Shown here piece by piece: positions 1 to 64,000 of a stretch of DNA of 64,000 bases. The number at the start of each line of letters is the position of its first letter. Positions within the stretch are counted from its first letter, which is position 1. Source of the DNA: Gammaproteobacteria bacterium (GTDB lineage: Bacteria > Pseudomonadota > Gammaproteobacteria > SZUA-140). The notes under the pieces were generated by a model. That model had not been told where the DNA came from. It did no database searches and saw only the letters and a program-made list of their open reading frames with translations. The stretch covers positions 2,013-66,012 of the forward strand of contig WGNS01000045.1 in the NCBI GenBank assembly GCA_016124415.1, read 5' to 3'. The translations under genes and the position numbers were made by a program.

Positions 1-1119
1 GATACCCACGACGATGCCGCTATTGGCATTGCGCTCGTTGCGCGAATACTGGCTCATACCGTTGGTGACCACTCGCCCCGGTTCGGAAGTCGCGGCGACC
101 ACAGTGCCGCCTGGGCACATGCAGAAGCTGTACACCGAGCGCCCGTTGCTGGCGTGATGCACCAGCTTGTAATCCGCCGCGCCAAGAAGAGGGTTGCCCG
201 CGTTCCTGCCGTAACGCGCGCGGTTAATCAGCGACTGCGGGTGCTCGATGCGGAAGCCGATCGAAAACGGTTTCGCTTCCATGAAAATGCCGCGTTTCTT
301 GATCATCTCGAATGTGTCGCGTGCGCTGTGGCCGACCGCCAGCACCAGATGATTCGTGGCGATGCGCTCGCCGTTTGCGAGCGTTACCCCGCTAACTTGC
401 CCGTCGGTAATTTCGATGTCATCCACGCGACTCTCGAAACGTATCTCGCCGCCTAGCGATTGGATCGTTGCGCGCATCTTCTCCACCATGCCCACCAGCT
501 TGAACGTACCGATGTGCGGGTGGCTTTCGTATAAAATCTCTTCCGGCGCACCAGCCGTGACGAATTCCTCCAGCACCTTTCGGCTCAGGTAGCGCGGGTC
601 CTTGATTTGGCTGTACAGCTTGCCGTCCGAAAAAGTGCCCGCTCCCCCTTCGCCGAACTGCACGTTGGATTCCGGGTTCAATATTCCCTTGCGCCACAGC
701 CCCCAGGTATCTTGGGTACGTTCCCGGACTTCCTTGCCGCGTTCCAGTATCAGTGGTCGAAAACCCATCTGTGCAAGCAACAGCCCGGCAAAGATACCGG
801 CGGGACCCATGCCGACCACGATAGGTCGTGATGTAAGCATCTTGGGCGCTTGGGTGACGAAGTGGTAGCTGATGTCCGGAGAAGCTTTTACATGAACATC
901 ATTCTTTAAACGATCCAATGCTGCGGCTTCGTCGCGAAGCGTGATATCCAGCGTATAGGTGTACGTGATCGCATTGGGATTGCGGGCATCCACGCCGCGC
1001 TTGAATACGATGTGGCTGACCAGCTCGTCAGCGGCAATGCCCAGCCGCTTGAGGATGGCAGCTTCTATATCGTCTTTATGATGGCCGAGCGGCAGCTTGA
1101 TTTCAGTCAGGCGCAACAT
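1..1119 (-). CDS. FAD-dependent oxidoreductase, COG2509-like (N-terminal 373 codons; continues past window start)
   Basis: Hand translation of the minus strand from ATG (cat 1117-1119) gives MLRLTEIKLPLGHH...SRPIVVGMGPAGIFAGLLLAQMGFRPLILERGK (GxGxxG dinucleotide fold)...FCMCPGGTVV. It is absent from the ORF track because there is no in-window stop. The + strand ORFs at 154-868 are antisense artefacts. Confidence 0.75.
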   Translation of the reverse strand, partial: MLRLTEIKLPLGHHKDDIEAAILKRLGIAADELVSHIVFKRGVDARNPNAITYTYTLDITLRDEAAALDRLKNDVHVKASPDISYHFVTQAPKMLTSRPIVVGMGPAGIFAGLLLAQMGFRPLILERGKEVRERTQDTWGLWRKGILNPESNVQFGEGGAGTFSDGKLYSQIKDPRYLSRKVLEEFVTAGAPEEILYESHPHIGTFKLVGMVEKMRATIQSLGGEIRFESRVDDIEITDGQVSGVTLANGERIATNHLVLAVGHSARDTFEMIKKRGIFMEAKPFSIGFRIEHPQSLINRARYGRNAGNPLLGAADYKLVHHASNGRSVYSFCMCPGGTVVAATSEPGRVVTNGMSQYSRNERNANSGIVVGI

Positions 1120-1321
1120 GTAATGAGGAGACCTCTAAAAACCCCGCTGATCTGCGGTAGTATCGCATTGATAAATGGACAAGTAGAAGGCAGGCAACCG
1201 GGATCTTTTGACCATGCTGAGCGTCTTGATCTATTGGAAAGGCTGAGAGATCCGTTGCCTAAGCCGGACGCACGGTTGATTGGGTGCCATTTCTATCTCA
1301 GGCACGATATGGGCACAGACA

Positions 1322-1346
1322 CAAAAAAGCCGCCTCTGGAGGCGGC
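1322..1346 (-). terminator. Rho-independent terminator downstream of tRNA-Val
   Basis: 7-bp GC stem gccgcct/aggcggc with a 4-nt loop. On the minus strand it is followed by TTTTTT (plus-strand A-run 1323-1328). Confidence 0.7.
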
Positions 1347-1385
1347 GGTATTTGGCGCATTTATTATTAATCAGTGCGTTATATG

Positions 1386-1460
1386 TGGTGGGCGATACTG
1401 GGATTGAACCAGTGACCCCTGCCGTGTGAAGGCAGTGCTCTCCCGCTGAGCTAATCGCCC
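1386..1460 (-). tRNA. tRNA-Val (anticodon CAC)
   Basis: The reverse complement folds as a 75-nt cloverleaf: GGGCGAT-TA-GCTC-AGCGGGA-GAGC-A-CTGCC-TTCACAC-GGCAG-GGGTC-ACTGG-TTCAATC-CCAGT-ATCGCCC-ACCA. The anticodon loop TT-CAC-AC gives CAC, and CCA is encoded. Confidence 0.9.
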
Positions 1461-1472
1461 GTGACCGTCGGC

Positions 1473-1502
1473 ATTCTACGGATTTGCAGGTGCCAGCGTC
1501 AA
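1473..1502 (-). promoter_or_regulatory. sigma70-type promoter for tRNA-Val
   Basis: The minus strand reads TTGACG (1502-1497), an 18-nt spacer, then TAGAAT (1478-1473). This lies 12 nt upstream of the tRNA 5' end. Confidence 0.55.
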
Positions 1503-1594
1503 ATTTGCTTGTCCGTTTGCTCAGGCGGTAACCCTCTAGTAAACCCCGAAAGACCTGCTAGAATCGCCTCATCATTTAGATTAGATGAAGGTAG

Positions 1595-3013
1595 ATGATG
1601 ACGGTTCGAACTCGCTTTGCACCCAGCCCGACGGGCTACCTCCATATCGGGGGCGCCAGGACGGCTTTGTTCTCCTGGCTGCATGCCCGCCGGCATGGCG
1701 GGCGCTTTGTGCTGCGCATCGAGGATACGGATCTCGAACGTTCCAGCGTCGAGTCGGTCAACGCCATTCTCGAAGGCATGACCTGGTTGGGTTTGAGTTA
1801 CGACGAAGGCCCCTTCTCGCAGATGGATCGCATGCATCGTTACGAGGAAGTGATTCAACACCTGATCGACGATGGACATGCCTACCGCTGTTATTGCTCG
1901 AAGGAGCGTCTCGAGGAACTGCGCGAACGCCAGATGGCCAATAAGGAAAAGCCGCGCTACGACGGTCATTGCGAGCACCTGCAGGGGCCGCCGCCCGAGG
2001 GCGTGTCTCCGGTCATTCGATTCCGCAATCCCAAGTCCGGCAAGATTGTCGTCAACGACATGATCCGGGGCAAGGTCGTGTTCGACAACGCCGAGCTCGA
2101 CGACCTGATCATTGCGCGTTCCGACGGCACGCCGACCTACAATCTCTGCGTCGTCGTCGATGACGCAGAGATGGGCATCACGCATGTGATTCGAGGCGAC
2201 GATCACCTCAACAACACGCCCAGGCAGATCAATATCCTGCGCGCCCTGGGTTATGAGCCCCCGATCTACGCCCATGTTCCCATGATCCTCGGCGAGGACG
2301 GCAAGCGACTCTCCAAGCGCCACGGCGCGGTCAGCGTCATGCAGTACCAGGAAGACGGCTACCTGCCCGAGGCGCTGTTGAACTACCTCGTCCGGTTGGG
2401 CTGGTCGCACGGCGATCAGGAGATCTTCAGTCTCGACGAAATGGCCGAGCTGTTCGATGTCCACGAGGTCAATCACGCCGCCTCGGCCTTCAATCCCGAA
2501 AAGTTGTTGTGGCTGAACCACCACTACATCAAGACCTCGCCGGTCGATTACGTCGCCCGGCAGTTGATGCCTCACCTCGGACGGCTGGGGATCGACCCTT
2601 CGACCGGCGGACCCGATATCCTCGAGGTCGTCGATGCGCTTCGCGAACGGGCGCGCACGCTAGTCGAGATGGCCGAGATGAGCCAGTATTTCTATCAGGA
2701 CTTCGAGGACTTCGACGAGGCCGCCGCCAAGAAGCATCTGCGCCCGGTTTGCGAAGACGCCTTGTTGCTGTCGCGTGAACATCTGGCCGCGCTCGACGAG
2801 TGGACCGCCGAGGCCCTGCATGCCGTCGTGACGGTTGTCAGCGAGGAGCTCGACGTCAACATGGGCAAGGTGGCTCAGCCCCTCCGCGTCGCGGTCAGCG
2901 GCCGTTCGGCGACGCCCGGCATCGACGTGACCCTCTATCTGGTCGGCCGCGAGAACACGCTGGCCCGTATCGACCGGGCGCTGGACTATATTTCGGAACG
3001 CAAGGCGCCGTAA
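1595..3013 (+). CDS. gltX: Glutamyl-tRNA synthetase
   Basis: [20 protein letters not shown] (HIGH motif) and LSKRHG (KMSKS-like), 472 aa. The start may be the second ATG at 1598. Confidence 0.95.
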
Positions 3014-3033
3014 GCGGCAACAGGTAGGTATCT

Positions 3034-4716
3034 GTGACTATAGAGACGACATCCCGTCCCGAACACTTTTTGCATCGCATCATCCGGGAGGACCTCGAAA
3101 GCGGTCGCGTACCGGGGCCCATCGTGACCCGTTTTCCGCCGGAGCCCAACGGTTTCCTGCATATCGGTCACGCCAAGTCGATCTGCCTGAATTTCGGTCT
3201 TGCCGAAGATTTCAGCGGGCGCTGCAATCTGCGTTTCGACGACACCAACCCCCATAAGGAAAACCTGGAGTTCGTCGAGTCCATCCAGGCCGATGTCCGC
3301 TGGCTCGGTTACGACTGGGAAGACAGGCTTTATTTCGCCTCGGACTATTTCGAGCAGCTCTACGTTTTCGCCCAGGAGTTGATTCGGAACGGCGACGCCT
3401 ATATCTGCGACCTTACGGCCGAGGAAATCCGCGAACACCGCGGCACGCTGACCGAGCCGGGTCGCAACAGCCCGTATCGGGAGCGTAGCGTCGACGAGAA
3501 CATGGATCTGTTCGCGCGGATGCGCGCCGGCGAGTTCCCGGACGGCAGCAAGGTCCTGCGCGCCAAGATCGACATGGCCTCGCCGAACATGAACATGCGC
3601 GACCCGGCCCTGTACCGGATCCGCCACGGCGTCATCCATCATCAGACCGGAGAGGCCTGGTGCATCTATCCGATGTACGACTACACCCATCCGATCTCCG
3701 ACGCGCTCGAAGGCATTACGCACTCGATCTGCACGCTCGAGTTCGAGGATCATCGTCCGCTCTACGACTGGGTGATCCAGCACGTCAGCGTGCCCTGCCG
3801 GCCGCATCAGTACGAATTCTCGCGCCTGAATCTCGCCTATACGGTCATGAGCAAGCGCAAACTGACGACGCTCGTCGGCGAGAATCTGGTCGCGGGCTGG
3901 GATGATCCCCGCATGCCGACCATCGCCGGTTTGCGCCGCCGCGGCTATACGCCGGAATCCATTCGCGAGTTCTGCAGCCGGATCGGTGTGACCCGCTCGG
4001 ACAATCTCGTTGAGATGGGTATGCTCGAGGACTGCATCCGTGGCGATCTCAACGAGCGCGCGCATCGCCGCATGGGCGTGCTGCGCCCGCTCAGGATCGT
4101 ACTGACGAACTACCCGGAAGACGGCGAGGAGTGGCTCTCGGCCGCCAATCATCCCCAAAAACCGGAGCTCGGCGAGCGCAAGATCCCGTTCTGCCGCGAG
4201 GTCTACATCGAACACGAAGACTTCATGGAAACGGCCTCAAAGAAGTTCAAGCGCCTCGTGCTGGGCGGCGAGGTGCGCCTGCGCTACGGCTACGTGATCC
4301 GTTGCGACGAGATCGTCCGCGACGCTGCGGGCGAGATCAGCGAGCTGCGTTGCACCTATGACCCCGACACGTTGGGCGCCGATCCCGAGGGACGCAAGGT
4401 GCGCGGCGTGATCCACTGGGTCTCGGCCCGCCACGGCGTCGAGACCGAGGTGAATCTCTATGATCGTCTGTTCGTCGAGGAATCTCCGGACGCCCTGGAG
4501 GATTTTCGCCAGGGGTTGAACCCTGACTCCCTTCAGGTCCTCGAGGGTTGCCGCCTGGAGCCGGCCTTGGCCGACGTCCCCGCGGGCGAGGCCTTCCAGT
4601 TCGAGCGTGTCGGCTATTTCTGTCGGGACAGCGGTTCGGCCGATGCGAAGCGTCCGGCCTTCAATCGCATCGTGACGCTGCGCGACAGCTGGGCCAAGAT
4701 CAGCGCTCAGGAGTAA
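3034..4716 (+). CDS. glnS: Glutaminyl-tRNA synthetase
   Basis: [10 protein letters not shown]...[19 protein letters not shown] (HIGH motif) and VMSKRKL (KMSKS motif), 560 aa, GTG start. Confidence 0.95.
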
Positions 4717-4791
4717 GCGGCATTTCCTCGGGGGGTGACGGTTGCTCCCGCGCAATGTGACCAATGTGGCTCGTTCCTCCCTCGCTCCGTA

Positions 4792-4813
4792 CGGGCACGG
4801 CGAGCCGTGCCCG
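4792..4813. repeat. REP-like palindrome copy 1 (GGGCACGGC-GA-GCCGTGCCC)
   Basis: Perfect 9-10 bp inverted repeat in the convergent glnS/kinase intergenic region. A near-identical copy lies 54 bp downstream. Confidence 0.7.
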
Positions 4814-4846
4814 TGGGGCATTCCTTAGGTGGTGCCAATAGAGCAA

Positions 4847-4866
4847 GGGCACGGCACGCCGTGCCC
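4847..4866. repeat. REP-like palindrome copy 2 (GGGCACGGC-AC-GCCGTGCCC)
   Basis: Same arms as copy 1 and only the 2-nt loop differs. The pair could act as a bidirectional terminator. Confidence 0.7.
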
Positions 4867-4876
4867 CTACACGAAT

Positions 4877-5893
4877 CTAATGGGTGGAGATGGACTGCTG
4901 AGAAAACGCCCGTTCGACCCGAACCACGAGTTCATGGAAATCCGCCAGCTCCGGGTAGCGGGCGCTGACGCGGGAAAGATAGCCCAGCGTGCGCGGGATG
5001 TCGCCGAGATAACCTGGCTTGCCGTCGCGCAGGTTGAGGCGGGCAAAGATCCCGGACGCTTTCAAGTGACGTTGCATGCCCATCCAGTCGAACCAGCGCC
5101 TGAACGTGGCGAGGCCCGTTCCAGCTAGCAGTCCCGCCCGATTCGCGCGCGAGAAATAGGCGCCCACCCATCCGTCGATCCGATCGTCCGGCCATGTGAT
5201 GTAGCAGTCCCTGAGCAGTGAAACGAGGTCGTAGGTCACGGGGCCGGTCACCGCATCCTGAAAGTCGATGATGCCGGGCCCGTTTTGCTCGACCACCATG
5301 AGGTTTCGCGAGTGGTAGTCCCTATGCACGGCGACCTTGGGTTGTTCCAGTGCGGAGGCGGCGAGGCGCCGACGGGCGTCGTCCAGGGCGGCGCGATCGG
5401 CGTCGTCGAGTGTGAATCCCATCTGGCGTTCGAGTAGCCAGTCCGGGAATAATGCCATCTCCCGTTGCAGCAATGCCTCGTCATAGTCGGGCAGCTCGAT
5501 GCCCAAAGTTCCCGTTTGCAACGTCAGAAGCGCCGTCATGGCGTCTTCATAGAGCCGTTCAGCCGTCTCGTCGTTCAGCGCCTGCAAATAGTGCAGCGAG
5601 CCGAAGTCGCTGAGCAGGGCCAGCCCCCGGTCAAGGTCGCCGGCCAGGATTTCGGGCACGTTCAGACCGGCGGCCCGCATGGCCCTCGCAATCGTGAAGA
5701 ACGGACGGCTGTCCTCCCGGTCCGGCGGGGCGTCCATGACGATGGCGTGCCCATCGGCCCATGTGGCCCGGAAGTAACGGCGAAAGCTCGCGTCGGCGGA
5801 TGCCGGCGTGAGCGTGTAGGGACGGCCCTCGAGCTGTTCGTCGAGCCAGGTCCGGATCAGGCGGATACGATCGTCCGTCAGGTGTTCTGTCAT
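4877..5893 (-). CDS. Aminoglycoside-phosphotransferase-fold kinase, AmgK (MurNAc/GlcNAc anomeric kinase)-like
   Basis: LTPASADASFRRYFRA...IVMDAPPDREDSRPF...LLSDFGS and HRDYHSRNLMV (Brenner/APH catalytic motif). I chose the start at the internal ATG (cat 5891-5893), which is preceded by GAGGA. The track ORF extends to 5926. Confidence 0.6.
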   Translation of the reverse strand: MTEHLTDDRIRLIRTWLDEQLEGRPYTLTPASADASFRRYFRATWADGHAIVMDAPPDREDSRPFFTIARAMRAAGLNVPEILAGDLDRGLALLSDFGSLHYLQALNDETAERLYEDAMTALLTLQTGTLGIELPDYDEALLQREMALFPDWLLERQMGFTLDDADRAALDDARRRLAASALEQPKVAVHRDYHSRNLMVVEQNGPGIIDFQDAVTGPVTYDLVSLLRDCYITWPDDRIDGWVGAYFSRANRAGLLAGTGLATFRRWFDWMGMQRHLKASGIFARLNLRDGKPGYLGDIPRTLGYLSRVSARYPELADFHELVVRVERAFSQQSISTH

Positions 5894-6054
5894 GTATTCC
5901 TCTAAGGCGCGGGGAAAGGCGCGCAAGACGTCATCGGCATGCGGTTTGCTGGACTATACACGCGGGGACTCGGCCGGGGCCAGACGGCGGAGATTCCCGG
6001 GAAGCCGCGCGAGCCCTTGTGTATAAATGAAACAAGTGCTTGATTCATCATTAC

Positions 6055-6083
6055 TTGAAAACTGCGGATGGCAGACATATAAT
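6055..6083 (+). promoter_or_regulatory. Strong sigma70-type promoter of the rimP-nusA-infB operon
   Basis: TTGAAA (6055-6060), 17-nt spacer, TATAAT (6078-6083), with an AT-rich upstream region. Confidence 0.65.
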
Positions 6084-6177
6084 GCCGCATCTCCGTCCCC
6101 TGATATAGAGTATGGGTAGACTTGGGGTGATGAGGTTTAGGTCCTCATGACGCAGAGTTTTGTTTAAAGTTGGAAGG

Positions 6178-6203
6178 TGGGCCTAGTGCCCACTTTTTGT
6201 TTT
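6178..6203 (+). terminator. Leader hairpin plus U-tract (putative attenuator) immediately upstream of rimP
   Basis: gtgggc-ctagt-gcccac is followed by tttttgtttt. It sits inside the 5' leader about 95 nt after the promoter and 11 nt before the AGGAG/ATG of rimP. Confidence 0.5.
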
Positions 6204-6214
6204 AGGAGCCGAAG

Positions 6215-6679
6215 ATGGCGCGCGGTGGTGATGCAGGTTTGATCGGGCTCATTGAGCCGGTCATAGAGCACTTGGGGTTCGAGTTGATCGGCATTGAGCA
6301 TGTCTCTGCCGGGCGCGCCCAGACTTTGCGCGTCTATATCGACTCGCCGGCCGGCATCACGATCGACGATTGTGAGCGCGTCAGCCGGCAATTGAGTGCC
6401 TTGTTAGACGTCGAGGACCCGATGCGCGGCCAGTATTTGCTGGAGATCTCGTCGCCGGGTATGGATCGTCTACTGACGAAGCCGGAGCATTTTGTCCGCT
6501 TCGTGGGCGAGAAGGCGAAGTTGAAGCTGCGCATGCCGCTTGCCGGGCAGCGCAATGTCAGCGGTTATATCCGCGGTTTCGAGGATGGCGAGCTGTCGCT
6601 CGAGACGACGGAAGGGGCTTCCGTCAAGGTTCCCCTGGACGGGATTGAAAAGGCGCGTTTAGTGCCCCAATACGATTAG
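6215..6679 (+). CDS. rimP: Ribosome maturation factor RimP
   Basis: LEISSPGMDRLL motif and a conserved position 5' of nusA, 154 aa. Confidence 0.9.
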   Translation: MARGGDAGLIGLIEPVIEHLGFELIGIEHVSAGRAQTLRVYIDSPAGITIDDCERVSRQLSALLDVEDPMRGQYLLEISSPGMDRLLTKPEHFVRFVGEKAKLKLRMPLAGQRNVSGYIRGFEDGELSLETTEGASVKVPLDGIEKARLVPQYD

Positions 6680-6738
6680 TAGCGTTTATACATAAGGTCT
6701 TTTGTTGAGTTGTTATTCGGTGTTCAGAGGCGAGAGCG

Positions 6739-8235
6739 ATGAGTAAGGAAATCCTGATGGTGGTCGATGCGGTCGCCAACGAGCGTGGCATTGATGAGAG
6801 TATCATCATGAGTGCGATGGAGTACGCGCTTGCCGCCGCGACGAAAAAACGCCATGGCGGAGATATCGAGGTGCGGGTGTCCATCGATCGCAAGACCGGT
6901 GATCACAAGACCTATCGCCGCTGGATCGTGATCGACGATAACGCCGAGATGGATCAGCCGCGCTGCCAGATCACGCTGTCCGCCGCACGCGACCAGGAGC
7001 CGGACCTGCAGGTCGGCGACTATGTCGAGGAAGAGATCGAGTCGATGGCCTTCGGGCGCATCGCCGCCCAGACGGCGAAACAGGTCATTATTCAGAAGGT
7101 TCGCGAGGCGGAGCGCGCTCAGATCGTCGATCAATACAAGGGCCGCCAGGGTGAACTCGTAACCGGTATCGTGCGTCGTCTCGATCGCGGTAACGTCATC
7201 CTCGACCTGGGCGCGAACGCCGACGCCATCGTAGCCCGGGAAGATCTGATCCCCCGTGAGCCGGTTCGGCCGGGCGATCGCCTGCGCGGTCATCTCAAGC
7301 TGGTCCGCTCCGAGGTCCGGGGTCCGCAGCTGCATGTCAGCCGGACGTCGCCGGAACTGCTGATCGAGCTTTTCAAGCTCGAGGTGCCCGAAGTCGGCGA
7401 AGGGTTGATCGATATCATGGGCGCTGCCCGCGATCCCGGGCTTCGCGCCAAGATCGCCGTGCGGACCAACGATCCCCGCATTGACCCCGTCGGCGCCTGC
7501 GTCGGTATGCGCGGTTCACGCGTGCAAAGCGTTTCCAACGAGCTCGCCGGCGAGCGCATCGACATCGTCCTTTGGGATGACAACCCGGCCCAGTTCGTGG
7601 TCAATGCGATGTCGCCCGCCGAGGTGCTTTCCATCGTCGTGGACGAGGACACCAAGAGCATGGACGTTGCCGTGGCCGACGACCAGCTTTCGCTCGCGAT
7701 CGGCCGTGGCGGCCAGAACGTTCGCCTGGCCAGTCAGTTGACCGGATGGCATATCAACGTCATGACCGAGGCCCAGGCCGAAGAGAAGGGCGAAGAGGAA
7801 ATGAACCGCCTGAAGACGCTGTTCATGGAGCAGCTCGACGTCGATGAGGAGATCGCCATGATCTTCGTGCAGGAAGGTTTCACGAGCATCGAAGAGATCG
7901 CCTACGTACCGGCCAAGGAGCTGTTGGATATTGAGGAGTTCGATGAAGATATCGTCAAGGAGTTGCGCGACCGCGCGCGCGACGTCCTGTTGACCCGGGA
8001 GATCGCGTCCGAGGAGAATCTCGGATCGTCCGAACCCGCGGAGGATCTGTTGGCCCTCGAGGGGATGGATAACGAGCTGGCGGTGGCGCTGGCGGCGGAG
8101 GGTATCGTTACCCAGGAAGACTTGGCCGAGCAGGCCGCCGACGATCTCGTCGGCATCGGCGGACTGGATAAGGTGCGCGCAAGCGCCTTGATCATGACCG
8201 CGCGCGCGCCCTGGTTTGCGGACAACGAGGCATAG
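6739..8235 (+). CDS. nusA: Transcription termination/antitermination factor NusA
   Basis: [18 protein letters not shown]... with S1 and KH regions ([22 protein letters not shown]), 498 aa. Confidence 0.95.
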
Positions 8236-8303
8236 GAGTTCCGGATCGCGACAATTTGATCCGATGCTCCCCTACCCTATACACGAATGGAAGTTGAGAT
8301 TGC

Positions 8304-10910
8304 ATGGCGGAAGTTACAGTAAAACAGCTCGCTGAGGTCGTAAAAATCCCTGTCGATCGCCTCATGGCTCAATTGAGCGAGGCCGGCATGGAGGTCAAAG
8401 ACGAGAATCAGCTCCTGAGCGATCAGGACAAGATGAGTCTTTTGGCCCACCTGCGCGGAAGTCACGGCGACACTCAGCCTTCGAACGAGGGTGCCGCCGG
8501 TCCCCGTAAGATCACGCTGAAGCGCAAGACCGTCGGCGAATTGAGTCAGACGATTTCCCGCAGCGGAACCGGCCCCAAGTCGCGCAACACGCGTACGGTG
8601 AACGTGACCGTGCGCGGACGGCATACCTATGCCATGCGCGGCGAACTCCAGGCCGAGGAGCAGGCCCGTCAGCAGGCCATCGAAGACAAGGTCCGCGCCG
8701 AGCGTGACGCCGCCGAGGCCAAGGCGCGTGAGGAAGAAGCCCGTCTTCAGGCCGTGGAGGAAAAGGCGCGCGCCGAACGCGAAGCCGCCGAGGCCAAGGT
8801 GCGCGAGGAAGAAGAGCGTCGCAAGGCAGAGGAAGAGGCCGCAGCTGCAGCCGAGGCCAAGGTGCGTGAGGAAGAAGATCGTCGCAAGGCTGAGGAAACG
8901 GTCGCTGAAAAGCAGCAAAAGGAGGTTGCCCCCGTTAAGGAGAAGGATCGTCCGGGCAAGAAACGCGGTAAGGAGCGCGCGGCCGACGAACATGAGACCC
9001 GATACGGCCGTAAGGAGCTGCACGTCGATTCCGATCGCTCAGGTGCCGCTTCCCGGCGCAAGGGCGGCAAGAAGGTTCAGCGGGCCCGCGTATCCGCCAA
9101 GTCCGGCGGCGATCGGCCCAGGCATGGTTTCGAGAGGCCCACCGAGCCGATCGTTCGCGAGGTCAGCGTTCCCGAGACCATTACGGTCGGAGAGCTGGCT
9201 CAGAAGATGAGCGTCAAGGCAGCCGAGGTCATCAAGACCATGATGACCATGGGCACCATGGTCACGATCAATCAGGTCATCGACCAGGAGACTGCGCTGA
9301 TCGTGGTCGAGGAGATGGGCCACAAGGGCAAGGCGATGCAGGAGGGCGATATCGAGGTCGCGATGCTCGACGAGCTCGGCGCAGCCGGCGGCGAGGAGAA
9401 GTCGCGCGCGCCCGTGGTCACGATCATGGGTCATGTCGACCATGGTAAGACCTCGTTGCTGGATTACATCCGCCGTACCAAGGTTGCCTCCGGCGAGGCC
9501 GGCGGCATCACGCAGCATATCGGCGCCTACAGCGTCGAAACGGACAGAGGCATGATCACTTTCCTGGATACCCCGGGCCACGCGGCGTTTACGGCAATGC
9601 GTGCCCGCGGCGCCAGCGTCACGGATATCGTGGTCCTGATCGTTGCGGCCGACGACGGTGTCAAGCCGCAGACGATAGAGGCCATCCAGCACGCCCGTGC
9701 GGCCGGAGTGCCGATGATCGTAGCCGTCAATAAGATCGATAAGGAAGGCGCCGACCCGGACCGTGTCCGCCATGAACTGTCCGTCCAGGAGGTTCTGCCC
9801 GAGGAATGGGGCGGCGACACGATGTTCGTCAATATCTCCGCCAAGACCGGTGTGGGCGTCGACGACATCCTGGATGCGATCCTGCTCCAGGCCGAGGTCA
9901 TGGAGCTCAAGGCCGTTGCCGATTGTCCGGCCATGGGTACGGTCATCGAATCCACGCTCGATCGCGGCCGCGGCCCGGTCGCCACCATTCTGGTGCAGAA
10001 GGGCACGCTGAGCAAAGGCGACATTATTCTTGCCGGCCGCGAATTCGGTCGCGTCAGGGCGATGTTCGACGCCGCGGAACGGGAAATCAAGAGCGCCGGC
10101 CCTTCGACGCCGGTGGTCGTGCTCGGTCTTTCCGGTACGCCGGATGCCGGTGACGACGTGGTCGTCGTGGCCGATGAGCGTAAGGCCCGCGAGGTCGCGC
10201 TGTATCGCCAGGGCAAGTACCGTGACGTCAAGCTCGCAAGCCAGAAGGCCGCCAAGCTCGAAGACGTCTTTTCGCAGATGGAGAGCAAGGAGCAGGCCGT
10301 ACTGCCGATCCTTATCAAGGCCGACGTACAGGGTTCATCCGAGGCTTTGCGCGACGCCTTCACGAAACTGTCCACCGACGAGGTCCAGGTCAAGGTCATT
10401 TCCAGTGGCGTGGGCGGTATCAATGAATCCGACATCAACCTCGCGCTGGCGTCTTCCGCCGTCGTGATCGGTTTCAACGTCCGCGCCGATGCGGCTGCCC
10501 GACGGCTCGCCGACGATAACCAGGTTCAGCTCAATTACTACAGCGTGATCTACGACGCCATCGATGAGGTCAAACAGGCCCTTTCGGGTCTGTTGAAGCC
10601 CGAGTACCGCGAACAGATCATCGGTCTGGCCGAGGTTCGCGACGTCTTCCGCTCGCCCAAGTTCGGGGCCATTGCCGGCTGTCTGGTGACCGAGGGTGTT
10701 GTCCGCCGGAACAATCCGATCCGCGTCCTCAGGGACAACGTCGTGATTTACCAGGGCGAACTCGAATCCCTGAGACGGTTCCGCGACGACGTCAACGAGG
10801 TCCGTGCGGGCATGGAATGCGGTATCGGCGTCAAGAACTACAACGACGTTCAGGTCGGCGATCAGATCGAGGTCTACGAGACCGTAGAGATCGCGCGCGC
10901 GATCCAATAG
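8304..10910 (+). CDS. infB: Translation initiation factor IF-2
   Basis: GTPase motifs: [25 protein letters not shown] and NKID. The N-terminal region is Glu/Lys/Ala-rich and repetitive. 868 aa. Confidence 0.95.
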
Positions 10911-10976
10911 GGCGCTTCGGCGTCGTTGAGCGAGCGGGCGAGCGCCTGACGGTGGATGATGATATTTTGGTGACCC

Positions 10977-11348
10977 ATGCCTAGAGAATTCGGTCGAAAT
11001 CGCCGCGTCGGCGAACAGATGCGACGTGAGCTCGCAACGCTGATCCAGCTCGAGATGAAGGATCCGCGGGTTGGCATGGTCACGATCTCCGAGGTTCGTG
11101 TGTCCCACGATCTGTCTCAGGCCAAGGTCTATGTGACGACCTTGGGGGCGTCCGAGGAGCGCGATCGAACCGTCGGTCTGCTCAACAAGGCCGCCTCGTT
11201 TTTCCGCAGAGAGCTTGCGCACCGCATGTCCCTGCGCAGCGTACCGGTCCTGCATTTCATCTATGACGAATCCGTCGAGCACGGAGTCGCCATGGATGCC
11301 TTGATTGCCGCTTCGATCGCGGCGGACAAGCGCTCCGATCCTTCCTGA
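10977..11348 (+). CDS. rbfA: Ribosome-binding factor A
   Basis: RVGEQMRRELATLIQLEMKDPR, 123 aa, in the conserved operon position. Confidence 0.9.
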   Translation: MPREFGRNRRVGEQMRRELATLIQLEMKDPRVGMVTISEVRVSHDLSQAKVYVTTLGASEERDRTVGLLNKAASFFRRELAHRMSLRSVPVLHFIYDESVEHGVAMDALIAASIAADKRSDPS

Positions 11349-11394
11349 TCGGCGGGCACCATCGCGCGCTCGGAACATCCTTCCAGGTTGATTC

Positions 11395-12315
11395 ATGGCA
11401 AAAAGATCCAAACGCGGCCGGCCCGTTAACGGTGTCCTGCTGCTCGACAAGCCTATAGGCATGACCTCGAACGCCGCGCTGCAGACTGTGAAACGCCTGT
11501 TTCAGGCGCGCAAGGCCGGGCATACGGGCAGCTTGGACCCGTTGGCCTCCGGTATGTTGCCGCTCTGCTTCGGAGAAGCGACCAAGATCTCGTCATTTCT
11601 GCTCGAGGCCGACAAGCGTTATCGCGTGGGCATGAGGTTGGGGATCCGCACGGAAACGGGCGATGCCGAAGGCGAGATCAGCTATCGCCACGAGGGTCCG
11701 ATCGAGTTTTCTCAGGCGGTCATCGAGGAGACGTTGGCCGGTTTCATCGGACGCATCGAGCAGATCCCCCCGATGTATTCGGCCGTCAAGGTCAACGGTC
11801 GTCCGCTCTACGAGCTGGCGCGCAAGGGGCTCGACGTCGAGCGCAAGGCGCGTCAGGTGGAAATCCACGAACTGCATTTGTTGGGGTTCGACGGCGTCGA
11901 TCTCGAAATCGACGTGCATTGTTCCAAAGGGACATACATCCGGACGCTCGTCGAGGCGATCGGCGAAGCGTTGGGATGCGGGGCCTACGTCACTGTCCTA
12001 CGCCGTCCGGAGGTGGCCGGTTTTGCCCGGGAGGAAATGTTGACCCTGGAGCGGCTTGAAGCGATTGCCGCCGACGGCTTCGAGGCGCTCGACGCCCTTT
12101 TGATTGATCCCGCAGAGGTCTTGTCGCACTGGCCGGCGGTGTCCCTGAATTCCGACATGGCCTTCTTCGTGACCCGCGGCCAGCCGGTTCAGGTACCCAA
12201 CGCACCACGTTCGGGTTGGGTTCGCTTGTTTGCCGGAGAAGAGCGTTTCCTCGGGATGGGGACGATTCTCGACGACGGCCGGGTGGCCCCGAAACGGATG
12301 ATGCAGACCGGCTAG
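11395..12315 (+). CDS. truB: tRNA pseudouridine-55 synthase TruB
   Basis: GVLLLDKPIGMTSNA...GHTGSLDPLASGMLPLCFGEATK (catalytic Asp motif), 306 aa. Confidence 0.93.
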   Translation: MAKRSKRGRPVNGVLLLDKPIGMTSNAALQTVKRLFQARKAGHTGSLDPLASGMLPLCFGEATKISSFLLEADKRYRVGMRLGIRTETGDAEGEISYRHEGPIEFSQAVIEETLAGFIGRIEQIPPMYSAVKVNGRPLYELARKGLDVERKARQVEIHELHLLGFDGVDLEIDVHCSKGTYIRTLVEAIGEALGCGAYVTVLRRPEVAGFAREEMLTLERLEAIAADGFEALDALLIDPAEVLSHWPAVSLNSDMAFFVTRGQPVQVPNAPRSGWVRLFAGEERFLGMGTILDDGRVAPKRMMQTG

Positions 12316-12353
12316 GACGGAATAGCCCGCCGGCCGCCGGCTTTAGTTGGGAC

Positions 12354-12371
12354 CCACGGCGCGCGCCGTGG
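12354..12371. repeat. 18-nt perfect palindrome CCACGGCGC|GCGCCGTGG (same CACGGC..GCCGTG core as the 4.8-kb REPs)
   Basis: Read directly from the sequence. It lies 39 nt after the truB stop and has no U-tract. Confidence 0.6.
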
Positions 12372-12432
12372 CACGCCCATTGCCATGTAATCAGTATTTT
12401 GGCAAAATCCTACTATTGTCTTTCGGAATCAT

Positions 12433-12981
12433 ATGCCGGTGATCGATCTAGATGGCTATAGAGCAAATGTAGGTATCGTGGTCTGCAATGACCAAGGTCA
12501 CCTTCTTTGGGCCAGGCGGATCGGACAGAACGCATGGCAGTTTCCCCAAGGAGGCATCGCGATCGATGAATCTCCCGAGGAGGCCATGCGTCGAGAGCTG
12601 CACGAGGAGATCGGTCTCAACGCGGCCGATGTACAAATCCTCGCGCGTACTTCTGATTGGGTGAAGTATCGTCTTCCCCGTCACATGCAGCGCAAGCATT
12701 GCAAGCCCCTTTGCATCGGCCAGAAACAAATCTGGTTTCTCCTGAAACTGATCAGCGACGAACGCAATATGCGCTTCGACGTGACCGATCAGCCGGAGTT
12801 CGATGGTTACCGCTGGGTCGATTACTGGTCTCCGGTCAGAGAGGTCGTGTCGTTCAAGCGCAAGGTCTACCAGTTGGTGCTGAAGGAGTTTGCGCCCTAT
12901 GTGCCCAAGGCCGCTTCCCGTCGTCCGGCGCCCGGTGCATCCCCGATTCACAGGCCTTCATTCAAAACCGCACGCAACTGA
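12433..12981 (+). CDS. rppH: RNA pyrophosphohydrolase RppH (NudH)
   Basis: [12 protein letters not shown]...[25 protein letters not shown] (Nudix box), 182 aa. Confidence 0.9.
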
Positions 12982-13009
12982 GGCGTGCTAACCTTTTTTC
13001 CGCAGTGCC

Positions 13010-14308
13010 TTACCAGGGCAGCAACAGATTGATCATGTAAACGTTTCCGGTATAGGTGTAGTGGGAAATGTTCGACTTGTTTCGCGTGTAATCGTATTCC
13101 GCCGAAAGCTCCTTACCGTTGCTGTATCGCCGACTCAGGATCAGAGAGGCTTTGTAGCGGCTTTCCTCCCGTCGTTTGAATACTCCTGCCGAAATCTCAT
13201 CGGGCTCGCGATAGCGACTGTAGCGATAGCGTAAATCCGCGGTCAGACCCAGGTGCTCGCCGATGTCTATGCGTCCTTTCACGCGCAGCCGCTGCCGAAC
13301 GGGAGAGTAACTCGAAAACAACACGTCTCTCCTGTCGCGCCGGTCGTTCCACTCCAATCGGTAGGACAGATCCAATCGGCCGTTGGCGGCACGCCAGTAC
13401 GGGCGGATCTCGAAACGATGCCGCCATCCGGTCAAATAATTGTAGGCCGGGTCCATCGAATGGACGCGGGCGAGCTCGTAGCCGAGCTTGGCGAAGCCCA
13501 CCTCGGAAATGGAGCGTCTAGCCGAAGTCGACAAGCTGGTCGTCGCCATGAACGCGGAACCGTCCAGAAAGCTCAGATCGAAATGGGCGCCGCTGTCCGA
13601 ACGCCAAGCCGTGGAGAAGTCGGACTGATAGCCGAGTCCTGCGTTCACATCGGCGAGATCGTAGCGGGTCAGCTGTTGATACTTCTGCAGGAACAGGCTC
13701 GTGTCGAAACTGAGCCCCTGTTTTTCGTCGCCCGACAGTTGCCGATTGGCGTATGCATACGCATCGACAAACAGATCGTTCTGTTGCGAACTGGCCACGA
13801 GCAACGTGTCCGGCAGCAGGGTGACATTATCGTCGTAGCCGACGTCCAGGCTGACCAGACCGAACCAAGCGTGCTTGTTCTGCACGGTGGTGTCCTGAAG
13901 CCGGGACAGCGCGGTGCCGGCGAGCCGGGTCAGGCGTTCGTCATCGGTTTCATCCAGGACCTGCATGAAACGGTCGATGGCCCCTTTACGGTCACCGAGT
14001 TTGTCCGCGACCAGCCCCATATTGAAGAGCGAAAGCTCCCGGGTTTCCGGATAGTCGGCCGCTTTGTCGAAAGCTGTTTGAGCCTCTTCATACCTGCCGA
14101 GCTTGAACAGACTGGCGCCGAGGTTATAGAAGAGCTCACCGCTTTTGTATCCCTGTCGCTGAGCTTCAAGAAACGCCTTCAACGCGGACTCGTATTTGCC
14201 CGCCTTGAAGGCTCGGGTTCCGTCCGAATAGGGATCGGCGTGCACGCGTGCGGTGAGCGCGAGACAAAGGCAGGCAAGCAGGGTTGTTAGGATTGAATGA
14301 CGCGCCAT
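13010..14308 (-). CDS. Outer-membrane protein with N-terminal TPR region and C-terminal beta-barrel (Slam/DUF560-like or YaiO-like)
   Basis: Signal peptide MARHSILTTLLACLCLALTARVHA|D. TPR-like repeats follow (AFKAGKYESALKAFLEA, YNLGASLFKLGRYEEAQTAF). The last ~280 aa show alternating amphipathic strands, ending in an aromatic residue (...NVYMINLLLPW). Confidence 0.55.
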   Translation of the reverse strand: MARHSILTTLLACLCLALTARVHADPYSDGTRAFKAGKYESALKAFLEAQRQGYKSGELFYNLGASLFKLGRYEEAQTAFDKAADYPETRELSLFNMGLVADKLGDRKGAIDRFMQVLDETDDERLTRLAGTALSRLQDTTVQNKHAWFGLVSLDVGYDDNVTLLPDTLLVASSQQNDLFVDAYAYANRQLSGDEKQGLSFDTSLFLQKYQQLTRYDLADVNAGLGYQSDFSTAWRSDSGAHFDLSFLDGSAFMATTSLSTSARRSISEVGFAKLGYELARVHSMDPAYNYLTGWRHRFEIRPYWRAANGRLDLSYRLEWNDRRDRRDVLFSSYSPVRQRLRVKGRIDIGEHLGLTADLRYRYSRYREPDEISAGVFKRREESRYKASLILSRRYSNGKELSAEYDYTRNKSNISHYTYTGNVYMINLLLPW

Positions 14309-14501
14309 CGTTGCGATCTTGTTGTTAAAGCGACGAAGAGTCGGTGTCCGGCGAGTGCCGGCAGCAAAACGCTGTTACCACGGAAACCGCATAACCCTAA
14401 CATGAAGATGTTGTCGATGAATAGCCATTTGAAAACTGGGGCGACGGGGTCTTTCGCCGAAGACACTTGCGGCCGGCGGCGCAACTGGGGATCATGTCGG
14501 C

Positions 14502-15212
14502 ATGACGCAAACGGTCAAGAAGGGGAGTACGCAGATCTCAGGTCCCATCGTGGAAGGAATGCTTTCCGGCATCGGCGGTTTTCTCGCGATCTATATCACC
14601 CATATCGTGGCCGTTCGTTTCCTGGGGGAAGGCCATATCCTGTTCGTGACGTCGATGGGCGCGGCCGCGATGCTGATGTTTGCGGTGCCGCACAGCCCTA
14701 TGGCCCAGCCGTGGGCGCTCATCACCGGAAATCTGGTTTCCGCGGCGATCGGCGTCACCGTCGCGCGATGGGTGCCGGACCCGACATTGGGCGCCCCTTT
14801 GGCCGTAGGCGGCTCCATCATCGCAATGCAGGTACTTCGCTGTCAGCACCCTCCGGGGAGCGCAACCGCCCTCACGGCCGTTGTCGGCGGCGCGTCGATC
14901 ACGAACCTGGGCTACGGCTATCTGTTGACGCCGGTGTTGTTGAACATCGTGTTGTTGCTCGTGATCGCAGTGATCTTCAACTGGCCGTTCGCATGGCGCC
15001 GCTACCCCGCCGTATTCGCCGAATCACGCCTTGCCGAACAGGCGCGCGATGAGGACATCCCCATCAGCCGGGAGGCAATCGCAGAGGCGTTAAGACGGCA
15101 CGATACTTACATTGACGTAGACGAACATGATCTCGAACAGATCTATGTATCGGCCGCCCGGCTTGAACGCGACCGAAGCGGGAACGGGGCAGGAGAGGGG
15201 CAGGATGCCTAG
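14502..15212 (+). CDS. HPP-family integral membrane protein
   Basis: FAVPHSPMAQPWALITGN and RCQHPPGSATAL (HPP motif), 236 aa. The stop codon TAG is formed by the TA target site plus the first G of the MITE. Confidence 0.75.
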   Translation: MTQTVKKGSTQISGPIVEGMLSGIGGFLAIYITHIVAVRFLGEGHILFVTSMGAAAMLMFAVPHSPMAQPWALITGNLVSAAIGVTVARWVPDPTLGAPLAVGGSIIAMQVLRCQHPPGSATALTAVVGGASITNLGYGYLLTPVLLNIVLLLVIAVIFNWPFAWRRYPAVFAESRLAEQARDEDIPISREAIAEALRRHDTYIDVDEHDLEQIYVSAARLERDRSGNGAGEGQDA

Positions 15213-15403
15213 GGCCTGTCAACACTAATTTGAACGTCACTGCTGGATGCCATTTTTTCGTCCGGCAAGGCAGAGGGAGAGCCGTGTAGTGAGTCTACAT
15301 AAACCACCGATAACGCCGCCGGGCGGAAAAATGGCTCCAGCCCTTCGGGTTGTGGCTAAAATGTCGCCACAACAGAGGCGATCAAATTAGTGTTGACAGG
15401 TCC
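15212..15403. mobile_element. 192-bp non-autonomous element (MITE) with 22-bp terminal inverted repeats and TA target-site duplication
   Basis: The left end is GGGCCTGTCAACACTAATTTGA (15212-15233). The right end reverse-complements to GGACCTGTCAACACTAATTTGA (15382-15403), a 21/22 match. TA flanks both ends (15210-11 and 15404-05). The interior has further nested inverted repeats and no ORF. Confidence 0.75.
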
Positions 15404-16277
15404 TAAGCTCCTGATCGTGGGGTGCGGCTATGTGGGGAGCAGGCTTGCCGCTCAAGCGCTCCAGGAAGGGCGTTCGGTTTCGGCCATCGTTCGCTCGCCG
15501 GCACGTTGCGAGGCGTTGCGTGAGGAAGGCATTTGCGCGACCACTCTCGATTTGGACAGCCGATTGGAAAACGCGCTCGACACGGCGGCTCGAGTGATCT
15601 GTTACCTTGTCCCGCCGCCGTCGGATGGACGGGAAGACCCTCGCCTCTCAAGGTTCCTTGGCGCGATCGCGGAAAACGCCTTGCCGGAACGTGTCATCCT
15701 GATCGGCACGACGGGTGTTTACGGGGACGCCGGGGGCGCGTGGGTCGACGAAGACAGCCCGATCGATCCATCGACGGATCGGGCGCGCCGCCGCCGAGGC
15801 GCCGAGATTGCCCTGATCGGATGGGCGGAGGCACGGGATATTCCATGGATCATTCTGCGGGTTCCGGGTATTTATGGCCCGGGCCGTCTCCCGCTTGAGC
15901 GGATACGCGCGCGGACGCCCGTGCTCGACGAGGCCGAATCGCCCTGGAGCAATCGTATCCACGTCGACGATCTCGTCGGCGCTTGTATGGCGGCCGCCGA
16001 TACGCACGCGGTCAATCAGGTCTTCAACGTGTCCGATGGTTGCCCCACGACGATGACGGACTACTTCAATCGAGTTGCCGATCACTTCGGATTGTCTCGC
16101 CCACCTCAAATACCCATGGCTTCGGCCAGGGCCCGACTTGGCGAGGGCATACTGTCCTACCTCGCCGAATCGCGGCGCATCTCCAATGCGCGCATGCGTG
16201 ACCGCCTTGGCGTGACGCCACGCTACCCCGATCTCGAAAGCGGGCTGGCCGAGATCGATGAAGGTATAAACAAGTAA
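15390..16277 (+). CDS. NAD(P)-binding SDR-family epimerase/dehydratase-like protein
   Basis: KLLIVGCGYVGSRLA (Rossmann GxGxxG), 295 aa. The present GTG start lies inside the right TIR of the MITE (see findings). Confidence 0.75.
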   Translation: MLTGPKLLIVGCGYVGSRLAAQALQEGRSVSAIVRSPARCEALREEGICATTLDLDSRLENALDTAARVICYLVPPPSDGREDPRLSRFLGAIAENALPERVILIGTTGVYGDAGGAWVDEDSPIDPSTDRARRRRGAEIALIGWAEARDIPWIILRVPGIYGPGRLPLERIRARTPVLDEAESPWSNRIHVDDLVGACMAAADTHAVNQVFNVSDGCPTTMTDYFNRVADHFGLSRPPQIPMASARARLGEGILSYLAESRRISNARMRDRLGVTPRYPDLESGLAEIDEGINK

Positions 16278-16304
16278 CAAGTAACAAGTGACAAGTGACA
16301 AGTG
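16270..16304. repeat. Heptanucleotide tandem repeat (ACAAGTR) x5
   Basis: acaagta acaagta acaagtg acaagtg acaagtg. The first unit contains the last codons and stop of the SDR gene. Confidence 0.9.
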
Positions 16305-16326
16305 GCGTCTCCGTGTTTGGCTTTGG

Positions 16327-16370
16327 GCGTCACAAAAGATTCATGGATGTTTCATTTTGTGTTCACAAAC
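16327..16370 (+). promoter_or_regulatory. Putative Pho-box array (four 7-mers on an 11-bp phase)
   Basis: gcgTCAC-aaaa / gatTCAT-ggat / gttTCAT-tttg / tgtTCAC-aaac. The TCA(C/T) cores start at 16330, 16341, 16352 and 16363. The array lies about 80 nt upstream of a PhoX-like gene. Confidence 0.4.
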
Positions 16371-16449
16371 CGTTGCTAGCGTTTCCCGTGCCGCGCCCTT
16401 CGCGGTTTGGCAGCTTACTTAATTTGTGAACATACCTTACGGAGTTGTG

Positions 16450-17961
16450 ATGAACGCATTCACGAGAAAGGCCATTGTTACGGGTCTGATGCTTGCCGGC
16501 GCCCAGGCGGCCGTTGCGGGCACCGATGTCTACTTCAATCCCCTGGTTCAGGGTGCTCCGGTTGCTCAGGTGCCCAACCACATCGACGAACTGAACAACC
16601 CCTGGCAGATGCCCGCCGGCGTTACGGCGACCAATCTGACCAGCCTGCACGAAATCGAGTCCGATCCTTCCCAGTCGACGGTTCGCGTCCCGGGCCTCGG
16701 CACCAATGCCTCCATGACCGACATGGCCGCGTTCGATCCGACCGGCCGCTACATCTTCCTGCCTCATGAGACGCAGTGCGGCGCCGGTGTGACCCGTTAC
16801 GACACGGTGACCGACAAGGCCACGAACCTGCTGCACGGCGATCAGGCCGGCTGTAACGTTTCTCCGGATTGGAGCAACGACTACGGCGCGTTCGATCCCG
16901 CCACCTGGACCCCGATGGACACCCTGTTGCTCGGCGAGGAATGGTCCGGTCAGGGGCGTATCTTCGAGCTCCAGAACCCGATGGTCGACGTCAACGCCGG
17001 CGAGACCCCCGTCCTGGTCGAACTGAACAGCATCCCCAACGTCTCGCACGAAGGCCTGCGTTTCAATCACGCCGGTACCGCTTTGTACTTTATTGACGAA
17101 GACAAGTCCGGTTCGATCTATAAGTTCGTGCCGAGCATCGCCGGCGACTACAGCAAGGGCCAGTCTTTCGTTCTGTCCGTCGCGGCCTTCGCGGGTGATG
17201 TCACGAAGAACTGGGACGCCGCGGTCAACGCCGGACAGCCCCGTACGGGCCTGGCCGCCTGGATTCCGCTGACCGATGCCGATGGCGTCGCCCTGCCGGG
17301 TATCGCCGATCCGTTCGATAACGCCACGCGCGGCGGCCGCGCCGCCGCCGACACCGCGAACGGCACGCCTTTCGGCCGTCCGGAAGACGTCGAGGTCGGC
17401 TATCTGGGCAACGGCAACGAAGTCCTGTACTTCAACGCCACGTCCGAGCGCGCGATCTATTCGGTCGAGGAACTCGGCAACGGGCAGGCCACGGTCCGCC
17501 TGATGGCCAGCAACGCGACGCCGAAGAACCTCGGCTACGGCAATGTTTCCGGCGAGCTGCATGACGTCGACAACCTGGCTCAGGACGCCCTCGGCAACAT
17601 TTATACTGTCGAAGACTGGCCGAACGGCGGCAACACGGGTGGCGACATCTGGTTCGTCCGCGACACGAACAACGACGGCGTCGCCGAATCGATGGACCGC
17701 TTCCTGAGCCTGCAGGTCAAGGGCGCCGAGAATACGGGCATGATCTTCCGCCCGGGCCACCCGACGCAGTTCATCGTCAACGTTCAGCATCCGGACAGCG
17801 TCGGTGTTTCCGGCGGTATGGGTGATGCGACCTGGCTGTTCGACGTCAAGGACGTCGTCGCGCCGCCGTGTGTCGCACGTCCCGCGCATGGCGGTGTTCG
17901 GACCTGCAATCCCGAGAACGAAGCCAACTTCGTTCGCAAGCTGACCCAGGCGGGCCGGTAA
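16450..17961 (+). CDS. Secreted beta-propeller protein, PhoX/DUF839-like (putative phosphatase)
   Basis: Signal peptide MNAFTRKAIVTGLMLAGAQAAVA, with GGAG upstream of the ATG at 16450. Motifs FGRPEDVEVG, DNLAQDALGNIYTVED and GAENTGMIFRPGHPTQFIVNVQHP resemble the PhoX C-terminal signature. Confidence 0.5.
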   Translation: MNAFTRKAIVTGLMLAGAQAAVAGTDVYFNPLVQGAPVAQVPNHIDELNNPWQMPAGVTATNLTSLHEIESDPSQSTVRVPGLGTNASMTDMAAFDPTGRYIFLPHETQCGAGVTRYDTVTDKATNLLHGDQAGCNVSPDWSNDYGAFDPATWTPMDTLLLGEEWSGQGRIFELQNPMVDVNAGETPVLVELNSIPNVSHEGLRFNHAGTALYFIDEDKSGSIYKFVPSIAGDYSKGQSFVLSVAAFAGDVTKNWDAAVNAGQPRTGLAAWIPLTDADGVALPGIADPFDNATRGGRAAADTANGTPFGRPEDVEVGYLGNGNEVLYFNATSERAIYSVEELGNGQATVRLMASNATPKNLGYGNVSGELHDVDNLAQDALGNIYTVEDWPNGGNTGGDIWFVRDTNNDGVAESMDRFLSLQVKGAENTGMIFRPGHPTQFIVNVQHPDSVGVSGGMGDATWLFDVKDVVAPPCVARPAHGGVRTCNPENEANFVRKLTQAGR

Positions 17962-18020
17962 GCACGGAGTGCATCCGTCGATCACGATGTCTTAGTCAAC
18001 GGCATCCAATCGACAACAAA

Positions 18021-18054
18021 GCGCCTGTCCTTCGGGGCAGGCGCTTTTCTTTTC
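18021..18054 (+). terminator. Rho-independent terminator
   Basis: gcgcctgtcc-ttcg-gggcaggcgc followed by ttttcttttc. Confidence 0.75.
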
Positions 18055-18074
18055 AAATACGGTATGATCCCCCC

Positions 18075-18890
18075 ATGCCGGAATTACCCGAAGTCGAAAC
18101 CGCCCGTCGTGGTATAGAACCGCATTTGCTCGGTCAGCGCATCGAAAGACTGGTCGTTCGCGAGCCTCGCTTGCGTCTGCCGGTGCCGTCCGATTTGGCT
18201 GGGGTGCTGGCGGGGCGAGTGATCGAGGAGGTGAACCGCAGGGGCAAGTATCTCCTGATACGGGTTTCAGGAGGGACGATCATCCTTCATCTCGGCATGT
18301 CCGGGAGTCTCCGGATCGTTTCGCCGGAACGACCCGCAGAGCGTCATGATCACGTCGACCTGGTGTTGGCGAACGGCGTTGCCTTGCGTTTCACGGACCC
18401 GCGCCGATTCGGCCTGCTCGTGTGGACGACGGAAAATCCGCTAAAACATCCGCTCCTGGCGCATCTGGGGCCGGAGCCGTTGGATGCGGCCTGGGACGGT
18501 GCCGCGCTCTGGGCCGCGGCCAAGGGGAAGCGGGTCGCGATCAAGGGCATGCTCATGGATGCAAACGTCGTGGTCGGGGTCGGGAACATCTATGCGAACG
18601 AATCCCTGTTCATGGCCGGGATACACCCCGGGCGTGCCGCCGGCCGGATCTCGCTGCCGCGGTACTTGCGGCTTGCGGATGCGGTCAAGGAGGTTTTGAG
18701 CCGGTCGATTGAGCAGGGCGGAACGACCTTGCGCGATTTCGTGGCCGAGGACGGCAGGCCGGGATATTTCAGCCAGTCCTTGAAGATATACGGCCGTTCG
18801 GATCAACCCTGTCTGTCCTGCGGCGGACCGATCCGGGAAATCAGGCAATTCGGCCGGGCGACGTACTATTGCCCGGCGTGTCAGCGCTGA
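18075..18890 (+). CDS. mutM: Formamidopyrimidine-DNA glycosylase
   Basis: MPELPEVETARRGI N-terminus and a C-terminal zinc finger CLSCGGPI...YYCPACQ, 271 aa. The track ORF (17868) over-extends 5'. Confidence 0.93.
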   Translation: MPELPEVETARRGIEPHLLGQRIERLVVREPRLRLPVPSDLAGVLAGRVIEEVNRRGKYLLIRVSGGTIILHLGMSGSLRIVSPERPAERHDHVDLVLANGVALRFTDPRRFGLLVWTTENPLKHPLLAHLGPEPLDAAWDGAALWAAAKGKRVAIKGMLMDANVVVGVGNIYANESLFMAGIHPGRAAGRISLPRYLRLADAVKEVLSRSIEQGGTTLRDFVAEDGRPGYFSQSLKIYGRSDQPCLSCGGPIREIRQFGRATYYCPACQR

Positions 18891-18894
18891 GTCT

Positions 18895-18912
18895 TAGGGC
18901 GAACAGGCCCTA
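18895..18912. repeat. TA-GGGC|GAACAGGCCC-TA: 14-bp hairpin matching both ends of the MITE family (possible deletion remnant or terminator)
   Basis: gaacaggccctag (18901-18913) is identical to 52295-52307. GGGC matches the left TIR start. It can also fold as tagggc-gaacag-gcccta between convergent mutM and the GT-C-like gene. Confidence 0.45.
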
Positions 18913-20349
18913 GTTTGCCTTTTTGTCGCCCGGAGGCGTTTCTTTCTCCTGCCCGGCCCTGTTGATCTTGACGATCACGCCGTCCTTTTGCAGTGTCAGC
19001 GTCTCGGTTTGCGAGCTGACCTGTGAAAGATTGGCTTTGAGCTGATGATTCGCCTCGGCGAACGGGTCGAACATCAGATGGCTGACGCCCTGGACGTTCT
19101 TCAGCAACGTTTCACCGTCGGGGAAGTCCGGCGGCAGCGGCAGGACCGGGCGTTTGATGACCAGCATCGTCTTGCCGGGCCACTGGCTCATGATCAGGGT
19201 TTCATCGACGGGCGTATTCTTGATCTCGTCGACGAGCGCCAGGATCAACTGATCGACGTCGCCGAGTTGGTCGCCCTCGATACGCAGATGATGGGCCTTG
19301 TCCGCTTGCAGGAAGAGCAGGGACAGTAGGAAGCACAGGCCAAGGACGAGCCCCCGTTTGGCCATGAGTCCGTGTCCGGGAATTGCCTCGTTCGCGGCGA
19401 TCAGTCCCGGTGCGCCGACGAACAGCAACGTCGCCGTCGCGACGAGCGCCCAGTCGGCGTTGCCGGCAACGAGTCCGGCGACGGAGGCGAGGACGAGCGC
19501 GGACAACATGAGGTCATTGCCCAGTTGCCGGCGAATCGGGATCAAAGCACCCAACAGGAACACTGCCGCGAGCACGGCGACGATGAGGCCGAAGTCGGTC
19601 CCCGCCAGCAGCGAACCGCTGATGGCGGATTGCAGTGCGGGCATGGGGTTATCCAGCCAGACCAGGTTGTCTCCCCATCCCATGCGCAGGATGAATTCGA
19701 AGGTGATCGCGAAGACGACGCCGATGTAAATGTGCTTCTGCTGCCGCTCATCGATCGGGTTCCGGTGCCAAGTGAGGAGCAGCGCGGCCGGGTAGGCCAG
19801 TCCCATCGGATGCAGGCTCACGACGAAGGTGATGAGCAGCAGTTGGACGAAGAACCAACCGCCCAGCGGCCGGTGGGCCTGGCGATAGCGGTGATCTAGC
19901 CAGGCGCCGACTGCGAAGGCGAGCAACAGATAAGGGCCGTTGCCGAGACTGTCGATCTGGGTCAACAATCCGGGGGCGATCAGGAACAGGCCGCTCGCGA
20001 TCAACGCGGCTTCGGGGCCTACGCGGCGCTGGCTCCATCGGTAAAGGGCATAGGTGGCCAGGAAGGCCATGAGCAGCGAAAAGACCTTGGCCGCCAACAG
20101 GCTGCCGGGCCAGTAAAGTCCGAGCGGAAGGAACAGCAGACAGCGCAGGTCGGGGAGGCCGAATACGAAGACCGTACTGATCACCCGGTCCGATACCGAC
20201 CAGTTCAGGAGCAGGGCGTGCGCGGCGGCCTCATCAATGCCGAAGGCGTCGAACCTAAGGCTGTCGGAAAAGAGCAGCGCGGCGCCCCAAACGACGCCTA
20301 TCAGGACGGCCCAATAAGCAGGCCGCATGCGTGTCAACTGAAACCTCAT
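18910..20349 (-). CDS. Polytopic membrane protein, GT-C (ArnT/PMT)-like putative glycosyltransferase
   Basis: About 11 hydrophobic segments, an acidic DE pair in the first loop (FGIDEAAAH), and a soluble C-terminal ~100 aa. 479 aa. The function is assigned by architecture only. Confidence 0.4.
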   Translation of the reverse strand: MRFQLTRMRPAYWAVLIGVVWGAALLFSDSLRFDAFGIDEAAAHALLLNWSVSDRVISTVFVFGLPDLRCLLFLPLGLYWPGSLLAAKVFSLLMAFLATYALYRWSQRRVGPEAALIASGLFLIAPGLLTQIDSLGNGPYLLLAFAVGAWLDHRYRQAHRPLGGWFFVQLLLITFVVSLHPMGLAYPAALLLTWHRNPIDERQQKHIYIGVVFAITFEFILRMGWGDNLVWLDNPMPALQSAISGSLLAGTDFGLIVAVLAAVFLLGALIPIRRQLGNDLMLSALVLASVAGLVAGNADWALVATATLLFVGAPGLIAANEAIPGHGLMAKRGLVLGLCFLLSLLFLQADKAHHLRIEGDQLGDVDQLILALVDEIKNTPVDETLIMSQWPGKTMLVIKRPVLPLPPDFPDGETLLKNVQGVSHLMFDPFAEANHQLKANLSQVSSQTETLTLQKDGVIVKINRAGQEKETPPGDKKAN

Positions 20350-20584
20350 TGTGTAAAAACTCCTGAGCGGACCGCTTGCGGTCGGGGTCCGTTTGGATCA
20401 TCCGGCCATCGCCGGTCTAAAACCTATCTCGAAACGTCAACGCCCGCCGATGGCCGGATAGGCTCCAATATTATTTTTGCGGCGGCAAGTGTAGCACCGA
20501 ACCGCCGTGTTAATTAAGGCTGGCTTGCATTTTTCATCCCGCTTCTCCAAGCTGGCGTTTTTCAACCGACCGGATCCGTTTCCC

Positions 20585-22498
20585 ATGACCTGCCTTCGTC
20601 TCGATCAGGCCGCGCTTGCCTTCGGCCATGTTCCTCTGTTGGATCAAGCCGACTTTCAGCTTGAAGAGGGAGAGCGCGTCGGATTGATCGGGCGCAACGG
20701 CACCGGCAAGTCCAGCCTGTTGCGCGTCCTTGCCGGTGTCACCCAGCTGGACGATGGAAGGATGTGGCGCAAGGACGGGCTCACGCTTTGCTATGTGAGC
20801 CAGGAACCGGAGTTGGATTCGGAATCCTCGGTTTTCGAAGCGGTGGCCCAAGGACTCGCCGGTCTGAACACGTTGTTGTCCGAATATCACGCCCTGACTC
20901 AGCGCATGGCGGATCCCGATGCGGACCACGACGGCCTGCTCAAGGCCATGCAAACGTTGCAGGCCAAACTCGAGGCCGCCGACGGCTGGACGGCGAGCAA
21001 CCGGATCGACACGGTGATCGCCCGCCTCGGTCTGGAGGCGGACGTCAAGGTCGGGGCATTGTCCGGCGGTCTCAGAAAACGCGTCGCGCTTGCCGTGGCG
21101 CTGGTTCAGGAACCGGATGTGCTGATCCTGGACGAGCCGACCAACCACCTGGATTTTTCATCGATCGAATGGCTGGAGGGGCTGCTCAAGGGATTCAACG
21201 GGGCGGTCCTGCTTGTCACGCACGATCGCCGCTTTCTCGACAACGTCGTGACCCGGATCGTCGAGCTCGATCGGGGCCGTTTACAGAGCTTCCCCGGCAA
21301 TTTCACCGACTATCAGCGCCTCAAGGCAGCGATGCTGGAAAGCGAGGCCGTGGAGAGGGCCAAATTCGACAAGTTCCTGGCCCAGGAGGAGGCCTGGATC
21401 CGGCAGGGCATCAAGGCTCGCCGGACCCGCAACGAGGGCCGCGTGCGACGCCTCGAGGCCCTGCGCCGAGAACATGCCGTGCGTCGGGACCGCACCGGTT
21501 CCGTTGACATGCAGGTCGATGCCGGCGAACGCTCCGGGCGGCTCGTGGCGGAGCTCGAGCATGTCACCAAGTCATTCGGCGATCGCGTCGTGATCCGGGA
21601 TTTTTCCTGCCAGATCCGGCGCGGCGACAAGGTCGGCGTGCTCGGCCCCAACGGTGCCGGCAAAAGCACGCTGCTCAAGATCATCCTGGGCGAACTCAGA
21701 CCCGATTCGGGAACGGTCCGGCAGGGGACGCGACTCGAAGTCGCCTATTTCGATCAGATGCGCGCCCAATTGGACGACAACGCCACGCTCGTCGAGACCG
21801 TGAGTCCCGGCGGCGACTTTGTCGAGATCGGCGGTCGCAAACGCCACGTCATCGGCTATCTGGGCGACTTCCTGTTCGCGCCCGAGCGGGCGCGCTCGCC
21901 CGTCAAGAGCTGTTCGGGCGGGGAGCGAAACAGGTTGTTGCTGGCGCGCTTGTTTACTCAGCCGGCCAATGTCCTGGTTCTGGACGAGCCCACGAACGAT
22001 CTCGACATCGAGACCCTGGAGTTGCTTGAGGATCTGCTGGTCGAGTACGAGGGAACGCTCTTCCTGGTCAGCCACGACCGGACTTTCCTCGACAACGTCG
22101 TGACCCAGGTCATCGCCTTCGAGCACGATGGCACGCTTCGCGAATACGTCGGGGGTTATGAAGACTGGCAACGGCAGAAGGCCGCGGTCGGGGCACGTGA
22201 CGTTCCCCAAAAGCGGCCGCCCGAGAAAGAAGCAAAACCCGCCAAAGCCGCGCCGGCAAAGAGCGGCGTCAAGCGGCTTGACTATATGGCCCAGCGCGAA
22301 CTCGACGCCTTGCCGGAGCAAATCGAGGCGTTGGAAACGGAGCAGAAAGAGATCGTTGAAGTCCTGGGCGCCGGGACGCTATATCGGGACGATCCCGAGC
22401 GTGCGAAGGCGCTGCAACTGCGGGCGGATGAGATTGAGGAGACGCTTATCCGGCTCATCGATCGCTGGGAGGAGCTCGAGCGCCGACGCGAAGGCTGA
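20585..22498 (+). CDS. uup: ABC-F family ATPase Uup
   Basis: Two ABC cassettes (GRNGTGKSSLL and [11 protein letters not shown]; LSGGLRKR and CSGGERNR), no transmembrane domain, and a C-terminal coiled coil. I chose the start at ATG 20585 (MTCLRLDQA...). Confidence 0.85.
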   Translation: MTCLRLDQAALAFGHVPLLDQADFQLEEGERVGLIGRNGTGKSSLLRVLAGVTQLDDGRMWRKDGLTLCYVSQEPELDSESSVFEAVAQGLAGLNTLLSEYHALTQRMADPDADHDGLLKAMQTLQAKLEAADGWTASNRIDTVIARLGLEADVKVGALSGGLRKRVALAVALVQEPDVLILDEPTNHLDFSSIEWLEGLLKGFNGAVLLVTHDRRFLDNVVTRIVELDRGRLQSFPGNFTDYQRLKAAMLESEAVERAKFDKFLAQEEAWIRQGIKARRTRNEGRVRRLEALRREHAVRRDRTGSVDMQVDAGERSGRLVAELEHVTKSFGDRVVIRDFSCQIRRGDKVGVLGPNGAGKSTLLKIILGELRPDSGTVRQGTRLEVAYFDQMRAQLDDNATLVETVSPGGDFVEIGGRKRHVIGYLGDFLFAPERARSPVKSCSGGERNRLLLARLFTQPANVLVLDEPTNDLDIETLELLEDLLVEYEGTLFLVSHDRTFLDNVVTQVIAFEHDGTLREYVGGYEDWQRQKAAVGARDVPQKRPPEKEAKPAKAAPAKSGVKRLDYMAQRELDALPEQIEALETEQKEIVEVLGAGTLYRDDPERAKALQLRADEIEETLIRLIDRWEELERRREG

Positions 22499-22579
22499 GA
22501 ATGAGAACGGGTGCTTAAAGCGGATAAGCCGCTGTGCCGATAGCGGGATATGTCTTCCCTATCGGCAAAAGGTCCCGTC

Positions 22580-23044
22580 ATGTATCCGAAAAATTACTGT
22601 TCTACCCGCCGGACATGCGCATTCGGCGCCGTTTCCGGTTTCACACTCATCGAACTGGTCATCGCGATGGCGGTTGTCGCCTTGCTCGCCGCTGTGGCCA
22701 TTCCCGCATATAACGACTTTACCTCCCGGGGAAAGCTTGCCGAGGGGATGGCCAACCTGAGCAATCTGCGCCTGCAAATGGAGCAGTACTATTCGGATAA
22801 CCGCACGTATCGTAACGCGGCGGGCGCCTGTGCCGTTGCCGATTTCAACGGTAATGATTTCGCATTTACCTGTCAGACGGCGAGCGCAACGACCTTCACG
22901 TGGACGGCAACCAGTCTTTCCGGCCTGGGTTCCGGCGCCTATCAGTACTCTATCGATCAAAACGGTACGCGCAAAACGCTCAAATACGACGGCGCCGCTT
23001 CGGCAAGTCAGTGTTGGGAGGTTCGCGCGGGGAAATGTTCCTGA
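22580..23044 (+). CDS. Type IV pilin-like protein, PilE-like
   Basis: Prepilin cleavage/methylation site G|FTLIELVIAMAVVALLAAVAIPAY and a C-terminal Cys pair. The start is uncertain (22550 or 22580). Confidence 0.75.
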   Translation: MYPKNYCSTRRTCAFGAVSGFTLIELVIAMAVVALLAAVAIPAYNDFTSRGKLAEGMANLSNLRLQMEQYYSDNRTYRNAAGACAVADFNGNDFAFTCQTASATTFTWTATSLSGLGSGAYQYSIDQNGTRKTLKYDGAASASQCWEVRAGKCS

Positions 23045-23109
23045 CGGAGCGGATTCGTGAACTGTGACCGACTTCCCTTTCTTGAGCGTCTTCGATTCGT
23101 AGGCTTGGG

Positions 23110-23592
23110 ATGATGTATCAGGCGATTCGAATGAACGGGGTACGCGCGATGTGTTCGCGACTGCCGGCTCAGTGTGGTTTCACGCTGATCGAGCTTATGG
23201 TCGTGATCTCCATGGTCGCGATACTGGCGGGAATTATCGTTCCCGGCATGAGCGGCATGGTCGCGCGGAGTTCAATCAATACCGCCGAGCAAGACCTCAT
23301 GCAGGCCTTTAGAACCGCCAAAAACGTGGCTCGCGATCGCAATACCTCGGTCACGATCACCCTGGTTCTGAACAGCCGGGACATCACGTTGACCTCCGCG
23401 GACGGTACGTTCAATCAGACGGTTTCGCTGCCGAGCGGCACCGCCCCCAATGCCGCCGATGCCTATGTATTTAACCCCATGGGTCTCGTTGATAAGACGG
23501 GGACCATTACCTTGACGTCCACGCGGGACAATACCCTGACGCGGACGGTCACGATTCAGACGCTGTTCGGACAGATGGAAGGGAGCAGTTAG
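23110..23592 (+). CDS. Type IV minor pilin, GspH/FimT/FimU family
   Basis: G|FTLIELMVVISMVAILAGIIVP, 160 aa. Confidence 0.7.
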   Translation: MMYQAIRMNGVRAMCSRLPAQCGFTLIELMVVISMVAILAGIIVPGMSGMVARSSINTAEQDLMQAFRTAKNVARDRNTSVTITLVLNSRDITLTSADGTFNQTVSLPSGTAPNAADAYVFNPMGLVDKTGTITLTSTRDNTLTRTVTIQTLFGQMEGSS

Positions 23593-24063
23593 GTGCCGAT
23601 GAACCGTTTGCAAAAGCGACGTCCGGAGGCGGGGTTTACGATGATCGAGGTGCTGATCGCCCTCGTCGTGTTCGCTTTGGGCGTATTGGGCTTGTCGCAG
23701 ATCACGGGCAACGCCATCGTGATCGCTTCCGATAACAACGCCAGAGCCGTGGCGCTCGATGTCGCATCACAGCAACTGGAACCGCTCTATGTGGCGGCCG
23801 GTAACGGCAACGCCGCCTTCAAGGTCGGACTGAACGCCTTCGCGGGCGGTCTGGCGGTCAACGGAAACGGCGGCCGCGACAGCTACACGATCACGATCAC
23901 GCAGGCCCAAGACAGTAGCGTGCCTCCCGTGGACCTTTTGACGGACAACAATACCGCCGCCTGGGTCTCGCCGTTCAACGTTGCGGCAAGCGTGTCCTAT
24001 GCCGGCCGCAACGGCACCAAGACCGCTCTGGCATCCTTCAACTTCGTTTCGACCGGGCCGTGA
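23593..24063 (+). CDS. pilV: Type IV minor pilin PilV-like
   Basis: AG|FTMIEVLIALVVFALGVLGL, 156 aa. Confidence 0.7.
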   Translation: MPMNRLQKRRPEAGFTMIEVLIALVVFALGVLGLSQITGNAIVIASDNNARAVALDVASQQLEPLYVAAGNGNAAFKVGLNAFAGGLAVNGNGGRDSYTITITQAQDSSVPPVDLLTDNNTAAWVSPFNVAASVSYAGRNGTKTALASFNFVSTGP

Positions 24064-24064
24064 T

Positions 24065-24673
24065 ATGACTCAATGGCTTGCCAATCGTCCTAATGCCGCC
24101 GGCCGACGCGAGCAGGGTTTTACGCTCGTCGAGGTCATGGTTTCGGTCACGGTTGCAAGCATCCTGTCTCTGGCCGTGGTCTCGGCCTATTCGACCCAGG
24201 CCGGCACCTATATGACGCAGGGGCGCAGTAGTCAGGCCGTGGAAGACGGGCGCGAGGTCTACATGGTGCTGAACCATTTGCTCCGCCAGGCGGAAAGCAG
24301 TTCGATCGTTGTTACCCAGAACGCCGGGTCTACGGTCATAGACTTCACCGTGCCGTCCGGATATTCGATTTGGCCTAACACGACCGCGCCCTATGACAGA
24401 AATGCGATTCGCATTGCCTGGAGCGACAGCGGGGCAAATGCAAACCAAATTATGGTGTCCTCCGCGACGAGCGTCGGCGGTTTGGGCGCTGCCGCGGCGA
24501 CGGCGCTGGCCGGCAGTAACTCGGGAAGCAATACACGGGTCATCGGTCTGACCATGACTGCGCTCGCACCGGCCGGCTACACGCTTACCGTGACGACCAG
24601 GGCCGGAGTCACTCCGCCCGGACAGACCGCTACCGGAACGACCTTCGACGGGCTCGTCTTACCCAGGAATTGA
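24065..24673 (+). CDS. pilW: Type IV minor pilin PilW-like
   Basis: QG|FTLVEVMVSVTVASILSLAVV. Start at ATG 24065, 1 nt after the pilV stop. At 202 aa it is short for PilW. Confidence 0.6.
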   Translation: MTQWLANRPNAAGRREQGFTLVEVMVSVTVASILSLAVVSAYSTQAGTYMTQGRSSQAVEDGREVYMVLNHLLRQAESSSIVVTQNAGSTVIDFTVPSGYSIWPNTTAPYDRNAIRIAWSDSGANANQIMVSSATSVGGLGAAAATALAGSNSGSNTRVIGLTMTALAPAGYTLTVTTRAGVTPPGQTATGTTFDGLVLPRN

Positions 24674-25443
24674 TCATGATCCATGCGCATCGATTCGACC
24701 GAATGCCGGCGCCGCCCAAAAGCGAGCGCGGTTATATCCTGCTCCTGGTCGCCATTTTCATACTGGTTCTGATGAGCACTTCGGCCCAGTTCTTTAACCG
24801 GGTGACCGAGAACACCCGGATGTCGGGCGGCATGCGCGACAACAACGAGGCGGTGCTGCTCGCGGAAAGTGCGCTGAACCACCTCATGGGGCAGTTCGTG
24901 AACAGTCTGGACGCCAACGCAAACGGCACCGCCGACAAAACGGATGCCGGTGCGATCCAGGTCAACATGACCGATCCGTCCGGGGTGCTGATGCCCTATA
25001 TGTTCTACGTCAGCACGGGCACCGCGTTGGATCAGACGACGCCAAGCTTGTTGCAGAAGGTCGCTGACGGTGAAGCCAGCAATGCCGCCGCAGCCGCCTA
25101 TGCCGTACCGCGCGTCAGCAGCGGTACCGCGACCGTGCGTGTGAACAGCCTGTTCATCTCCGCTGCGATGAAGCCGATGCTTTACACGGTGAACAACAAT
25201 GGTCTCCTGATCGACAGCGCCGCGGCGAATTGGAACGGCGAGGCCAATTCGAGCAAGGCCGCCGCCTGGATCGAGGTAGCGCAAACCCCGAATCAAGCCG
25301 ACGCCGTCGACCTCTATGTTCAGGCGGTCGCCGAGGTCGGCAACGCGCATACCTATCTCCAGCGGTACATCGGGACCTATTTCTCAAGCGTCACGATCGG
25401 CAGCATCTCCGTTCTGGCCGAGGCCAGCAATATCCTTCGCTAG
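24670..25443 (+). CDS. pilX: Type IV minor pilin PilX-like
   Basis: ERG|YILLLVAIFILVLMSTSAQF (PilX N-terminal type). It overlaps the pilW stop. 257 aa. Confidence 0.55.
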   Translation: MIMIHAHRFDRMPAPPKSERGYILLLVAIFILVLMSTSAQFFNRVTENTRMSGGMRDNNEAVLLAESALNHLMGQFVNSLDANANGTADKTDAGAIQVNMTDPSGVLMPYMFYVSTGTALDQTTPSLLQKVADGEASNAAAAAYAVPRVSSGTATVRVNSLFISAAMKPMLYTVNNNGLLIDSAAANWNGEANSSKAAAWIEVAQTPNQADAVDLYVQAVAEVGNAHTYLQRYIGTYFSSVTIGSISVLAEASNILR

Positions 25444-25468
25444 CGTGATCGGGCTGCCGGCCCGACCA

Positions 25469-26017
25469 TTACCGTCCGCGCATACGGTGGAAGACCCAGA
25501 GCAGGGCAGCGATCACGACAATTCCGCCCATGACCTCGAGTTCGTATTTTCTGATATCGCCTAGCACCGATTCGATCGCACGACCGAAGTAGTACCCCGC
25601 CGCACCGATCGTCGTAGCCCAGATCGACGCACCGGCAATATTGAAAAGTATGAACCGTAGCGGCTTGATCTCGGTCAGGCCGACCGCAATGGGCGTAATC
25701 GTGCGCAATCCGTATAGGAAGCGAAATCCGAGCAACAGCGGAACCTGGTGACGTTCCAGGTGTTTGAGGACCTTTTGGGCGCCGGCTTGCCAGCGCGGTC
25801 GCCGGGCCAGAAGCGAGCGGCCATGGCGCCGACCGAGAAAGTAAAAGAATTGGTCGCCGGCCACGGAGCCGAGGAAGCCGCAGGCGATGACGAGCTCGAG
25901 TGAAAGATACCCCAGTTGAGCCGCCAACCCGCCGAGCATCAGGATGGTCTCGCCCTCGAAAAAGGTTCCGACGAGCAGGACCGGATAGCCGTAGTTCGTT
26001 ACCCAGTCCTCAAGCAT
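25469..26017 (-). CDS. DedA-family inner membrane protein
   Basis: GYPVLLVGTFFEGETILMLGG...GDQFFYFLGRRHG...FRFLYGLRTITP, 182 aa. Confidence 0.85.
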   Translation of the reverse strand: MLEDWVTNYGYPVLLVGTFFEGETILMLGGLAAQLGYLSLELVIACGFLGSVAGDQFFYFLGRRHGRSLLARRPRWQAGAQKVLKHLERHQVPLLLGFRFLYGLRTITPIAVGLTEIKPLRFILFNIAGASIWATTIGAAGYYFGRAIESVLGDIRKYELEVMGGIVVIAALLWVFHRMRGR

Positions 26018-26115
26018 GTTCCTCCTTTCGCAGCCGGCGGCCCGTAAGCGCGGGGTTGTCCGATCATATCACGCCTCGGTACACAAGATCGGCTCGAACG
26101 TTCTCGCGCGGGATC

Positions 26116-26787
26116 TCAATGGGGCGCCTGGCTCCACAACGCCTCGAGCCGGCTGTCCCGCCCGCAACTGTAGCGATAGAAGCGGTACCGCAGGGGGTTC
26201 TTCTTGTAATAGTTCTGATGATAGTCCTCTGCCGGGTAGAACTTGGCTGCCGGGGTGATCTCGGTCACGATGGGATCCTTGAAAGGCTTGGTCTCTTCCA
26301 ATTGCGCGAGGGACCGTTCCGCAGCGGCCTTCTGGGCGTCGTTCATGTAGAAGATCGCCGTACGGTATTGATGTCCGTGGTCGCAGAACTGGGCGTCGCG
26401 CGTCGTCGGATCGATGAAACGCCAGAAGGCATCCAACAGCTGATCGTAGCTGATCCGTGAAGGGTCAAAGGTCACCTTTACGGATTCGGCGTGCCCGGTG
26501 CCGCCCGCCGAGACCTCTTTGTAGGTCGGGTTGTCCTTGTGGCCGCCCGTATAGCCCGAGATGGTCTCTACGACGCCGGGCAGCGAGTCCATATCGGATT
26601 CGAGACACCAGAAGCAGCCTCCGGCAAAGATGGCCTGTTCGAGATGGGCCTGGTTCATGGTTTTGTCCTCAGGTTGAGCGTTGACTTGTCCCGCAAAGAT
26701 GAAAAGGCCTGCCAGGAGCGCCAGAAGAACGCCCGGCGACCGCGAGGTTCGGGTAGCCGGATTCGAGGCGATGTTCCACCGTATCAT
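26116..26787 (-). CDS. msrA: Peptide-methionine (S)-S-oxide reductase MsrA with N-terminal export signal
   Basis: FAGGCFWCLESD catalytic motif, preceded by ...SPGVLLALLAGLFIFAGQVNA|QPE. The start ATG (cat 26785-26787) overlaps the msrB stop (ATGA). The track ORF (to 27150) over-extends. Confidence 0.85.
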   Translation of the reverse strand: MIRWNIASNPATRTSRSPGVLLALLAGLFIFAGQVNAQPEDKTMNQAHLEQAIFAGGCFWCLESDMDSLPGVVETISGYTGGHKDNPTYKEVSAGGTGHAESVKVTFDPSRISYDQLLDAFWRFIDPTTRDAQFCDHGHQYRTAIFYMNDAQKAAAERSLAQLEETKPFKDPIVTEITPAAKFYPAEDYHQNYYKKNPLRYRFYRYSCGRDSRLEALWSQAPH

Positions 26788-27272
26788 GTCCGGTCCTCCC
26801 GGAAATATAGAGCGAGGCCGTTGTTGCAATACCTGAGCCCCGTGGGTTTGGGGCCGTCCTTGAACACGTGACCCTGGTGGCCGCCGCAGCGCGCGCAGTG
26901 ATACTCCTTGCGCGGCAGAATTAGCCGGAAGTCCGTCTTGGTCTCGATGGCGTCGGGCAGCACGTCGAAGAAGCTCGGCCAGCCGGTGCCGCTGTCGAAT
27001 TTCATGGCGGACGTGAACAGCGGCAACTCGCAGCCCGCGCAGACGTAGGTCCCCGAGCGCTTTTCGTGGTTGAGCGGGCTTGAGAACGAGGGTTCGGTAT
27101 CCTCCTCGCGAAGGACGAGGTAGCGATCGTGCGGCAGCCGCCGCCGCCATTCCGCGTCCGACAGCGAGATCCGGTCCGCGCGGAGCAGTGTCTTATCCGA
27201 CGCCGCTTGTAGGCGGCTCGCTCCGAGCGCCATCGTGCCGGCCATCAGGGATACAAGGGTTCGTCGTTTCAT
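26784..27272 (-). CDS. msrB: Peptide-methionine (R)-S-oxide reductase MsrB with N-terminal (Tat-like) signal
   Basis: CAGCELPLF and CARCGGHQGHVF zinc motifs, and catalytic RYCNNG. The N-terminus MKRRTLVSLMAGTMALGASRLQAA is signal-like. Confidence 0.85.
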   Translation of the reverse strand: MKRRTLVSLMAGTMALGASRLQAASDKTLLRADRISLSDAEWRRRLPHDRYLVLREEDTEPSFSSPLNHEKRSGTYVCAGCELPLFTSAMKFDSGTGWPSFFDVLPDAIETKTDFRLILPRKEYHCARCGGHQGHVFKDGPKPTGLRYCNNGLALYFREDRT

Positions 27273-27427
27273 GGGGAGTTCCTCAATCGCATGAATATGT
27301 CTCTGTCGTACTCATGAGACCACTTATTCCTACTGATATTCTCAAGTAAAAATAACAATTTTGTAACAACGAACGGATGGCCCGATGTGCTGGACGTTTA
27401 TCCGGGATCACCACATAATGCCGGCCT

Positions 27428-28675
27428 ATGCTGCGCCCACTCGAATTCGCAATCGGTTTACGGTATACGCGGGCCAAACGCCGTAACCACTTCATCTCCT
27501 TCATCTCACTGGCCTCCATGCTCGGCATCACGATCGGCGTCATGGCGCTGATCACGGTCCTGTCCGTCATGAACGGCTTCGAGAAGGAGCTTCGGGCGCG
27601 CATCCTGGGTGTGGTTGCCCACGCCACGGTTTCCGGGCCGGGTAACCTGCTGGCGGGTTGGCCCGACGTCGCCAAGACGCTGCGCGATATCGACGGCGTG
27701 GCCGGCGTCGCACCCTACATCCAGGGTCAAGCCATGATGGTCAACGGCAAGCACGTCTCCGGCGGAATCATCCGCGGCGTGCTGCCGAACCTGGAAGGTG
27801 AGGTCTCCAATGTCGGCGAGAAGATGGTCAAGGGCAGCCTCGACGAGCTGCGCGCCGGAGATTTCTCGATCATCCTCGGCCGCGAACTCGCCGCCGCGCT
27901 GCGGGTCGGCGTCGGCGACAAGGTCATGCTCATTATCCCTCAGACCACGGTGACGCCGGTCGGGACCTTGCCGCGCCTGCGACGCTTTACGGTCACCGGT
28001 ATCTTCGAAGTCGGCATGTACGAATATGACAGCGCGCTCGCGATCGTTCACATTGCCGACGCGGCGCGCCTCTACCAAACGAACGACGCCGTTTCCGGAC
28101 TTCGTCTGCGCCTGACGGATTTGTTCGCCGCGCCGCGCATCGCCGCCGAGATCCGCAATACGCTCCCGTTCGGACATCGGGTCATGGACTGGACGCAGCA
28201 GCACGCCAATTTCTTCCGCGCCGTGCGCATGGAGAAGATGGTCATGTCCATCATCCTGTTCCTGATCGTCTCGGTCGCGGCCTTCAATCTGGTCTCGACG
28301 CTGGTCATGATGGTCACGGACAAGCAGGGCGACGTCGCCATCCTGCGCACGATGGGCGTGAGCCCCGGGAGCATCATGGCCATCTTCGTGGTTCAGGGCG
28401 CCATCATCGGTCTCGTCGGTACGCTCGCGGGCGTGTTTTTCGGGGTTGCGCTGGCCACACATATCGATACCGTGGTGCCGGCCATCGAGCAGTTCTTCGG
28501 CGTGCACTTCCTGGCCGCAGACGTCTATTACATCAGCGAGTTGCCATCGGACATGCGCTGGGAGGACGTGACCGGGATCGCCGGGATCACCTTTGCGCTC
28601 TGTCTGTTGGCGACGCTCTATCCGGCCTGGCGCGCCGCCGGTACCCATCCCGCAGAGGCATTGCGCTATGAGTGA
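27428..28675 (+). CDS. Lipoprotein-releasing system permease (LolC/LolE/LolF type)
   Basis: [38 protein letters not shown], FtsX-type C-terminus, 415 aa. It is the only permease gene next to lolD. Confidence 0.88.
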
Positions 28676-29351
28676 CGGGACGATCGTAAAGGCCAAGGGG
28701 CTCGGCAAGCGTTTCGGTCACGGCGACCTGGCCGTGGACGTGTTTCGCGACATCGATCTCACGATCGCCAAGGGCGAGCGGATCGCGATCATCGGTAGTT
28801 CCGGCGCAGGTAAGAGTACTCTGCTGCATCTGCTCGGCGGGCTCGACCAGCCTTCGAGCGGCGAAGTCTGGGTGGCCGGGGAACGCATGAGCGATCTGAG
28901 TCAGCGCGCCCGCGGCCGGCTGCGAAACCGCGTCCTGGGATTCGTTTATCAGTTTCATCATCTGCTGCCGGAGTTCACGGTCCTCGAGAACGTCGCGATG
29001 CCGCTGTTGATCAGGGGCACCGACGAGCGGGAGGCCAATGACAGGGCCCGGAAGCTGCTTACCGAGGTCGGCCTTCAGGCGAGACTGCGTCACAAACCCG
29101 GCGAGTTGTCCGGCGGAGAGCGCCAGCGCGCGGCGGTTGCCCGGGCGCTGGTCGGGCGACCCGCCTGCATCATGGCCGACGAACCGACGGGCAATCTCGA
29201 TCATCGCAACGCGGGAGATGTCTTCGATCTCATGATGTCGCTGAATGCCGAGCAGGGCAGCAGCCTTGTGATCGTGACCCACGAGCGTTCCCTGGCGGAG
29301 CAGATGGATCGCATCCTGGTGCTCGAAAACGGCCGTCTGATCGAGGGATAG
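28668..29351 (+). CDS. lolD: Lipoprotein-releasing system ATPase LolD
   Basis: [27 protein letters not shown] and [12 protein letters not shown] 28668 overlaps the lolC stop. Confidence 0.9.
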
Positions 29352-29405
29352 TTCGGAGCCCGAGGGCTGTGATAGCCTGAGTCCCATCCAAATAAGGAGA
29401 ACGTC

Positions 29406-29789
29406 ATGAACCGAGAAATCATTGCAACCGACGACGCCCCCAAGGCCATCGGGACTTACTCCCAGGCGGTCCGTGTCGGCGATACCGTTTACCTGTCCGG
29501 ACAGATCCCGCTCGATCCCGCTACGATGGAGATGGTCTCCGACGACATGGAGGCGCAGGTCACGCGGGTGTTCGAGAACCTCAAAGCGGTCTGCCGGGCC
29601 GCGGGCGGCGACCTGTCGAACATCGTCAAGCTCAATATCTTCATGACCGATCTCGCCCATTTCGCCCTCGTCAACGAGGTCATGGCGCGTTATTTCGTGC
29701 AGCCCTATCCCGCGCGCGCCGCCGTGCAGGTTTCGGCCCTGCCGAGAGGGGCGCGCATCGAGATGGACGCCGTTATGGTGGGAGGATAG
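29406..29789 (+). CDS. ridA: RidA/YjgF-family enamine/imine deaminase
   Basis: [26 protein letters not shown]...[22 protein letters not shown], 127 aa. Confidence 0.9.
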
Positions 29790-29832
29790 GGCGCCCCGAT
29801 CTTTCGCATCGGGGGAGTCCTTACGCCAACCC

Positions 29833-31923
29833 GTGCCTGACGCCATAGAGTCGGTCATCCAGGCCCCGGGACTCGCGTCGTTGCGCGGCGTAGGGCCGCG
29901 GCTCGAAGAGCGGCTTGCCCGCATGGGCTTGATCACCATCTCGGATCTGCTGCTGCATCTACCCCTGCGCTATCAGGACCGTTGTCGTCTCGCGGAACGC
30001 GGAGCGTTGTTGGATAGCGCCGAGGTATTGATTCGCGGTCGTGTCTGCCAGGCCCAGCCCGGCGTCGGCAGGCGCCGCGCCCTGGTCGCCGTGATCGAGT
30101 GCGACGGGTTCCTGTTGACGCTGCGCTTCTTTCATTACCACCCTGGACTGACGGCGCGCCTGACCGTCGGCACCCATGTTCAGTGTTTCGGTCAGGTGCG
30201 CCTCTCTCTATCGGGTTTCGAGATGGTCCACCCTGAATTCGAGTGCTTCGATCCTGCCGATCCGCCCGTGCTGGCCGATCATCTGACCCCTGTCTATCCA
30301 AGCGTCGCCGGTTTGCATCAAGCCGTCATTCGCCGCCTTGTCGACCAGGCGATCGCCTGGATCGGCGGGAAGGCCGATGACGAGTTGCCGTCGGCGCTGT
30401 TCGGCGATCCGGACTGGCCCGGCTTCGTCGAGGCCGTGAAACTGTTGCATCATCCGCCCGCCGGGAGTCGCGCCGAGGCATTGTTGAGCGACACTCATCC
30501 CGCACGCCTGCGTCTGGCCTGCGAGGAACTCGTCGCGCATCAGTTGGCCTGCCGCCGTCTGCGGCGCCGGGCGGCGATTTGGACCGCGCCCGCGATCCGG
30601 GGCGGACACGCACTCTGGGATCGTTTCGCCGAAGGGCTGTCGTTCGCACTGACCGGGGCGCAACAGCGGGTCATCGAAGAGATCAAGGATGATCTCGCAA
30701 AGGAACAGCCCATGCACCGGCTCGTGCAGGGCGACGTGGGATCGGGGAAGACCGTGGTTGCGGCGGCCGCCGTCGTGCACGCAGTATCCAGCGGTTATCA
30801 GGTGGCCATCATGGCGCCGACCGAGTTGCTCGCCGAGCAGCACCTGCGCAACTTCCGCCATTGGCTGGAACCGCTCGGTATCGAGGTGGGTTGGCTGTCG
30901 GGCCGGGTGACCGCAAAGCAGCGTACGGCGGTCGCGGATGTCCTGGCGGACGGTTCCCTGCCGGTCTTGGTCGGGACCCACGCCTTGTTCCAGGAAGGTC
31001 TCACGTTCGCCAGGCTCGGGCTCGTCGTCATCGATGAACAACATCGTTTCGGCGTCCAGCAGCGTCTTTCCCTGCTGGAGAAGGGACGTGATTGCGGTAC
31101 GAGTCCGCACCTGTTGATCATGACCGCGACGCCGATCCCACGCACGCTCATGATGACGGCTTATGCGGATCTCGATTGTTCGGTCATCGACGAACTGCCG
31201 CCCGGTAGAAAACCCGTGGAGACAGTGGTACTGTCCGTAGCGCGCCGCGACGAGATCCTCGCCCGCGTGCGCAACGCCTGCGTCGGAGGGAGGCAAGTCT
31301 ATTGGGTCTGCACGCTGATCGAGGCCAACGAGCTGCTACAATGCCAGGCGGCCGAGGACAGCGCAAAGGAGCTGACCGCCGCCTTGCCGAAGCTTCGCGT
31401 CGGGCTTATCCACGGTCGGCTCAAAGGCGACGAGAAGGCCGCCGTCATGGCGGATTTCCGGGCCGGCGAGATCGACGTCCTGGTCGCGACGACGGTGATC
31501 GAGGTGGGCGTCGACGTGCCCAATGCCAGCGTCATGATTATCGAGAACGCCGAACGGCTCGGTCTTTCGCAACTGCATCAGCTGCGCGGGCGGATCGGGC
31601 GCGGCGACGCGCGCGGCGTTTGCGTGCTGCTCTATCAACCGCCCTTGTCCGAGCAGGGCCGCGAACGGCTCGCGGCGATGCGCGAGACCCATGACGGTTT
31701 CGAGATCGCCCGCAGAGACCTCGAGCTGCGCGGTCCCGGCGAGCTGTTGGGCAAGCGCCAGGCGGGCTACGTGCGCTTCAAGGTCGCCGACTTGGTCCGC
31801 GACCAGGGCATGATCCGGCACGCGAGCCGGATCGCCGGCGAGGTCGAGGGGCATCATGAGGACCGAATACCGTCGCTGCTGGGCCGTTGGCTGGGCGACG
31901 CCCTACAATATCGCGCCATATGA
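29833..31923 (+). CDS. recG: ATP-dependent DNA helicase RecG
   Basis: RLVQGDVGSGKTVVA (Walker A), VIDEQHRFG (DEQH) and QLHQLRGRIGRG, 696 aa. Confidence 0.93.
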   Translation: MPDAIESVIQAPGLASLRGVGPRLEERLARMGLITISDLLLHLPLRYQDRCRLAERGALLDSAEVLIRGRVCQAQPGVGRRRALVAVIECDGFLLTLRFFHYHPGLTARLTVGTHVQCFGQVRLSLSGFEMVHPEFECFDPADPPVLADHLTPVYPSVAGLHQAVIRRLVDQAIAWIGGKADDELPSALFGDPDWPGFVEAVKLLHHPPAGSRAEALLSDTHPARLRLACEELVAHQLACRRLRRRAAIWTAPAIRGGHALWDRFAEGLSFALTGAQQRVIEEIKDDLAKEQPMHRLVQGDVGSGKTVVAAAAVVHAVSSGYQVAIMAPTELLAEQHLRNFRHWLEPLGIEVGWLSGRVTAKQRTAVADVLADGSLPVLVGTHALFQEGLTFARLGLVVIDEQHRFGVQQRLSLLEKGRDCGTSPHLLIMTATPIPRTLMMTAYADLDCSVIDELPPGRKPVETVVLSVARRDEILARVRNACVGGRQVYWVCTLIEANELLQCQAAEDSAKELTAALPKLRVGLIHGRLKGDEKAAVMADFRAGEIDVLVATTVIEVGVDVPNASVMIIENAERLGLSQLHQLRGRIGRGDARGVCVLLYQPPLSEQGRERLAAMRETHDGFEIARRDLELRGPGELLGKRQAGYVRFKVADLVRDQGMIRHASRIAGEVEGHHEDRIPSLLGRWLGDALQYRAI

Positions 31924-32552
31924 GGCCCTTGGCCTCAGGCGAACTCATTGGGTTGGAAGTGACTGGAAACACGACATTGTTGGCGGAGCGCGACGATAAC
32001 GCGGACCTTTCGTTCGAACGGGTGGCCATGCCTTCGCTCGCGGCGGAACGTGCCGACTGGCTGCTGGACGAATCGTCGCTGACCCGCCGCTTGCGCGCGC
32101 AAGCCGGGGGCGATTTTCGCGTACGCGTGCTGGGACAGGGGCGGCGCCGTCTGCTGCCGGAGGAGTGCGATCTGCTGAAGATTCCGCGGCGCGAGAACGC
32201 CATCGTGCGCGAGGTGCTGCTGTGTTGCCGGGGGCGCCCCTGGGTGTTCGCGCGGACCGTCATCCCGCTGGCGACCGTGCGCGGCCCACAGTGGCGGCTG
32301 ACCCGTTTGCGCAGTCGTCCCTTGGGCGAAGCGCTGTTTACCGATCGCAGGGTCACGAGGGGCGCCTTGACGCCGGTCCACGTCCTGCCCGGGCAGCGCC
32401 TGCATCGCATCGTGGGTCCGGCGAGCGAAAACCAAGCCCTGTGGGGGCGGCGTTCCCTGTTTTGGTATCCCGGCAACAAACCGCTGCTCGTCACTGAGCT
32501 TTTCCTGCCTCAGATGTGGCGTGCGTTGGCGGAGGTTCGGCGTGGCGACTGA
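31920..32552 (+). CDS. ubiC: Chorismate pyruvate-lyase UbiC
   Basis: [12 protein letters not shown]...[20 protein letters not shown]...LGEALF...[22 protein letters not shown]. The start is uncertain: ATG 31920 is coupled to the recG stop, and ATG 32028 is the alternative. Confidence 0.8.
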
Positions 32553-33417
32553 GTCCGTCGCGACGCCCCGGCCCGCGTTGAGGGATTGGCTCCAGCTGAC
32601 GCGGCTGCATCGGCCGATCGGGATCTTCCTGCTGCTTTGGCCGACGCTGTGGTCGCTCTGGATCGCCTCCGAGGGACATCCCGATTGGCATGTCTTTGCC
32701 GTCATGGTGCTCGGCGTGGTCCTCATGCGCTCGGCCGGCTGCGTCATCAACGACTATGCCGATCGCGATTTCGACCCCCACGTCGCGCGCACCGTCGATC
32801 GTCCCATCGCCGCCGGGCGGATCAGCCCCAAGCAGGCGCTCCTGTTCTTCGCGGCGCTTTGCCTGATCGCCTTCGGCCTCGTGCTGACGCTGAATCTCCT
32901 GACGATCGGGCTGTCGTTCGCGGGTCTTTTGCTGGCGGTGATCTATCCCTTCATGAAGCGGTATACCTATTTGCCGCAGGTCTTCCTGGGCGCCGCTTTC
33001 GGCTGGGCGATCCCCATGGCCTACGCCGCGCAGACGGGGACCGTGCCGAACGTCGCCTGGCTGTTGTTCATCGGCAACGTGCTTTGGTCGACGGCGTACG
33101 ACACCATGTATGCAATGACCGATCGCGAGGACGATCTGCGCGTCGGGGTCAAATCGACGGCCATTTTGTTCGGCGACGCCGATCGCACGATCATCGGCAT
33201 CATTCAGGCACTGGTGCTCATCGATCTCGCCGTCGTCGGCCATCAGGCCGGCTTATGGGGCGGGTATTTCGTCGGTCTGCTATTGGCGGCCGGCCTCATG
33301 GCTTATCAGCAGTATCTGATCCGCGACCGGGTGCCGGAGGCCTGCTTTCAGGCCTTCCTGAATAACAACTGGTTCGGTGCGGTGGTGTTCTTCGCCATCG
33401 CGTTGGGTTACATTTAA
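32521..33417 (+). CDS. ubiA: 4-hydroxybenzoate polyprenyltransferase UbiA
   Basis: [19 protein letters not shown] and [13 protein letters not shown] (prenyltransferase Asp-rich motif), 298 aa. Confidence 0.92.
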
Positions 33418-33528
33418 ACGCTTTGGCCCGGCGGCGCGGGTGCGACCCCGGCCGTTTGGTATTGAGACAGAATCTTACGGTATGGCGGCGGATATCGCGT
33501 TACCGCAAATAATGCAGGAAAAAAACAC

Positions 33529-34515
33529 ATGTTAATCGCTTCGCTGGCGGTCATAGCGGGTTTTGCCTTCCTCGCCTGGGGGGCCGACCGATTCGTCGAG
33601 GGCTCGTCGGGGATCGCCCGCTGCCTTGGCGTTTCGCCGCTGATCATCGGATTGACCATCGTCGGTTTCGGCACCTCCGCGCCCGAGTTGCTCGTATCGG
33701 GCATCGCGGCGTGGGACGGGCGTGCCGCGCTGGCGGTCGGCAACGCCATTGGTTCCAACATCACGAACATCTCCCTGGTACTCGGCATCACGGCGCTCGT
33801 GCAGCCGCTCGTCGTGGGCTCGGGCATTCTGAGGCGCGAACTTCCGGTACTGCTGCTGATCATGGTCTTTGCGCTCGGGCTCGTCTTCGACGGTTTCCTG
33901 AGCCGGACCGACGGCCTGATCCTGGTCTTAGGCCTGTTCGCCATGATCGCCTGGATCGTCTGGCTGGGCGTGCAGGGACGCGGCAGTCACGACGCCATCG
34001 AGGACGAGTTCGCCGAGGAGATCGAGGAAACGCCCTCGATCAGTCTCGGCAAGGCCGGCCTGTTGGCGTTGGGCGGGCTCGTGCTCATGTTCGTGAGCTC
34101 GCGCGTGCTCGTCTGGGGCGCCGTCGAAATCGCTACCTATTTCGGCATGAGCGAGCTCGTGATCGGCCTGACGGTCATCGCTTTGGGCACGAGCCTGCCC
34201 GAGCTCGCCGCCAGCGTGGTCAGTGCCATGAAGAACGAACACGATATCGCGCTCGGCAACGTCATCGGCTCGAACATGTTCAATCTGCTCGGGGTCATGG
34301 CGCTGCCCGGTCTGATCTCGCCGGGGCCGCTGGCCGACGGTATCCTATCCCGCGACTATCCGGTCATGCTGGCGTTGACCGTTGCGCTCATCCTCATGGC
34401 CTACGGCTTGCACGGCAAAGGCCGGGTCACGCGGCTCGAGGGCGGATTTTTGGTGATGACGTATATCGCCTATATGTATTGGCTGTATCTGACGAGCGGC
34501 ACGGGAGGTTCATGA
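33529..34515 (+). CDS. yrbG: Ca2+/Na+ antiporter, CaCA family (YrbG)
   Basis: Two alpha-repeats: GLTIVGFGTSAPELLVS and GLTVIALGTSLPELAAS. 328 aa. Confidence 0.88.
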   Translation: MLIASLAVIAGFAFLAWGADRFVEGSSGIARCLGVSPLIIGLTIVGFGTSAPELLVSGIAAWDGRAALAVGNAIGSNITNISLVLGITALVQPLVVGSGILRRELPVLLLIMVFALGLVFDGFLSRTDGLILVLGLFAMIAWIVWLGVQGRGSHDAIEDEFAEEIEETPSISLGKAGLLALGGLVLMFVSSRVLVWGAVEIATYFGMSELVIGLTVIALGTSLPELAASVVSAMKNEHDIALGNVIGSNMFNLLGVMALPGLISPGPLADGILSRDYPVMLALTVALILMAYGLHGKGRVTRLEGGFLVMTYIAYMYWLYLTSGTGGS

Positions 34516-35522
34516 TGCCCAAGAATCGAAAGGAGAGCATGGCGGATCAGGACGAAAACACACGTCTGTGCGAACTCGGGCGCGCGGTCGTCGACCTCGA
34601 GATGAAGGCCATCGCGGATGCGCGAGCCTGTATCGACGAGCGTTTCGCCGAGGCCTGCAATTACATGCTGAATTGCAAGGGGCGGGTGGTCGTGCTCGGT
34701 ATGGGGAAGTCCGGCCATATCGGCGGCAAGATCGCGGCCACGCTGGCCAGTACGGGAACGCCGTCGTTCTTCGTCCATCCCGGCGAGGCGAGTCACGGCG
34801 ACCTCGGCATGATCGTCGCCAGCGACGTCGTCATGGCGATCTCGAATTCCGGCGAGACCGAGGAACTGTTGACCATCCTGCCGTTGATCAAGCGCCTTGG
34901 CGTGCCGCTGATCACGCTGACCGGCAATCCCCGTTCGACATTGGCCCGTTCGGCCACGGTCAATCTCGACGTCGGTGTCGAACAGGAGGCCTGTCCGCTG
35001 GGGTTGGCGCCGACATCGAGCACCACCGTGACGCTCGTGATCGGCGACGCGCTCGCGATCGCGCTGCTCGAGGCCAGGGGCTTCACGGCCGACGACTTCG
35101 CCCGCTCGCATCCGGGCGGGCGGCTCGGTCGCCGCCTGCTGTTGCTGATACGCGACGTCATGCACACGGGGGATCGTATCCCCAAGGTTTCCATGACGGC
35201 CTCGTTGCGCGACACGCTGCTCGAGATGACTGCGAAGGGATTGGGCATCACGACCGTCGTCGACGAAGGCGGTCGCTTGCAGGGGGTCTTCACGGACGGC
35301 GATCTGCGTCGCATGCTCGACGCCCGGGTCGATGTCCACGACGGACGGATCGCCGACGTCATGGTCCGTAATTGCAAGACGGTTTCCGACGATATGTTGG
35401 CCGCGGAGGCGCTGCAGATCATGGAGCGTCACAAGGTCAACGCTCTGCCCGTACTCGATCGGGACGGTCAGCTCGTCGGCGTGCTGAACATGCATGATCT
35501 GCTGCGCGCGGGCGTGGTATAG
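34512..35522 (+). CDS. kdsD: Arabinose-5-phosphate isomerase KdsD
   Basis: VVVLGMGKSGHIGGKIAATLASTGTPSFFVHPGEASHGDLGM (SIS domain) plus tandem CBS domains. ATG 34512 follows GGGAGG, and ATG 34539 is an alternative. The 603-aa track ORF is chimeric. Confidence 0.9.
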   Translation: MMPKNRKESMADQDENTRLCELGRAVVDLEMKAIADARACIDERFAEACNYMLNCKGRVVVLGMGKSGHIGGKIAATLASTGTPSFFVHPGEASHGDLGMIVASDVVMAISNSGETEELLTILPLIKRLGVPLITLTGNPRSTLARSATVNLDVGVEQEACPLGLAPTSSTTVTLVIGDALAIALLEARGFTADDFARSHPGGRLGRRLLLLIRDVMHTGDRIPKVSMTASLRDTLLEMTAKGLGITTVVDEGGRLQGVFTDGDLRRMLDARVDVHDGRIADVMVRNCKTVSDDMLAAEALQIMERHKVNALPVLDRDGQLVGVLNMHDLLRAGVV

Positions 35523-35560
35523 CGTTTCGAGAGCTGAACGAGAGCGCCGGGAGGGGCAAG

Positions 35561-36109
35561 ATGGGGGACGAGAAAATATCCGGGGAATTGTTGGCGCGCG
35601 CCGCAGCGGTCCGCCTGGTCATCTTCGACGTCGACGGCGTCCTGACCGACGGCGGGCTCCATTTCGATCAAGAGGGCCGCGAGCATAAGGTCTTCAACTC
35701 GCGTGATGGGCACGGTATGAAGATGCTCATGGAAAGCGGCGTCGAGATCGGCATCATCACGGGACGGACCTCCGTCGCGGTCAGTCGCCGCATGGAAGGT
35801 TTGGGTGTTCGCCATCTCTATCAAGGGCAGCAGGACAAGGTCCCCGCCTACGAGGAGCTGTCGGCAAGGCTCGGTCTGAAGCCGGAGCAGGTGGCCTACG
35901 TAGGCGACGATGTCGTCGATCTGCCCATCATGTGCCGGATCGGTCTTCCGGTGGCCGTGGCGGATGCGCACGAGTTGGTTCGGGAAACGGCTGCGTGGAC
36001 GACGCCCAATCCCGGGGGGCGGGGTGCCGCGCGCGACGTCTGCGAATTGATTCTGAAGGCCGGAGGCGTGCTCGACGACCTTTGGGCTCGGTATCTCGGG
36101 AAGGCCTGA
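35561..36109 (+). CDS. kdsC: KDO-8-phosphate phosphatase KdsC
   Basis: LVIFDVDGVLTDG (HAD motif I) and VAYVGDDVVDLP, 182 aa. Confidence 0.9.
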   Translation: MGDEKISGELLARAAAVRLVIFDVDGVLTDGGLHFDQEGREHKVFNSRDGHGMKMLMESGVEIGIITGRTSVAVSRRMEGLGVRHLYQGQQDKVPAYEELSARLGLKPEQVAYVGDDVVDLPIMCRIGLPVAVADAHELVRETAAWTTPNPGGRGAARDVCELILKAGGVLDDLWARYLGKA

Positions 36110-36119
36110 CGGCACGCGC

Positions 36120-36707
36120 ATGAGGTTCCGCTGGCACCGACGCTACGGGATCGCACTCCTGATCCTGGCTTTCGTTTTGAGCTGGCGTATTTCCCGGACG
36201 TCGCAGGAAGAGGCGACGGTCAAGGTGCAGGATACTTCGGTCAGCACGGACTATTATCTGAAACGTTTCAAGGCGACGCAGGTCGATCTGACGGACCACG
36301 GACGATACACACTGACCGGCGAGGAAATGCTACACTTTGCCGGAGCCGAAGGCCTGGCGACGCTCAAACGCCCACATATCCGTTACACGAAGGAAGGTGA
36401 CGCGCCCTGGACCGCCGATGCCTTGAATGGCGTGCTGCTCGAGCAGGACCAACGGGTACGGCTTCAGGATGACGTCAGGATCGATTATACGGGCGGCGAA
36501 AAGCACGAGCGTCTGACGATATACAGCGACAATATGGAGTTTCTGATACCGGATTCGTTCGCCGAGACCCGCGATGCCGTTCGCATAGAGCAGCCCGAAG
36601 GCGAGACGCGCGCCGTCGGTCTCCAGCTCGATTTGCAGAATCGCCGTATGACGCTGATCTCGGACGTCAGGAGCCGATACCTTTTAAACGATCATGTTCA
36701 TGAATGA
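36120..36707 (+). CDS. lptC: LPS export protein LptC
   Basis: A single N-terminal transmembrane segment, a size of 195 aa, and the conserved position between kdsC and lptA. Confidence 0.75.
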   Translation: MRFRWHRRYGIALLILAFVLSWRISRTSQEEATVKVQDTSVSTDYYLKRFKATQVDLTDHGRYTLTGEEMLHFAGAEGLATLKRPHIRYTKEGDAPWTADALNGVLLEQDQRVRLQDDVRIDYTGGEKHERLTIYSDNMEFLIPDSFAETRDAVRIEQPEGETRAVGLQLDLQNRRMTLISDVRSRYLLNDHVHE

Positions 36708-36764
36708 TGCTCTAGATCCGTACCGGAGCCGGGTTTCTTCGGCCGCTCCAATGGCGCGCGCGTC

Positions 36765-37301
36765 GTGACGGGCGGTTCCGTGTTCGCGCGTTTCGCTGTG
36801 ATCAAGCGGTGGGGCATCGGCATCGCGTTCGTCGGGTTGTGCTGTCTGTCTTCCACGGCGCTGGCTTTGAAGATCGATCGTCAGGCGCCCGCCAATCTAG
36901 CCGCCGACCGAGTCGATATCGATGAGGTGAAACGCGTCAGCACCTACAGCGGGTCGGTCCATCTGTCCCAGGGCAGCCTGAATTTGTGGGCGGACGTCGT
37001 GGTCGTCCAGCGGGATGAGAGCGGCGTCCAGTTCATCGACGCCACGGGGCAGCCCGCGCGCCTCACGTTGCGTTTCGACGGCGATAAAGAGGATGCCCGT
37101 TTGCGGGCGGGCAATATTCGCTACTTCCCTTCCAGCGGCCATATCGAACTCACCGGAGACGCCTACATGTGGCGCGAGGGCGACGAGTTTTCGGGATACA
37201 GTATTACTTACGACGAAACGGACGATAAGGTCATCGCGCATAGCGACACCACCGGGAAGGGCCGGGTCAAGGCCGTTATCCAACCCCAGGCAGAGGAGTG
37301 A
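36765..37301 (+). CDS. lptA: LPS transport periplasmic protein LptA
   Basis: Signal peptide ...CCLSSTALA|L, and OstA-like sequence ([31 protein letters not shown]). GTG start; the exact start is uncertain. Confidence 0.8.
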
Positions 37302-38047
37302 TGGCGGCGGACGAGTCAACTTCGGCATGTCTGGCCGTGCGCGAGATCTCGAAGTCCTTTCGTTCCAGGAAGGTAGTTGACCGTGTTAGTCTGACGTTGC
37401 GCGGCGGCGAGGTTGTCGGGCTTCTGGGCCCGAACGGTGCGGGCAAGACGACGACATTCTATATGATCGTAGGCTTGATTCCCTGCGACCAGGGCGTCAT
37501 CGAGGTCAATGGGCAGGACGTGACACACAAGCCGATGCACGTTCGCGCGCGCATGGGTGTTGGGTATCTGCCGCAGGAGGCTTCGGTGTTCCGGCGACTG
37601 ACCGTGGCCGAAAACGTCATGGCGATCTTGCAGACACGCAAGGATTTGGATGTGGACGCCAAGGCGCAACAGTTGGAAGAACTCCTTGACGCGCTGAAGG
37701 TTGAGCACTTGAGGGACCATCTCGGCATGAGCTTGTCCGGAGGCGAGCGGCGGCGCGTCGAGATCGCCCGGGCGTTGGCGATGCGGCCGCGATTCATCCT
37801 GCTCGATGAGCCCTTTGCCGGTGTGGATCCGATTTCCGTTTTGGAGATTCAGGGGATCATCCGATATTTGAGCGAGATCGGGATCGGGGTGTTGATCACC
37901 GACCACAATGTTCGCGAGACCTTGGGCAGCTGTCAGCATGCCTATATCGTTAACGCCGGAAAGGTTATCGCTACAGGCACGCCGGATGAAATCCTTGCGG
38001 ACCGCCAGGTCAGAGAGGTCTACCTGGGGCAACACTTCCGCTTGTGA
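37298..38047 (+). CDS. lptB: LPS export ABC ATPase LptB
   Basis: [28 protein letters not shown] and [11 protein letters not shown], 249 aa. Confidence 0.93.
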
Positions 38048-38086
38048 CGCGATCGGTATTCAAGCTTTTTTGATGGGGATACAGGA

Positions 38087-38115
38087 TTGCCCTGAGTCTG
38101 ACAGGCTCCTAGAAT
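38087..38115 (+). promoter_or_regulatory. Possible sigma70-type promoter upstream of rpoN
   Basis: TTGCCC (38087-92), 17-nt spacer, TAGAAT (38110-15). Confidence 0.35.
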
Positions 38116-38151
38116 GGGCGGCAAGTCCTACGGGAATTGATTGAACGATAG

Positions 38152-39666
38152 ATGAAACAATCTCTGCAACTCAAGATCGGCCAACAATTGGCCATGACTC
38201 CTCAGCTGCAACAGGCCATTCGCCTGCTGCAGCTGTCTGCGCTTGATCTGACCGCGGAGATTCAGGAAAACCTCGAATCCAACCCGATGTTGGAGATCGA
38301 CGAGGAAGGGCACGAGCAGGAAGGCGAGAAGGGCCAAGAGGTATCCGGCGAGGGCGAGCACGAGCGAGTCAACGGCACCGAGCTTCGGGAGGAACAGATG
38401 GTCTCCGCCCCCGACGCGGAAACCGCGGCGGACAGCGCGATGGAGATGAACGGCACGTCCGAGGACATGCCGGTCGACAGCAGCTGGGAAGACGTCTACG
38501 AAAGCATCTTGCCGCCTTCGTCGTCCGCACAGGCGGGCGAAGGCGATGATCGTGATCTGGATGCGATGAACAGTCCCGACACGTCCTTGCGCGATCACCT
38601 GATGTGGCAATTGCAAATGACTTCGGTGAGCGATCGCGATCGCTCGATCGCCATGGCCATCATCGACGACATCGACGAGCGCGGTTATTTGACGACGCCG
38701 CTCGAAGAGATTCGCGCCGATGTGTCCGGCGACGATGAGATCGGGATGGACGAGGTCATGGCGGTATTGCACCTGGTCCAGAATTTTGATCCGGTCGGCG
38801 TCGCGGCCTGTGACCTTGCCGAATGCCTCCACCTGCAGTTGCAACAAAAGCCCGCGGATACCCCCTGGCTTCGACAGACCTGTGAACTGGTGCGGAACCA
38901 TCTCGATCTGGTCGGACGCCGCGATTACAAGACCCTGATGTCGAAACTCGGTTGCGACGAGGAAGGTCTGCGCGGCATGTTGAACCTGTTGCAGACGCTG
39001 AACCCAGCCCCCGGCGAGCAGATCGCCTCGCCGAAGACCGAATACATCGTGCCCGACGTCTATGTCTTCAAGGGCAACGGCGCCTGGCGGGTCGAGCTCA
39101 ACCTCGAGGCGATCCCGAGGATCCGCATCAACAGCAGTTACGCCTCGCTTGTACGCCAGGTCGAAAGTCCCAGCGACAACGAATACATGCGTCAACAGCT
39201 TCAGGAGGCGCGCTGGTTCGTGAAGAGCATCCAGAGTCGCAACGAGACCCTGCTTCGAGTGGCTCGGTTCATTGTCGATTTTCAGCAGAATTACTTCGAA
39301 TTCGGCGAGGAGGCGATGCGGCCCATGGTGCTCGCGGATGTTGCCGAGGCCGTGGAGATGCACGAGTCCACGATCTCGCGCGTGACGACGCGCAAATACA
39401 TGCATACGCCGCGTGGCATATTGGAGCTCAAATATTTCTTCTCCAGCCACGTCTCTACCTCGAGTGGCGGCGAGTGTTCCGCGACCGCCATCCGGGCCGT
39501 GATCAAAAAACTGATCGCAGCCGAAGACAGCAGGAAACCACTGAGTGACAGTAAGATTACGGCCATGTTGAGGGCGCAGGGTATCAATGTCGCCCGGCGT
39601 ACCGTGGCCAAATATCGAGAGGCGATGTCCATCCCGACATCGAGCGAGAGACGGCAAATGCTGTAA
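38152..39666 (+). CDS. rpoN: RNA polymerase sigma-54 factor RpoN
   Basis: MKQSLQLKIGQQLAMTPQLQQAIRLLQLS (region I), HESTISRVT, and the RpoN box ARRTVAKYRE. 504 aa. Confidence 0.95.
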   Translation: MKQSLQLKIGQQLAMTPQLQQAIRLLQLSALDLTAEIQENLESNPMLEIDEEGHEQEGEKGQEVSGEGEHERVNGTELREEQMVSAPDAETAADSAMEMNGTSEDMPVDSSWEDVYESILPPSSSAQAGEGDDRDLDAMNSPDTSLRDHLMWQLQMTSVSDRDRSIAMAIIDDIDERGYLTTPLEEIRADVSGDDEIGMDEVMAVLHLVQNFDPVGVAACDLAECLHLQLQQKPADTPWLRQTCELVRNHLDLVGRRDYKTLMSKLGCDEEGLRGMLNLLQTLNPAPGEQIASPKTEYIVPDVYVFKGNGAWRVELNLEAIPRIRINSSYASLVRQVESPSDNEYMRQQLQEARWFVKSIQSRNETLLRVARFIVDFQQNYFEFGEEAMRPMVLADVAEAVEMHESTISRVTTRKYMHTPRGILELKYFFSSHVSTSSGGECSATAIRAVIKKLIAAEDSRKPLSDSKITAMLRAQGINVARRTVAKYREAMSIPTSSERRQML

Positions 39667-39716
39667 GTTGTCGATCGCTCGCAAGACGGACCGTCGCCGT
39701 TGAAGGAAAGGTCTAT

Positions 39717-40211
39717 ATGAAGACGTTAATCAATAAAGCAAGAATTTCGTGTCAACGTGAAATCTCCAGCAAGAAACGCGCGCTGGAGATCTTGAGCGAG
39801 TTGCTCGCCGTCGACGGCAGTAGCTTGAGCGCGACCGAGATATTCTTTTGTCTCCTCGAACGCGAGCGTCTCGGCAGTACCGGGCTCGGGCACGGGGTAG
39901 GCATTCCCCACGGTCGGATCAAGGGACTGACGACGGCCAAGGCGGCGTTGCTTTGTCTACAGCGGGGCGTCGATTACGACAGCGTGGTGGACAATCAGCC
40001 GGTCGACATCATCATGGCCCTGCTTTTTCCGGAAGAATGCAGCGACCAGCATTTGAACATCCTGGCCAACGTCGCCAAGCTGTTCCATGACGAGGAGCGT
40101 TGTGCCCGCATCCGCGCGGCTACGACTCCGGATCTGGTCTACGAAGAGCTGCTCGGCGAGCAGATCGTCGATTTTCTGGACGATTCCACTCAGTCACAAG
40201 TCGGTAGCTAG
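39717..40211 (+). CDS. ptsN: PTS-Ntr EIIA protein PtsN
   Basis: ERERLGSTGLGHGVGIPHGR (phospho-His motif), 164 aa. Confidence 0.88.
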   Translation: MKTLINKARISCQREISSKKRALEILSELLAVDGSSLSATEIFFCLLERERLGSTGLGHGVGIPHGRIKGLTTAKAALLCLQRGVDYDSVVDNQPVDIIMALLFPEECSDQHLNILANVAKLFHDEERCARIRAATTPDLVYEELLGEQIVDFLDDSTQSQVGS

Positions 40212-40228
40212 GAGTCACCCGTTCGATT

Positions 40229-41194
40229 ATGACCAAGACCCAGTTGACCGCCGGCTCCGTCTACCTGCACCACGAGCAGCGGTTGGGTTTGCAATGGGTT
40301 TCCGGTCAGGCCGGCGCGGACCGGCCTTTGTTTGCCGATTCGGTTTCGGAGTCCGCGAGCGAAGTCGCCAGGGGGGCGCTGGTCGGGCACATGAACCTGA
40401 TCTATCCGAACCGGATTCAGGTATTGGGGCGCGTGGAGCAGGATTATCTCTCCCGGCTCGGCAAGAACTCGCGATCCGACGCACTCACGCTGCTGTTCGG
40501 TGCCGTGCCTGCCATGATCATCGTTTCCGACGGCGAAACCGTCGGCCGCGATCTGATCGATTACGCCGACCGGTCGGGGACGCCGTTGTTCCAGTCGTCG
40601 TTATCCACGGCGCAGCTCATCACCTTTTTGCAGTATGCGCTTTCCGAAGCGGTCGCGGACACCACCTTCGTTCACGGCGTGTTCATGGAGATCCTCGGTA
40701 TCGGCGTGCTGTTGACTGGTGAGAGCGGGATCGGCAAGAGCGAACTCGCGCTCGAGCTGATCAGCCGCAACCATCGCCTCGTGGCGGACGACGCGCCCGA
40801 GTTCCATCGCGTCGCGCCCGACATCCTGCGCGGGGTTTGCCCGGGCGTGCTCAGAGGCTATCTCGAAGTGCGCGGTCTCGGCGTCTTGAACATACGCGCC
40901 ATGTTCGGCGACAGCGCGATCAAGACCGCCAAGCGACTGAGTCTGGTCATCCATCTGCAACGCATGTCCGGCGAGGAGCTCGCCAAGGTCGATCGTCTTT
41001 GGGGCAGCCGCCAGAAACGCGTCATCCAGGACGTGGAAATCGATCAAATCACGATTCCGGTGGCGCCCGGACACAACATGGCCGTTTTGGCCGAGGGCGC
41101 GGTACGTAACCATATCCTGCTCGACAAGGGATACGACGCCGTACAGCATTTCATCGATCGCCAGGCAAAAACGCTCAAGGGTGATTCGGTATGA
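40229..41194 (+). CDS. hprK: HPr kinase/phosphorylase
   Basis: GVLLTGESGIGKSELALELI (P-loop) and LEVRGLGVLNI (HprK signature), 321 aa. Confidence 0.88.
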   Translation: MTKTQLTAGSVYLHHEQRLGLQWVSGQAGADRPLFADSVSESASEVARGALVGHMNLIYPNRIQVLGRVEQDYLSRLGKNSRSDALTLLFGAVPAMIIVSDGETVGRDLIDYADRSGTPLFQSSLSTAQLITFLQYALSEAVADTTFVHGVFMEILGIGVLLTGESGIGKSELALELISRNHRLVADDAPEFHRVAPDILRGVCPGVLRGYLEVRGLGVLNIRAMFGDSAIKTAKRLSLVIHLQRMSGEELAKVDRLWGSRQKRVIQDVEIDQITIPVAPGHNMAVLAEGAVRNHILLDKGYDAVQHFIDRQAKTLKGDSV

Positions 41195-42048
41195 GGTTCT
41201 TGGTCATAAGCGGACTGTCCGGTTCCGGAAAGAGTATTGCGCTGCAGTCGCTCGAGGATCTGGACTACTATTGTGTAGACAATCTGCCGCTCAATCTTCT
41301 GCTGGCGTTCGCGCAAACCCTCATGACGGCGGACCGGCTCGGTCACGAGTCGGTCGCGGTCGGTATCGATGCCCGCAACCTGAGCAGCGACATGGGCGAT
41401 TTTCCCGGCATCATGGAGGAGATCCGCAAACTCGGCTTCGAGTGCGAGGTCATCTTTCTCGAGGCCGGAGACGGCGTTCTCAAGAAGCGTTTCAGCGAGA
41501 CCAGGCGCAAACACCCGCTGACGGACGAACACACGTCCCTCGGCGAGGCCATCAAGGCGGAGCGCAAGCATCTTGAACTGATCGAAAAATGCGCGGACAT
41601 CCGTATCGATACCAGCCTCAGCAACGTCCATCAGTTGCGCGCCTTGATCCGGGATCATGTCCGCATCGGCACCAAGGCCCAGTTATCGCTCCAATTCATG
41701 TCCTTCGGATTCAAGCAGGGCGTGCCCGGCGACGTCGACTTCGTCTTCGACGTGCGCTGTCTGCCCAACCCCTATTGGGATCCCAAACTCAGGACGTTGC
41801 GCGGAACCGATCAGCCCGTCATCGATTTTCTGAACGTCCAGGCCAGCGTCAATCAGATGTTCGAGGATCTTTCCGGATTCCTGCAGCGTTGGATCCCGGC
41901 GTTCGACAAGGAAAACCGCAGTTACCTGAGCGTCGCCATCGGCTGCACGGGCGGCCAGCACCGTTCGGTCTATCTGGTCGAGCGCCTGGAGGCGCATTTT
42001 CGCTCCCAGAACAAACACGTCATCGTCCGCCACAGGGATATGCAATGA
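41191..42048 (+). CDS. rapZ: RNase adapter/nucleotide-binding protein RapZ (YhbJ)
   Basis: MRFLVISGLSGSGKSIALQSLEDLDYYCVDNLP and a C-terminal GCTGGQHRSV, 285 aa. Confidence 0.9.
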   Translation: MRFLVISGLSGSGKSIALQSLEDLDYYCVDNLPLNLLLAFAQTLMTADRLGHESVAVGIDARNLSSDMGDFPGIMEEIRKLGFECEVIFLEAGDGVLKKRFSETRRKHPLTDEHTSLGEAIKAERKHLELIEKCADIRIDTSLSNVHQLRALIRDHVRIGTKAQLSLQFMSFGFKQGVPGDVDFVFDVRCLPNPYWDPKLRTLRGTDQPVIDFLNVQASVNQMFEDLSGFLQRWIPAFDKENRSYLSVAIGCTGGQHRSVYLVERLEAHFRSQNKHVIVRHRDMQ

Positions 42049-42455
42049 GCGTAGGCGTGCTGTTGGCGATGCATCGGGGCATGGGCGAGGCCATGCTCGC
42101 GACCGTCAGCGAGATCTTCGGCAGGACGCCCGACAACGTTCGCGTGGTTTCCGCCGACTCCGACGACACGATGACCTTGGCGCGCAACCTCCAGGAAGCA
42201 TTGGCCGAGGTGGATCACGGCGACGGCGTCGTCATCCTGAGCGATCTTTATGGCGCGACGCCGTGCAACGTCGCGGTCCGGATCGGCCGCGAGGCCAACG
42301 TGCCGGTGCTGACAGGCGCCAATCTGCCGATGCTGATCCGTTTGCTGAACTATCCCGACCTCGAACTGCCGGCCGTGCTCGACAAGGTCAGTCACGCCGG
42401 TCGCGATGCGGTCATGCTGATTCGTCCGGGGTTCGATCCCGAGGGCGTTGACTGA
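42045..42455 (+). CDS. PTS EIIA component, mannose/fructose family
   Basis: GVLLAMHRGMGEAM (His-containing N-terminus) and ILSDLYGATPCN, 136 aa. The ATG overlaps the rapZ stop. Confidence 0.75.
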   Translation: MSVGVLLAMHRGMGEAMLATVSEIFGRTPDNVRVVSADSDDTMTLARNLQEALAEVDHGDGVVILSDLYGATPCNVAVRIGREANVPVLTGANLPMLIRLLNYPDLELPAVLDKVSHAGRDAVMLIRPGFDPEGVD

Positions 42456-42507
42456 GGTGTTGACGATGGTATACCCGAACATGATGATCCGGAGGGAAAA
42501 CGGTTAG

Positions 42508-42774
42508 ATGCAGACGGCCAAAGTCAAGATCGTCAATCGGCTCGGGCTGCACGCGCGCGCCGCGGCGAATTTCGTCTCTCGGGCCTCTGCACATCCCTGT
42601 GACGTTCGGCTCCAGCGCGGAGGTCGTCACGTCAACGGCAAGAGCATCATGGGCGTCATGATGCTCGCGGCCGCCTGTGGCATGGAGATCGAGATCGTCA
42701 CCGAGGGTGAGGGCGAGGAGTTGGCCATCGAGGATTTGTGCGAACTTGTGGCGAACGGTTTTGGAGAAATATAG
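42508..42774 (+). CDS. ptsH: Phosphocarrier protein HPr/NPr
   Basis: IVNRLGLHARAAANFV (His-15 motif) and GKSIMGVMML (Ser-46 region), 88 aa. Confidence 0.9.
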   Translation: MQTAKVKIVNRLGLHARAAANFVSRASAHPCDVRLQRGGRHVNGKSIMGVMMLAAACGMEIEIVTEGEGEELAIEDLCELVANGFGEI

Positions 42775-42794
42775 ATGTGTGAGGTGGGCGACGC

Positions 42795-44537
42795 ATGACT
42801 CTGGTCCTCGGCGGCACGCCGGTCTCCCGCGGTATCCTGATCGCGCCTGCGGTCGTGCTTCAGCGCGACCGGCTGGACGTGCGCGAGGTCCGGATTCCGC
42901 CTGAGGCCGTGGCCGGCGAGGTTTCGCGTTACGAAAAGGCGTTGCGTGAAACGCACAAGCAACTCCGCGCGATCCGCAAGCGTATTCCTTCCCAAACGCC
43001 GGACGAGATCGCGGCATTTATCGACGCTCATCTCCTGATGCTGGCCGACAAGGCCCTGTCCGACGTCCCGGTCAAAACGATCACCGAGCAACATTGCAAC
43101 GCCGAGTGGGCTTTGCAATTGCAGCGTGACGGTCTGGTCGCGGTCTTCGATGCGATGGACGATCCCTATCTGAGAACCCGCCGGGACGACGTCGACTACG
43201 TCGTGCATAAAATCCTACAGAACCTCCTGAACATTTCGGGCAACCAGTACAAGGACCCGGACGGTCGGTTGGCGAGCTGTATTTTGATCACCGACGATAT
43301 ATCGGCCGAAGAGGTCATGACGTTCCACGGTATGGGCGTGGCCGGACTCATCACCGAACAGGGCGGCGCGCATTCGCATGCCGCGATCCTGGCGCGCAGT
43401 CTCGGCATACCGGTCGTGGCGGGCGCGCATTGGGCGCGGCGTTATCTGCGCGACGGCGATACGATCGTGCTCGACGGCTTGCGCGGACTGATCCTGGCGT
43501 CGCCGTCGGAGGTCGAGCTCGATTATTTCCGGCGCCGGCAGTCCGAGATCGTGGACTATGTCCGCCGCCTGGATGTCGTGCGCTCCGCGCCGGCCCTGTC
43601 CATGGATGGTTGCACCATCAGACTCATGGCCAACGTCGAACTGCCTGAGGACATCCAGGCTGCCGAAGAGGTCAACGCCGAGGGCATCGGCCTTTACCGT
43701 ACGGAGATACTCTACCTCCAGCAGACGTCGGTTCCCGAAGAGGAATTCCAGTATCTGATCTACAAGGACGCCGCGCGCATCCTCAACGGCAAGCCACTGA
43801 CGATCCGCACCCTGGATTTGGGCGGAGACAAATGTCTGCGCGACAACGAAGAGGCGCAGGCGAATAAATGCAATCCCGCTCTCGGCCTGCGCGCCGTGCG
43901 GCTGAGCCTGCGCGAGCAGGATGCGTTTGCCCATCAGTTGCGCGCTATTCTGCGAGTTTCCGCCGAGGGCCCGGTGCGTTTGATGCTGCCGATGCTGACC
44001 TCGCTCGAGGAGCTGTTCCGGATCAAGACGTTGCTCGACGAGCAGCGCCAGATCCTCCGCGCGCGCGGCGTGCCGTTCGATGAACACATGCAGGTCGGCG
44101 GCATGATCGAAGTGCCGGCTGCCGCGATCATCGCCGATCAGTTCGCGCGCCATCTGGATTTTCTGTCGATCGGCACCAACGATCTCGTGCAATACACGCT
44201 GGCCGTGGACCGCATGGACGAGGACGTCGACTATCTGTACAACCCGCTGCATCCTTCCGTGCTGCGTCTGCTCAAGATGACGATCGACGCGGGGCGCAAG
44301 GCGGGGATACCGGTGGCCATGTGCGGCGAAATTGCGGGCGATACCCGATTTACGCGACTGCTGCTCGGGTTGGGGCTGCGGGAATTCAGCATGTACCCGG
44401 CGACCTTGCTCGAGGTCAAGGACGTGATCGCGCACAGCGATATCGCCCATTTGGAACAACGCCTGCAGGTGCTCGATCAACTCGCGACGGCCGAAGAGGT
44501 GCTGTCCTTCGTCGCGAGCCTCAATGCCGAGTCCTGA
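42795..44537 (+). CDS. ptsI: Phosphoenolpyruvate-protein phosphotransferase (Enzyme I, no GAF domain)
   Basis: TEQGGAHSHAAILARSLGIPVV (active-site His), GLYRTEILY and SIGTNDLVQYTLAVDR, 580 aa. Confidence 0.92.
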   Translation: MTLVLGGTPVSRGILIAPAVVLQRDRLDVREVRIPPEAVAGEVSRYEKALRETHKQLRAIRKRIPSQTPDEIAAFIDAHLLMLADKALSDVPVKTITEQHCNAEWALQLQRDGLVAVFDAMDDPYLRTRRDDVDYVVHKILQNLLNISGNQYKDPDGRLASCILITDDISAEEVMTFHGMGVAGLITEQGGAHSHAAILARSLGIPVVAGAHWARRYLRDGDTIVLDGLRGLILASPSEVELDYFRRRQSEIVDYVRRLDVVRSAPALSMDGCTIRLMANVELPEDIQAAEEVNAEGIGLYRTEILYLQQTSVPEEEFQYLIYKDAARILNGKPLTIRTLDLGGDKCLRDNEEAQANKCNPALGLRAVRLSLREQDAFAHQLRAILRVSAEGPVRLMLPMLTSLEELFRIKTLLDEQRQILRARGVPFDEHMQVGGMIEVPAAAIIADQFARHLDFLSIGTNDLVQYTLAVDRMDEDVDYLYNPLHPSVLRLLKMTIDAGRKAGIPVAMCGEIAGDTRFTRLLLGLGLREFSMYPATLLEVKDVIAHSDIAHLEQRLQVLDQLATAEEVLSFVASLNAES

Positions 44538-44745
44538 TCTCCGCCGCCTGTTTTCGGGCGCATAGACCTTCCCTGACGCGGCTACGCGCGTGGCGCGTTC
44601 GACAGGCCACGCAACATAGCATAAACTGCGACGTCGTCTTACCGGTGGTCCCATCCTGCGTGGCGCCGCCGCTATAGATACATGACTTAGGGTTCGGGGA
44701 TCTCCGCTCGATCGAGGGCTCCCTTTGGCGCTCCAGGAGTAAGAG

Positions 44746-46107
44746 ATGTCGCTTTCGGTCGCAGGCAAAGAGACTCACGAACGTCGTCTACACGCGTTCA
44801 AGCACGCCCTGGAACAGGGTGCGCTCTCGAACCTGCGCCAGATGATCAACGGTCTCCACCCGGCCGAGGTCGCCCATCTTCTGGAATCCTTCCCCGTCGA
44901 GGAGCGCGAGCTGCTCTGGGAAATGGTCGACCCGGAGAAGGACGGCGACGTCCTGCTCTACGTCAACGACGAGGTGCGCGCCAGCCTGATCCGAGAGATG
45001 GGCCATCAGGAGCTCGTTGCCGCCGCCGAAGGTCTCGACACCGACGACCTCGCCGATTTTCTTCAGGACCTGCCCGACGTCGTCATCAAGGAGGTCCTGC
45101 AGTCCCTCAACGATCAAAACCGCCAGCGTCTCGAGTCCGTCCTCTCCTATCCGGACGACACGGCCGGCGGCCTCATGAACACCGATACGATTACGGTTCG
45201 CCCCGACGTGACGCTGGACGTGGTCCTGCGCTATTTGCGCATGCGGAGCGAGTTGCCCGAGGCGACGGACCGGCTCTACGTCGTCGATCGCGGTGACCGC
45301 TATCTCGGCGCGCTGTCCCTGTCGGCCCTGCTGACGAGACCCGAAGACCAGATCGTCGCCCAGGTCATGGACCGCGGCATCAACGCCATTCCGGCGCATT
45401 TGTCCGAGCGCGAGGTCGCGAGCCTGTTCGAAAAGCGCGACCTGGTGTCCGCGCCCGTGATCGACGAGCAGGGCAAGCTCATCGGCCGTATCACCGTCGA
45501 CGACGTCGTCGACGTCATCCGCGACGAGGCCGACCACTCGCTCATGAGCATGGCCGGTCTGGACGAGGAGGACGACATGTTCGCGCCGGTCATGGTCAGC
45601 GCCAGGAGTCGCGCGATCTGGCTCGGCATCAACCTGGCCACGGCCTTCCTGGCGTCCTGGGTCATTGGTTTGTTCGAGAACACCCTGAGCCGGTTCGTCG
45701 CGCTCGCGGTCCTGATGCCGATCGTGGCCAGCATGGGCGGCATCGCCGGCAGCCAGACGCTGACGCTTGTGATCCGTGGACTCGCATTGGGCCGCGTGGG
45801 TTCGGCGAACGCCCGCCGTTTGCTCTTCAAGGAGCTTGCCGTGGGGCTGTTGAACGGGCTGCTGTGGGCCTTGGTCGTGGCTGCGATCGCGATCCTCTGG
45901 TTCGACGACTACCGGATCGGCGCGATTATCGGCACCGCTATCGTCGTGAACCTGCTGTTTGCCGCCTTCTCGGGGGCGGTGATTCCCTTGTTGCTGCGCC
46001 GCTTCGGCGCCGACCCGGCACTCGGCGGCAGCGTCATGCTGACGACCGTGACCGACGTAGTCGGCTTCATGGCCTTCCTCGGATTAGCGACGATCTTCCT
46101 TCGCTGA
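44746..46107 (+). CDS. mgtE: Magnesium transporter MgtE
   Basis: HPAEVAHLLE, CBS pair, and the C-terminal transmembrane module PIVASMGGIAGSQT...TTVTDVVGF. 453 aa. Confidence 0.92.
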   Translation: MSLSVAGKETHERRLHAFKHALEQGALSNLRQMINGLHPAEVAHLLESFPVEERELLWEMVDPEKDGDVLLYVNDEVRASLIREMGHQELVAAAEGLDTDDLADFLQDLPDVVIKEVLQSLNDQNRQRLESVLSYPDDTAGGLMNTDTITVRPDVTLDVVLRYLRMRSELPEATDRLYVVDRGDRYLGALSLSALLTRPEDQIVAQVMDRGINAIPAHLSEREVASLFEKRDLVSAPVIDEQGKLIGRITVDDVVDVIRDEADHSLMSMAGLDEEDDMFAPVMVSARSRAIWLGINLATAFLASWVIGLFENTLSRFVALAVLMPIVASMGGIAGSQTLTLVIRGLALGRVGSANARRLLFKELAVGLLNGLLWALVVAAIAILWFDDYRIGAIIGTAIVVNLLFAAFSGAVIPLLLRRFGADPALGGSVMLTTVTDVVGFMAFLGLATIFLR

Positions 46108-46650
46108 GGCGCGGATCAGCGCCTTGAGCTCGCCAAGGGCCGTCTTGAAGTCGTCATTGATGACGCAATAGTCGTATTCACCGGCGTGCGACATCTCTTC
46201 GTCCGCCTGGCGCATCCGTCGTGCGATGACGGCCTCGTCATCCTGTCCGCGTGAACGCAGGCGTTCCTCGAGTACGGCCTTCGACGGTGGGTTGATGTAG
46301 ATCGTGACTGCGTCCGGGCACATTTTCCGTACCTGCTGTGCGCCCTGCCAGTCGATCTCCAAAATCACGTTCCTGCCTGCCGCCATCTGGTCTTCGACCG
46401 ATTGCCGGGTCGTGCCGTAAGCGTTGTCGAACACGCGGGCGTATTCGAGGAAGGCGCCCGCGTCGACGAGTTCGTTGAAACGTTCCTGGGAGACGAAATG
46501 GTAATCGCGCCCGTCCTGTTCCCCGGGGCGGGGCGCGCGCGTCGTGTGAGAGACCGAGACCACCACGTCATCCATATCGTTGATGAGCGCGCGCACGAGA
46601 CTGGTCTTACCGGCGCCCGACGGCGCCGATACGATGAACAATTTTCCCAT
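46084..46650 (-). CDS. gmk: Guanylate kinase
   Basis: LFIVSAPSGAGKTSLVRAL and VSHTTRAPRPGEQDGRDYHFV, 188 aa. The 3' end overlaps the mgtE 3' end by 24 nt. Confidence 0.92.
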   Translation of the reverse strand: MGKLFIVSAPSGAGKTSLVRALINDMDDVVVSVSHTTRAPRPGEQDGRDYHFVSQERFNELVDAGAFLEYARVFDNAYGTTRQSVEDQMAAGRNVILEIDWQGAQQVRKMCPDAVTIYINPPSKAVLEERLRSRGQDDEAVIARRMRQADEEMSHAGEYDYCVINDDFKTALGELKALIRASAKEDRR

Positions 46651-46653
46651 TGG

Positions 46654-47529
46654 TTACTCCACGTTCTGGATCTGTTCCCGCATCTGTTCGATGACGACCT
46701 TGAGCTCGAGCGCCACGCGGGTCAGCCGCATGTCCTGCGACTTCGATGCCAGCGTGTTCGCCTCGCGATTGAGTTCCTGCATCAGGAAATCCAAACGCCG
46801 GCCGACCGGTTCGTCGGCGTCGAGCAGGCGCTGGACCTCCTCAACGTGCAGATCGACGCGGTCGAGTTCCTCGTGGACGTCCGTGCGTTGCGCGATGACG
46901 GCGATCTCTTGTTCCAGTCTGCCTTCATCGAGGCGGGCGCTAAGTTCGTCGAGACGCTCGCGAAGCCTCTTGCGCTGGCCGTCGACGATCTCCGGCAGGA
47001 CCGTCCGAAGTCCCGCGACCTCATCGAGGACGATCTGGCAGCGTGAGGCCAACAGGGGATGGATCTTTTCGCCCTCGGTGTTCCGGGCCGTGCAGAAACC
47101 GTCCAGCACCTTGCCGAAAAGCTTCCGTGCGGCGTCCTTCGCCGCTTTGAGGTCCGCGGTATCGGCCTCGATCAGGCCGGGCCAGCCAAGCAGATCCATC
47201 GGATTGACGGCAATCGTCCGGTTCGGGCGGTTGCCCAATAGGTCCTCGATCCGACGAACCGCGGCCAGCAACTGTTCGAGTCTGGTCTCGTCCAGGCGGA
47301 GCGGGTGCTCGCCCGGGGCGGGGGGCTTGTACTTGAGCGCGCACTCGCACTTGCCACGGCGGATTCGCGCCCCGATCCGGTCGCGGACGACCGGCTCAAG
47401 GTCGCGGAATTCGTCGGGCAGGCGGACGGAAATATCGAGGAAACGGTGATTGACGCTGCGCAGTTCCCACGACAACACGCCGTAGGGCCCTTGTTCCTCC
47501 AGGCTCGAAAAGGCCGTCATGCTGTACAT
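46654..47529 (-). CDS. yicC: YicC-family stress-induced protein
   Basis: MTAF...WELRSVNHRFLD and the C-terminal QELNREANTLASKS signature, 291 aa. Confidence 0.88.
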   Translation of the reverse strand: MYSMTAFSSLEEQGPYGVLSWELRSVNHRFLDISVRLPDEFRDLEPVVRDRIGARIRRGKCECALKYKPPAPGEHPLRLDETRLEQLLAAVRRIEDLLGNRPNRTIAVNPMDLLGWPGLIEADTADLKAAKDAARKLFGKVLDGFCTARNTEGEKIHPLLASRCQIVLDEVAGLRTVLPEIVDGQRKRLRERLDELSARLDEGRLEQEIAVIAQRTDVHEELDRVDLHVEEVQRLLDADEPVGRRLDFLMQELNREANTLASKSQDMRLTRVALELKVVIEQMREQIQNVE

Positions 47530-47668
47530 GGCGTGTCTCGGGTTGGTGTCATGGGCGTATTCTAGACGCTTTGGGGTCGGCTGTCTGCGTGACCGACCAC
47601 GCGCGCTTTAAGTCGCTGATGTGTTGGCCGATAAGGGATAGGCGAACTATATCCGAACGGGAAAAAGG

Positions 47669-50600
47669 ATGAATCAGCAAATAAATCCGGAAGGAGGTGT
47701 CCGGGCGCATATGGATAAACGCAGATATCCAAGATATTCCGTGCGTCTGGAAGGCCAGTGCGTGACCGGCGGCGGACAAGTTCATCCCTGCCTGATACTC
47801 GATCTTTGCATGGGTGGGATGTTTCTCGAGCTGACGGATCCGTCAGCTCACGCGACGGTGCGCGCCGGTGATCAGGTAACCGTCGTGTGCAACGTGCCCG
47901 GAGGCCAGGTCAACGGATACGCCTTCAACGCGCGTATCGCCCGCGCGCACGATTCGAGCATCGGCTTGGCGTTCATTGCCCCCGACTTGGCGCAGGTAAG
48001 GAGTTTGATCGATCGCGCGCGCAGTCTCTATCCCCAGCGCACTGCAACGGCCCCTTCCGCCCAGCAACCGCTACGTTCGCTGCCCGAGGTCATCGCCGAC
48101 TGCCAGGCCAAGGTGCTTATCGCTATTCCCGCAGTGCTTGAAGGTTTTCTGAAGGCTGCGGCCGAAGAGATCTTCAGTAGGGTGGACGGCCTCAAAAACC
48201 ATACCCAACAGAACGCATATTTCACCGCGCTCACGGCGATCAAATGCAAGAATGACGAGTTCAATGGCCGGTTCATGGCGTCGATCAGGCAGTCGTTTGC
48301 ATCGCCTCCCACGGATCGCAAGGCAGCCGCAAGCATGGACATGGGATCCGGCAACGAGTTGACCTTGATGGACGAGGATCTCGTCGAGGATTGGCTCGCG
48401 TCCGCGGATATCGTTTGCCACGTCGAAGCGAAGAACAAAATGGTCTTGAACGCGCTTCAGCAGCGTTTGACCCATCTGTACGGTCGCGATATCGATGCCG
48501 AGAACAATCCGTTCCGACCGCTGATTTTTTCCGACGCCCTGCAGGCGGCCCTCAAGCCCTGGTTGTTCGAACACGAGGTCTATCAGATTTGTTTATCCGT
48601 ATTCCGCAGCCATTTCGTGGTGGCCTGCGAGCCGCTTTACGAGGACCTGAATCGGATCCTCGTCGAGGCGGGAATTCTTCCCGGGCTTCACCTGCGCACG
48701 TCGGTACCTAAAAATCCCAGGCCGCGGTCGCGTCCGATGGCCGATTCCGATGCCGACGATGCGCCTTTGGCGCGCGAGGCGCAGAGTAATGGCGTCGGCA
48801 ATCGCGCTCCGCCGGCCGCGCCCCCGGCGGCGGGATCCAATCAGCTTTCGATATTCGATATCGTCGATGACATCGAGACGCTGCGAGAGGAAATTTTGCG
48901 CAAGGTCCAGAGGACCGATGCGGCAGCGGCCGAGCAGCCCGCAAATCATGGCGAAAGACGCGGCAGCTATTCGGTTGATGAGCTCATGAACGCCCTGGAC
49001 GCGATCCATCTCGACGATCCTAAGCACGTTCGGACCGAGCAGGACGATTTCCTGTCTCAAATCGATGCCTACTTGCAGGCGCATACGGGGGAGCGCAGGC
49101 AGTTTCCGAGGCGGGAACGCGGCATCATGGACGTCGGCAGCCGAATCTTCACTTCGTTGCGCGGCGATCCTCAGGTTTCCGGGCAGGTGAAAACCTGGCT
49201 CAAAGAGCTTGAAATCCCGCTCATGAAGCTCGCGCTGAAGGATCACGCGTTCCTGATGGACCGCGATCATATCCTGCGCAGGATCATCAATAACGTCTCG
49301 ATGCTCGAAGTCTACGGCAACGACGAGGATGGGTTGGGCGACAGCGCCGTATGCCACAAGATCGACAATCTCATCCAGCGCATCGTCAAATACCGTACCG
49401 GAGACGACGCCCAGATCCTGAAAAAGGCCTTGCGCGAACTCGAACTCCTGGTCGAACTGCAAAACGACGCCTACCGGGAGAACTTCAACGAGGTCGTCCG
49501 GGGTTGCCTTGAGGAGCAGCCGCTGTTGAGCCAGGCCAATGCCGGCGATTCGACCGCCCGGGAAAAACTATCCTTCCTGAAGGCGGCGGGCGCGGCTGAC
49601 GACGAGGTTGTCGGCGAGCCCGAGTTCGCCGATTGGCTGGCGCGGGTGCACAGACTCAAACTCAACAACTGGATCCTTCTTGCCGACGAAGCCGGCGAGG
49701 CGCGCAGGCTCAAGCTTGCCTGGGTGACCAAGCAGCAGGATCGCTACGTGTTCGTCAATCTGCTTGGGCAGAAGGAAGTCACGTTGACGGATCGTCAGTT
49801 GGCCGCGGCCTTCATGACCGGGCAGGCCGAGGCGCTGGAAAGCGCCAACGAGCCGGCCATGGACCGCGCCCAGCACGCGATGCTGCAGCGACTGCATCAT
49901 CAACTGATTCGTGAGACGACGCACGACGGCGTCACGGCCTTGCTCAATCGTCGCGAGTTCGAAAAGCGGTTGGGGCATTTCATGTTGCAGGACGTTCAGA
50001 CGCGCGCGCCCAAGGTTCTCTGCTGTCTCGATGTCGTCCAGTTCCGGGCCGTCAATGAAAGCTGCGGCAGCGCCGCAGGCGACCGCCTTCTGCGCGAGAT
50101 AGCGGATCGGCTTCGGGTTGCGTTCGACCACGCGCCCATGGCCCGGCTCGGCAATGACGAGTTCGCCATTCTGCTCGACGGCGACGCGGAGTCCGCCCGG
50201 ACCCGGATGGATCGTCTACAGGAAGAACTGAGTTTGGAGACCTTCGTCCACGGCGACAGGCGTTATCCGATTGCGCTGAATGTCGGTCTGGCGCCCGTCT
50301 CCGAAGTCGCCGCGTATCCGGCCGGTATCGTGTTGGCGGCCGAAGACGCCTGCCGTCGGGCCAAGCATTCGGATAAGTCGGTATGCGTACTGGCTTCCGA
50401 GCCCGTCGAGGATCCGGAGACCGCGAAGGCCTTGGAATGGCTGGTCAAGGTCAACGAGGCGATTCAGAAACGCGAGGTGCATTTGCGCTATCAGCCGATC
50501 GTGAACATCTCCGGACCTCAGGCCGGCGAGATCCACCATTCGGAAATCCTGCTTTCAGTCCTCGGAGATGACGGCGAGCCGGTGTCACCCCAGGACTTTG

Positions 50601-51222
50601 TGCTGGCCGCGGAGCGTTTTCATCGTATGCCGACCTTGGATCGCCTGATCGTTCAGGAGACCTTCTCGTGGGCCGCGGCGCATCCGGAATTGATCCCGAA
50701 GACGGGATCGCTCGCGGTCAATCTGTCCGGGAAGTCGCTGAACGATCCGAGTTTCCTCGGGTTCCTGATGGACCTGCTAAGAACCAGCGGTGTGCCGGTC
50801 GAACATGTCAGCTTCGAGGTTACCGAGACCGCGGGCGTCAACAGCATGAGCCAGGCCTCGGCTTTCATCGAGGCCGTCAGGGAAGCGGGATGTTCTTTCT
50901 CCCTCGATGATTTCGGCAGTGGGATGTCCTCCTACGGCTATCTCAAGCACCTGCCCGTCGATATCCTGAAGATCGACGGCGCGTTCGTGCGCGCCATGGA
51001 CAAGAATCCGGAAGACTTCGCGATCGTCAAACGATCACCGAGATCGCGCACTTCATGGGCAAGAGGGTCATTGCAGAGTGTGTCGAGAATGAGCAGATCC
51101 TGACCCTGCTCGCGGAGCTGGGGGTCGATTACGCTCAGGGTTACCACGTCGGTCGCCCCAGGATGCTGAGCGATCTGGTCGCCGAATACGGAGACCAGAT
51201 GCGGCCGTCTCAGGCCGTATAA
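47669..51222 (+). pseudogene. PilZ-DUF1631-GGDEF(degenerate)-EAL signalling protein, interrupted by an apparent 1-nt deletion near 51026-51033
   Basis: PilZ domain: RRYPR...DLCMGG. DUF1631-like middle region (~650 aa). GGDEF domain with the signature replaced by LGNDEF. EAL domain: YQPIV, EILLSV, NLS, EVTE, DDFGSG, KIDGAF. After DFAIVK the track frame yields junk and stops at 51103. The frame shifted by -1 reads ITEIAHFMGKRVIAECVENEQILTLLAELGVDYAQGYHVGRP...*, the canonical EAL C-terminus, ending at 51222. Confidence 0.8.
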
Positions 51223-52109
51223 CCGTAACGGGCGGACAGGCTGTGTTGTTCGCCGGGCGCCAAATGGATGCCGTCGTCGGCCGCGTTCGTCGTCTCCACG
51301 CAGATCATATTGAGATGGCCGGATTCGCCCATGTCCCCCAATCGTTCCGCCTTTTCCACCCAGGGATTCCAGATCACCGCGGAACTTGATCCCCTGGCGC
51401 TGATCGAAATCGTGCGGTCCAGAAGTGGGTCGAAGATCGAATATTCCTCCGGACAGTTCAGATAGATCCGGTCGACCTCGGACGAAATCGTCACCGGTCC
51501 GGACTGTACGTTCTCGCCGCCGTTGACCTTGTCCAGATAGGCGCATTGATCGAATCCGTTGATCTGGATCTGACGCACGTCGCCGACCAGAAAATAGGTG
51601 TGCAGCGCCTGCGTCAACAGATACGGTTCGTCGCCGCCGTTGAAGGTCTCGAGTTCGAACGCGAGGGCGTTTCCGACTTCTATCGTAAGCCGTACCTCCA
51701 GAGCATCCGTCGCGACGGACCGCTCAGTCGGTCTCGGCAACGCGAGAATCAGGCGTGTCCCTCCGTCGGGCAGGGATGACGTCTCGATCGGCGCCCACAG
51801 GGCGGTGCGGGCGAAGCCGTGCGCGGGCGCATTGGGGTCCGTGGGATGCGGTCCGAACCAGGGCCAGCAAACCGGGACGCCGCCGCGGATGGATTTGCCT
51901 TGGGCGAAACGTACGGCCTTGCTGAGCCATAGCAGGGGGTGTTTGCCGGTCGCCTGGTAGTCGACGACGTGAGCGCCTTGCAGGGCGACCGTCGCGCGCC
52001 CGAGTTCGTTTTCGATCTCGACGAAATCCAGTCCACCGTGACCCGTGACGAAACTGAGTTCTCCCGGAAGCACCAAATCCCCGTAGACGGACGTATTCGA
52101 ACTCATCAT
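51210..52109 (-). CDS. D-hexose-6-phosphate mutarotase (aldose 1-epimerase family, YeaD-like)
   Basis: LLWLSKAVRFAQGKSIRGGVPVCWPWFGPH...HGFAR, 299 aa. Confidence 0.8.
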   Translation of the reverse strand: MMSSNTSVYGDLVLPGELSFVTGHGGLDFVEIENELGRATVALQGAHVVDYQATGKHPLLWLSKAVRFAQGKSIRGGVPVCWPWFGPHPTDPNAPAHGFARTALWAPIETSSLPDGGTRLILALPRPTERSVATDALEVRLTIEVGNALAFELETFNGGDEPYLLTQALHTYFLVGDVRQIQINGFDQCAYLDKVNGGENVQSGPVTISSEVDRIYLNCPEEYSIFDPLLDRTISISARGSSSAVIWNPWVEKAERLGDMGESGHLNMICVETTNAADDGIHLAPGEQHSLSARYGYTA

Positions 52110-52283
52110 CTCCTCCTTTGCTGCCGCTTCTTATTGAGGCCTCGGATAATCGGTTTCTTCCGGATCCATCCGAGATTCCCAAAACTTGACGGCTTATAGT
52201 CGGCGGGCCTCACAATAAGCATGCGATAGAGGCCGTATCCGCAGATATTCGTGCAACGACTCTATGGTTTTGAGCGCGTTGCG

Positions 52284-52306
52284 TCAATTAGTGTGAACAG
52301 GCCCTA
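52284..52306. repeat. Second copy of the MITE right terminus (TCAATTAGTGTGAACAGGCCC + TA)
   Basis: It matches 18 of the 22 positions of TIR 15382-15403 (one 1-nt gap, three mismatches) and is followed by TA. A weak left-end candidate (GGGCCTCACAATAAG) lies at 52205. The repeat is 20 nt upstream of the kef-type gene start. Confidence 0.55.
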
Positions 52307-52326
52307 GTAGCACGACTGGGGGGGGT

Positions 52327-53931
52327 ATGGGGGAACATCTCGACATTATCTGGCTCATCGCCGCCTTCGTTCTCGGACTCGGGGCGCACGTCGTGGGTTT
52401 GCCGCCGCTCGTAGGCTACCTCTGTGCGGGTGTCGCCCTGAAGCTTGCCGGCTATGCGCCGACAACCCTCTTCCACACCCTCGCCGAGTTCGGCGTCATC
52501 CTGCTGCTCTTCAGTATCGGACTCAGGCTCAGGCCGTCGAGCCTGTTGCGACCCCAGGTTTGGGGCGTGTCGGGATTGCACATGGTGCTGACGCTGATCT
52601 GCTCGGGCGCGATCTTTACGCTGTTCTGCATCACGGGGCTCCCCATGTTCGCGACCTTGGAGCCCGGCACGATGGCGCTGATCGGTTTTGCGCTCAGTCT
52701 GTCCAGCACGGTGTTCGCGGTTCAGATATTTCAGGCCAGGGATGAACAGGGCGCCCGTTACGGCCAGATTGCGGTCGGGATACTGATTATCCAGGATCTC
52801 ATGGCCGTCCTCGTCATGGCGGGGACGATCGGCAAGCCGCCGCCGCTTTGGGCCCTGGGCTTCCTGCTTTTGATCCCGGCGCGCAAGTGGATACGCCGGG
52901 GATTGGATCGGATCGGGCATGACGAACTGCTCGTTCTGTTTGGTGTCGCGTTCGCCCTTGGCGGCGGCGAATTGTTCGAGACGGCCGGTCTCAGGGGCGA
53001 CCTCGGCGCATTGTTACTGGGCATGCTCATGGCCGGGCACGCCCGCGCCCATGAACTGTCGCAATCCCTGCTCGGTTTTCGCAACCTCTTCCTGATCGCA
53101 TTTTTCGTCAGCATCGGCCTGCAGGTTACGCCGGGTTGGGACATCCTGCTTGCCGCCTGTCTGCTGCTGCCGGTGCTCCTGCTGAAAACGGTTTTGATGT
53201 TCCTCATCATGCTGCTCTTCCGGCTCAGGGCTCGGACTGCGGCGCTCGGCGCCGTGAGTCTGGCGACCTATAGCGAATTCGCGCTGATCCTGGGCGCTTT
53301 CACCGTCCAGCGGGGCTGGCTGAGTGCGGATTGGCTGGCCGTCATCACGCTTGCCGTGGCCCTATCGTTCATCGTGGCCGTGCCGTTCAATGTCTACGCG
53401 CATCGGCTCTATGTGCGGTACGGGGCCTTCCTGGCCCGTTTCCAGTCTCCCCAGCTCACGGCGGAGGAGCGTCCCATCGAACCGGGTCGGGTCGACGTCC
53501 TGATCTTCGGTATGGGGCACATCGGGATCGGCGCCTACGACGCGCTCGGCAAGCGCGGCGATCTGGCCATGCTGGGCGTCGATATCGATCGCGATGCGGT
53601 GCAGCGTCTGGTGGGTGAGGGGTACAGGGTCATACGCGCCAGCGCGACGGACCCGGAGTTCTGGGAGCGTTTTCAGATCGCCCATCAGGAGATCCGGTAT
53701 ATCCTTTTGACGATGCCGGTCATCGACAGCCAACTGTTCGTCGCCAGACATTTGCGGCGTATGGGTCATAAGGGGCGCCTCGTCGCCATCGCCCGATATC
53801 CCGAGGACGCCGACGCGCTGCGTCAGGCGGGGGTCGATCACGTGCTCGAGCCCGCCGGACTCCTTGGCGCCGGGTTGGCGGACTACGTCTTGAGCGAGCC
53901 ATTGGAGTGGCCCGGCGTGCCCTTGCAGTAG
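52327..53931 (+). CDS. Cation:proton antiporter (CPA2, Kef-type) with C-terminal RCK/TrkA-N domain
   Basis: About 12 transmembrane segments (LPPLVGYLCAGVALK...), then VLIFGMGHIGIGAYDAL (Rossmann GxGxxG). 534 aa. Confidence 0.82.
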   Translation: MGEHLDIIWLIAAFVLGLGAHVVGLPPLVGYLCAGVALKLAGYAPTTLFHTLAEFGVILLLFSIGLRLRPSSLLRPQVWGVSGLHMVLTLICSGAIFTLFCITGLPMFATLEPGTMALIGFALSLSSTVFAVQIFQARDEQGARYGQIAVGILIIQDLMAVLVMAGTIGKPPPLWALGFLLLIPARKWIRRGLDRIGHDELLVLFGVAFALGGGELFETAGLRGDLGALLLGMLMAGHARAHELSQSLLGFRNLFLIAFFVSIGLQVTPGWDILLAACLLLPVLLLKTVLMFLIMLLFRLRARTAALGAVSLATYSEFALILGAFTVQRGWLSADWLAVITLAVALSFIVAVPFNVYAHRLYVRYGAFLARFQSPQLTAEERPIEPGRVDVLIFGMGHIGIGAYDALGKRGDLAMLGVDIDRDAVQRLVGEGYRVIRASATDPEFWERFQIAHQEIRYILLTMPVIDSQLFVARHLRRMGHKGRLVAIARYPEDADALRQAGVDHVLEPAGLLGAGLADYVLSEPLEWPGVPLQ

Positions 53932-53949
53932 CGTCGGGAACGCTTTTCG

Positions 53950-53979
53950 TTGAAACCGTCCCGGAAAAGGCAATAGAAT
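53950..53979 (+). promoter_or_regulatory. Strong sigma70-type promoter upstream of the small ORF and dsbB
   Basis: TTGAAA (53950-55), 18-nt spacer, TAGAAT (53974-79). Confidence 0.5.
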
Positions 53980-54083
53980 CCGGATATTCTCGAAGTCTGG
54001 CGTTTTGCCGATGATACTTATATGCCGCTTCCTCCATTCATGCGCGAGGCTACGGCATCGGGGCATGACGATAGGAGATCGAC

Positions 54084-54386
54084 GTGGACGTGAGCAAACC
54101 GACTTTGCCGACGACAGTGACCGGTGTTCGGGCCAGCAACCGGAGCGGGTCCGCGACGCAGGAGAACGGCCAGCACGTCCCCGCCCGTATCGAGCGGGAG
54201 CGCGATCCGAAACAGGACCGGCGTTCTTCGGGCGACCGGCGCCAAGAGGATCGGCGCAAGGCGGACGCCGATATCATGCTCGATACCCGCAGCGGCGAGG
54301 ATCGGCGCAAGGGGCCGAGGCGGCAGACGGACCGCAAGCCGCCGGACGATGACGGACCCTCGCTCGGTATCGACGTGTTCGTTTGA
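54084..54386 (+). CDS. Small hypothetical protein with (D/E)RR repeats (100 aa, highly charged)
   Basis: GTG start 6 nt after AGGAG (54073-77). Third-position GC is high in this frame only. The sequence reads ...QDRRSSGDRRQEDRRKADADIMLDTRSGEDRRKGPRRQTDRK...GIDVFV. I recognise no family. Confidence 0.5.
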   Translation: MDVSKPTLPTTVTGVRASNRSGSATQENGQHVPARIERERDPKQDRRSSGDRRQEDRRKADADIMLDTRSGEDRRKGPRRQTDRKPPDDDGPSLGIDVFV

Positions 54387-54437
54387 CGACAGCGCTTTTT
54401 TCGCAAAACCTTTTTTGATTCCAACCCGAGTTTCGAT

Positions 54438-54947
54438 ATGCCGATATTGACCCCTTCTTTTGTCCGCCGTTGTCATATCGCGGCGGCCTTGGCCGCTGTT
54501 GCCTTGATCGCGGTTGCGCTCTACTTTCAGTACGTCATGAATCTCGAGCCCTGTCCCTTGTGCATCTTTCAGCGCGTGGCGGTCATGGCGCTCGGCGTAT
54601 GGGCGGGTGTCGCGGCAGCCATCAACCCCATGGGATGGGGCCGTCGCGTGGTGGGCGTGGTGACAGTATTGCTTGCGATCGCGGGCGGCGCCGTTGCCGG
54701 ACGCCAGGTCTGGCTGCAGCATTTGCCTGAAGATCAGGTCCCCGCCTGCGGCCCCGGCCTCGATTACATGCTCGACATGTTTCCGATGCGCAAGGTGCTC
54801 GATCTCGTATTCCGAGGTTCGGGCGAGTGCGCGGAGGTCCATTGGACCTTCCTTGGCATGAGCATCGCCGAATGGATGCTCGTGGTATTCTCAGGCTTTC
54901 TCGCCTTCGGCATCCTTATTGCCTTCGCGCGCGTTCGTCGATCTTGA
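54438..54947 (+). CDS. dsbB: Disulfide bond formation protein DsbB
   Basis: LEPCPLCIFQR (CxxC) and a second Cys pair (PACGPG...GECAEV), four transmembrane segments, 169 aa. Confidence 0.9.
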   Translation: MPILTPSFVRRCHIAAALAAVALIAVALYFQYVMNLEPCPLCIFQRVAVMALGVWAGVAAAINPMGWGRRVVGVVTVLLAIAGGAVAGRQVWLQHLPEDQVPACGPGLDYMLDMFPMRKVLDLVFRGSGECAEVHWTFLGMSIAEWMLVVFSGFLAFGILIAFARVRRS

Positions 54948-54976
54948 CGATCGGCGGCCTTTCCCCCCCGTCCCCG

Positions 54977-55005
54977 TTGCGCTTCGGGCGCGAATAGCAT
55001 AGAAT
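54977..55005 (+). promoter_or_regulatory. Possible sigma70-type promoter of the rpsF operon
   Basis: TTGCGC (54977-82), 17-nt spacer, TAGAAT (55000-05), about 100 nt upstream of rpsF. Confidence 0.4.
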
Positions 55006-55108
55006 CCCTGCCTCTTTGGCCTCCGGTACCGCGCTCGCGCGGCGCCGGTGTTCCAAACCTCCTTGCCTTACCGCTTGTTGGAAGGCTGACTAACCCGTAA
55101 GGAGCATT

Positions 55109-55531
55109 ATGCGACACTACGAAATCGTGTTTCTGGTCCACCCTGACCAGAGTGACCAAGTGCCTGCCATGATCGAGCGCTATCGCGCCACCATCGAGGG
55201 GCACGGTGGTTCCATCCATCGCCTGGAAGACTGGGGCCGTCGTCAGCTGGCCTATCCGATCAACAAGGTTCACAAAGCCCACTACGTGCTCATGAACGTC
55301 GAGGTCAATCAGGACGCCCTTGATGAACTGAGCAGCGCCTTCCGCTTCAACGACGCCGTGATCCGCAATCTCGTCATCAGCAAGAACGAGGCCGTCATCG
55401 ATGCCTCCCCGCTGGCGCGGAGCAACGACGATCGCTCGGGCGACAGTGAGCAGCGTCCGGCCCGGACCCAGTCCGAAGACGTGAGCGCCGACGAAGATTC
55501 CGACGACGAGGCGGAGGCCGCAGAGGCCTAA
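55109..55531 (+). CDS. rpsF: 30S ribosomal protein S6
   Basis: [18 protein letters not shown]...[12 protein letters not shown] and an acidic C-terminal tail, 140 aa. Confidence 0.95.
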
Positions 55532-55601
55532 GCCCGCGCTCCCCGCCTACGGGGATCGGCATTAGCGGCTCGCGACACTACACAGTATTCAGGAGATTGA
55601 T

Positions 55602-55826
55602 ATGGCACGTTTTTATCGACGCAGAAAGTTTTGCGCATTCACGGCGGACAACGTCAAAGAGATCGATTACAAGGATCTGGCGACGTTGAAGAACTACATC
55701 ACCGAGACGGGTAAGATCGTCCCGAGCCGAATCACCGGCACGAGCGCGAAGTATCAGCGCCAGCTGGCCACGGCCGTCAAGCGCGCGCGTTACCTGGCCC
55801 TGCTGCCGTACTGCGACGCTCATTGA
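55602..55826 (+). CDS. rpsR: 30S ribosomal protein S18
   Basis: [11 protein letters not shown]...IDYKD...[19 protein letters not shown], 74 aa. No priB lies between rpsF and rpsR. Confidence 0.95.
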
Positions 55827-55833
55827 TCGGCCC

Positions 55834-55868
55834 CGTCCCCGGTCCTTGCGTTTAGGGCCGGGGACGGA
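55834..55868 (+). other. 10-bp GC hairpin after rpsR (no U-tract)
   Basis: ccgtccccgg ...15 nt... ccggggacgg. It may be a partial terminator or processing site inside the operon. Confidence 0.4.
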
Positions 55869-55879
55869 GAATTATCGAC

Positions 55880-56809
55880 ATGCTACAGAGGCTGGCCTCG
55901 TTCATATTGCAGGGAAGGATGACGGCCACCCTCTGGGTGGCTGTGTTTGCCGCCTTGTCGATGATATTGCCGCCGCTCGGGCATCTGAGCGGGGGCGGGC
56001 TCGCCCTGGTCACCCTGAGACGGGGCATTCGCGAAGGTGTTCTGGTCATCATCCTGGCGACGTTGGCGCTGGGACTGTTGGGCATGTTTTCGCATTTAAG
56101 CCAGGTGCTCGTGTTCGTGTTCCTGGTCGTGACCACGTTGATGTTCTGGTTGCCGACGCTGATTTCGGCGGGCACGCTCAGGAGCAGTCGTTCCATGAGC
56201 CTGGCCCTGACCGTCGTCGGTGTCGCATCGATCGGTTTGCTCTGTGCGCATGCCTTGATCGTCGGCGACGTGACGGTCTGGTGGCGGTCGATCCTACAAT
56301 TGACCGTGGGACCGGTCCTTAAGGGGCCGGAATCGCCGGTTCAGCCGGGGGATGTGGACAAGATCATCGGCGGCATGGCCATGGCGGCCAGTGGCATGGT
56401 TGCGGCGACGATCGTCTATACTGCCATGATCAACATCTTTCTGGGGCGTTGGTTGCAGGCCATGTTGTACAACCCGGGCGGATTCAGGGAGGAATTCCTG
56501 AGCATCCATCTGGGTCGGAAGATGGCTGCCGTCGCGCTCGGGGTATTGGTGATCAGCACGTTGACCGGTGGCGGTTTGGGGCATTTCGCTTTCAATCTGC
56601 TCCTGGTGATGGTGGCGATGTTTTCGGTGCAGGGGTTGTCGCTCGTGCACGCCGCGGTGCATATCCTCGGGGCGAACCGGGGATGGCTCATGGGCCTGTA
56701 CGGGCTGATGGTGTTTTTGTTTCCGCAGGTCATGATTGTGTTGTCCGCGGCCGGGGTGGCCGACGCTTGGTTGGATTTCCGGCGCCGCCTGCCGCGCGGG
56801 CGGTCCTGA
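55880..56809 (+). CDS. Polytopic inner-membrane protein of unknown function (possibly DUF2232/YybS-like)
   Basis: About 8 hydrophobic segments, 309 aa, embedded between rpsR and rplI. The family assignment is tentative. Confidence 0.5.
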   Translation: MLQRLASFILQGRMTATLWVAVFAALSMILPPLGHLSGGGLALVTLRRGIREGVLVIILATLALGLLGMFSHLSQVLVFVFLVVTTLMFWLPTLISAGTLRSSRSMSLALTVVGVASIGLLCAHALIVGDVTVWWRSILQLTVGPVLKGPESPVQPGDVDKIIGGMAMAASGMVAATIVYTAMINIFLGRWLQAMLYNPGGFREEFLSIHLGRKMAAVALGVLVISTLTGGGLGHFAFNLLLVMVAMFSVQGLSLVHAAVHILGANRGWLMGLYGLMVFLFPQVMIVLSAAGVADAWLDFRRRLPRGRS

Positions 56810-56875
56810 ACCTGCAGGTTTTTGAGAAGGTCGCGAGCCGGCGGCCAAGTGAATCTTTAGAGGTAGAGGTGTCAG

Positions 56876-57325
56876 ATGGAAGTCATTTTGTTGAGTAAAG
56901 TCGAAAACCTGGGCGATATCGGTGACCTCGTCAACGTCCGTCCCGGCTATGGTCGCAATTTCCTGATTCCCAAGGGTAAGGCCACGGTCGCCAACGAGGC
57001 GAACCGGGCCGCCTTCGAGGCGCGCCGCGCCGAGCTCGAGAAGGCGGCCGCCGAGTCCCTGGCCGCGGCCCGCGCCCGCGCCGAGTCCCTGAGCGGCATG
57101 AAGGTTACGATCGTTGCCAAGGCCGGTGAAGAAGGCAAGCTGTTCGGTTCCGTCGGCACCGTCGATATCGCCGATGCCGTTACCGCCGCCGGCGTCGAGG
57201 TGGAAAAGCACGAGGTTCGTCTGTCCGAAGGCGCGCTGCGTGAACTCGGCGAGTACGAGGTCGACCTGCACCTCCATCCCGAAGTCAACGTGACCATCAC
57301 GCTGGAGATCAGCGCCGAGGAGTAA
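56876..57325 (+). CDS. rplI: 50S ribosomal protein L9
   Basis: [36 protein letters not shown], 149 aa. Confidence 0.95.
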
Positions 57326-57353
57326 TCTCCTTTTGACGGTGTCGGCGTCTCAT

Positions 57354-58718
57354 ATGACCAGATCTGCCGAATCGGTTCGCGTACCGCCGCACTCCATCGA
57401 GGCGGAGCAGTCGCTCCTGGGCGGTTTGTTGCTCGACGGCAGGGCCTGGGACGAGGTCGCCGACGTCGTCATAGAGGAGGATTTTTACCGGAACGATCAT
57501 CGCCTGATCTTTTCGGCTATCCGCAATCTCAGTAGCGAAGGCACGCCGGTCGACGCCGTGACCGTCGGCGAGTATCTTTCCCGTCACGCCAAGCTCGACG
57601 AGATCGGCGGCATGGCCTATCTCGGCGACCTCGTCAGCAGTACCTCCGGCGCCTCCAACATCAAGTCCTATGCACAGATTATCCGTGAGCGCTCGATCCT
57701 GAGGCAGCTCGTTCGGATTGGCACCGATATCGGCAACTTCGCCTTCAACACCGAAGGGCGCACCAGCGCCGAGATCCTCGATATCGCCGAACAAAAGGTC
57801 TTCGACATCGCCGAGCAGGGCGCCCGCGGTAATAAGGGTTATCGACGTGTTAGGGATTTGCTCGGTGATGTGGCCGAGCGCATTGATAGGCTTTATCACA
57901 GTGATTCCAGTTCCGGTCTGCCTACAGGGTTTACCGATTTAGATCTCAAGACCTCAGGGCTACAACCTTCCGATCTCGTGATTATCGCGGGGCGTCCGTC
58001 GATGGGTAAGACCAGTTTCGTCATGAACCTGGTCGAGCACGCCGCCATCAAGAGCCGACAGGCGGTCGCCGTGTTCAGTCTCGAAATGTCAGCTGAGCAG
58101 CTTATCCTGCGTATGTTGTCGTCACTTGGTCGTATAGACCAGCATAGGGTTCGAACTGGGAAACTCAACGATGAGGATTGGCCTCGACTGACCTCAGCTA
58201 TGAGCTTGCTCGAGGACTCGCCGATCTATATCGACGACACCCCGGCCCTGAGCCCCAGCGAATTGCGCGCCAGGGCGCGCCGCATCAAGCGCGAGCACGG
58301 CGATCTGGGCCTGATCGTCATCGACTATCTGCAGCTCATGCAAAACCCGGGCAGCGAGAACCGTACCAACGAGATTTCAGAGATTTCGCGCTCGCTGAAG
58401 GCGCTGGCCAAGGAACTGCATGTTCCTGTGCTCGCGTTGTCCCAGCTCAACCGCGGCCTAGAGCAGCGGACCAACAAGCGTCCCATCATGTCCGATCTGC
58501 GCGAATCCGGCGCCATCGAGCAGGATGCCGACCTGATCGCGTTCATCTATCGCGACGAGGTCTACAACGAAGACAGTCCCGACAAAGGCATCGCCGAAAT
58601 CATCATCGGCAAGCAGCGTAACGGTCCTATCGGTACCGTGCGCCTGACCTTCCTCGGCCAGTTCACACGCTTCGAGAATTACGTGGGCGACAGTTACGAC
58701 AGCGAGGCCTATGCGTGA
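57354..58718 (+). CDS. dnaB: Replicative DNA helicase DnaB
   Basis: PPHSIEAEQSLLGGLL, GRPSMGKTSF (Walker A), IVIDYLQLM and SQLNRGLEQR. I preferred ATG 57354 over the TTG at 57333. Confidence 0.93.
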   Translation: MTRSAESVRVPPHSIEAEQSLLGGLLLDGRAWDEVADVVIEEDFYRNDHRLIFSAIRNLSSEGTPVDAVTVGEYLSRHAKLDEIGGMAYLGDLVSSTSGASNIKSYAQIIRERSILRQLVRIGTDIGNFAFNTEGRTSAEILDIAEQKVFDIAEQGARGNKGYRRVRDLLGDVAERIDRLYHSDSSSGLPTGFTDLDLKTSGLQPSDLVIIAGRPSMGKTSFVMNLVEHAAIKSRQAVAVFSLEMSAEQLILRMLSSLGRIDQHRVRTGKLNDEDWPRLTSAMSLLEDSPIYIDDTPALSPSELRARARRIKREHGDLGLIVIDYLQLMQNPGSENRTNEISEISRSLKALAKELHVPVLALSQLNRGLEQRTNKRPIMSDLRESGAIEQDADLIAFIYRDEVYNEDSPDKGIAEIIIGKQRNGPIGTVRLTFLGQFTRFENYVGDSYDSEAYA

Positions 58719-59794
58719 GCCGGCCGCTACGGGCCGAAATCGATCTTGAGGCCCTGAGGGCGAACCTGCACCGCGTGCAAGCGGTGGCACCGGGTTCCAG
58801 GATCATGGCCGTCATCAAGGCCAATGCCTACGGCCACGGCTTCGTTCCGGTCGCGCGCGCACTGGCCGACGCCGACGGACTGGCCGTCGCCTGTCTCGAC
58901 GAGGCGCTCGAACTCCGGGACGCCGGCATCGACACCCCCATCCTCCTGCTTGAAGGCTGCCTGGATCCGGCCGAGCTCATGGAGGCCGCACGCCAGGATC
59001 TTGCCGTCGTCGTGCATTGCGAAGACCAGCTTCGCATGCTCGAGAAGACCCGCCTCGTACGCCCCGTGACGGTCTGGCTCAAGATCAATACCGGCATGAA
59101 CCGGCTCGGCATCGATCCGGCCGAGGCGCGCGTTTTTCACGCCCGTCTCGCCGCTTTGGGCGCCGGCAGGGCCACGGTGCTCATGACCCATCTGGCGGCC
59201 GCGGACGAGCGGGACGTTTCCATGACCGAGCAACAGGTGCGGTGTTTCGATGAGGCGATCGCAGGCCTCGCCGGACCGCAGAGCATCGCCAATTCCGCAG
59301 CCATTTTGGGGCATCCCGGCACGCACAGGGATTGGGTAAGGCCCGGCATCATGCTCTACGGCGCTTCGCCCTTCTCCGACACCATCGGTGCGGAGGAGGG
59401 GCTGCTCCCGGTCATGACCCTGCGGTCGGAGCTGATCGCGGTCCGCGAATGCCGCGCCGGGGATACCATCGGTTACGGAGGCGATTGGCGCTGTTCGGAG
59501 GACATGCCGGTCGGCGTCGTCGCGATCGGCTACGGCGACGGCTATCCACGCCACGCCCGACCCGGTACGCCCGTCCTGGTCGGCGGCCGGCGCGTGCCGC
59601 TGGTCGGCAGGGTATCGATGGATATGATCGCGGTGGATCTGCGCGGCGTGCCCGACGCCGCGGTAGGCGACCAGGCGGTGCTTTGGGGGCGCGATCTGCC
59701 CGTCGAGGCCATTGCCGAAGGCGCCGGTACGATCAGCTACGAGTTGTTTTGCCGCCTGACCCGCCGCGTCCCCATGAGTTACCGAAACGCATGA
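58715..59794 (+). CDS. alr: Alanine racemase
   Basis: AVIKANAYGHG (PLP-binding Lys motif), 359 aa. The GTG start overlaps the dnaB stop. Confidence 0.9.
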   Translation: MSRPLRAEIDLEALRANLHRVQAVAPGSRIMAVIKANAYGHGFVPVARALADADGLAVACLDEALELRDAGIDTPILLLEGCLDPAELMEAARQDLAVVVHCEDQLRMLEKTRLVRPVTVWLKINTGMNRLGIDPAEARVFHARLAALGAGRATVLMTHLAAADERDVSMTEQQVRCFDEAIAGLAGPQSIANSAAILGHPGTHRDWVRPGIMLYGASPFSDTIGAEEGLLPVMTLRSELIAVRECRAGDTIGYGGDWRCSEDMPVGVVAIGYGDGYPRHARPGTPVLVGGRRVPLVGRVSMDMIAVDLRGVPDAAVGDQAVLWGRDLPVEAIAEGAGTISYELFCRLTRRVPMSYRNA

Positions 59795-61164
59795 GCGGCG
59801 AGCGCAAGGGCAGGAAGGACAAGACCGTCTATCGTTGCCGCGAGTGCGGCGCGATCAGTCCCAAATGGGCCGGGCAATGCGGCGACTGCGGGGCCTGGAA
59901 CGCGCTCGAGGAAGAGCGTCCGGTCGCCGAGGCGCCCAGCCGCTTTCGCTCGACCGGTTTCGCGGGCACGAGCGAAATATGCGAACTTGCGAGCGTCGAA
60001 CTCGCCGACGAGATCCGCACGGCAACGGGTTTTTCGGAGCTCGATCGCGTCCTCGGCGGCGGCCTGGTCCAGGGTTCGGTCATCCTGATCGGCGGCGATC
60101 CCGGCATCGGCAAATCGACCCTGCTGCTGCAAACCCTTGCGACCCTGCAGGCGCAACAGACCGGGCTCTATATCACGGGCGAGGAATCCCCGCAGCAGAT
60201 CAGCCTGCGCGCGAGCCGCCTCGGCATCAAGGCCCCCGAGCTGCGCCTGCTTGCCGAGACTCAGGTCGAGCGCATCCTCGAGGCCGCGGCGCGCGAACGT
60301 CCGGCCATCATGGTCATCGATTCCATCCAAACGCTCTATACCGGCGAGCTGCAATCGGCGCCCGGTTCGGTCAGTCAGGTCCGCGAGAGCGCGGCCCAGC
60401 TCGTCCACTTCGCCAAACGTACGGGAACCTCGCTGTTCCTGGTCGGGCACGTCACGAAAGAGGGGGCGCTGGCCGGACCGCGCGTCCTCGAGCACATGGT
60501 CGATACGGTGCTTTATTTCGAGGGCGACGGCGACAGCCGCTTCCGCTTGATACGGGCCGTCAAGAACCGTTTCGGCGCGGTCAACGAGATCGGCGTCTTT
60601 GCGATGACCGAGCAGGGGCTCAAGGAAGTGGCCAATCCGTCGTCGATCTTCGTCTCGCGCCACGACGAGCCCGTCGCCGGCAGCGTCGTCATGGTCACGC
60701 GCGAGGGCAGTCGTCCGCTGCTCGTCGAGGTCCAGGCGCTGGTCTCCGAGAGCCATGCCTCAAACCCGCGCCGGGTCGCCGTCGGGCTGGACCAGAACCG
60801 CCTGGCCATGCTGTTGGCCGTCATGCAGCGTCATTGCGGTGTCGCGATGTACGACCAGGACGTCTTCATCAACGTCGTGGGCGGGGTTCGGATCAGCGAG
60901 ACCGCGGCGGATCTGGCCCTGATCCTCGCCATCCTGTCGAGTCTGCGCGACCGGCCGCTGCCGAGCGATCTCGTCGTCTTCGGCGAAATCGGCCTGGCAG
61001 GCGAGCTGCGTCCCGTGCAGAACGGGCAGGAACGCCTGCGCGAGGCGGCCCATCACGGCTTCAAACGCGCCATCATCCCCAAGGCCAACCTGCATCGCCA
61101 GTCGGCAGGCGTGTTGCAGGTCGATGCGGTCAAGGATATCCGCGCCGCCGTGGATCTGATCTGA
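59791..61164 (+). CDS. radA: DNA repair protein RadA/Sms
   Basis: Zinc ribbon YRCRECGAISPKWAGQCGDCGAWN, Walker A GGDPGIGKSTLLLQ, KNRFG, and a Lon-like C-terminus. The ATG overlaps the alr stop. The track ORF (59332) over-extends. Confidence 0.93.
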   Translation: MSGERKGRKDKTVYRCRECGAISPKWAGQCGDCGAWNALEEERPVAEAPSRFRSTGFAGTSEICELASVELADEIRTATGFSELDRVLGGGLVQGSVILIGGDPGIGKSTLLLQTLATLQAQQTGLYITGEESPQQISLRASRLGIKAPELRLLAETQVERILEAAARERPAIMVIDSIQTLYTGELQSAPGSVSQVRESAAQLVHFAKRTGTSLFLVGHVTKEGALAGPRVLEHMVDTVLYFEGDGDSRFRLIRAVKNRFGAVNEIGVFAMTEQGLKEVANPSSIFVSRHDEPVAGSVVMVTREGSRPLLVEVQALVSESHASNPRRVAVGLDQNRLAMLLAVMQRHCGVAMYDQDVFINVVGGVRISETAADLALILAILSSLRDRPLPSDLVVFGEIGLAGELRPVQNGQERLREAAHHGFKRAIIPKANLHRQSAGVLQVDAVKDIRAAVDLI

Positions 61165-61182
61165 ACCACCGGACCTGAACGG

Positions 61183-62451
61183 TCACACCCAGAACATCCA
61201 TCCCAGACTGATTAGCGCCGCCGGCAGCAGTCCGCCGATGAGCCGGATCCGAATGCCCCGGGAAGCGAATGTCACGCCCATGGCCAATTTGACCAGGGTG
61301 TTGACCGCGCAGGCCGCGAGTACGGCTTGCGCCCCGTTCGCGGCGTCGAGGCCGTGCTTGACCATGCTCGACGCCGACAGCGTAATGGCGTCGACATCGG
61401 AAAGACCGGACAGCGAGGCGAGCGCCATGAGTCCGGCGCTGCCGTATTCCGTCTGCACGAGGTGGGACAGCAGCACGATCAGGCCGTAAAACGCCCCGAA
61501 GCCGAGGGCGATCTTAAGCGACATCGGGTTGCCCGGCGGGGCATAGCCGTCGTGACGGCCGTTCTCGGATTGCCGCCATAGATACATGCTGAAGACGGCG
61601 ACATAGATCGTCGTGATCGCGATCGGCGCGATCAGCAACGCCGTCAGGCCCGGCGCGATCACGAGCGTCAGGAACAGCACCCTCGGAAACATGATCCCGC
61701 AGGCCGCCGTGATGGCGAGCGCCGCCGAGTTCTCCAGTTCCGGATTGTCGTGACTCAACCGCGACATCGACAAGGTCACGGCCGTGCTCGAGACCAATCC
61801 CCCGAGCATGCCCGTGATGCCGAGTCCCTTATTTCCGCCGACGAGTTTGATGCCGGCGTAGCCGGCGAAGCCGATGCCCGAGATCAGCACCACCATGAGC
61901 CAGATTTCATAAGGGTTCAGCGAATCATAGGGGCCGAAGGTTCGATTGGGCAGGACCGGCAGGATGACGATCGAGATGATCAGGAACTGCACCGCTTGCT
62001 GGATATCGGTCGGCGACAGGGAATGGGAAAAATGATGCAACAGCTTCTTGAAGTAGAGCAGCGTGACGATGATGACCGCCGACACCGTCGCGGGCATGAT
62101 GTGACCGAGACCGGTCAGGGCGCCGAGCACGAAGGTCATGACGAGCACGATCTCGGAGGTGATGCCGGTATCCGAGTGCCGCGCGCGCGTCGTCCGCCAA
62201 TAGGAGGCCAGGGCGATTCCCGCCGTGAAGAGCAGGCCCAAAGCCACGGCCCAGGGCATGATCGGCGCGGGCAGCCAGGTGGCCATGAGGCCGCTCAGGG
62301 AGACCAGAGAAAAGGTTCGGATACCGGCCGCGTCGATGTGTCCGGATCGGCCCTTGTCTTGCCGTTGTCCCCACTCGCGTTCCGTGCCGATCAAAAGGCC
62401 GATGCCCGTGGCGGCGAGCAGCGACCAGAGCTGATTCGTGAGCAAATCCAT
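61183..62451 (-). CDS. MgtC/SapB-family membrane protein with DUF4010-like C-terminal half
   Basis: LLAATGIGLLIGTEREW...AAGIRTFSLVSL (MgtC N-terminal motif) and about 10 transmembrane segments. 422 aa. Confidence 0.7.
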   Translation of the reverse strand: MDLLTNQLWSLLAATGIGLLIGTEREWGQRQDKGRSGHIDAAGIRTFSLVSLSGLMATWLPAPIMPWAVALGLLFTAGIALASYWRTTRARHSDTGITSEIVLVMTFVLGALTGLGHIMPATVSAVIIVTLLYFKKLLHHFSHSLSPTDIQQAVQFLIISIVILPVLPNRTFGPYDSLNPYEIWLMVVLISGIGFAGYAGIKLVGGNKGLGITGMLGGLVSSTAVTLSMSRLSHDNPELENSAALAITAACGIMFPRVLFLTLVIAPGLTALLIAPIAITTIYVAVFSMYLWRQSENGRHDGYAPPGNPMSLKIALGFGAFYGLIVLLSHLVQTEYGSAGLMALASLSGLSDVDAITLSASSMVKHGLDAANGAQAVLAACAVNTLVKLAMGVTFASRGIRIRLIGGLLPAALISLGWMFWV

Positions 62452-62571
62452 GCGTTCAGTCTAGCGCGATGCCCTTTCGTTTGCTGGTTTTTATCGGGGC
62501 TTTGGACTAAGCTGGAGACATCCGGACGCAATGGAATGAGACCGGGCGAATCATCCCAGACACGGGGGCCG

Positions 62572-64000
62572 ATGATGGCGAAACGCTATATTCGCTGGTT
62601 CAAGGATCTGTCAATCGATGATACGGCGCTGGTCGGCGGCAAGAACGCCAGCCTCGGCGAGATGTACCGGGAGTTGAGCGCGGCCGGCGTTCGAGTGCCG
62701 AACGGCTTCGCCGTCACGGCTCAAGCCTACCGGGACGTCCTCGAGGCCAACGGCGCCTGGGCGCGCCTGCGCGAGACGCTCGCGGATCTCGACCCCGACG
62801 ATATCCAATCGCTTCAGGTCAAGGGCCGGCAGGCCCGGGAAATCGTGTCGTCGTGCGAATTGCCGGAGCCGATCGTCGAGGGCATCAAGACGGCCTACGC
62901 CGAACTTCGGCGCGAGTACGGCGACGATATCCGCCTCGCCGTGCGTTCGTCGGCGACGGCCGAGGATTCTCCGGACGCCTCGTTCGCAGGCCAAAACGAT
63001 TCCTTCCTGAACGTCCAGGGCGTGGACGGCATGTTGGACGCTTACCGGCGTTGCCTGGCCTCGAACTTTTCCGACCGTTCCCTGCACTACAAGCACGACA
63101 ACCGTTTCGACCCGTTCAAGGTCGATATCTGCGTCGTCATCATGAAGATGGTGCGCAGCGATCTCGCCACGAGCGGCGTCATGTTTTCGCTCGACACCGA
63201 AACCGGTTTCCGCGACACCGTGTTCATCAACGCCTGTTACGGGCTCGGTGAGAACATCGTCCAGGGTACGATCGATCCCGACAGCTTCCACGTTCACAAG
63301 CCCACCTACCAGCGCGGCAGGCGGGGCGTGCTCAAACGCCGTCTCGGCAGCAAGGAAAAACGCATGATCCTGACCGAGGCCATGGGTGGTGAAAACCTGG
63401 TCATGGAGCGCACGGTCAACGTCGAAACGAGCCCGGAAGACCAGGCCCGGTTCTGCCTGGAGGACGACGAGGTGCTCCAGCTCGCCGACTATGCCATCAA
63501 GATCGAACATCATTTCACGGTGCGCGCGGGCAAGCCGCGTCCGATGGACATGGAATGGGCCAAGGACGGGGGAGACGGCAAGCTCTATATCGTGCAGGCC
63601 AGGCCCGAGACCGTGGAGTCCCGTCACGACCAGCGCATTCTCGAAACCTATGTCCTAAAGGAACGTTCCAAGGTGCTGGTCAGCGGACAGGCGGTCGGCG
63701 GGCGGATCGGCAGCGGCGCGGCGCACTATATCCGCGATACCGGACAGCTCGGCGACTTCAAGGCCGGCGAGGTGCTCGTCGCCGACGTGACCTCGCCGGA
63801 TTGGGAGCCCATCATGAAGGTTGCCTCCGCCATCATCACCAATCGCGGCGGGCGGACCTGTCACGCCGCGATCGTGGCGCGAGAGCTCGGCATCCCGGCG
63901 ATCGTCGGCGCCCGGAACGCGACCGAGCGCCTGCCCGGCGGCCGGATCGTGACCGTCAGCTGCGCCGAGGGCGAGACGGGTGCGGTCTACGACGGCGAGC
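62572..64000 (+). CDS. ppsA: Phosphoenolpyruvate synthase (N-terminal ~476 codons; runs off window end)
   Basis: Hand translation gives MMAKRYIRWFKDLSIDDTALVGGKNASLGEMY...RSSATAEDSPDASFAGQNDSFLNV...TNRGGRTCHAAIVARELGIPAIVG (phospho-His motif). It is absent from the ORF track because there is no in-window stop. Confidence 0.9.
   Translation, partial: MMAKRYIRWFKDLSIDDTALVGGKNASLGEMYRELSAAGVRVPNGFAVTAQAYRDVLEANGAWARLRETLADLDPDDIQSLQVKGRQAREIVSSCELPEPIVEGIKTAYAELRREYGDDIRLAVRSSATAEDSPDASFAGQNDSFLNVQGVDGMLDAYRRCLASNFSDRSLHYKHDNRFDPFKVDICVVIMKMVRSDLATSGVMFSLDTETGFRDTVFINACYGLGENIVQGTIDPDSFHVHKPTYQRGRRGVLKRRLGSKEKRMILTEAMGGENLVMERTVNVETSPEDQARFCLEDDEVLQLADYAIKIEHHFTVRAGKPRPMDMEWAKDGGDGKLYIVQARPETVESRHDQRILETYVLKERSKVLVSGQAVGGRIGSGAAHYIRDTGQLGDFKAGEVLVADVTSPDWEPIMKVASAIITNRGGRTCHAAIVARELGIPAIVGARNATERLPGGRIVTVSCAEGETGAVYDGE

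Follow-up and report, generated by a model that had tools for sequence, protein, structure and literature searches.

MITEPsy1 of Pseudomonas syringae is a MITE that derives from the IS5 family, is mobilised in trans and was caught transposing experimentally (PMC3189936). Members of the IS427 group measure 832-865 bp and contain inverted repeats (IRs) of 13-21 bp and two ORFs with a frameshift, and all listed members but one show a 2-bp direct repeat (PMC3281130). Among other short repeats, RUP is linked to IS630, whereas no transposase is known for Correia or ERIC, both of which affect mRNA stability or processing (PMC2229807). In the window, which is the whole 64-kb stretch of DNA that was analysed, a 192-bp element without coding content separates an HPP-family membrane protein gene from an SDR gene. 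With a probability of about 0.88, this element (15212-15403) is a non-autonomous transposon (MITE) that was moved in trans by an IS5-family DDE transposase and inserted at a TA in the HPP-SDR overlap. The features of the locus are as follows.

14502-15212, + strand: HPP-family membrane protein gene (Pfam PF04982, TM_HPP), whose stop TAG consists of the left TA and the element's G at 15212
15191-15200, + strand: purine-rich aggagagggg, the putative original Shine-Dalgarno (SD) sequence of the SDR gene, now 5´ of the element (SD/anti-SD duplex -7.8 kcal/mol)
15205-15228, + strand: former SDR start ATG, from which a 7-codon mini-ORF (MPRACQH*) now extends into the left repeat as far as the stop TAA 15226-15228
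15210-15211, no strand: left copy of the duplicated TA target, as judged from the empty sites of relatives
15212-15403, + strand: the 192-bp probable MITE (nhmmer E = 1.1e-32; family profile positions 1-159 and 232-270)
15212-15233, + strand: left terminal inverted repeat, GGGCCTGTCAACACTAATTTGA
15382-15403, - strand: right terminal inverted repeat, which reads GGACCTGTCAACACTAATTTGA on this strand and holds the candidate starts GTG 15390 and TTG 15393
15404-15405, no strand: right copy of the duplicated TA target, as read from the sequence
15390-16277, + strand: SDR/NAD(P)-binding epimerase-family gene (PF01370), ORF intact, with the first 3-5 codons supplied by the element

The left terminus and the reverse-complemented right terminus are identical at 21 of 22 positions, and TA is located on either side of the element, as the preliminary description had stated. 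Since the repeats are still this similar, the insertion may be too recent for decay of the SDR gene to be visible. The 19-mer core of the terminus occurs twice in the 64 kb, both times at the element ends, compared with an expectation of 0 from shuffled sequences, and one copy of the element is seen in the window. Besides the terminal inverted repeats, the element exhibits the TA duplication between filled and empty sites, the small size without a transposase gene and the dispersed copies in unrelated contexts (at least 120 metagenome stretches, four viral contigs and several plasmids) that characterise MITEs. A Logan contig from SRR10063241, which represents an independent assembly, contains the same HPP-element junction and ends 68 nt inside the element; this contig break hints at a repeated sequence.

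The HPP-SDR neighbourhood was observed without the element in four syntenic loci (L016-L019; TruB-NUDIX-TPR-HPP-SDR-PhoX-Fpg), which belong to relatives at 66-72% protein identity rather than to sister strains. No homologous spacer is present at the HPP-SDR junction of these four loci, and the family profile gave no match in them. In three of the four, the corresponding position is occupied by an 8-nt ATGnnTAG overlap (ATGGGTAG, ATGAATAG and ATGGCTAG), and the orthologous empty sites each show one TA. Removal of the element with one TA gives back ATG CCT AAG CTC CTG ATC GTG GGG. Conversely, removal with both TAs breaks the SDR frame, and only the single-TA removal restores both frames. The reconstructed empty site, which would read ATGCCTAA, is well supported by this comparison and matches the overlaps of the three relatives, consistent with the 8-nt coupling overlap that had been proposed from the window. 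The SDR N-terminus proposed at the same time, MPKLLIVGCGYVG, is matched by the N-termini of homologues (MTSVLIVGCGYVG and MGSFLIVGCGYVG), and the HPP stop is indeed rebuilt as TAG from TA and the first G of the element.

The element is a shortened member of a family with a typical length of ~265 bp, which is defined by the pattern AGGGYCTGTYRAC-N110-122-CCCTNCGGGYTG and was matched in the metagenome stretches and viral contigs mentioned above. Among the matches listed, 89 of 102 complete copies measure about 260-279 bp, the right flank, which is unconstrained by the pattern, is TA in 82 of the 102, and the median pairwise identity is 74%. The target of the copies is YTAR-like. The named hosts are Halomonas, a P. 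aeruginosa plasmid, Azotobacter, Methylophaga, Ca. Thiodiazotropha and a Chromatiales MAG. A scan of genome contigs with an 18-mer of the terminus recovered two true relatives (L005 and L007), and the other seven hits were chance matches. Four viral-contig matches to the GTCAAC terminus variant of the window were also chance matches, with no TA flank, family similarity or transposase. The phage collection contained no family match, and literature searches by terminus sequence and keywords found no description of the ~265-bp family. Clustering of the neighbouring ORFs among the matches listed revealed no recurrent neighbour gene; the clusters considered as a link to a transposase were spurious ORFs that overlap the element itself.

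TAG regeneration at stop codons is common across the family. Of 170 TA-flanked ends among the matches listed, 61 adjoin an ORF of 80 codons or more that ends in TA plus G (23 and 29 in the other frames). With a minimum ORF length of 150 codons, the count is 44 versus 8 and 16, which places the family on stop codons far above chance. About ten copies in this set are located in tight co-directional stop-start junctions like that of HPP-SDR, and the orientation to abutting ORFs is unbiased (30 left ends versus 22 right ends). The count of ORFs reading outward from the element ends was uninformative, since GC-rich antisense frames open by chance.

The termini link this family to partner ISs, which were found in ten copies of 808-815 bp; one of these, L146a, reaches 1033 bp through a nested insertion. 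Their ends read GGGCCTGTTAACA(C/T)TAAT, and all ten copies show TA on both sides with differing outer flanks. The window terminus is identical to the end of the L155 IS5-family IS at 19 of 22 positions. The partner ISs encode ORFA (DUF4096) and ORFB (DDE_Tnp_1), with a frameshift at an A-run connecting the two. Against NCBIfam NF033580 (IS5 family; cutoff 110), the transposase reaches 243 bits. With tblastn, the partner IS5-type transposase was absent from the 64 kb window and from the vicinity of the metagenome copies listed. Both further copies and a transposase, on which the insertion had been said to depend, exist in other organisms. The interior of the MITE is not IS-derived; in the IS, only ~15 nt separate the end from ORFA. 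In their shared features, rather than by phylogeny, the partner ISs (~814 bp) appear to resemble the IS427 group.

The interior of the element is dominated by base pairing. The + strand RNA folds with -110.4 kcal/mol compared with -57.6 +/- 4.2 for shuffled sequences (z = -12.6), and the - strand RNA has a z of -9.3. Folding thus yields a very stable rod on the + strand, and the nested hairpins noticed previously are confirmed, with arms that are 89% (15249-15266/15318-15335) and 100% (15349-15356/15366-15373) complementary. Three segments compose the interior.

15242-15341, + strand: long hairpin of module 1, with the loop motifs CAAGG...GGAG...AACGCCG kept across the family
15341-15349, + strand: central CCCTTCGGG hairpin, family-invariant and always 115-117 nt from the left terminus
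15349-15373, + strand: stump of module 2 (GTTGTGGC/GCCACAAC), which has lost ~75 nt of the distal hairpin seen in the 265-bp consensus

In consensus, the family forms a pseudo-dyad, in which two homologous hairpin modules are inverted to each other and show strong covariation. In the family alignment, 91.7% of cells are paired versus 66.5% after shuffling, the covariation score is 0.62 versus 0.17, and double changes occur in 63 of 78 pairs, such that the stem sequence varies while the pairing is kept. In module 1, the strand that is read inward from the end has more G-U than A-C (161 versus 64); in module 2, the excess is on the opposite strand, inward from the other end (110 versus 58). No relevant match was found in Rfam 15 for the window element (E <= 10) or five homologous loci (E <= 1), nor at the gathering threshold. 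The suggestion that the element acts as a terminator was not supported, since the scan found no intrinsic terminator inside it and no hairpin is followed by a T-run or U-tract; the promoter scan gave no hit in the element either. A sigma-70 hybrid promoter formed from TTGACA of the right repeat was rejected, with no acceptable -10 located downstream. The conserved hairpins probably serve the element itself, as single-strand structure, and not the host.

The very stable fold, with pairing kept by compensatory changes across homologues, would also suit a structured RNA or regulatory spacer that is resident in the HPP-SDR operon, without any insertion. This account is scarcely credible, since it is refuted by the four syntenic loci that lack the element; in addition, the homologues are found in unrelated gene contexts without a recurrent neighbour, copies have TA flanks, ISs carry these termini too and Rfam offers no match. 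The preliminary description had instead assigned the element to the IS630/Tc1-mariner-type or Correia-like MITEs, which would be mobilised by an IS630-family transposase. IS630 elements likewise duplicate TA and use a YTAR-like target, and two Azotobacter plasmids carry an IS630-family IS directly beside a family member, with one TA in common. This Azotobacter IS630 was first favoured as the parent of the MITE and was dropped once its ends (GTGTTATGACAC.../GTGTCTCAACAC...) were read, as they are unrelated to the MITE termini. The position of this IS630, on one side of the MITE or the other, fits CTAG as a common target and not a parent-offspring relation, and the TA duplication is common to IS630 and IS427-group elements and thus does not discriminate. 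The only coding elements found to share the MITE termini are IS5-family ISs; no IS630-type element with these termini was found. Correia elements of Neisseria have TATAGTGGATTAA... termini and a characteristic terminal repeat of ~24-26 bp, and their termini are unrelated to the MITE ends; the ends here read GGGCCTGTYRAC..., and the hosts are gammaproteobacteria and diverse metagenomes. Taken with the match to TA-flanked IS5-family ISs, these observations make an IS630-type or Correia-like origin very improbable.

In the favoured model, a MITE mobilised by an IS5-family transposase entered the TA inside ATGCCTAA, the stop/start overlap of the translationally coupled HPP-SDR pair, and the TA was duplicated. 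All family members begin with G beside TA, so the upstream stop is re-formed as TAG. Landing on stop codons is tolerated because TAG is rebuilt by TA plus G, and this tolerance may explain why many family members sit exactly on stops. The SDR gene was severed from its ATG and SD, with the in-frame GTG 15390 and TTG 15393 of the right repeat alone remaining, and both starts are buried in the predicted rod of about -110 kcal/mol. The element had been thought to donate a start and an SD. The two start codons are in frame, and the database protein (P0001) starts at TTG 15393 (MTGPKLL...), but the spacing from GAGG to GTG/TTG is poor (11-14 nt) and the start region is fully paired, with an unpaired probability of ~0 in the predicted fold of the transcript. 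Ribosome-footprint constraints on the fold expose TTG or GTG, whereas the SD stays paired under both. In this model, the "repaired" SDR start is only formal, and we infer that SDR translation would be strongly reduced. It would probably require ribosomes that melt the left arm, either while terminating on HPP or while translating the 7-codon mini-ORF.

Effective silencing of the SDR gene, which would be becoming a pseudogene with a coincidental in-frame GTG/TTG, is possible, although the odds are against it. The paired start and SD and the spacing would be expected in this case, and chance leaves one of the three outward frames of the terminal repeat open, but the SDR ORF runs uninterrupted for 295 codons and shows 66-72% identity to its orthologues. 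Since the gene remains intact, the insertion may be harmless, or SDR may be expressed in some other way. It is rather unlikely that the single-strand structure of the mobile element was also selected to limit harm to the host, in which case the rod would join the element ends and keep stop/start coupling or SD-start spacing, and the hairpin may stabilise or process mRNA as in ERIC and Correia. The double changes in variable stems, the G-U excess on the inward-read strand of both modules, the recurrent insertions at stop codons and tight operon junctions among the matches listed and the exposure of TTG or GTG under footprint constraints are consistent with such selection, and ERIC, which shares transcripts with its neighbours, alters mRNA stability (PMC2229807). 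However, the G-U excess is modest and, as it affects homologous positions in both halves, may be no more than a matter of inheritance. Arm complementarity could be maintained without selection by quasi-palindrome correction in replication, and neither the paired SD under both constraints nor the unbiased orientation to abutting ORFs favours a host benefit. Decidedly unlikely is the proposal that the ~265-bp family is a "translationally transparent" transposon with a preference for stop codons and operon junctions and with a fold that is selected to rejoin the flanks on the mRNA. Its ends, with G next to TA, may rebuild TAG for a gene from either side, and coupling or SD-start spacing may survive a 190-265-nt insertion. 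If this were true, the structure of the element would have evolved to keep harm to densely packed operons to a minimum.

With the element read as a MITE that IS5-family transposases move, the HPP-SDR locus represents a clean natural experiment, in which a 192-nt hairpin was placed inside a classic 8-nt translational-coupling overlap; HPP is untouched, and the start that remains for SDR is not ATG and lies buried in a stem. Annotation pipelines will call this start, and the insertion will go unnoticed. A widespread family of uniform length and without an Rfam match can now be linked to IS5/IS427-type transposases. Several questions thereby become open to direct tests, namely how MITEs choose or survive at gene ends, why their interiors stay paired and whether long hairpins can preserve coupling. 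The family pattern can also be used for masking repeats in metagenome assemblies, where copies may break contigs.

Tourist MITEs and PIF-Harbinger elements of eukaryotes depend on transposases that are related to the IS5 family and use a T/A-rich target that contains TA, as here; they differ in their 3-bp TAA/TTA duplication and their eukaryotic hosts, and have no known sequence relationship to the ~265-bp family. RUP/IS630-Spn1, Correia (NEMIS) and ERIC resemble the family in their TA termini, terminal repeats, long stem-loop transcripts and location between genes or at gene ends, but their termini are unrelated, their length is 100-170 bp and each is confined to one genus or family (PMC2229807). 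The partner ISs share the size class (~814 versus 832-865 bp), the short IRs, the 2-bp duplication and the overlapping ORFs with a frameshift motif with the IS427 group (e.g. IS1248 and ISPpa2; PMC3281130), whereas the window element has no transposase and an interior of other origin. MITEPsy1 and MITEPsy2 were checked as the family of the window element and are different elements (PMC3189936). MITEPsy1 is 100 bp long, generates a 4-bp duplication and has the termini GGAAGGTCTGAAAAAGCC; its interior is not a two-module pseudo-dyad, and its host range is narrow. Like the element described here, MITEPsy1 is small and non-coding, its terminal repeats match those of an IS5-family IS and its target contains TA (CTAG or YTAA) (PMC3189936).

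The first base of the element completes the stop codon of the HPP gene. This gene ends in ...CAG GAT GCC TAG, in which T and A are window positions 15210-11 and G is element base 1, so the stop is rebuilt as TAG, as the preliminary description had claimed. The limits, termini and flanking TA that it proposed are also confirmed, and all of its internal hairpin pairings are found in the sequence.

Features of the element in the window
15212-15403: the element, 192 bp
from 15212, + strand: left terminus, GGGCCTGTCAACACTAATTTGA
up to 15403, - strand: right terminus (reverse complement), GGACCTGTCAACACTAATTTGA, identical to the left terminus at 21 of 22 positions
15404-05: right TA copy, followed by AGCTCCTGATCGTGGGGTGCGGC

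Within the window, the 19-mer core of the repeat is confined to the two termini, and it is never seen in 100 shuffles. The + strand RNA of the element folds very stably (-110.4 kcal/mol, compared with -57.6 +/- 4.2 for shuffled sequences; z = -12.6), and the - strand gives z = -9.3. In the independent Logan assembly SRR10063241, a contig (L010, 3709-3779) carries an identical HPP gene with the HPP-element junction of the window, and breaks off after 68 nt of element sequence. Assemblers tend to break at repeats and at polymorphic insertions, and the sample may accordingly hold several copies of the element or be polymorphic for it.

The evidence on the ancestral state of the site comes from relatives, not a sister strain. 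Close homologues of the SDR protein share 66-72% identity with it, and their contigs have the gene order of the window (TruB, NUDIX, TPR protein, HPP, SDR, PhoX-like and Fpg). A ~190-nt spacer is absent from all four syntenic contigs, none of which matches the profile of the element family.

HPP-SDR junctions of the four relatives
L016: 16-nt gap
L017: 8-nt overlap, ATGGGTAG
L018: 8-nt overlap, ATGAATAG
L019: 8-nt overlap, ATGGCTAG, counted from an ATG at 3055, downstream of the start chosen by the gene caller

With the element and one TA taken out, the junction in the window reads ATGCCTAA, with TA at the same octamer position as in the relatives. The reconstructed SDR N-terminus, MPKLLIVGCGYVG, has the length and pattern of its homologues (MTSVLIVGCGYVG, MGSFLIVGCGYVG and MNSFLVVGCGYVG). 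The 8-nt coupling overlap envisaged for the empty site is thus well supported as the ancestral arrangement by these comparisons. Judged from the sequence, the TA is a true 2-bp target duplication, because deletion of the element with both TAs shifts the SDR frame, while deletion with one TA restores the octamer.

The element belongs to a family of ~265-bp MITEs. An 18-mer terminus search of reference genomes returned two real relatives, in Ca. Thiodiazotropha (element of ~295 bp) and in a Chromatiales MAG, which holds a diverged full copy and two solo right ends within 4.6 kb, all co-oriented.

Family sequences in the Chromatiales MAG (L007)
1322-1354: solo right end, just past the stop codon of a gene
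2613-2805: diverged full copy
3429-3463: solo right end, ~65 nt past a stop codon

BLAST against plasmids matched the element interior in Methylophaga and Halomonas, and the Halomonas copy as query led to complete elements in Azotobacter and on a plasmid of P. aeruginosa. The copy on the Methylophaga frappieri IncP plasmid (L011, 2974-3134) comprises the left end and module 1, the first of two hairpin halves, and then stops abruptly; a rearrangement seems to have cut it short. It adjoins a glycine/serine-rich ORF of 451 codons, which lacks annotation and lies upstream of the plasmid's transfer genes, with a TraX family protein among the next annotated.

In aligned copies, the spacing between the terminus GGGYCTGTYRAC and the invariant motif CCCTTCGGG is constant at 115-117 nt. 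A pattern search for both at that spacing matched at least 120 metagenome stretches and 4 viral contigs. Among the matches listed, 89 of 102 complete copies measure ~260-279 bp (mostly 264-268 bp), median pairwise identity is 74%, and the right flank, which the pattern does not constrain, is TA in 82/102 copies, with flanks of the form YTA|TAR; no recurrent neighbouring gene family is found beside these copies. Searched with the family profile, the 64 kb window contains a single copy, which matches profile positions 1-159 and 232-270 (E = 1.1e-32). With the positions in between unmatched, the window copy is a shortened member in which ~75 nt of the second hairpin, from its distal part, are lost. 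An 18-bp palindrome flanked by TA on a metagenome contig (L087, Ga0316190_10001653, 7024-7065; TA GGGCCTGTTAACAGGCCC TA) consists of both termini fused with nothing between, 2 kb away from a full copy, and could represent either an element that collapsed or the footprint of an excision. Rfam searches with the window element and homologous loci gave no match, and literature searches found no published description of the family.

Read inward from either family end, TA plus the terminal G is always TAG, so stop-codon repair is intrinsic to the family.

ORFs of at least 80 or at least 150 codons ending, in each of three frames, at 170 TA-flanked ends (among the matches listed)
TA+G (TAG) frame: 61/170 ends (at least 80 codons), 44/170 (at least 150)
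Second frame: 23/170, 8/170
Third frame: 29/170, 16/170

Several copies have gene ends at both sides and, among the matches listed, ~10 are lodged where a co-directional start follows a stop codon by just 4-14 nt. The window insertion is thus at a typical landing site of the family, of which the 8-nt overlap is an extreme form.

The TA duplication, which had suggested an origin from IS630/Tc1-mariner or Correia-like elements, is real; the termini point elsewhere. On two Azotobacter chroococcum plasmids (L014 3940-4275; L015 3940-5400), one and the same IS630-family IS sits directly beside a family member and has a TA in common with it. The IS is on the right of the MITE in one case and on the left in the other, and its ends are unrelated to those of the MITE. 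This arrangement is best read as two elements both favouring CTAG; the MITE end generates a new CTAG. A scan of viral contigs with the terminus alone recovered 808-815-bp elements whose ends are inverted copies of GGGCCTGTTAACA(C/T)TAAT. TA flanks both sides in 10/10 copies, with differing outer flanks. The window terminus is identical to one such IS end (L155) at 19/22 positions. The ISs encode ORFA (DUF4096), joined at an A8 run to ORFB (DDE_Tnp_1), and the fused transposase scores 243 bits (cutoff 110) against NCBIfam NF033580, "IS5 family transposase". The IS630/Correia origin is accordingly not supported; the MITE termini match those of IS5-family ISs. Size, short IRs, 2-bp duplication and two frameshifted ORFs are shared with the IS427 group tabulated by Dziewit et al. 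(PMC3281130), to which the ISs are provisionally assigned. Only ~15 nt separate the IS end from ORFA and the MITE interior is not contained in the IS, so the two have just their ends in common. IS5-type partner transposases are absent from the 64-kb window and, among the matches listed, from the surroundings of metagenome copies. One of the ten ISs (L146, IMGVR_UViG_637000346_000002) measures 1033 bp instead of the typical 814 bp owing to a nested unrelated element of ~210 bp (2296-2505), which comes with inverted repeats of its own (CCTGATTAGCCCTGACC...) and a duplication of TAAACTAT.

The 265-bp consensus is a pseudo-dyad, in which the left half (+ strand) is homologous to the right half (- strand), and the family profile matches both strands in every copy. 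Each half comprises a terminus, a long stem whose sequence varies, the conserved loop motifs CAAGGCGCG and GCAACGCCG, and a small distal hairpin; the halves meet at CCCTTCGGG. In 60 non-redundant copies, double changes that compensate each other are seen at 63 of the 78 predicted pairs, paired cells reach 91.7% (shuffled 66.5%; slid partners 33-46%), and the covariation score is 0.62 (shuffled 0.17). An alignment of 71 non-redundant sequences has more G-U than A-C on the strand leading inward from each end, with 161 vs 64 in module 1 and, on the opposite strand, 110 vs 58 in module 2. This modest excess fits a single-strand structure read symmetrically from both ends. It occupies homologous positions of both halves, so it could also stem from inheritance, or from quasi-palindrome correction during replication. 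Orientation relative to abutting genes is unbiased among the matches listed (30 left ends vs 22 right ends). We conclude that pairing is maintained in the family, for a reason that may lie in transposition, in RNA or in replication mechanics.

The element was also proposed to donate a start and an SD to the SDR gene. The frame is indeed open from GTG 15390 (the database protein P0001 begins at TTG 15393), with GAGG 11-14 nt upstream of the candidate starts; the SD duplex is weaker than the old one (-5.8 vs -7.8 kcal/mol), and the start region is paired in the predicted read-through transcript (unpaired probability ~0). A modelled ribosome stalled at the HPP stop frees the TTG (~0.9) and, of the GTG, leaves the first base at 0.01 and the other two at ~0.46. 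The old ATG and its intact SD are retained and head a 7-codon mini-ORF (MPRACQH*, 15205-15228) with its TAA within the left terminal repeat. A modelled ribosome on this mini-ORF frees the GTG to ~0.66, with the SD still paired; as a leader, the mini-ORF could open up the outer stem when it is translated. These models suggest that the SDR gene is translated far less than before and that any remaining translation would depend on upstream translation. The intact SDR ORF is compatible with a recent or a tolerated insertion alike. Five tandem 7-nt units (ACAAGTG, 96% matches; 16270-16304) run from its last codons across its stop. Neither a sigma-70-like promoter nor an intrinsic terminator is predicted within the element and its hairpins are not followed by a T-run, so the suggested terminator role finds no support. 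Processing, the other suggested role, has been described, by RNases, in ERIC and Correia elements (PMC2229807).

The preliminary description was thus correct in anatomy and wrong in family assignment. The wider interest lies in family-level stop-codon regeneration and conserved pairing, more than in one insertion. In its workings the element resembles classic bacterial MITEs that end in TA (RUP, Correia and ERIC). By its termini it groups with IS5-family derivatives such as MITEPsy1, for which transposition has been demonstrated (PMC3189936). The window element differs from MITEPsy1 in its 2-bp duplication, size, two-module interior and very wide distribution.

Follow-up and report, generated by a model that had tools for sequence, protein, structure and literature searches.

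A frameshift-disrupted member of a widespread gammaproteobacterial protein family combining PilZ, DUF1631, GGDEF and EAL domains

Gene neighborhood and the interrupted reading frame

The gene analyzed in the present study lies in a 64,000-nucleotide stretch of DNA (the window) from a small hot-spring MAG that is rich in other c-di-GMP genes. Its divergent upstream neighbor is yicC (46654 to 47529, minus strand), which is followed by gmk (46084 to 46650), and the convergent gene downstream belongs to the aldose 1-epimerase family (51210 to 52109, minus strand), with its 3' end overlapping the 3' end of the restored gene by 13 nt. The neighbors gmk, yicC, the aldose epimerase gene, and a Kef-type antiporter gene are conserved at the loci L003 and L090, and neither a kinase gene nor any other conserved partner was found beside this subfamily at the window locus, L003, or L090.

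The open reading frame as assembled (47669 to 51103; this and all features of the gene below are on the plus strand) encodes 1144 aa, the final 23 of which are out of frame and lie past a frameshift. Met15 (47711 to 47713) represents an alternative start codon at which the closest homologues start (MDKRRY or MNKRRY), and the sequence 5' of it is not conserved in L090. The frameshift site (51029 to 51034) reads aaa-cg-atc and corresponds to a 1-nt deletion relative to homologues, which was placed at 51032; frame 1 is open through K1121 (51029 to 51031) and is followed by the two bases cg, whereas a relative reads aag tcg atc (K-S-I) and homologues have Ser at the break position (AIVKSITEIAHF). 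The extra base is present in a 77%-identical relative, and the orthologues P0003, P0004 (1169 aa), and that of the same-genus genome G002, which has a 1202-aa open frame, are intact. The conserved EAL C-terminus continues in a second frame from 51034 to the stop (ITEIAHFMGKRVIAECVENE...QGY...), and this displaced segment (51034 to 51222) comprises 62 aa, including AECVENE and QGY, and the stop codon (51220 to 51222). The original prediction ended the gene at 51222, and a change of frame is needed to reach this position.

Regarding the origin of the break, we consider the deletion to be probably real, in which case this copy would be a very recent pseudogene or a truncation without phosphodiesterase (PDE) activity. 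The alternative, that the frameshift arose as an error during assembly or consensus calling of a metagenome of approximately 9x depth and that the gene of the organism is intact and functional, appears to be the less probable of the two. A consensus error could account for the frameshift, as the comparison was made on Logan contigs (word depth 9.1, approximately 9x), and the AAA run that adjoins the break, the intact orthologues, and the very strong purifying selection past it (dN/dS 0.028 against L090 over 62 codons, at a dS of 0.75) are all consistent with an error of this type. However, the same frameshift is found in the separate assembly by Logan of the source data, with zero differences from the MAG over 701 nt, and Illumina sequencing seldom produces indel errors at homopolymers of 3 nt, which counts against an assembly error. 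Furthermore, the nearest relative, L090, carries two lesions of its own in the same gene, both inside PilZ, namely, a TAG codon at the equivalent of 47891 and a deletion of 2 nt at that of 47940, which suggest real decay in the lineage, and a loss would be tolerable given redundancy, as the genome contains 11 EAL loci (12 matches, two of which are in this gene) and, thus, at least ten other EAL genes. The window copy is probably either a recent pseudogene or an assembly error, and the frameshift excludes PDE activity of the gene in its assembled form.

Programmed frameshifting was also considered and rejected. It requires ribosomes to slip by -1 at GUC AAA CGA, a sequence that does not have the form of a slippery heptamer, and P0003, P0004, and P0005/L090 are in frame at this point, with the frame of G002 being full-length.

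Domain composition of the protein

The four modules named in the original prediction, PilZ, DUF1631, GGDEF, and EAL, are all supported by Pfam in one open reading frame, and both PilZ and DUF1631, in the N-terminal part, were above their gathering scores. The motifs that it quoted were all found, with ECVENE and QGY occurring only in the downstream frame, and it was correct on the degenerate GGDEF motif, the absent I-site, and the full set of EAL motifs, the profiles supporting these domains.

The PilZ domain (47714 to 48010, residues 16-114) scored 33.0 bits for PF07238 against a gathering score of 22.5 (E 7.7e-8), and the same profile was passed by six of the seven homologues tested. In the AlphaFold model (pLDDT >90), it forms the six-stranded beta-barrel of the PilZ fold (residues 23-102) followed by a helix (107-120). 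A Foldseek search matched the barrel to 18 PilZ chains at E values of 3.5e-5 to 6.6e-4, including BcsA, MapZ, YcgR, Alg44, and PA0012, with the best match being 9b8v_E (E 3.5e-5, rmsd 2.0 A, 99 columns), and the modelled barrel resembles c-di-GMP-bound PilZ structures. The RxxxR motif, which is predicted to bind c-di-GMP, reads RRYPR (47720 to 47734, residues 18-22), and R18 and R22 are kept in all 138 family members having this region. The second motif, DLCMGG (47801 to 47818, residues 45-50), keeps the Asp and Gly of [D/N]xSxxG and has Cys47 in place of the canonical Ser. In the family, the first position of this motif is Asp in 123 members and Asn in 21, the third is Cys in 131 and Ser in 15 of 146, and G50 is found in 146 of 146. 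The Ser to Cys change that had been described is present, but the Cys is the norm of the family and not a local defect. Among PilZ domains that have been tested, we are aware of none with Cys at this position, which counts against the PilZ-gated reading proposed below. YcgR, MapZ, Alg44, and BcsA share the beta-barrel, RxxxR, and [D/N]xSxxG-type motifs with the present protein, from which they differ in the Ser of the motif and also in their outputs: their outputs are a motor, a methyltransferase, or a glycosyltransferase, whereas a predicted c-di-GMP-degrading enzyme is located on the same chain here.

The DUF1631 module (PF07793, 292.5 bits against a gathering score of 33.7) consists of an N-terminal all-helical region (48071 to 49474, residues 135-602, profile positions 3-470, E 1e-86) with a disordered Pro/Ala-rich insert (48695 to 48841, residues 343-391), and a C-terminal part (49547 to 49894, approximately residues 627-742, profile positions 628-741) that contains a small SH3/Tudor-like beta-barrel (residues 668-723; best match 6wau, E 6e-3, TM-score on the target of approximately 0.65). 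We rejected the possibility that this barrel is a hidden second PilZ domain because the isolated domain (pLDDT 77) gave only weak SH3/Tudor-like matches (E of 6e-3 or higher) and none to PilZ. The third DUF1631 sub-domain, PF26672 (profile positions of approximately 470-628), is missing according to the precomputed domain list and the profile alignment, and roughly two in three of the fused proteins likewise lack it; its absence had been overlooked in the original prediction. No known fold was found for the helical core: the Foldseek PDB matches to the 760-aa model with an E value of 0.001 or lower were all PilZ, and PDB sequences searched with a profile yielded matches only to GGDEF and EAL. 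The helical region thus offers no structural analogue for the transmission of a signal, which counts against the gating proposed below. A long conserved helix (49856 to 49921, residues 730-751, P.[LM]DRAQ..MLQ.LH.QL) runs straight into GGDEF and is a candidate signaling helix.

In the GGDEF domain (49919 to 50374, residues 751-902; PF00990, 72.6 bits against 23.8, E 4e-20), GNDEF (50150 to 50164, residues 828-832; LGNDEF, 827-832) is found in place of GG[D/E]EF, and the RxxD I-site is absent, with FDHA at the aligned position. GNDEF is common to the three closest relatives, P0003, P0004, and P0005, and P0006 has GNDTF. GGDEF enzymes that have lost the second Gly are devoid of cyclase activity, and a domain of this sequence, with GNDEF and without an I-site, is predicted to be one that cannot make c-di-GMP. 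The residues D788, N796, and D805 are kept; we take all three to be metal/GTP residues, with N796 and D805 presumably aligning with the GTP-contacting N335 and D344 of PleD. Because these positions are retained, the domain is probably regulatory by analogy with RbdA or PdeA. Their retention, together with the occurrence of a canonical GG[DE]EF motif alongside EAL in 29 of the 143 long-form representatives used for the conservation tally, would also agree with a bifunctional diguanylate cyclase and PDE switched by PilZ; however, with the second Gly lost in the present protein and in all four of the relatives named above, we regard this as very improbable.

The EAL domain up to the break (50450 to 51031, residues 928-1121; PF00563, E 8e-41) contains in frame EIL (959-961), N1018, EVTE (1050-1053), DDFG (1080-1083), and KID (1101-1103). 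The catalytic set of E959, N1018, E1050/E1053, D1080/D1081, K1101, E1137, and Q1157 is complete only in the read-through sequence. The deletion at 51032 takes the last 62 residues of the domain out of frame, E1137 and Q1157 among them, and with these residues the putative general base, which we take to be the first Glu of AECVENE. The Arg of EALxR is replaced by Ser963, and this position is Gly in 60, Ser in 30, and Arg in 21 members of the family; the protein may therefore deviate from typical PDEs in its activity or affinity.

The closest solved GGDEF-EAL pair is that of RbdA (PA0861) from Pseudomonas aeruginosa, a PAS-GGDEF-EAL protein (5xgb and 8pps; E 1.8e-182 over both domains, and approximately 1e-57 for EAL alone). 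The two proteins have a similar loop 6 (DDFxxGMSS) and a helix that leads into GGDEF. RbdA is an active, GTP-stimulated PDE, the GGDEF domain of which is a GTP-binding regulator of EAL. It is anchored in the membrane, senses through a PAS domain, and has both a canonical GGDEF motif and the Arg of EALxR, whereas the present protein is cytoplasmic, receives its input through PilZ and DUF1631, and has GNDEF and a Ser at the EALxR position.

The fused family and stand-alone DUF1631 proteins

A search with the N-terminal 760 aa against 1.84 billion representatives returned 3366 matches, 242 of which were below 1e-30, and the best 150 of the 3366 were nearly all 1100-1370 aa in length and aligned from approximately residue 15, the start of PilZ. 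The genomes of at least 20 gammaproteobacterial species contain full-length copies, one of them being the complete genome of gamma proteobacterium HdN1, and all four Pfam domains were found in six of the seven copies tested. PilZ-DUF1631-GGDEF-EAL is a large, old, and widespread gammaproteobacterial family of cytoplasmic proteins and not a one-off. The architecture had been called unusual, which is contradicted by its occurrence in hundreds of clusters at 50% identity and in the genomes of at least 20 named species. The original prediction had also allowed that it might prove to be common and already characterized; it is common, and no description of it was found in literature searches on DUF1631, PacR, PilZ-GGDEF-EAL, and PilZ-DUF1631. 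In a DUF1631 tree, the fused proteins were separated from all stand-alone proteins, including PacR, by a single branch (SH-aLRT 100).

Among DUF1631 proteins, a phenotype is known only for PacR. In the mutant of this stand-alone protein (XC_3388 of Xanthomonas campestris), c-di-GMP genes, motility, EPS, and biofilm formation were deregulated (PMC9543026). PacR has the DUF1631 helical module and C-terminal barrel in common with the present protein, and differs in lacking PilZ, GGDEF, and EAL and in having the third DUF1631 sub-domain; against the PacR family model NF058594 (cut-off 1200 bits), the present protein scored 77 bits and a true orthologue 1374.

A second association of DUF1631 with PilZ occurs in Xanthomonadaceae, in which a gene for a canonical 115-aa PilZ protein is located directly 3' of a DUF1631 gene in 39 of the 39 sampled genomes having the PilZ gene. 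In L092, L111, and L112, the three loci examined, the stop codon of the first gene and the start codon of the second overlap by 4 nt. The pair (e.g., P0019 and the 115-aa PilZ protein of Stenotrophomonas) consists of the same modules as the present protein, with a canonical PilZ (RRAPRR...NVSETG), and, like the present gene, is located a few kb from gmk-yicC; in contrast, PilZ follows rather than precedes DUF1631, the polypeptides are separate, and enzyme domains are absent. This DUF1631-PilZ pair is a split version of the fused pairing. Its DUF1631 member is not PacR, as it scored 194 bits against the cut-off of 1200 of NF058594 and the other paralog 1374. In the window's own taxonomic family, a PilZ gene was found 3' of stand-alone DUF1631 genes at none of 18 loci.

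Among the 143 long forms, in which the window protein belongs to the commonest motif class, the PilZ binding motifs are intact in 127 and all nine EAL residues in 104. In the remaining 39 (27%), one or more EAL catalytic residues have been lost, and the PilZ motifs are still intact in 34 of them; therefore, catalysis is not the invariant function of the family. Considering this pattern, the protein might instead be a c-di-GMP sensor or scaffold, the PilZ-DUF1631 core of which reports c-di-GMP levels to partners via the DUF1631 surface, with GGDEF-EAL serving, in the manner of FimX or LapD, as an accessory module for dimerization or as a second receptor. The PilZ motifs are the best-conserved functional site, 34 members are PilZ-intact with both GGDEF and EAL degenerate, most members lack the Arg of EALxR, and the Xanthomonadaceae proteins combine stand-alone DUF1631 with PilZ without an attached enzyme domain, all of which would fit such a role. 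However, the EAL metal-binding residues, Lys, and putative general-base Glu are all present here and in close relatives, dN/dS is lowest in EAL (0.03-0.06), as expected where an active site is conserved, the active PDE RbdA provides the closest solved structure, and a partner gene is not conserved beside this subfamily. We consider a sensor or scaffold role to be unlikely.

Possible function and its implications

The best reading of these domains is that a c-di-GMP receptor may be coupled to a PDE via DUF1631, and this coupling gains support from PilZ motifs that are conserved throughout the family and from the conserved DUF1631-PilZ pair elsewhere. More specifically, we lean, by a small degree, towards the window copy being a frameshift-disrupted member of a family in which intact members are RbdA-like PDEs gated by their own PilZ domain through DUF1631. 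Considering the conserved binding motifs, c-di-GMP would bind to the N-terminal PilZ barrel; the anatomy of the protein suggests that the signal would then cross the approximately 600-aa helical DUF1631, its C-terminal beta-barrel, and the conserved helix into GGDEF-EAL, where it would set the activity of the RbdA-like EAL PDE, either by activation or by inhibition. An enzyme controlled in this manner by its own substrate would be a self-contained c-di-GMP homeostat or threshold device.

A broader and more doubtful proposal, which we put forward tentatively, is that DUF1631 is a dedicated partner and transducer of PilZ, such that c-di-GMP at PilZ would remodel the helical scaffold, gating a PDE in the fused proteins and acting in trans in Xanthomonadaceae. 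If true, this would open the PacR/DUF1631 family to study at the molecular level for the first time. Proteobacterial proteins with DUF1631 number in the thousands, and PacR, the one member studied, controls virulence-related traits of Xanthomonas by a route that seemingly involves c-di-GMP. Two independent genomic linkages, the fusion family and the adjacent gene pair, tie DUF1631 physically to a c-di-GMP receptor, and its function thereby becomes a directly testable hypothesis.

The window copy itself, as a broken member of the family, adds little to this view. Regarding the family as a whole, the Cys of the PilZ motif might add a level of control, such as redox sensitivity. In addition, a PDE that bears a receptor with high affinity for the substrate it degrades would represent an undescribed form of c-di-GMP autoregulation, which would act on the degradation side and not at the I-site of a cyclase.

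Domain architecture and distribution of the family

The open reading frame under study (47669–51103, + strand) encodes 1144 amino acids, and Pfam-A matches bear out the predicted order of four domains in one chain: PilZ at residues 16–114 (33 bits against a gathering score of 22.5), DUF1631 at residues 135–602 (E = 1e-86) plus a further segment that matches profile positions 628–741, GGDEF at residues 751–902 (E = 4e-20), and EAL at residues 928–1121 (E = 8e-41). The motifs quoted in the original prediction (RRYPR, DLCMGG, LGNDEF, EIL, N, EVTE, DDFG, and KID) were all found, and the I-site is missing as stated, with FDHA occupying the aligned RxxD position. The cyclase site is degenerate; N796 and D805 are kept. 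Met15 (47711) is probably the true start because the closest homologues begin at the equivalent residue and the sequence upstream is unconserved.

An AlphaFold model of residues 1–760, built from a 38-sequence alignment (mean pLDDT 82), predicts a PilZ beta-barrel (residues 23–102) that ends in a helix and is joined by a flexible linker to an all-helical region (138–661), which a disordered Pro/Ala-rich loop (343–391) interrupts; a small beta-barrel (668–723) and a long conserved helix (730–751) then lead to GGDEF. Foldseek gave 18 matches in the PDB at E ≤ 0.001, every one of them a PilZ domain (BcsA, MapZ, YcgR, Alg44, and PA0012) and most of them solved with c-di-GMP bound, and the helical part had no significant Foldseek match in the PDB. 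The C-terminal barrel was considered as a second PilZ domain; modelled alone, it showed a weak SH3/Tudor-type resemblance and none to PilZ.

The architecture had been regarded as unusual, which was not borne out by HMMER and a species-genome scan, both of which revealed a large family across Gammaproteobacteria. With the N-terminal 760 aa as the query, 3366 matches (242 below 1e-30) were obtained among 1.84 billion 50%-identity representatives, and the best 150 of these were almost all 1100–1370 aa in length, with the alignment starting at residue ~15. The same domain list was found by a word-indexed search in the homologous proteins P0003 (65% identity), P0004, P0006, and P0009. Full-length matches occurred in at least 20 Gammaproteobacteria in the species-genome scan, including Chromatiales, Ectothiorhodospiraceae, Thiohalomonadales, Pseudomonadales, Methyloglobulus, Candidatus Thiodiazotropha, and the complete genome of gamma proteobacterium HdN1; of seven copies checked, six had the complete set of four Pfam domains and one lacked only the PilZ call. 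The long form is present in about half of the sampled genomes of the window's own taxonomic family, and our literature searches found no published description of this architecture.

DUF1631 and PilZ outside the fused family

The only DUF1631 protein studied to date is the stand-alone PacR (XC_3388) of Xanthomonas campestris, the deletion of which deregulated many c-di-GMP genes and altered motility, EPS, and biofilm (PMC9543026). When the DUF1631 region was placed in a maximum-likelihood tree, one branch, with 100% support, parted all 52 fused proteins from all 30 stand-alone proteins, a PacR orthologue among the latter. The fused family is thus a distinct, old clade, which would fit one event of fusion or fission.

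A split form of the pairing occurs in Stenotrophomonas-type loci, where a canonical PilZ gene of 115–117 aa comes right after a stand-alone DUF1631 gene; in the three that were inspected (L092:5001-7861, L111:3001-5831, and L112:3001-5819), the two genes overlap by 4 nt. Among 41 sampled Xanthomonadaceae species, the PilZ orthologue was found in 39, in all of which it lay directly downstream of a DUF1631 gene on the same strand. The possibility that this PilZ-linked DUF1631 protein is PacR itself was ruled out by its score on the PacR-family profile NF058594 (194 bits against a cut-off of 1200); the other DUF1631 paralog in the same genome scored 1374 bits. The gene pair goes unmentioned in the publication on PacR (PMC9543026). 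The pairing is not universal, and no PilZ neighbour was present at the inspected stand-alone DUF1631 loci of Pseudomonas or of the window's own family. Two independent genomic links, the fusion and the split pair, tie PilZ to DUF1631.

The fused gene adjoins gmk-yicC (46084–47529), and the Xanthomonadaceae pair lies ~3 kb from gmk-yicC (L092:264-1786), with rph, glyoxalase, rdgB, and hemN between; this nearness could be a trace of shared positional ancestry, or chance. The convergent mgtE and gmk overlap at their 3' ends by 24 nt (46084–46107). Of the two DUF1631 proteins P0025 and P0263, one filed under Bacillus subtilis is 77% identical to Stenotrophomonas proteins and probably represents assembly contamination, and the name 'thymidine phosphorylase' given to the other, from S. 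maltophilia, is probably a misannotation.

A frameshift in the EAL domain

The EAL match ends at profile position 193 of 236 because the reading frame breaks: frame 1 ends at Lys1121 (51029–51031), two bases follow, and the remainder of the domain (ITEIAHFMGKRVIAECVENE...QGYHVGRP) is read from 51034 to a stop at 51220–51222. Reaching the predicted end at 51222 therefore takes two frames. Homologues read AIVK-S-ITEIAHF in this region, with a Ser at the break, and one base is therefore missing in the window copy, which is a broken family member; its EAL metal and catalytic residues are complete when read through. The restored end overlaps the convergent aldose-epimerase gene by 13 nt (51210–51222).

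The separate Logan assembly of the source run, a hot-springs metagenome, reproduced 50700–51400 exactly (word depth ~9, contig-level comparison). In other hot-spring runs, a related population (Logan contig L090) has a further base at 51030/31 that brings the EAL end back into frame. Programmed frameshifting is an unlikely cause; GUC AAA CGA is not slippery, P0003, P0004, and L090 are in frame at the site, and the same-genus genome G002 has a full-length open frame of 1202 aa. Compared with L090 (77% nucleotide identity, gene order as in the window), dN/dS was 0.16 for PilZ, 0.20 for DUF1631, 0.09 for GGDEF, 0.06 for EAL before the break, and 0.03 (dS 0.75) for the 62 codons after it. Purifying selection on the gene is strong, and since dN/dS stays low after the break, the lesion is either very recent or an artefact. 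We lean towards a real mutation as the origin of the 1-nt deletion.

The copy in L090, the closest relative (L090:3269-3900), has two lesions within PilZ, a TAG codon at the equivalent of 47891 and the loss of 2 nt at that of 47940–47941, and its EAL is intact, a pattern opposite to that of the window copy. Two related hot-spring populations thus have different lesions in this gene, and the separate lesions of L090 hint at real decay of the gene in this small-genome lineage.

The source is a MAG of 2.19 Mb (98 contigs, ~80% complete). Counting the window gene, it contains 11 EAL loci (12 matches, two in that gene, mostly in open frames of 760–1076 aa), 18 GGDEF matches, and nine matches to PilZ, of which one scored under the Pfam cut-off; this is a large c-di-GMP repertoire for such a genome. 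Because of these 11 EAL loci, the loss of one phosphodiesterase could be tolerated without much cost.

Conserved sites and possible function

In an alignment of 155 family members, R18 and R22 of the RxxxR motif were conserved in all 138 that have the region, and the second PilZ motif was [D/N]x[C/S]xxG, where 131 members have Cys and 15 have Ser. Replacement of Ser by Cys is thus a family trait, the canonical Ser being kept in some members (HdN1 and Thiodiazotropha). A second Cys, C41 (47789–47791), six residues upstream of Cys47 (47807–47809), occurs in 98 of the 145 sequences with this position, and 91 members have both; they may serve in redox, metal binding, or packing, and the spacing on one strand is probably too great for a disulfide. 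Of 143 long forms, 127 have intact PilZ motifs, 104 keep all nine scored EAL residues, and only 29 have a canonical GG[DE]EF. With its break read through, the window protein falls in the most frequent class (intact PilZ and EAL, degenerate GGDEF, and no DUF1631 third sub-domain). A caveat is that Ser963 stands where EALxR has its substrate-binding Arg, and most family members have Gly or Ser there.

Based on these sequence features, a PilZ-gated c-di-GMP phosphodiesterase is a reasonable reading. c-di-GMP would bind to PilZ, and DUF1631, together with its barrel and the helix that follows, may relay the signal to the GGDEF-EAL pair, in which EAL would degrade c-di-GMP; the enzyme would therefore sense its own substrate. 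The closest solved structure to this pair by sequence is RbdA (PA0861). A GTP-binding regulatory GGDEF domain has been reported for RbdA and PdeA, and by analogy the GGDEF domain, with N796 and D805 kept, may have a GTP-binding regulatory role. In the main alternative, PilZ-DUF1631 acts as a sensor or scaffold to which the GGDEF-EAL part is accessory, a view supported by 34 family members that keep the PilZ motifs with both enzyme sites degenerate and by the split pair, which has no enzyme attached. The family is an uncharacterised new variant among composite GGDEF-EAL signalling proteins, and provides a useful handle on DUF1631.
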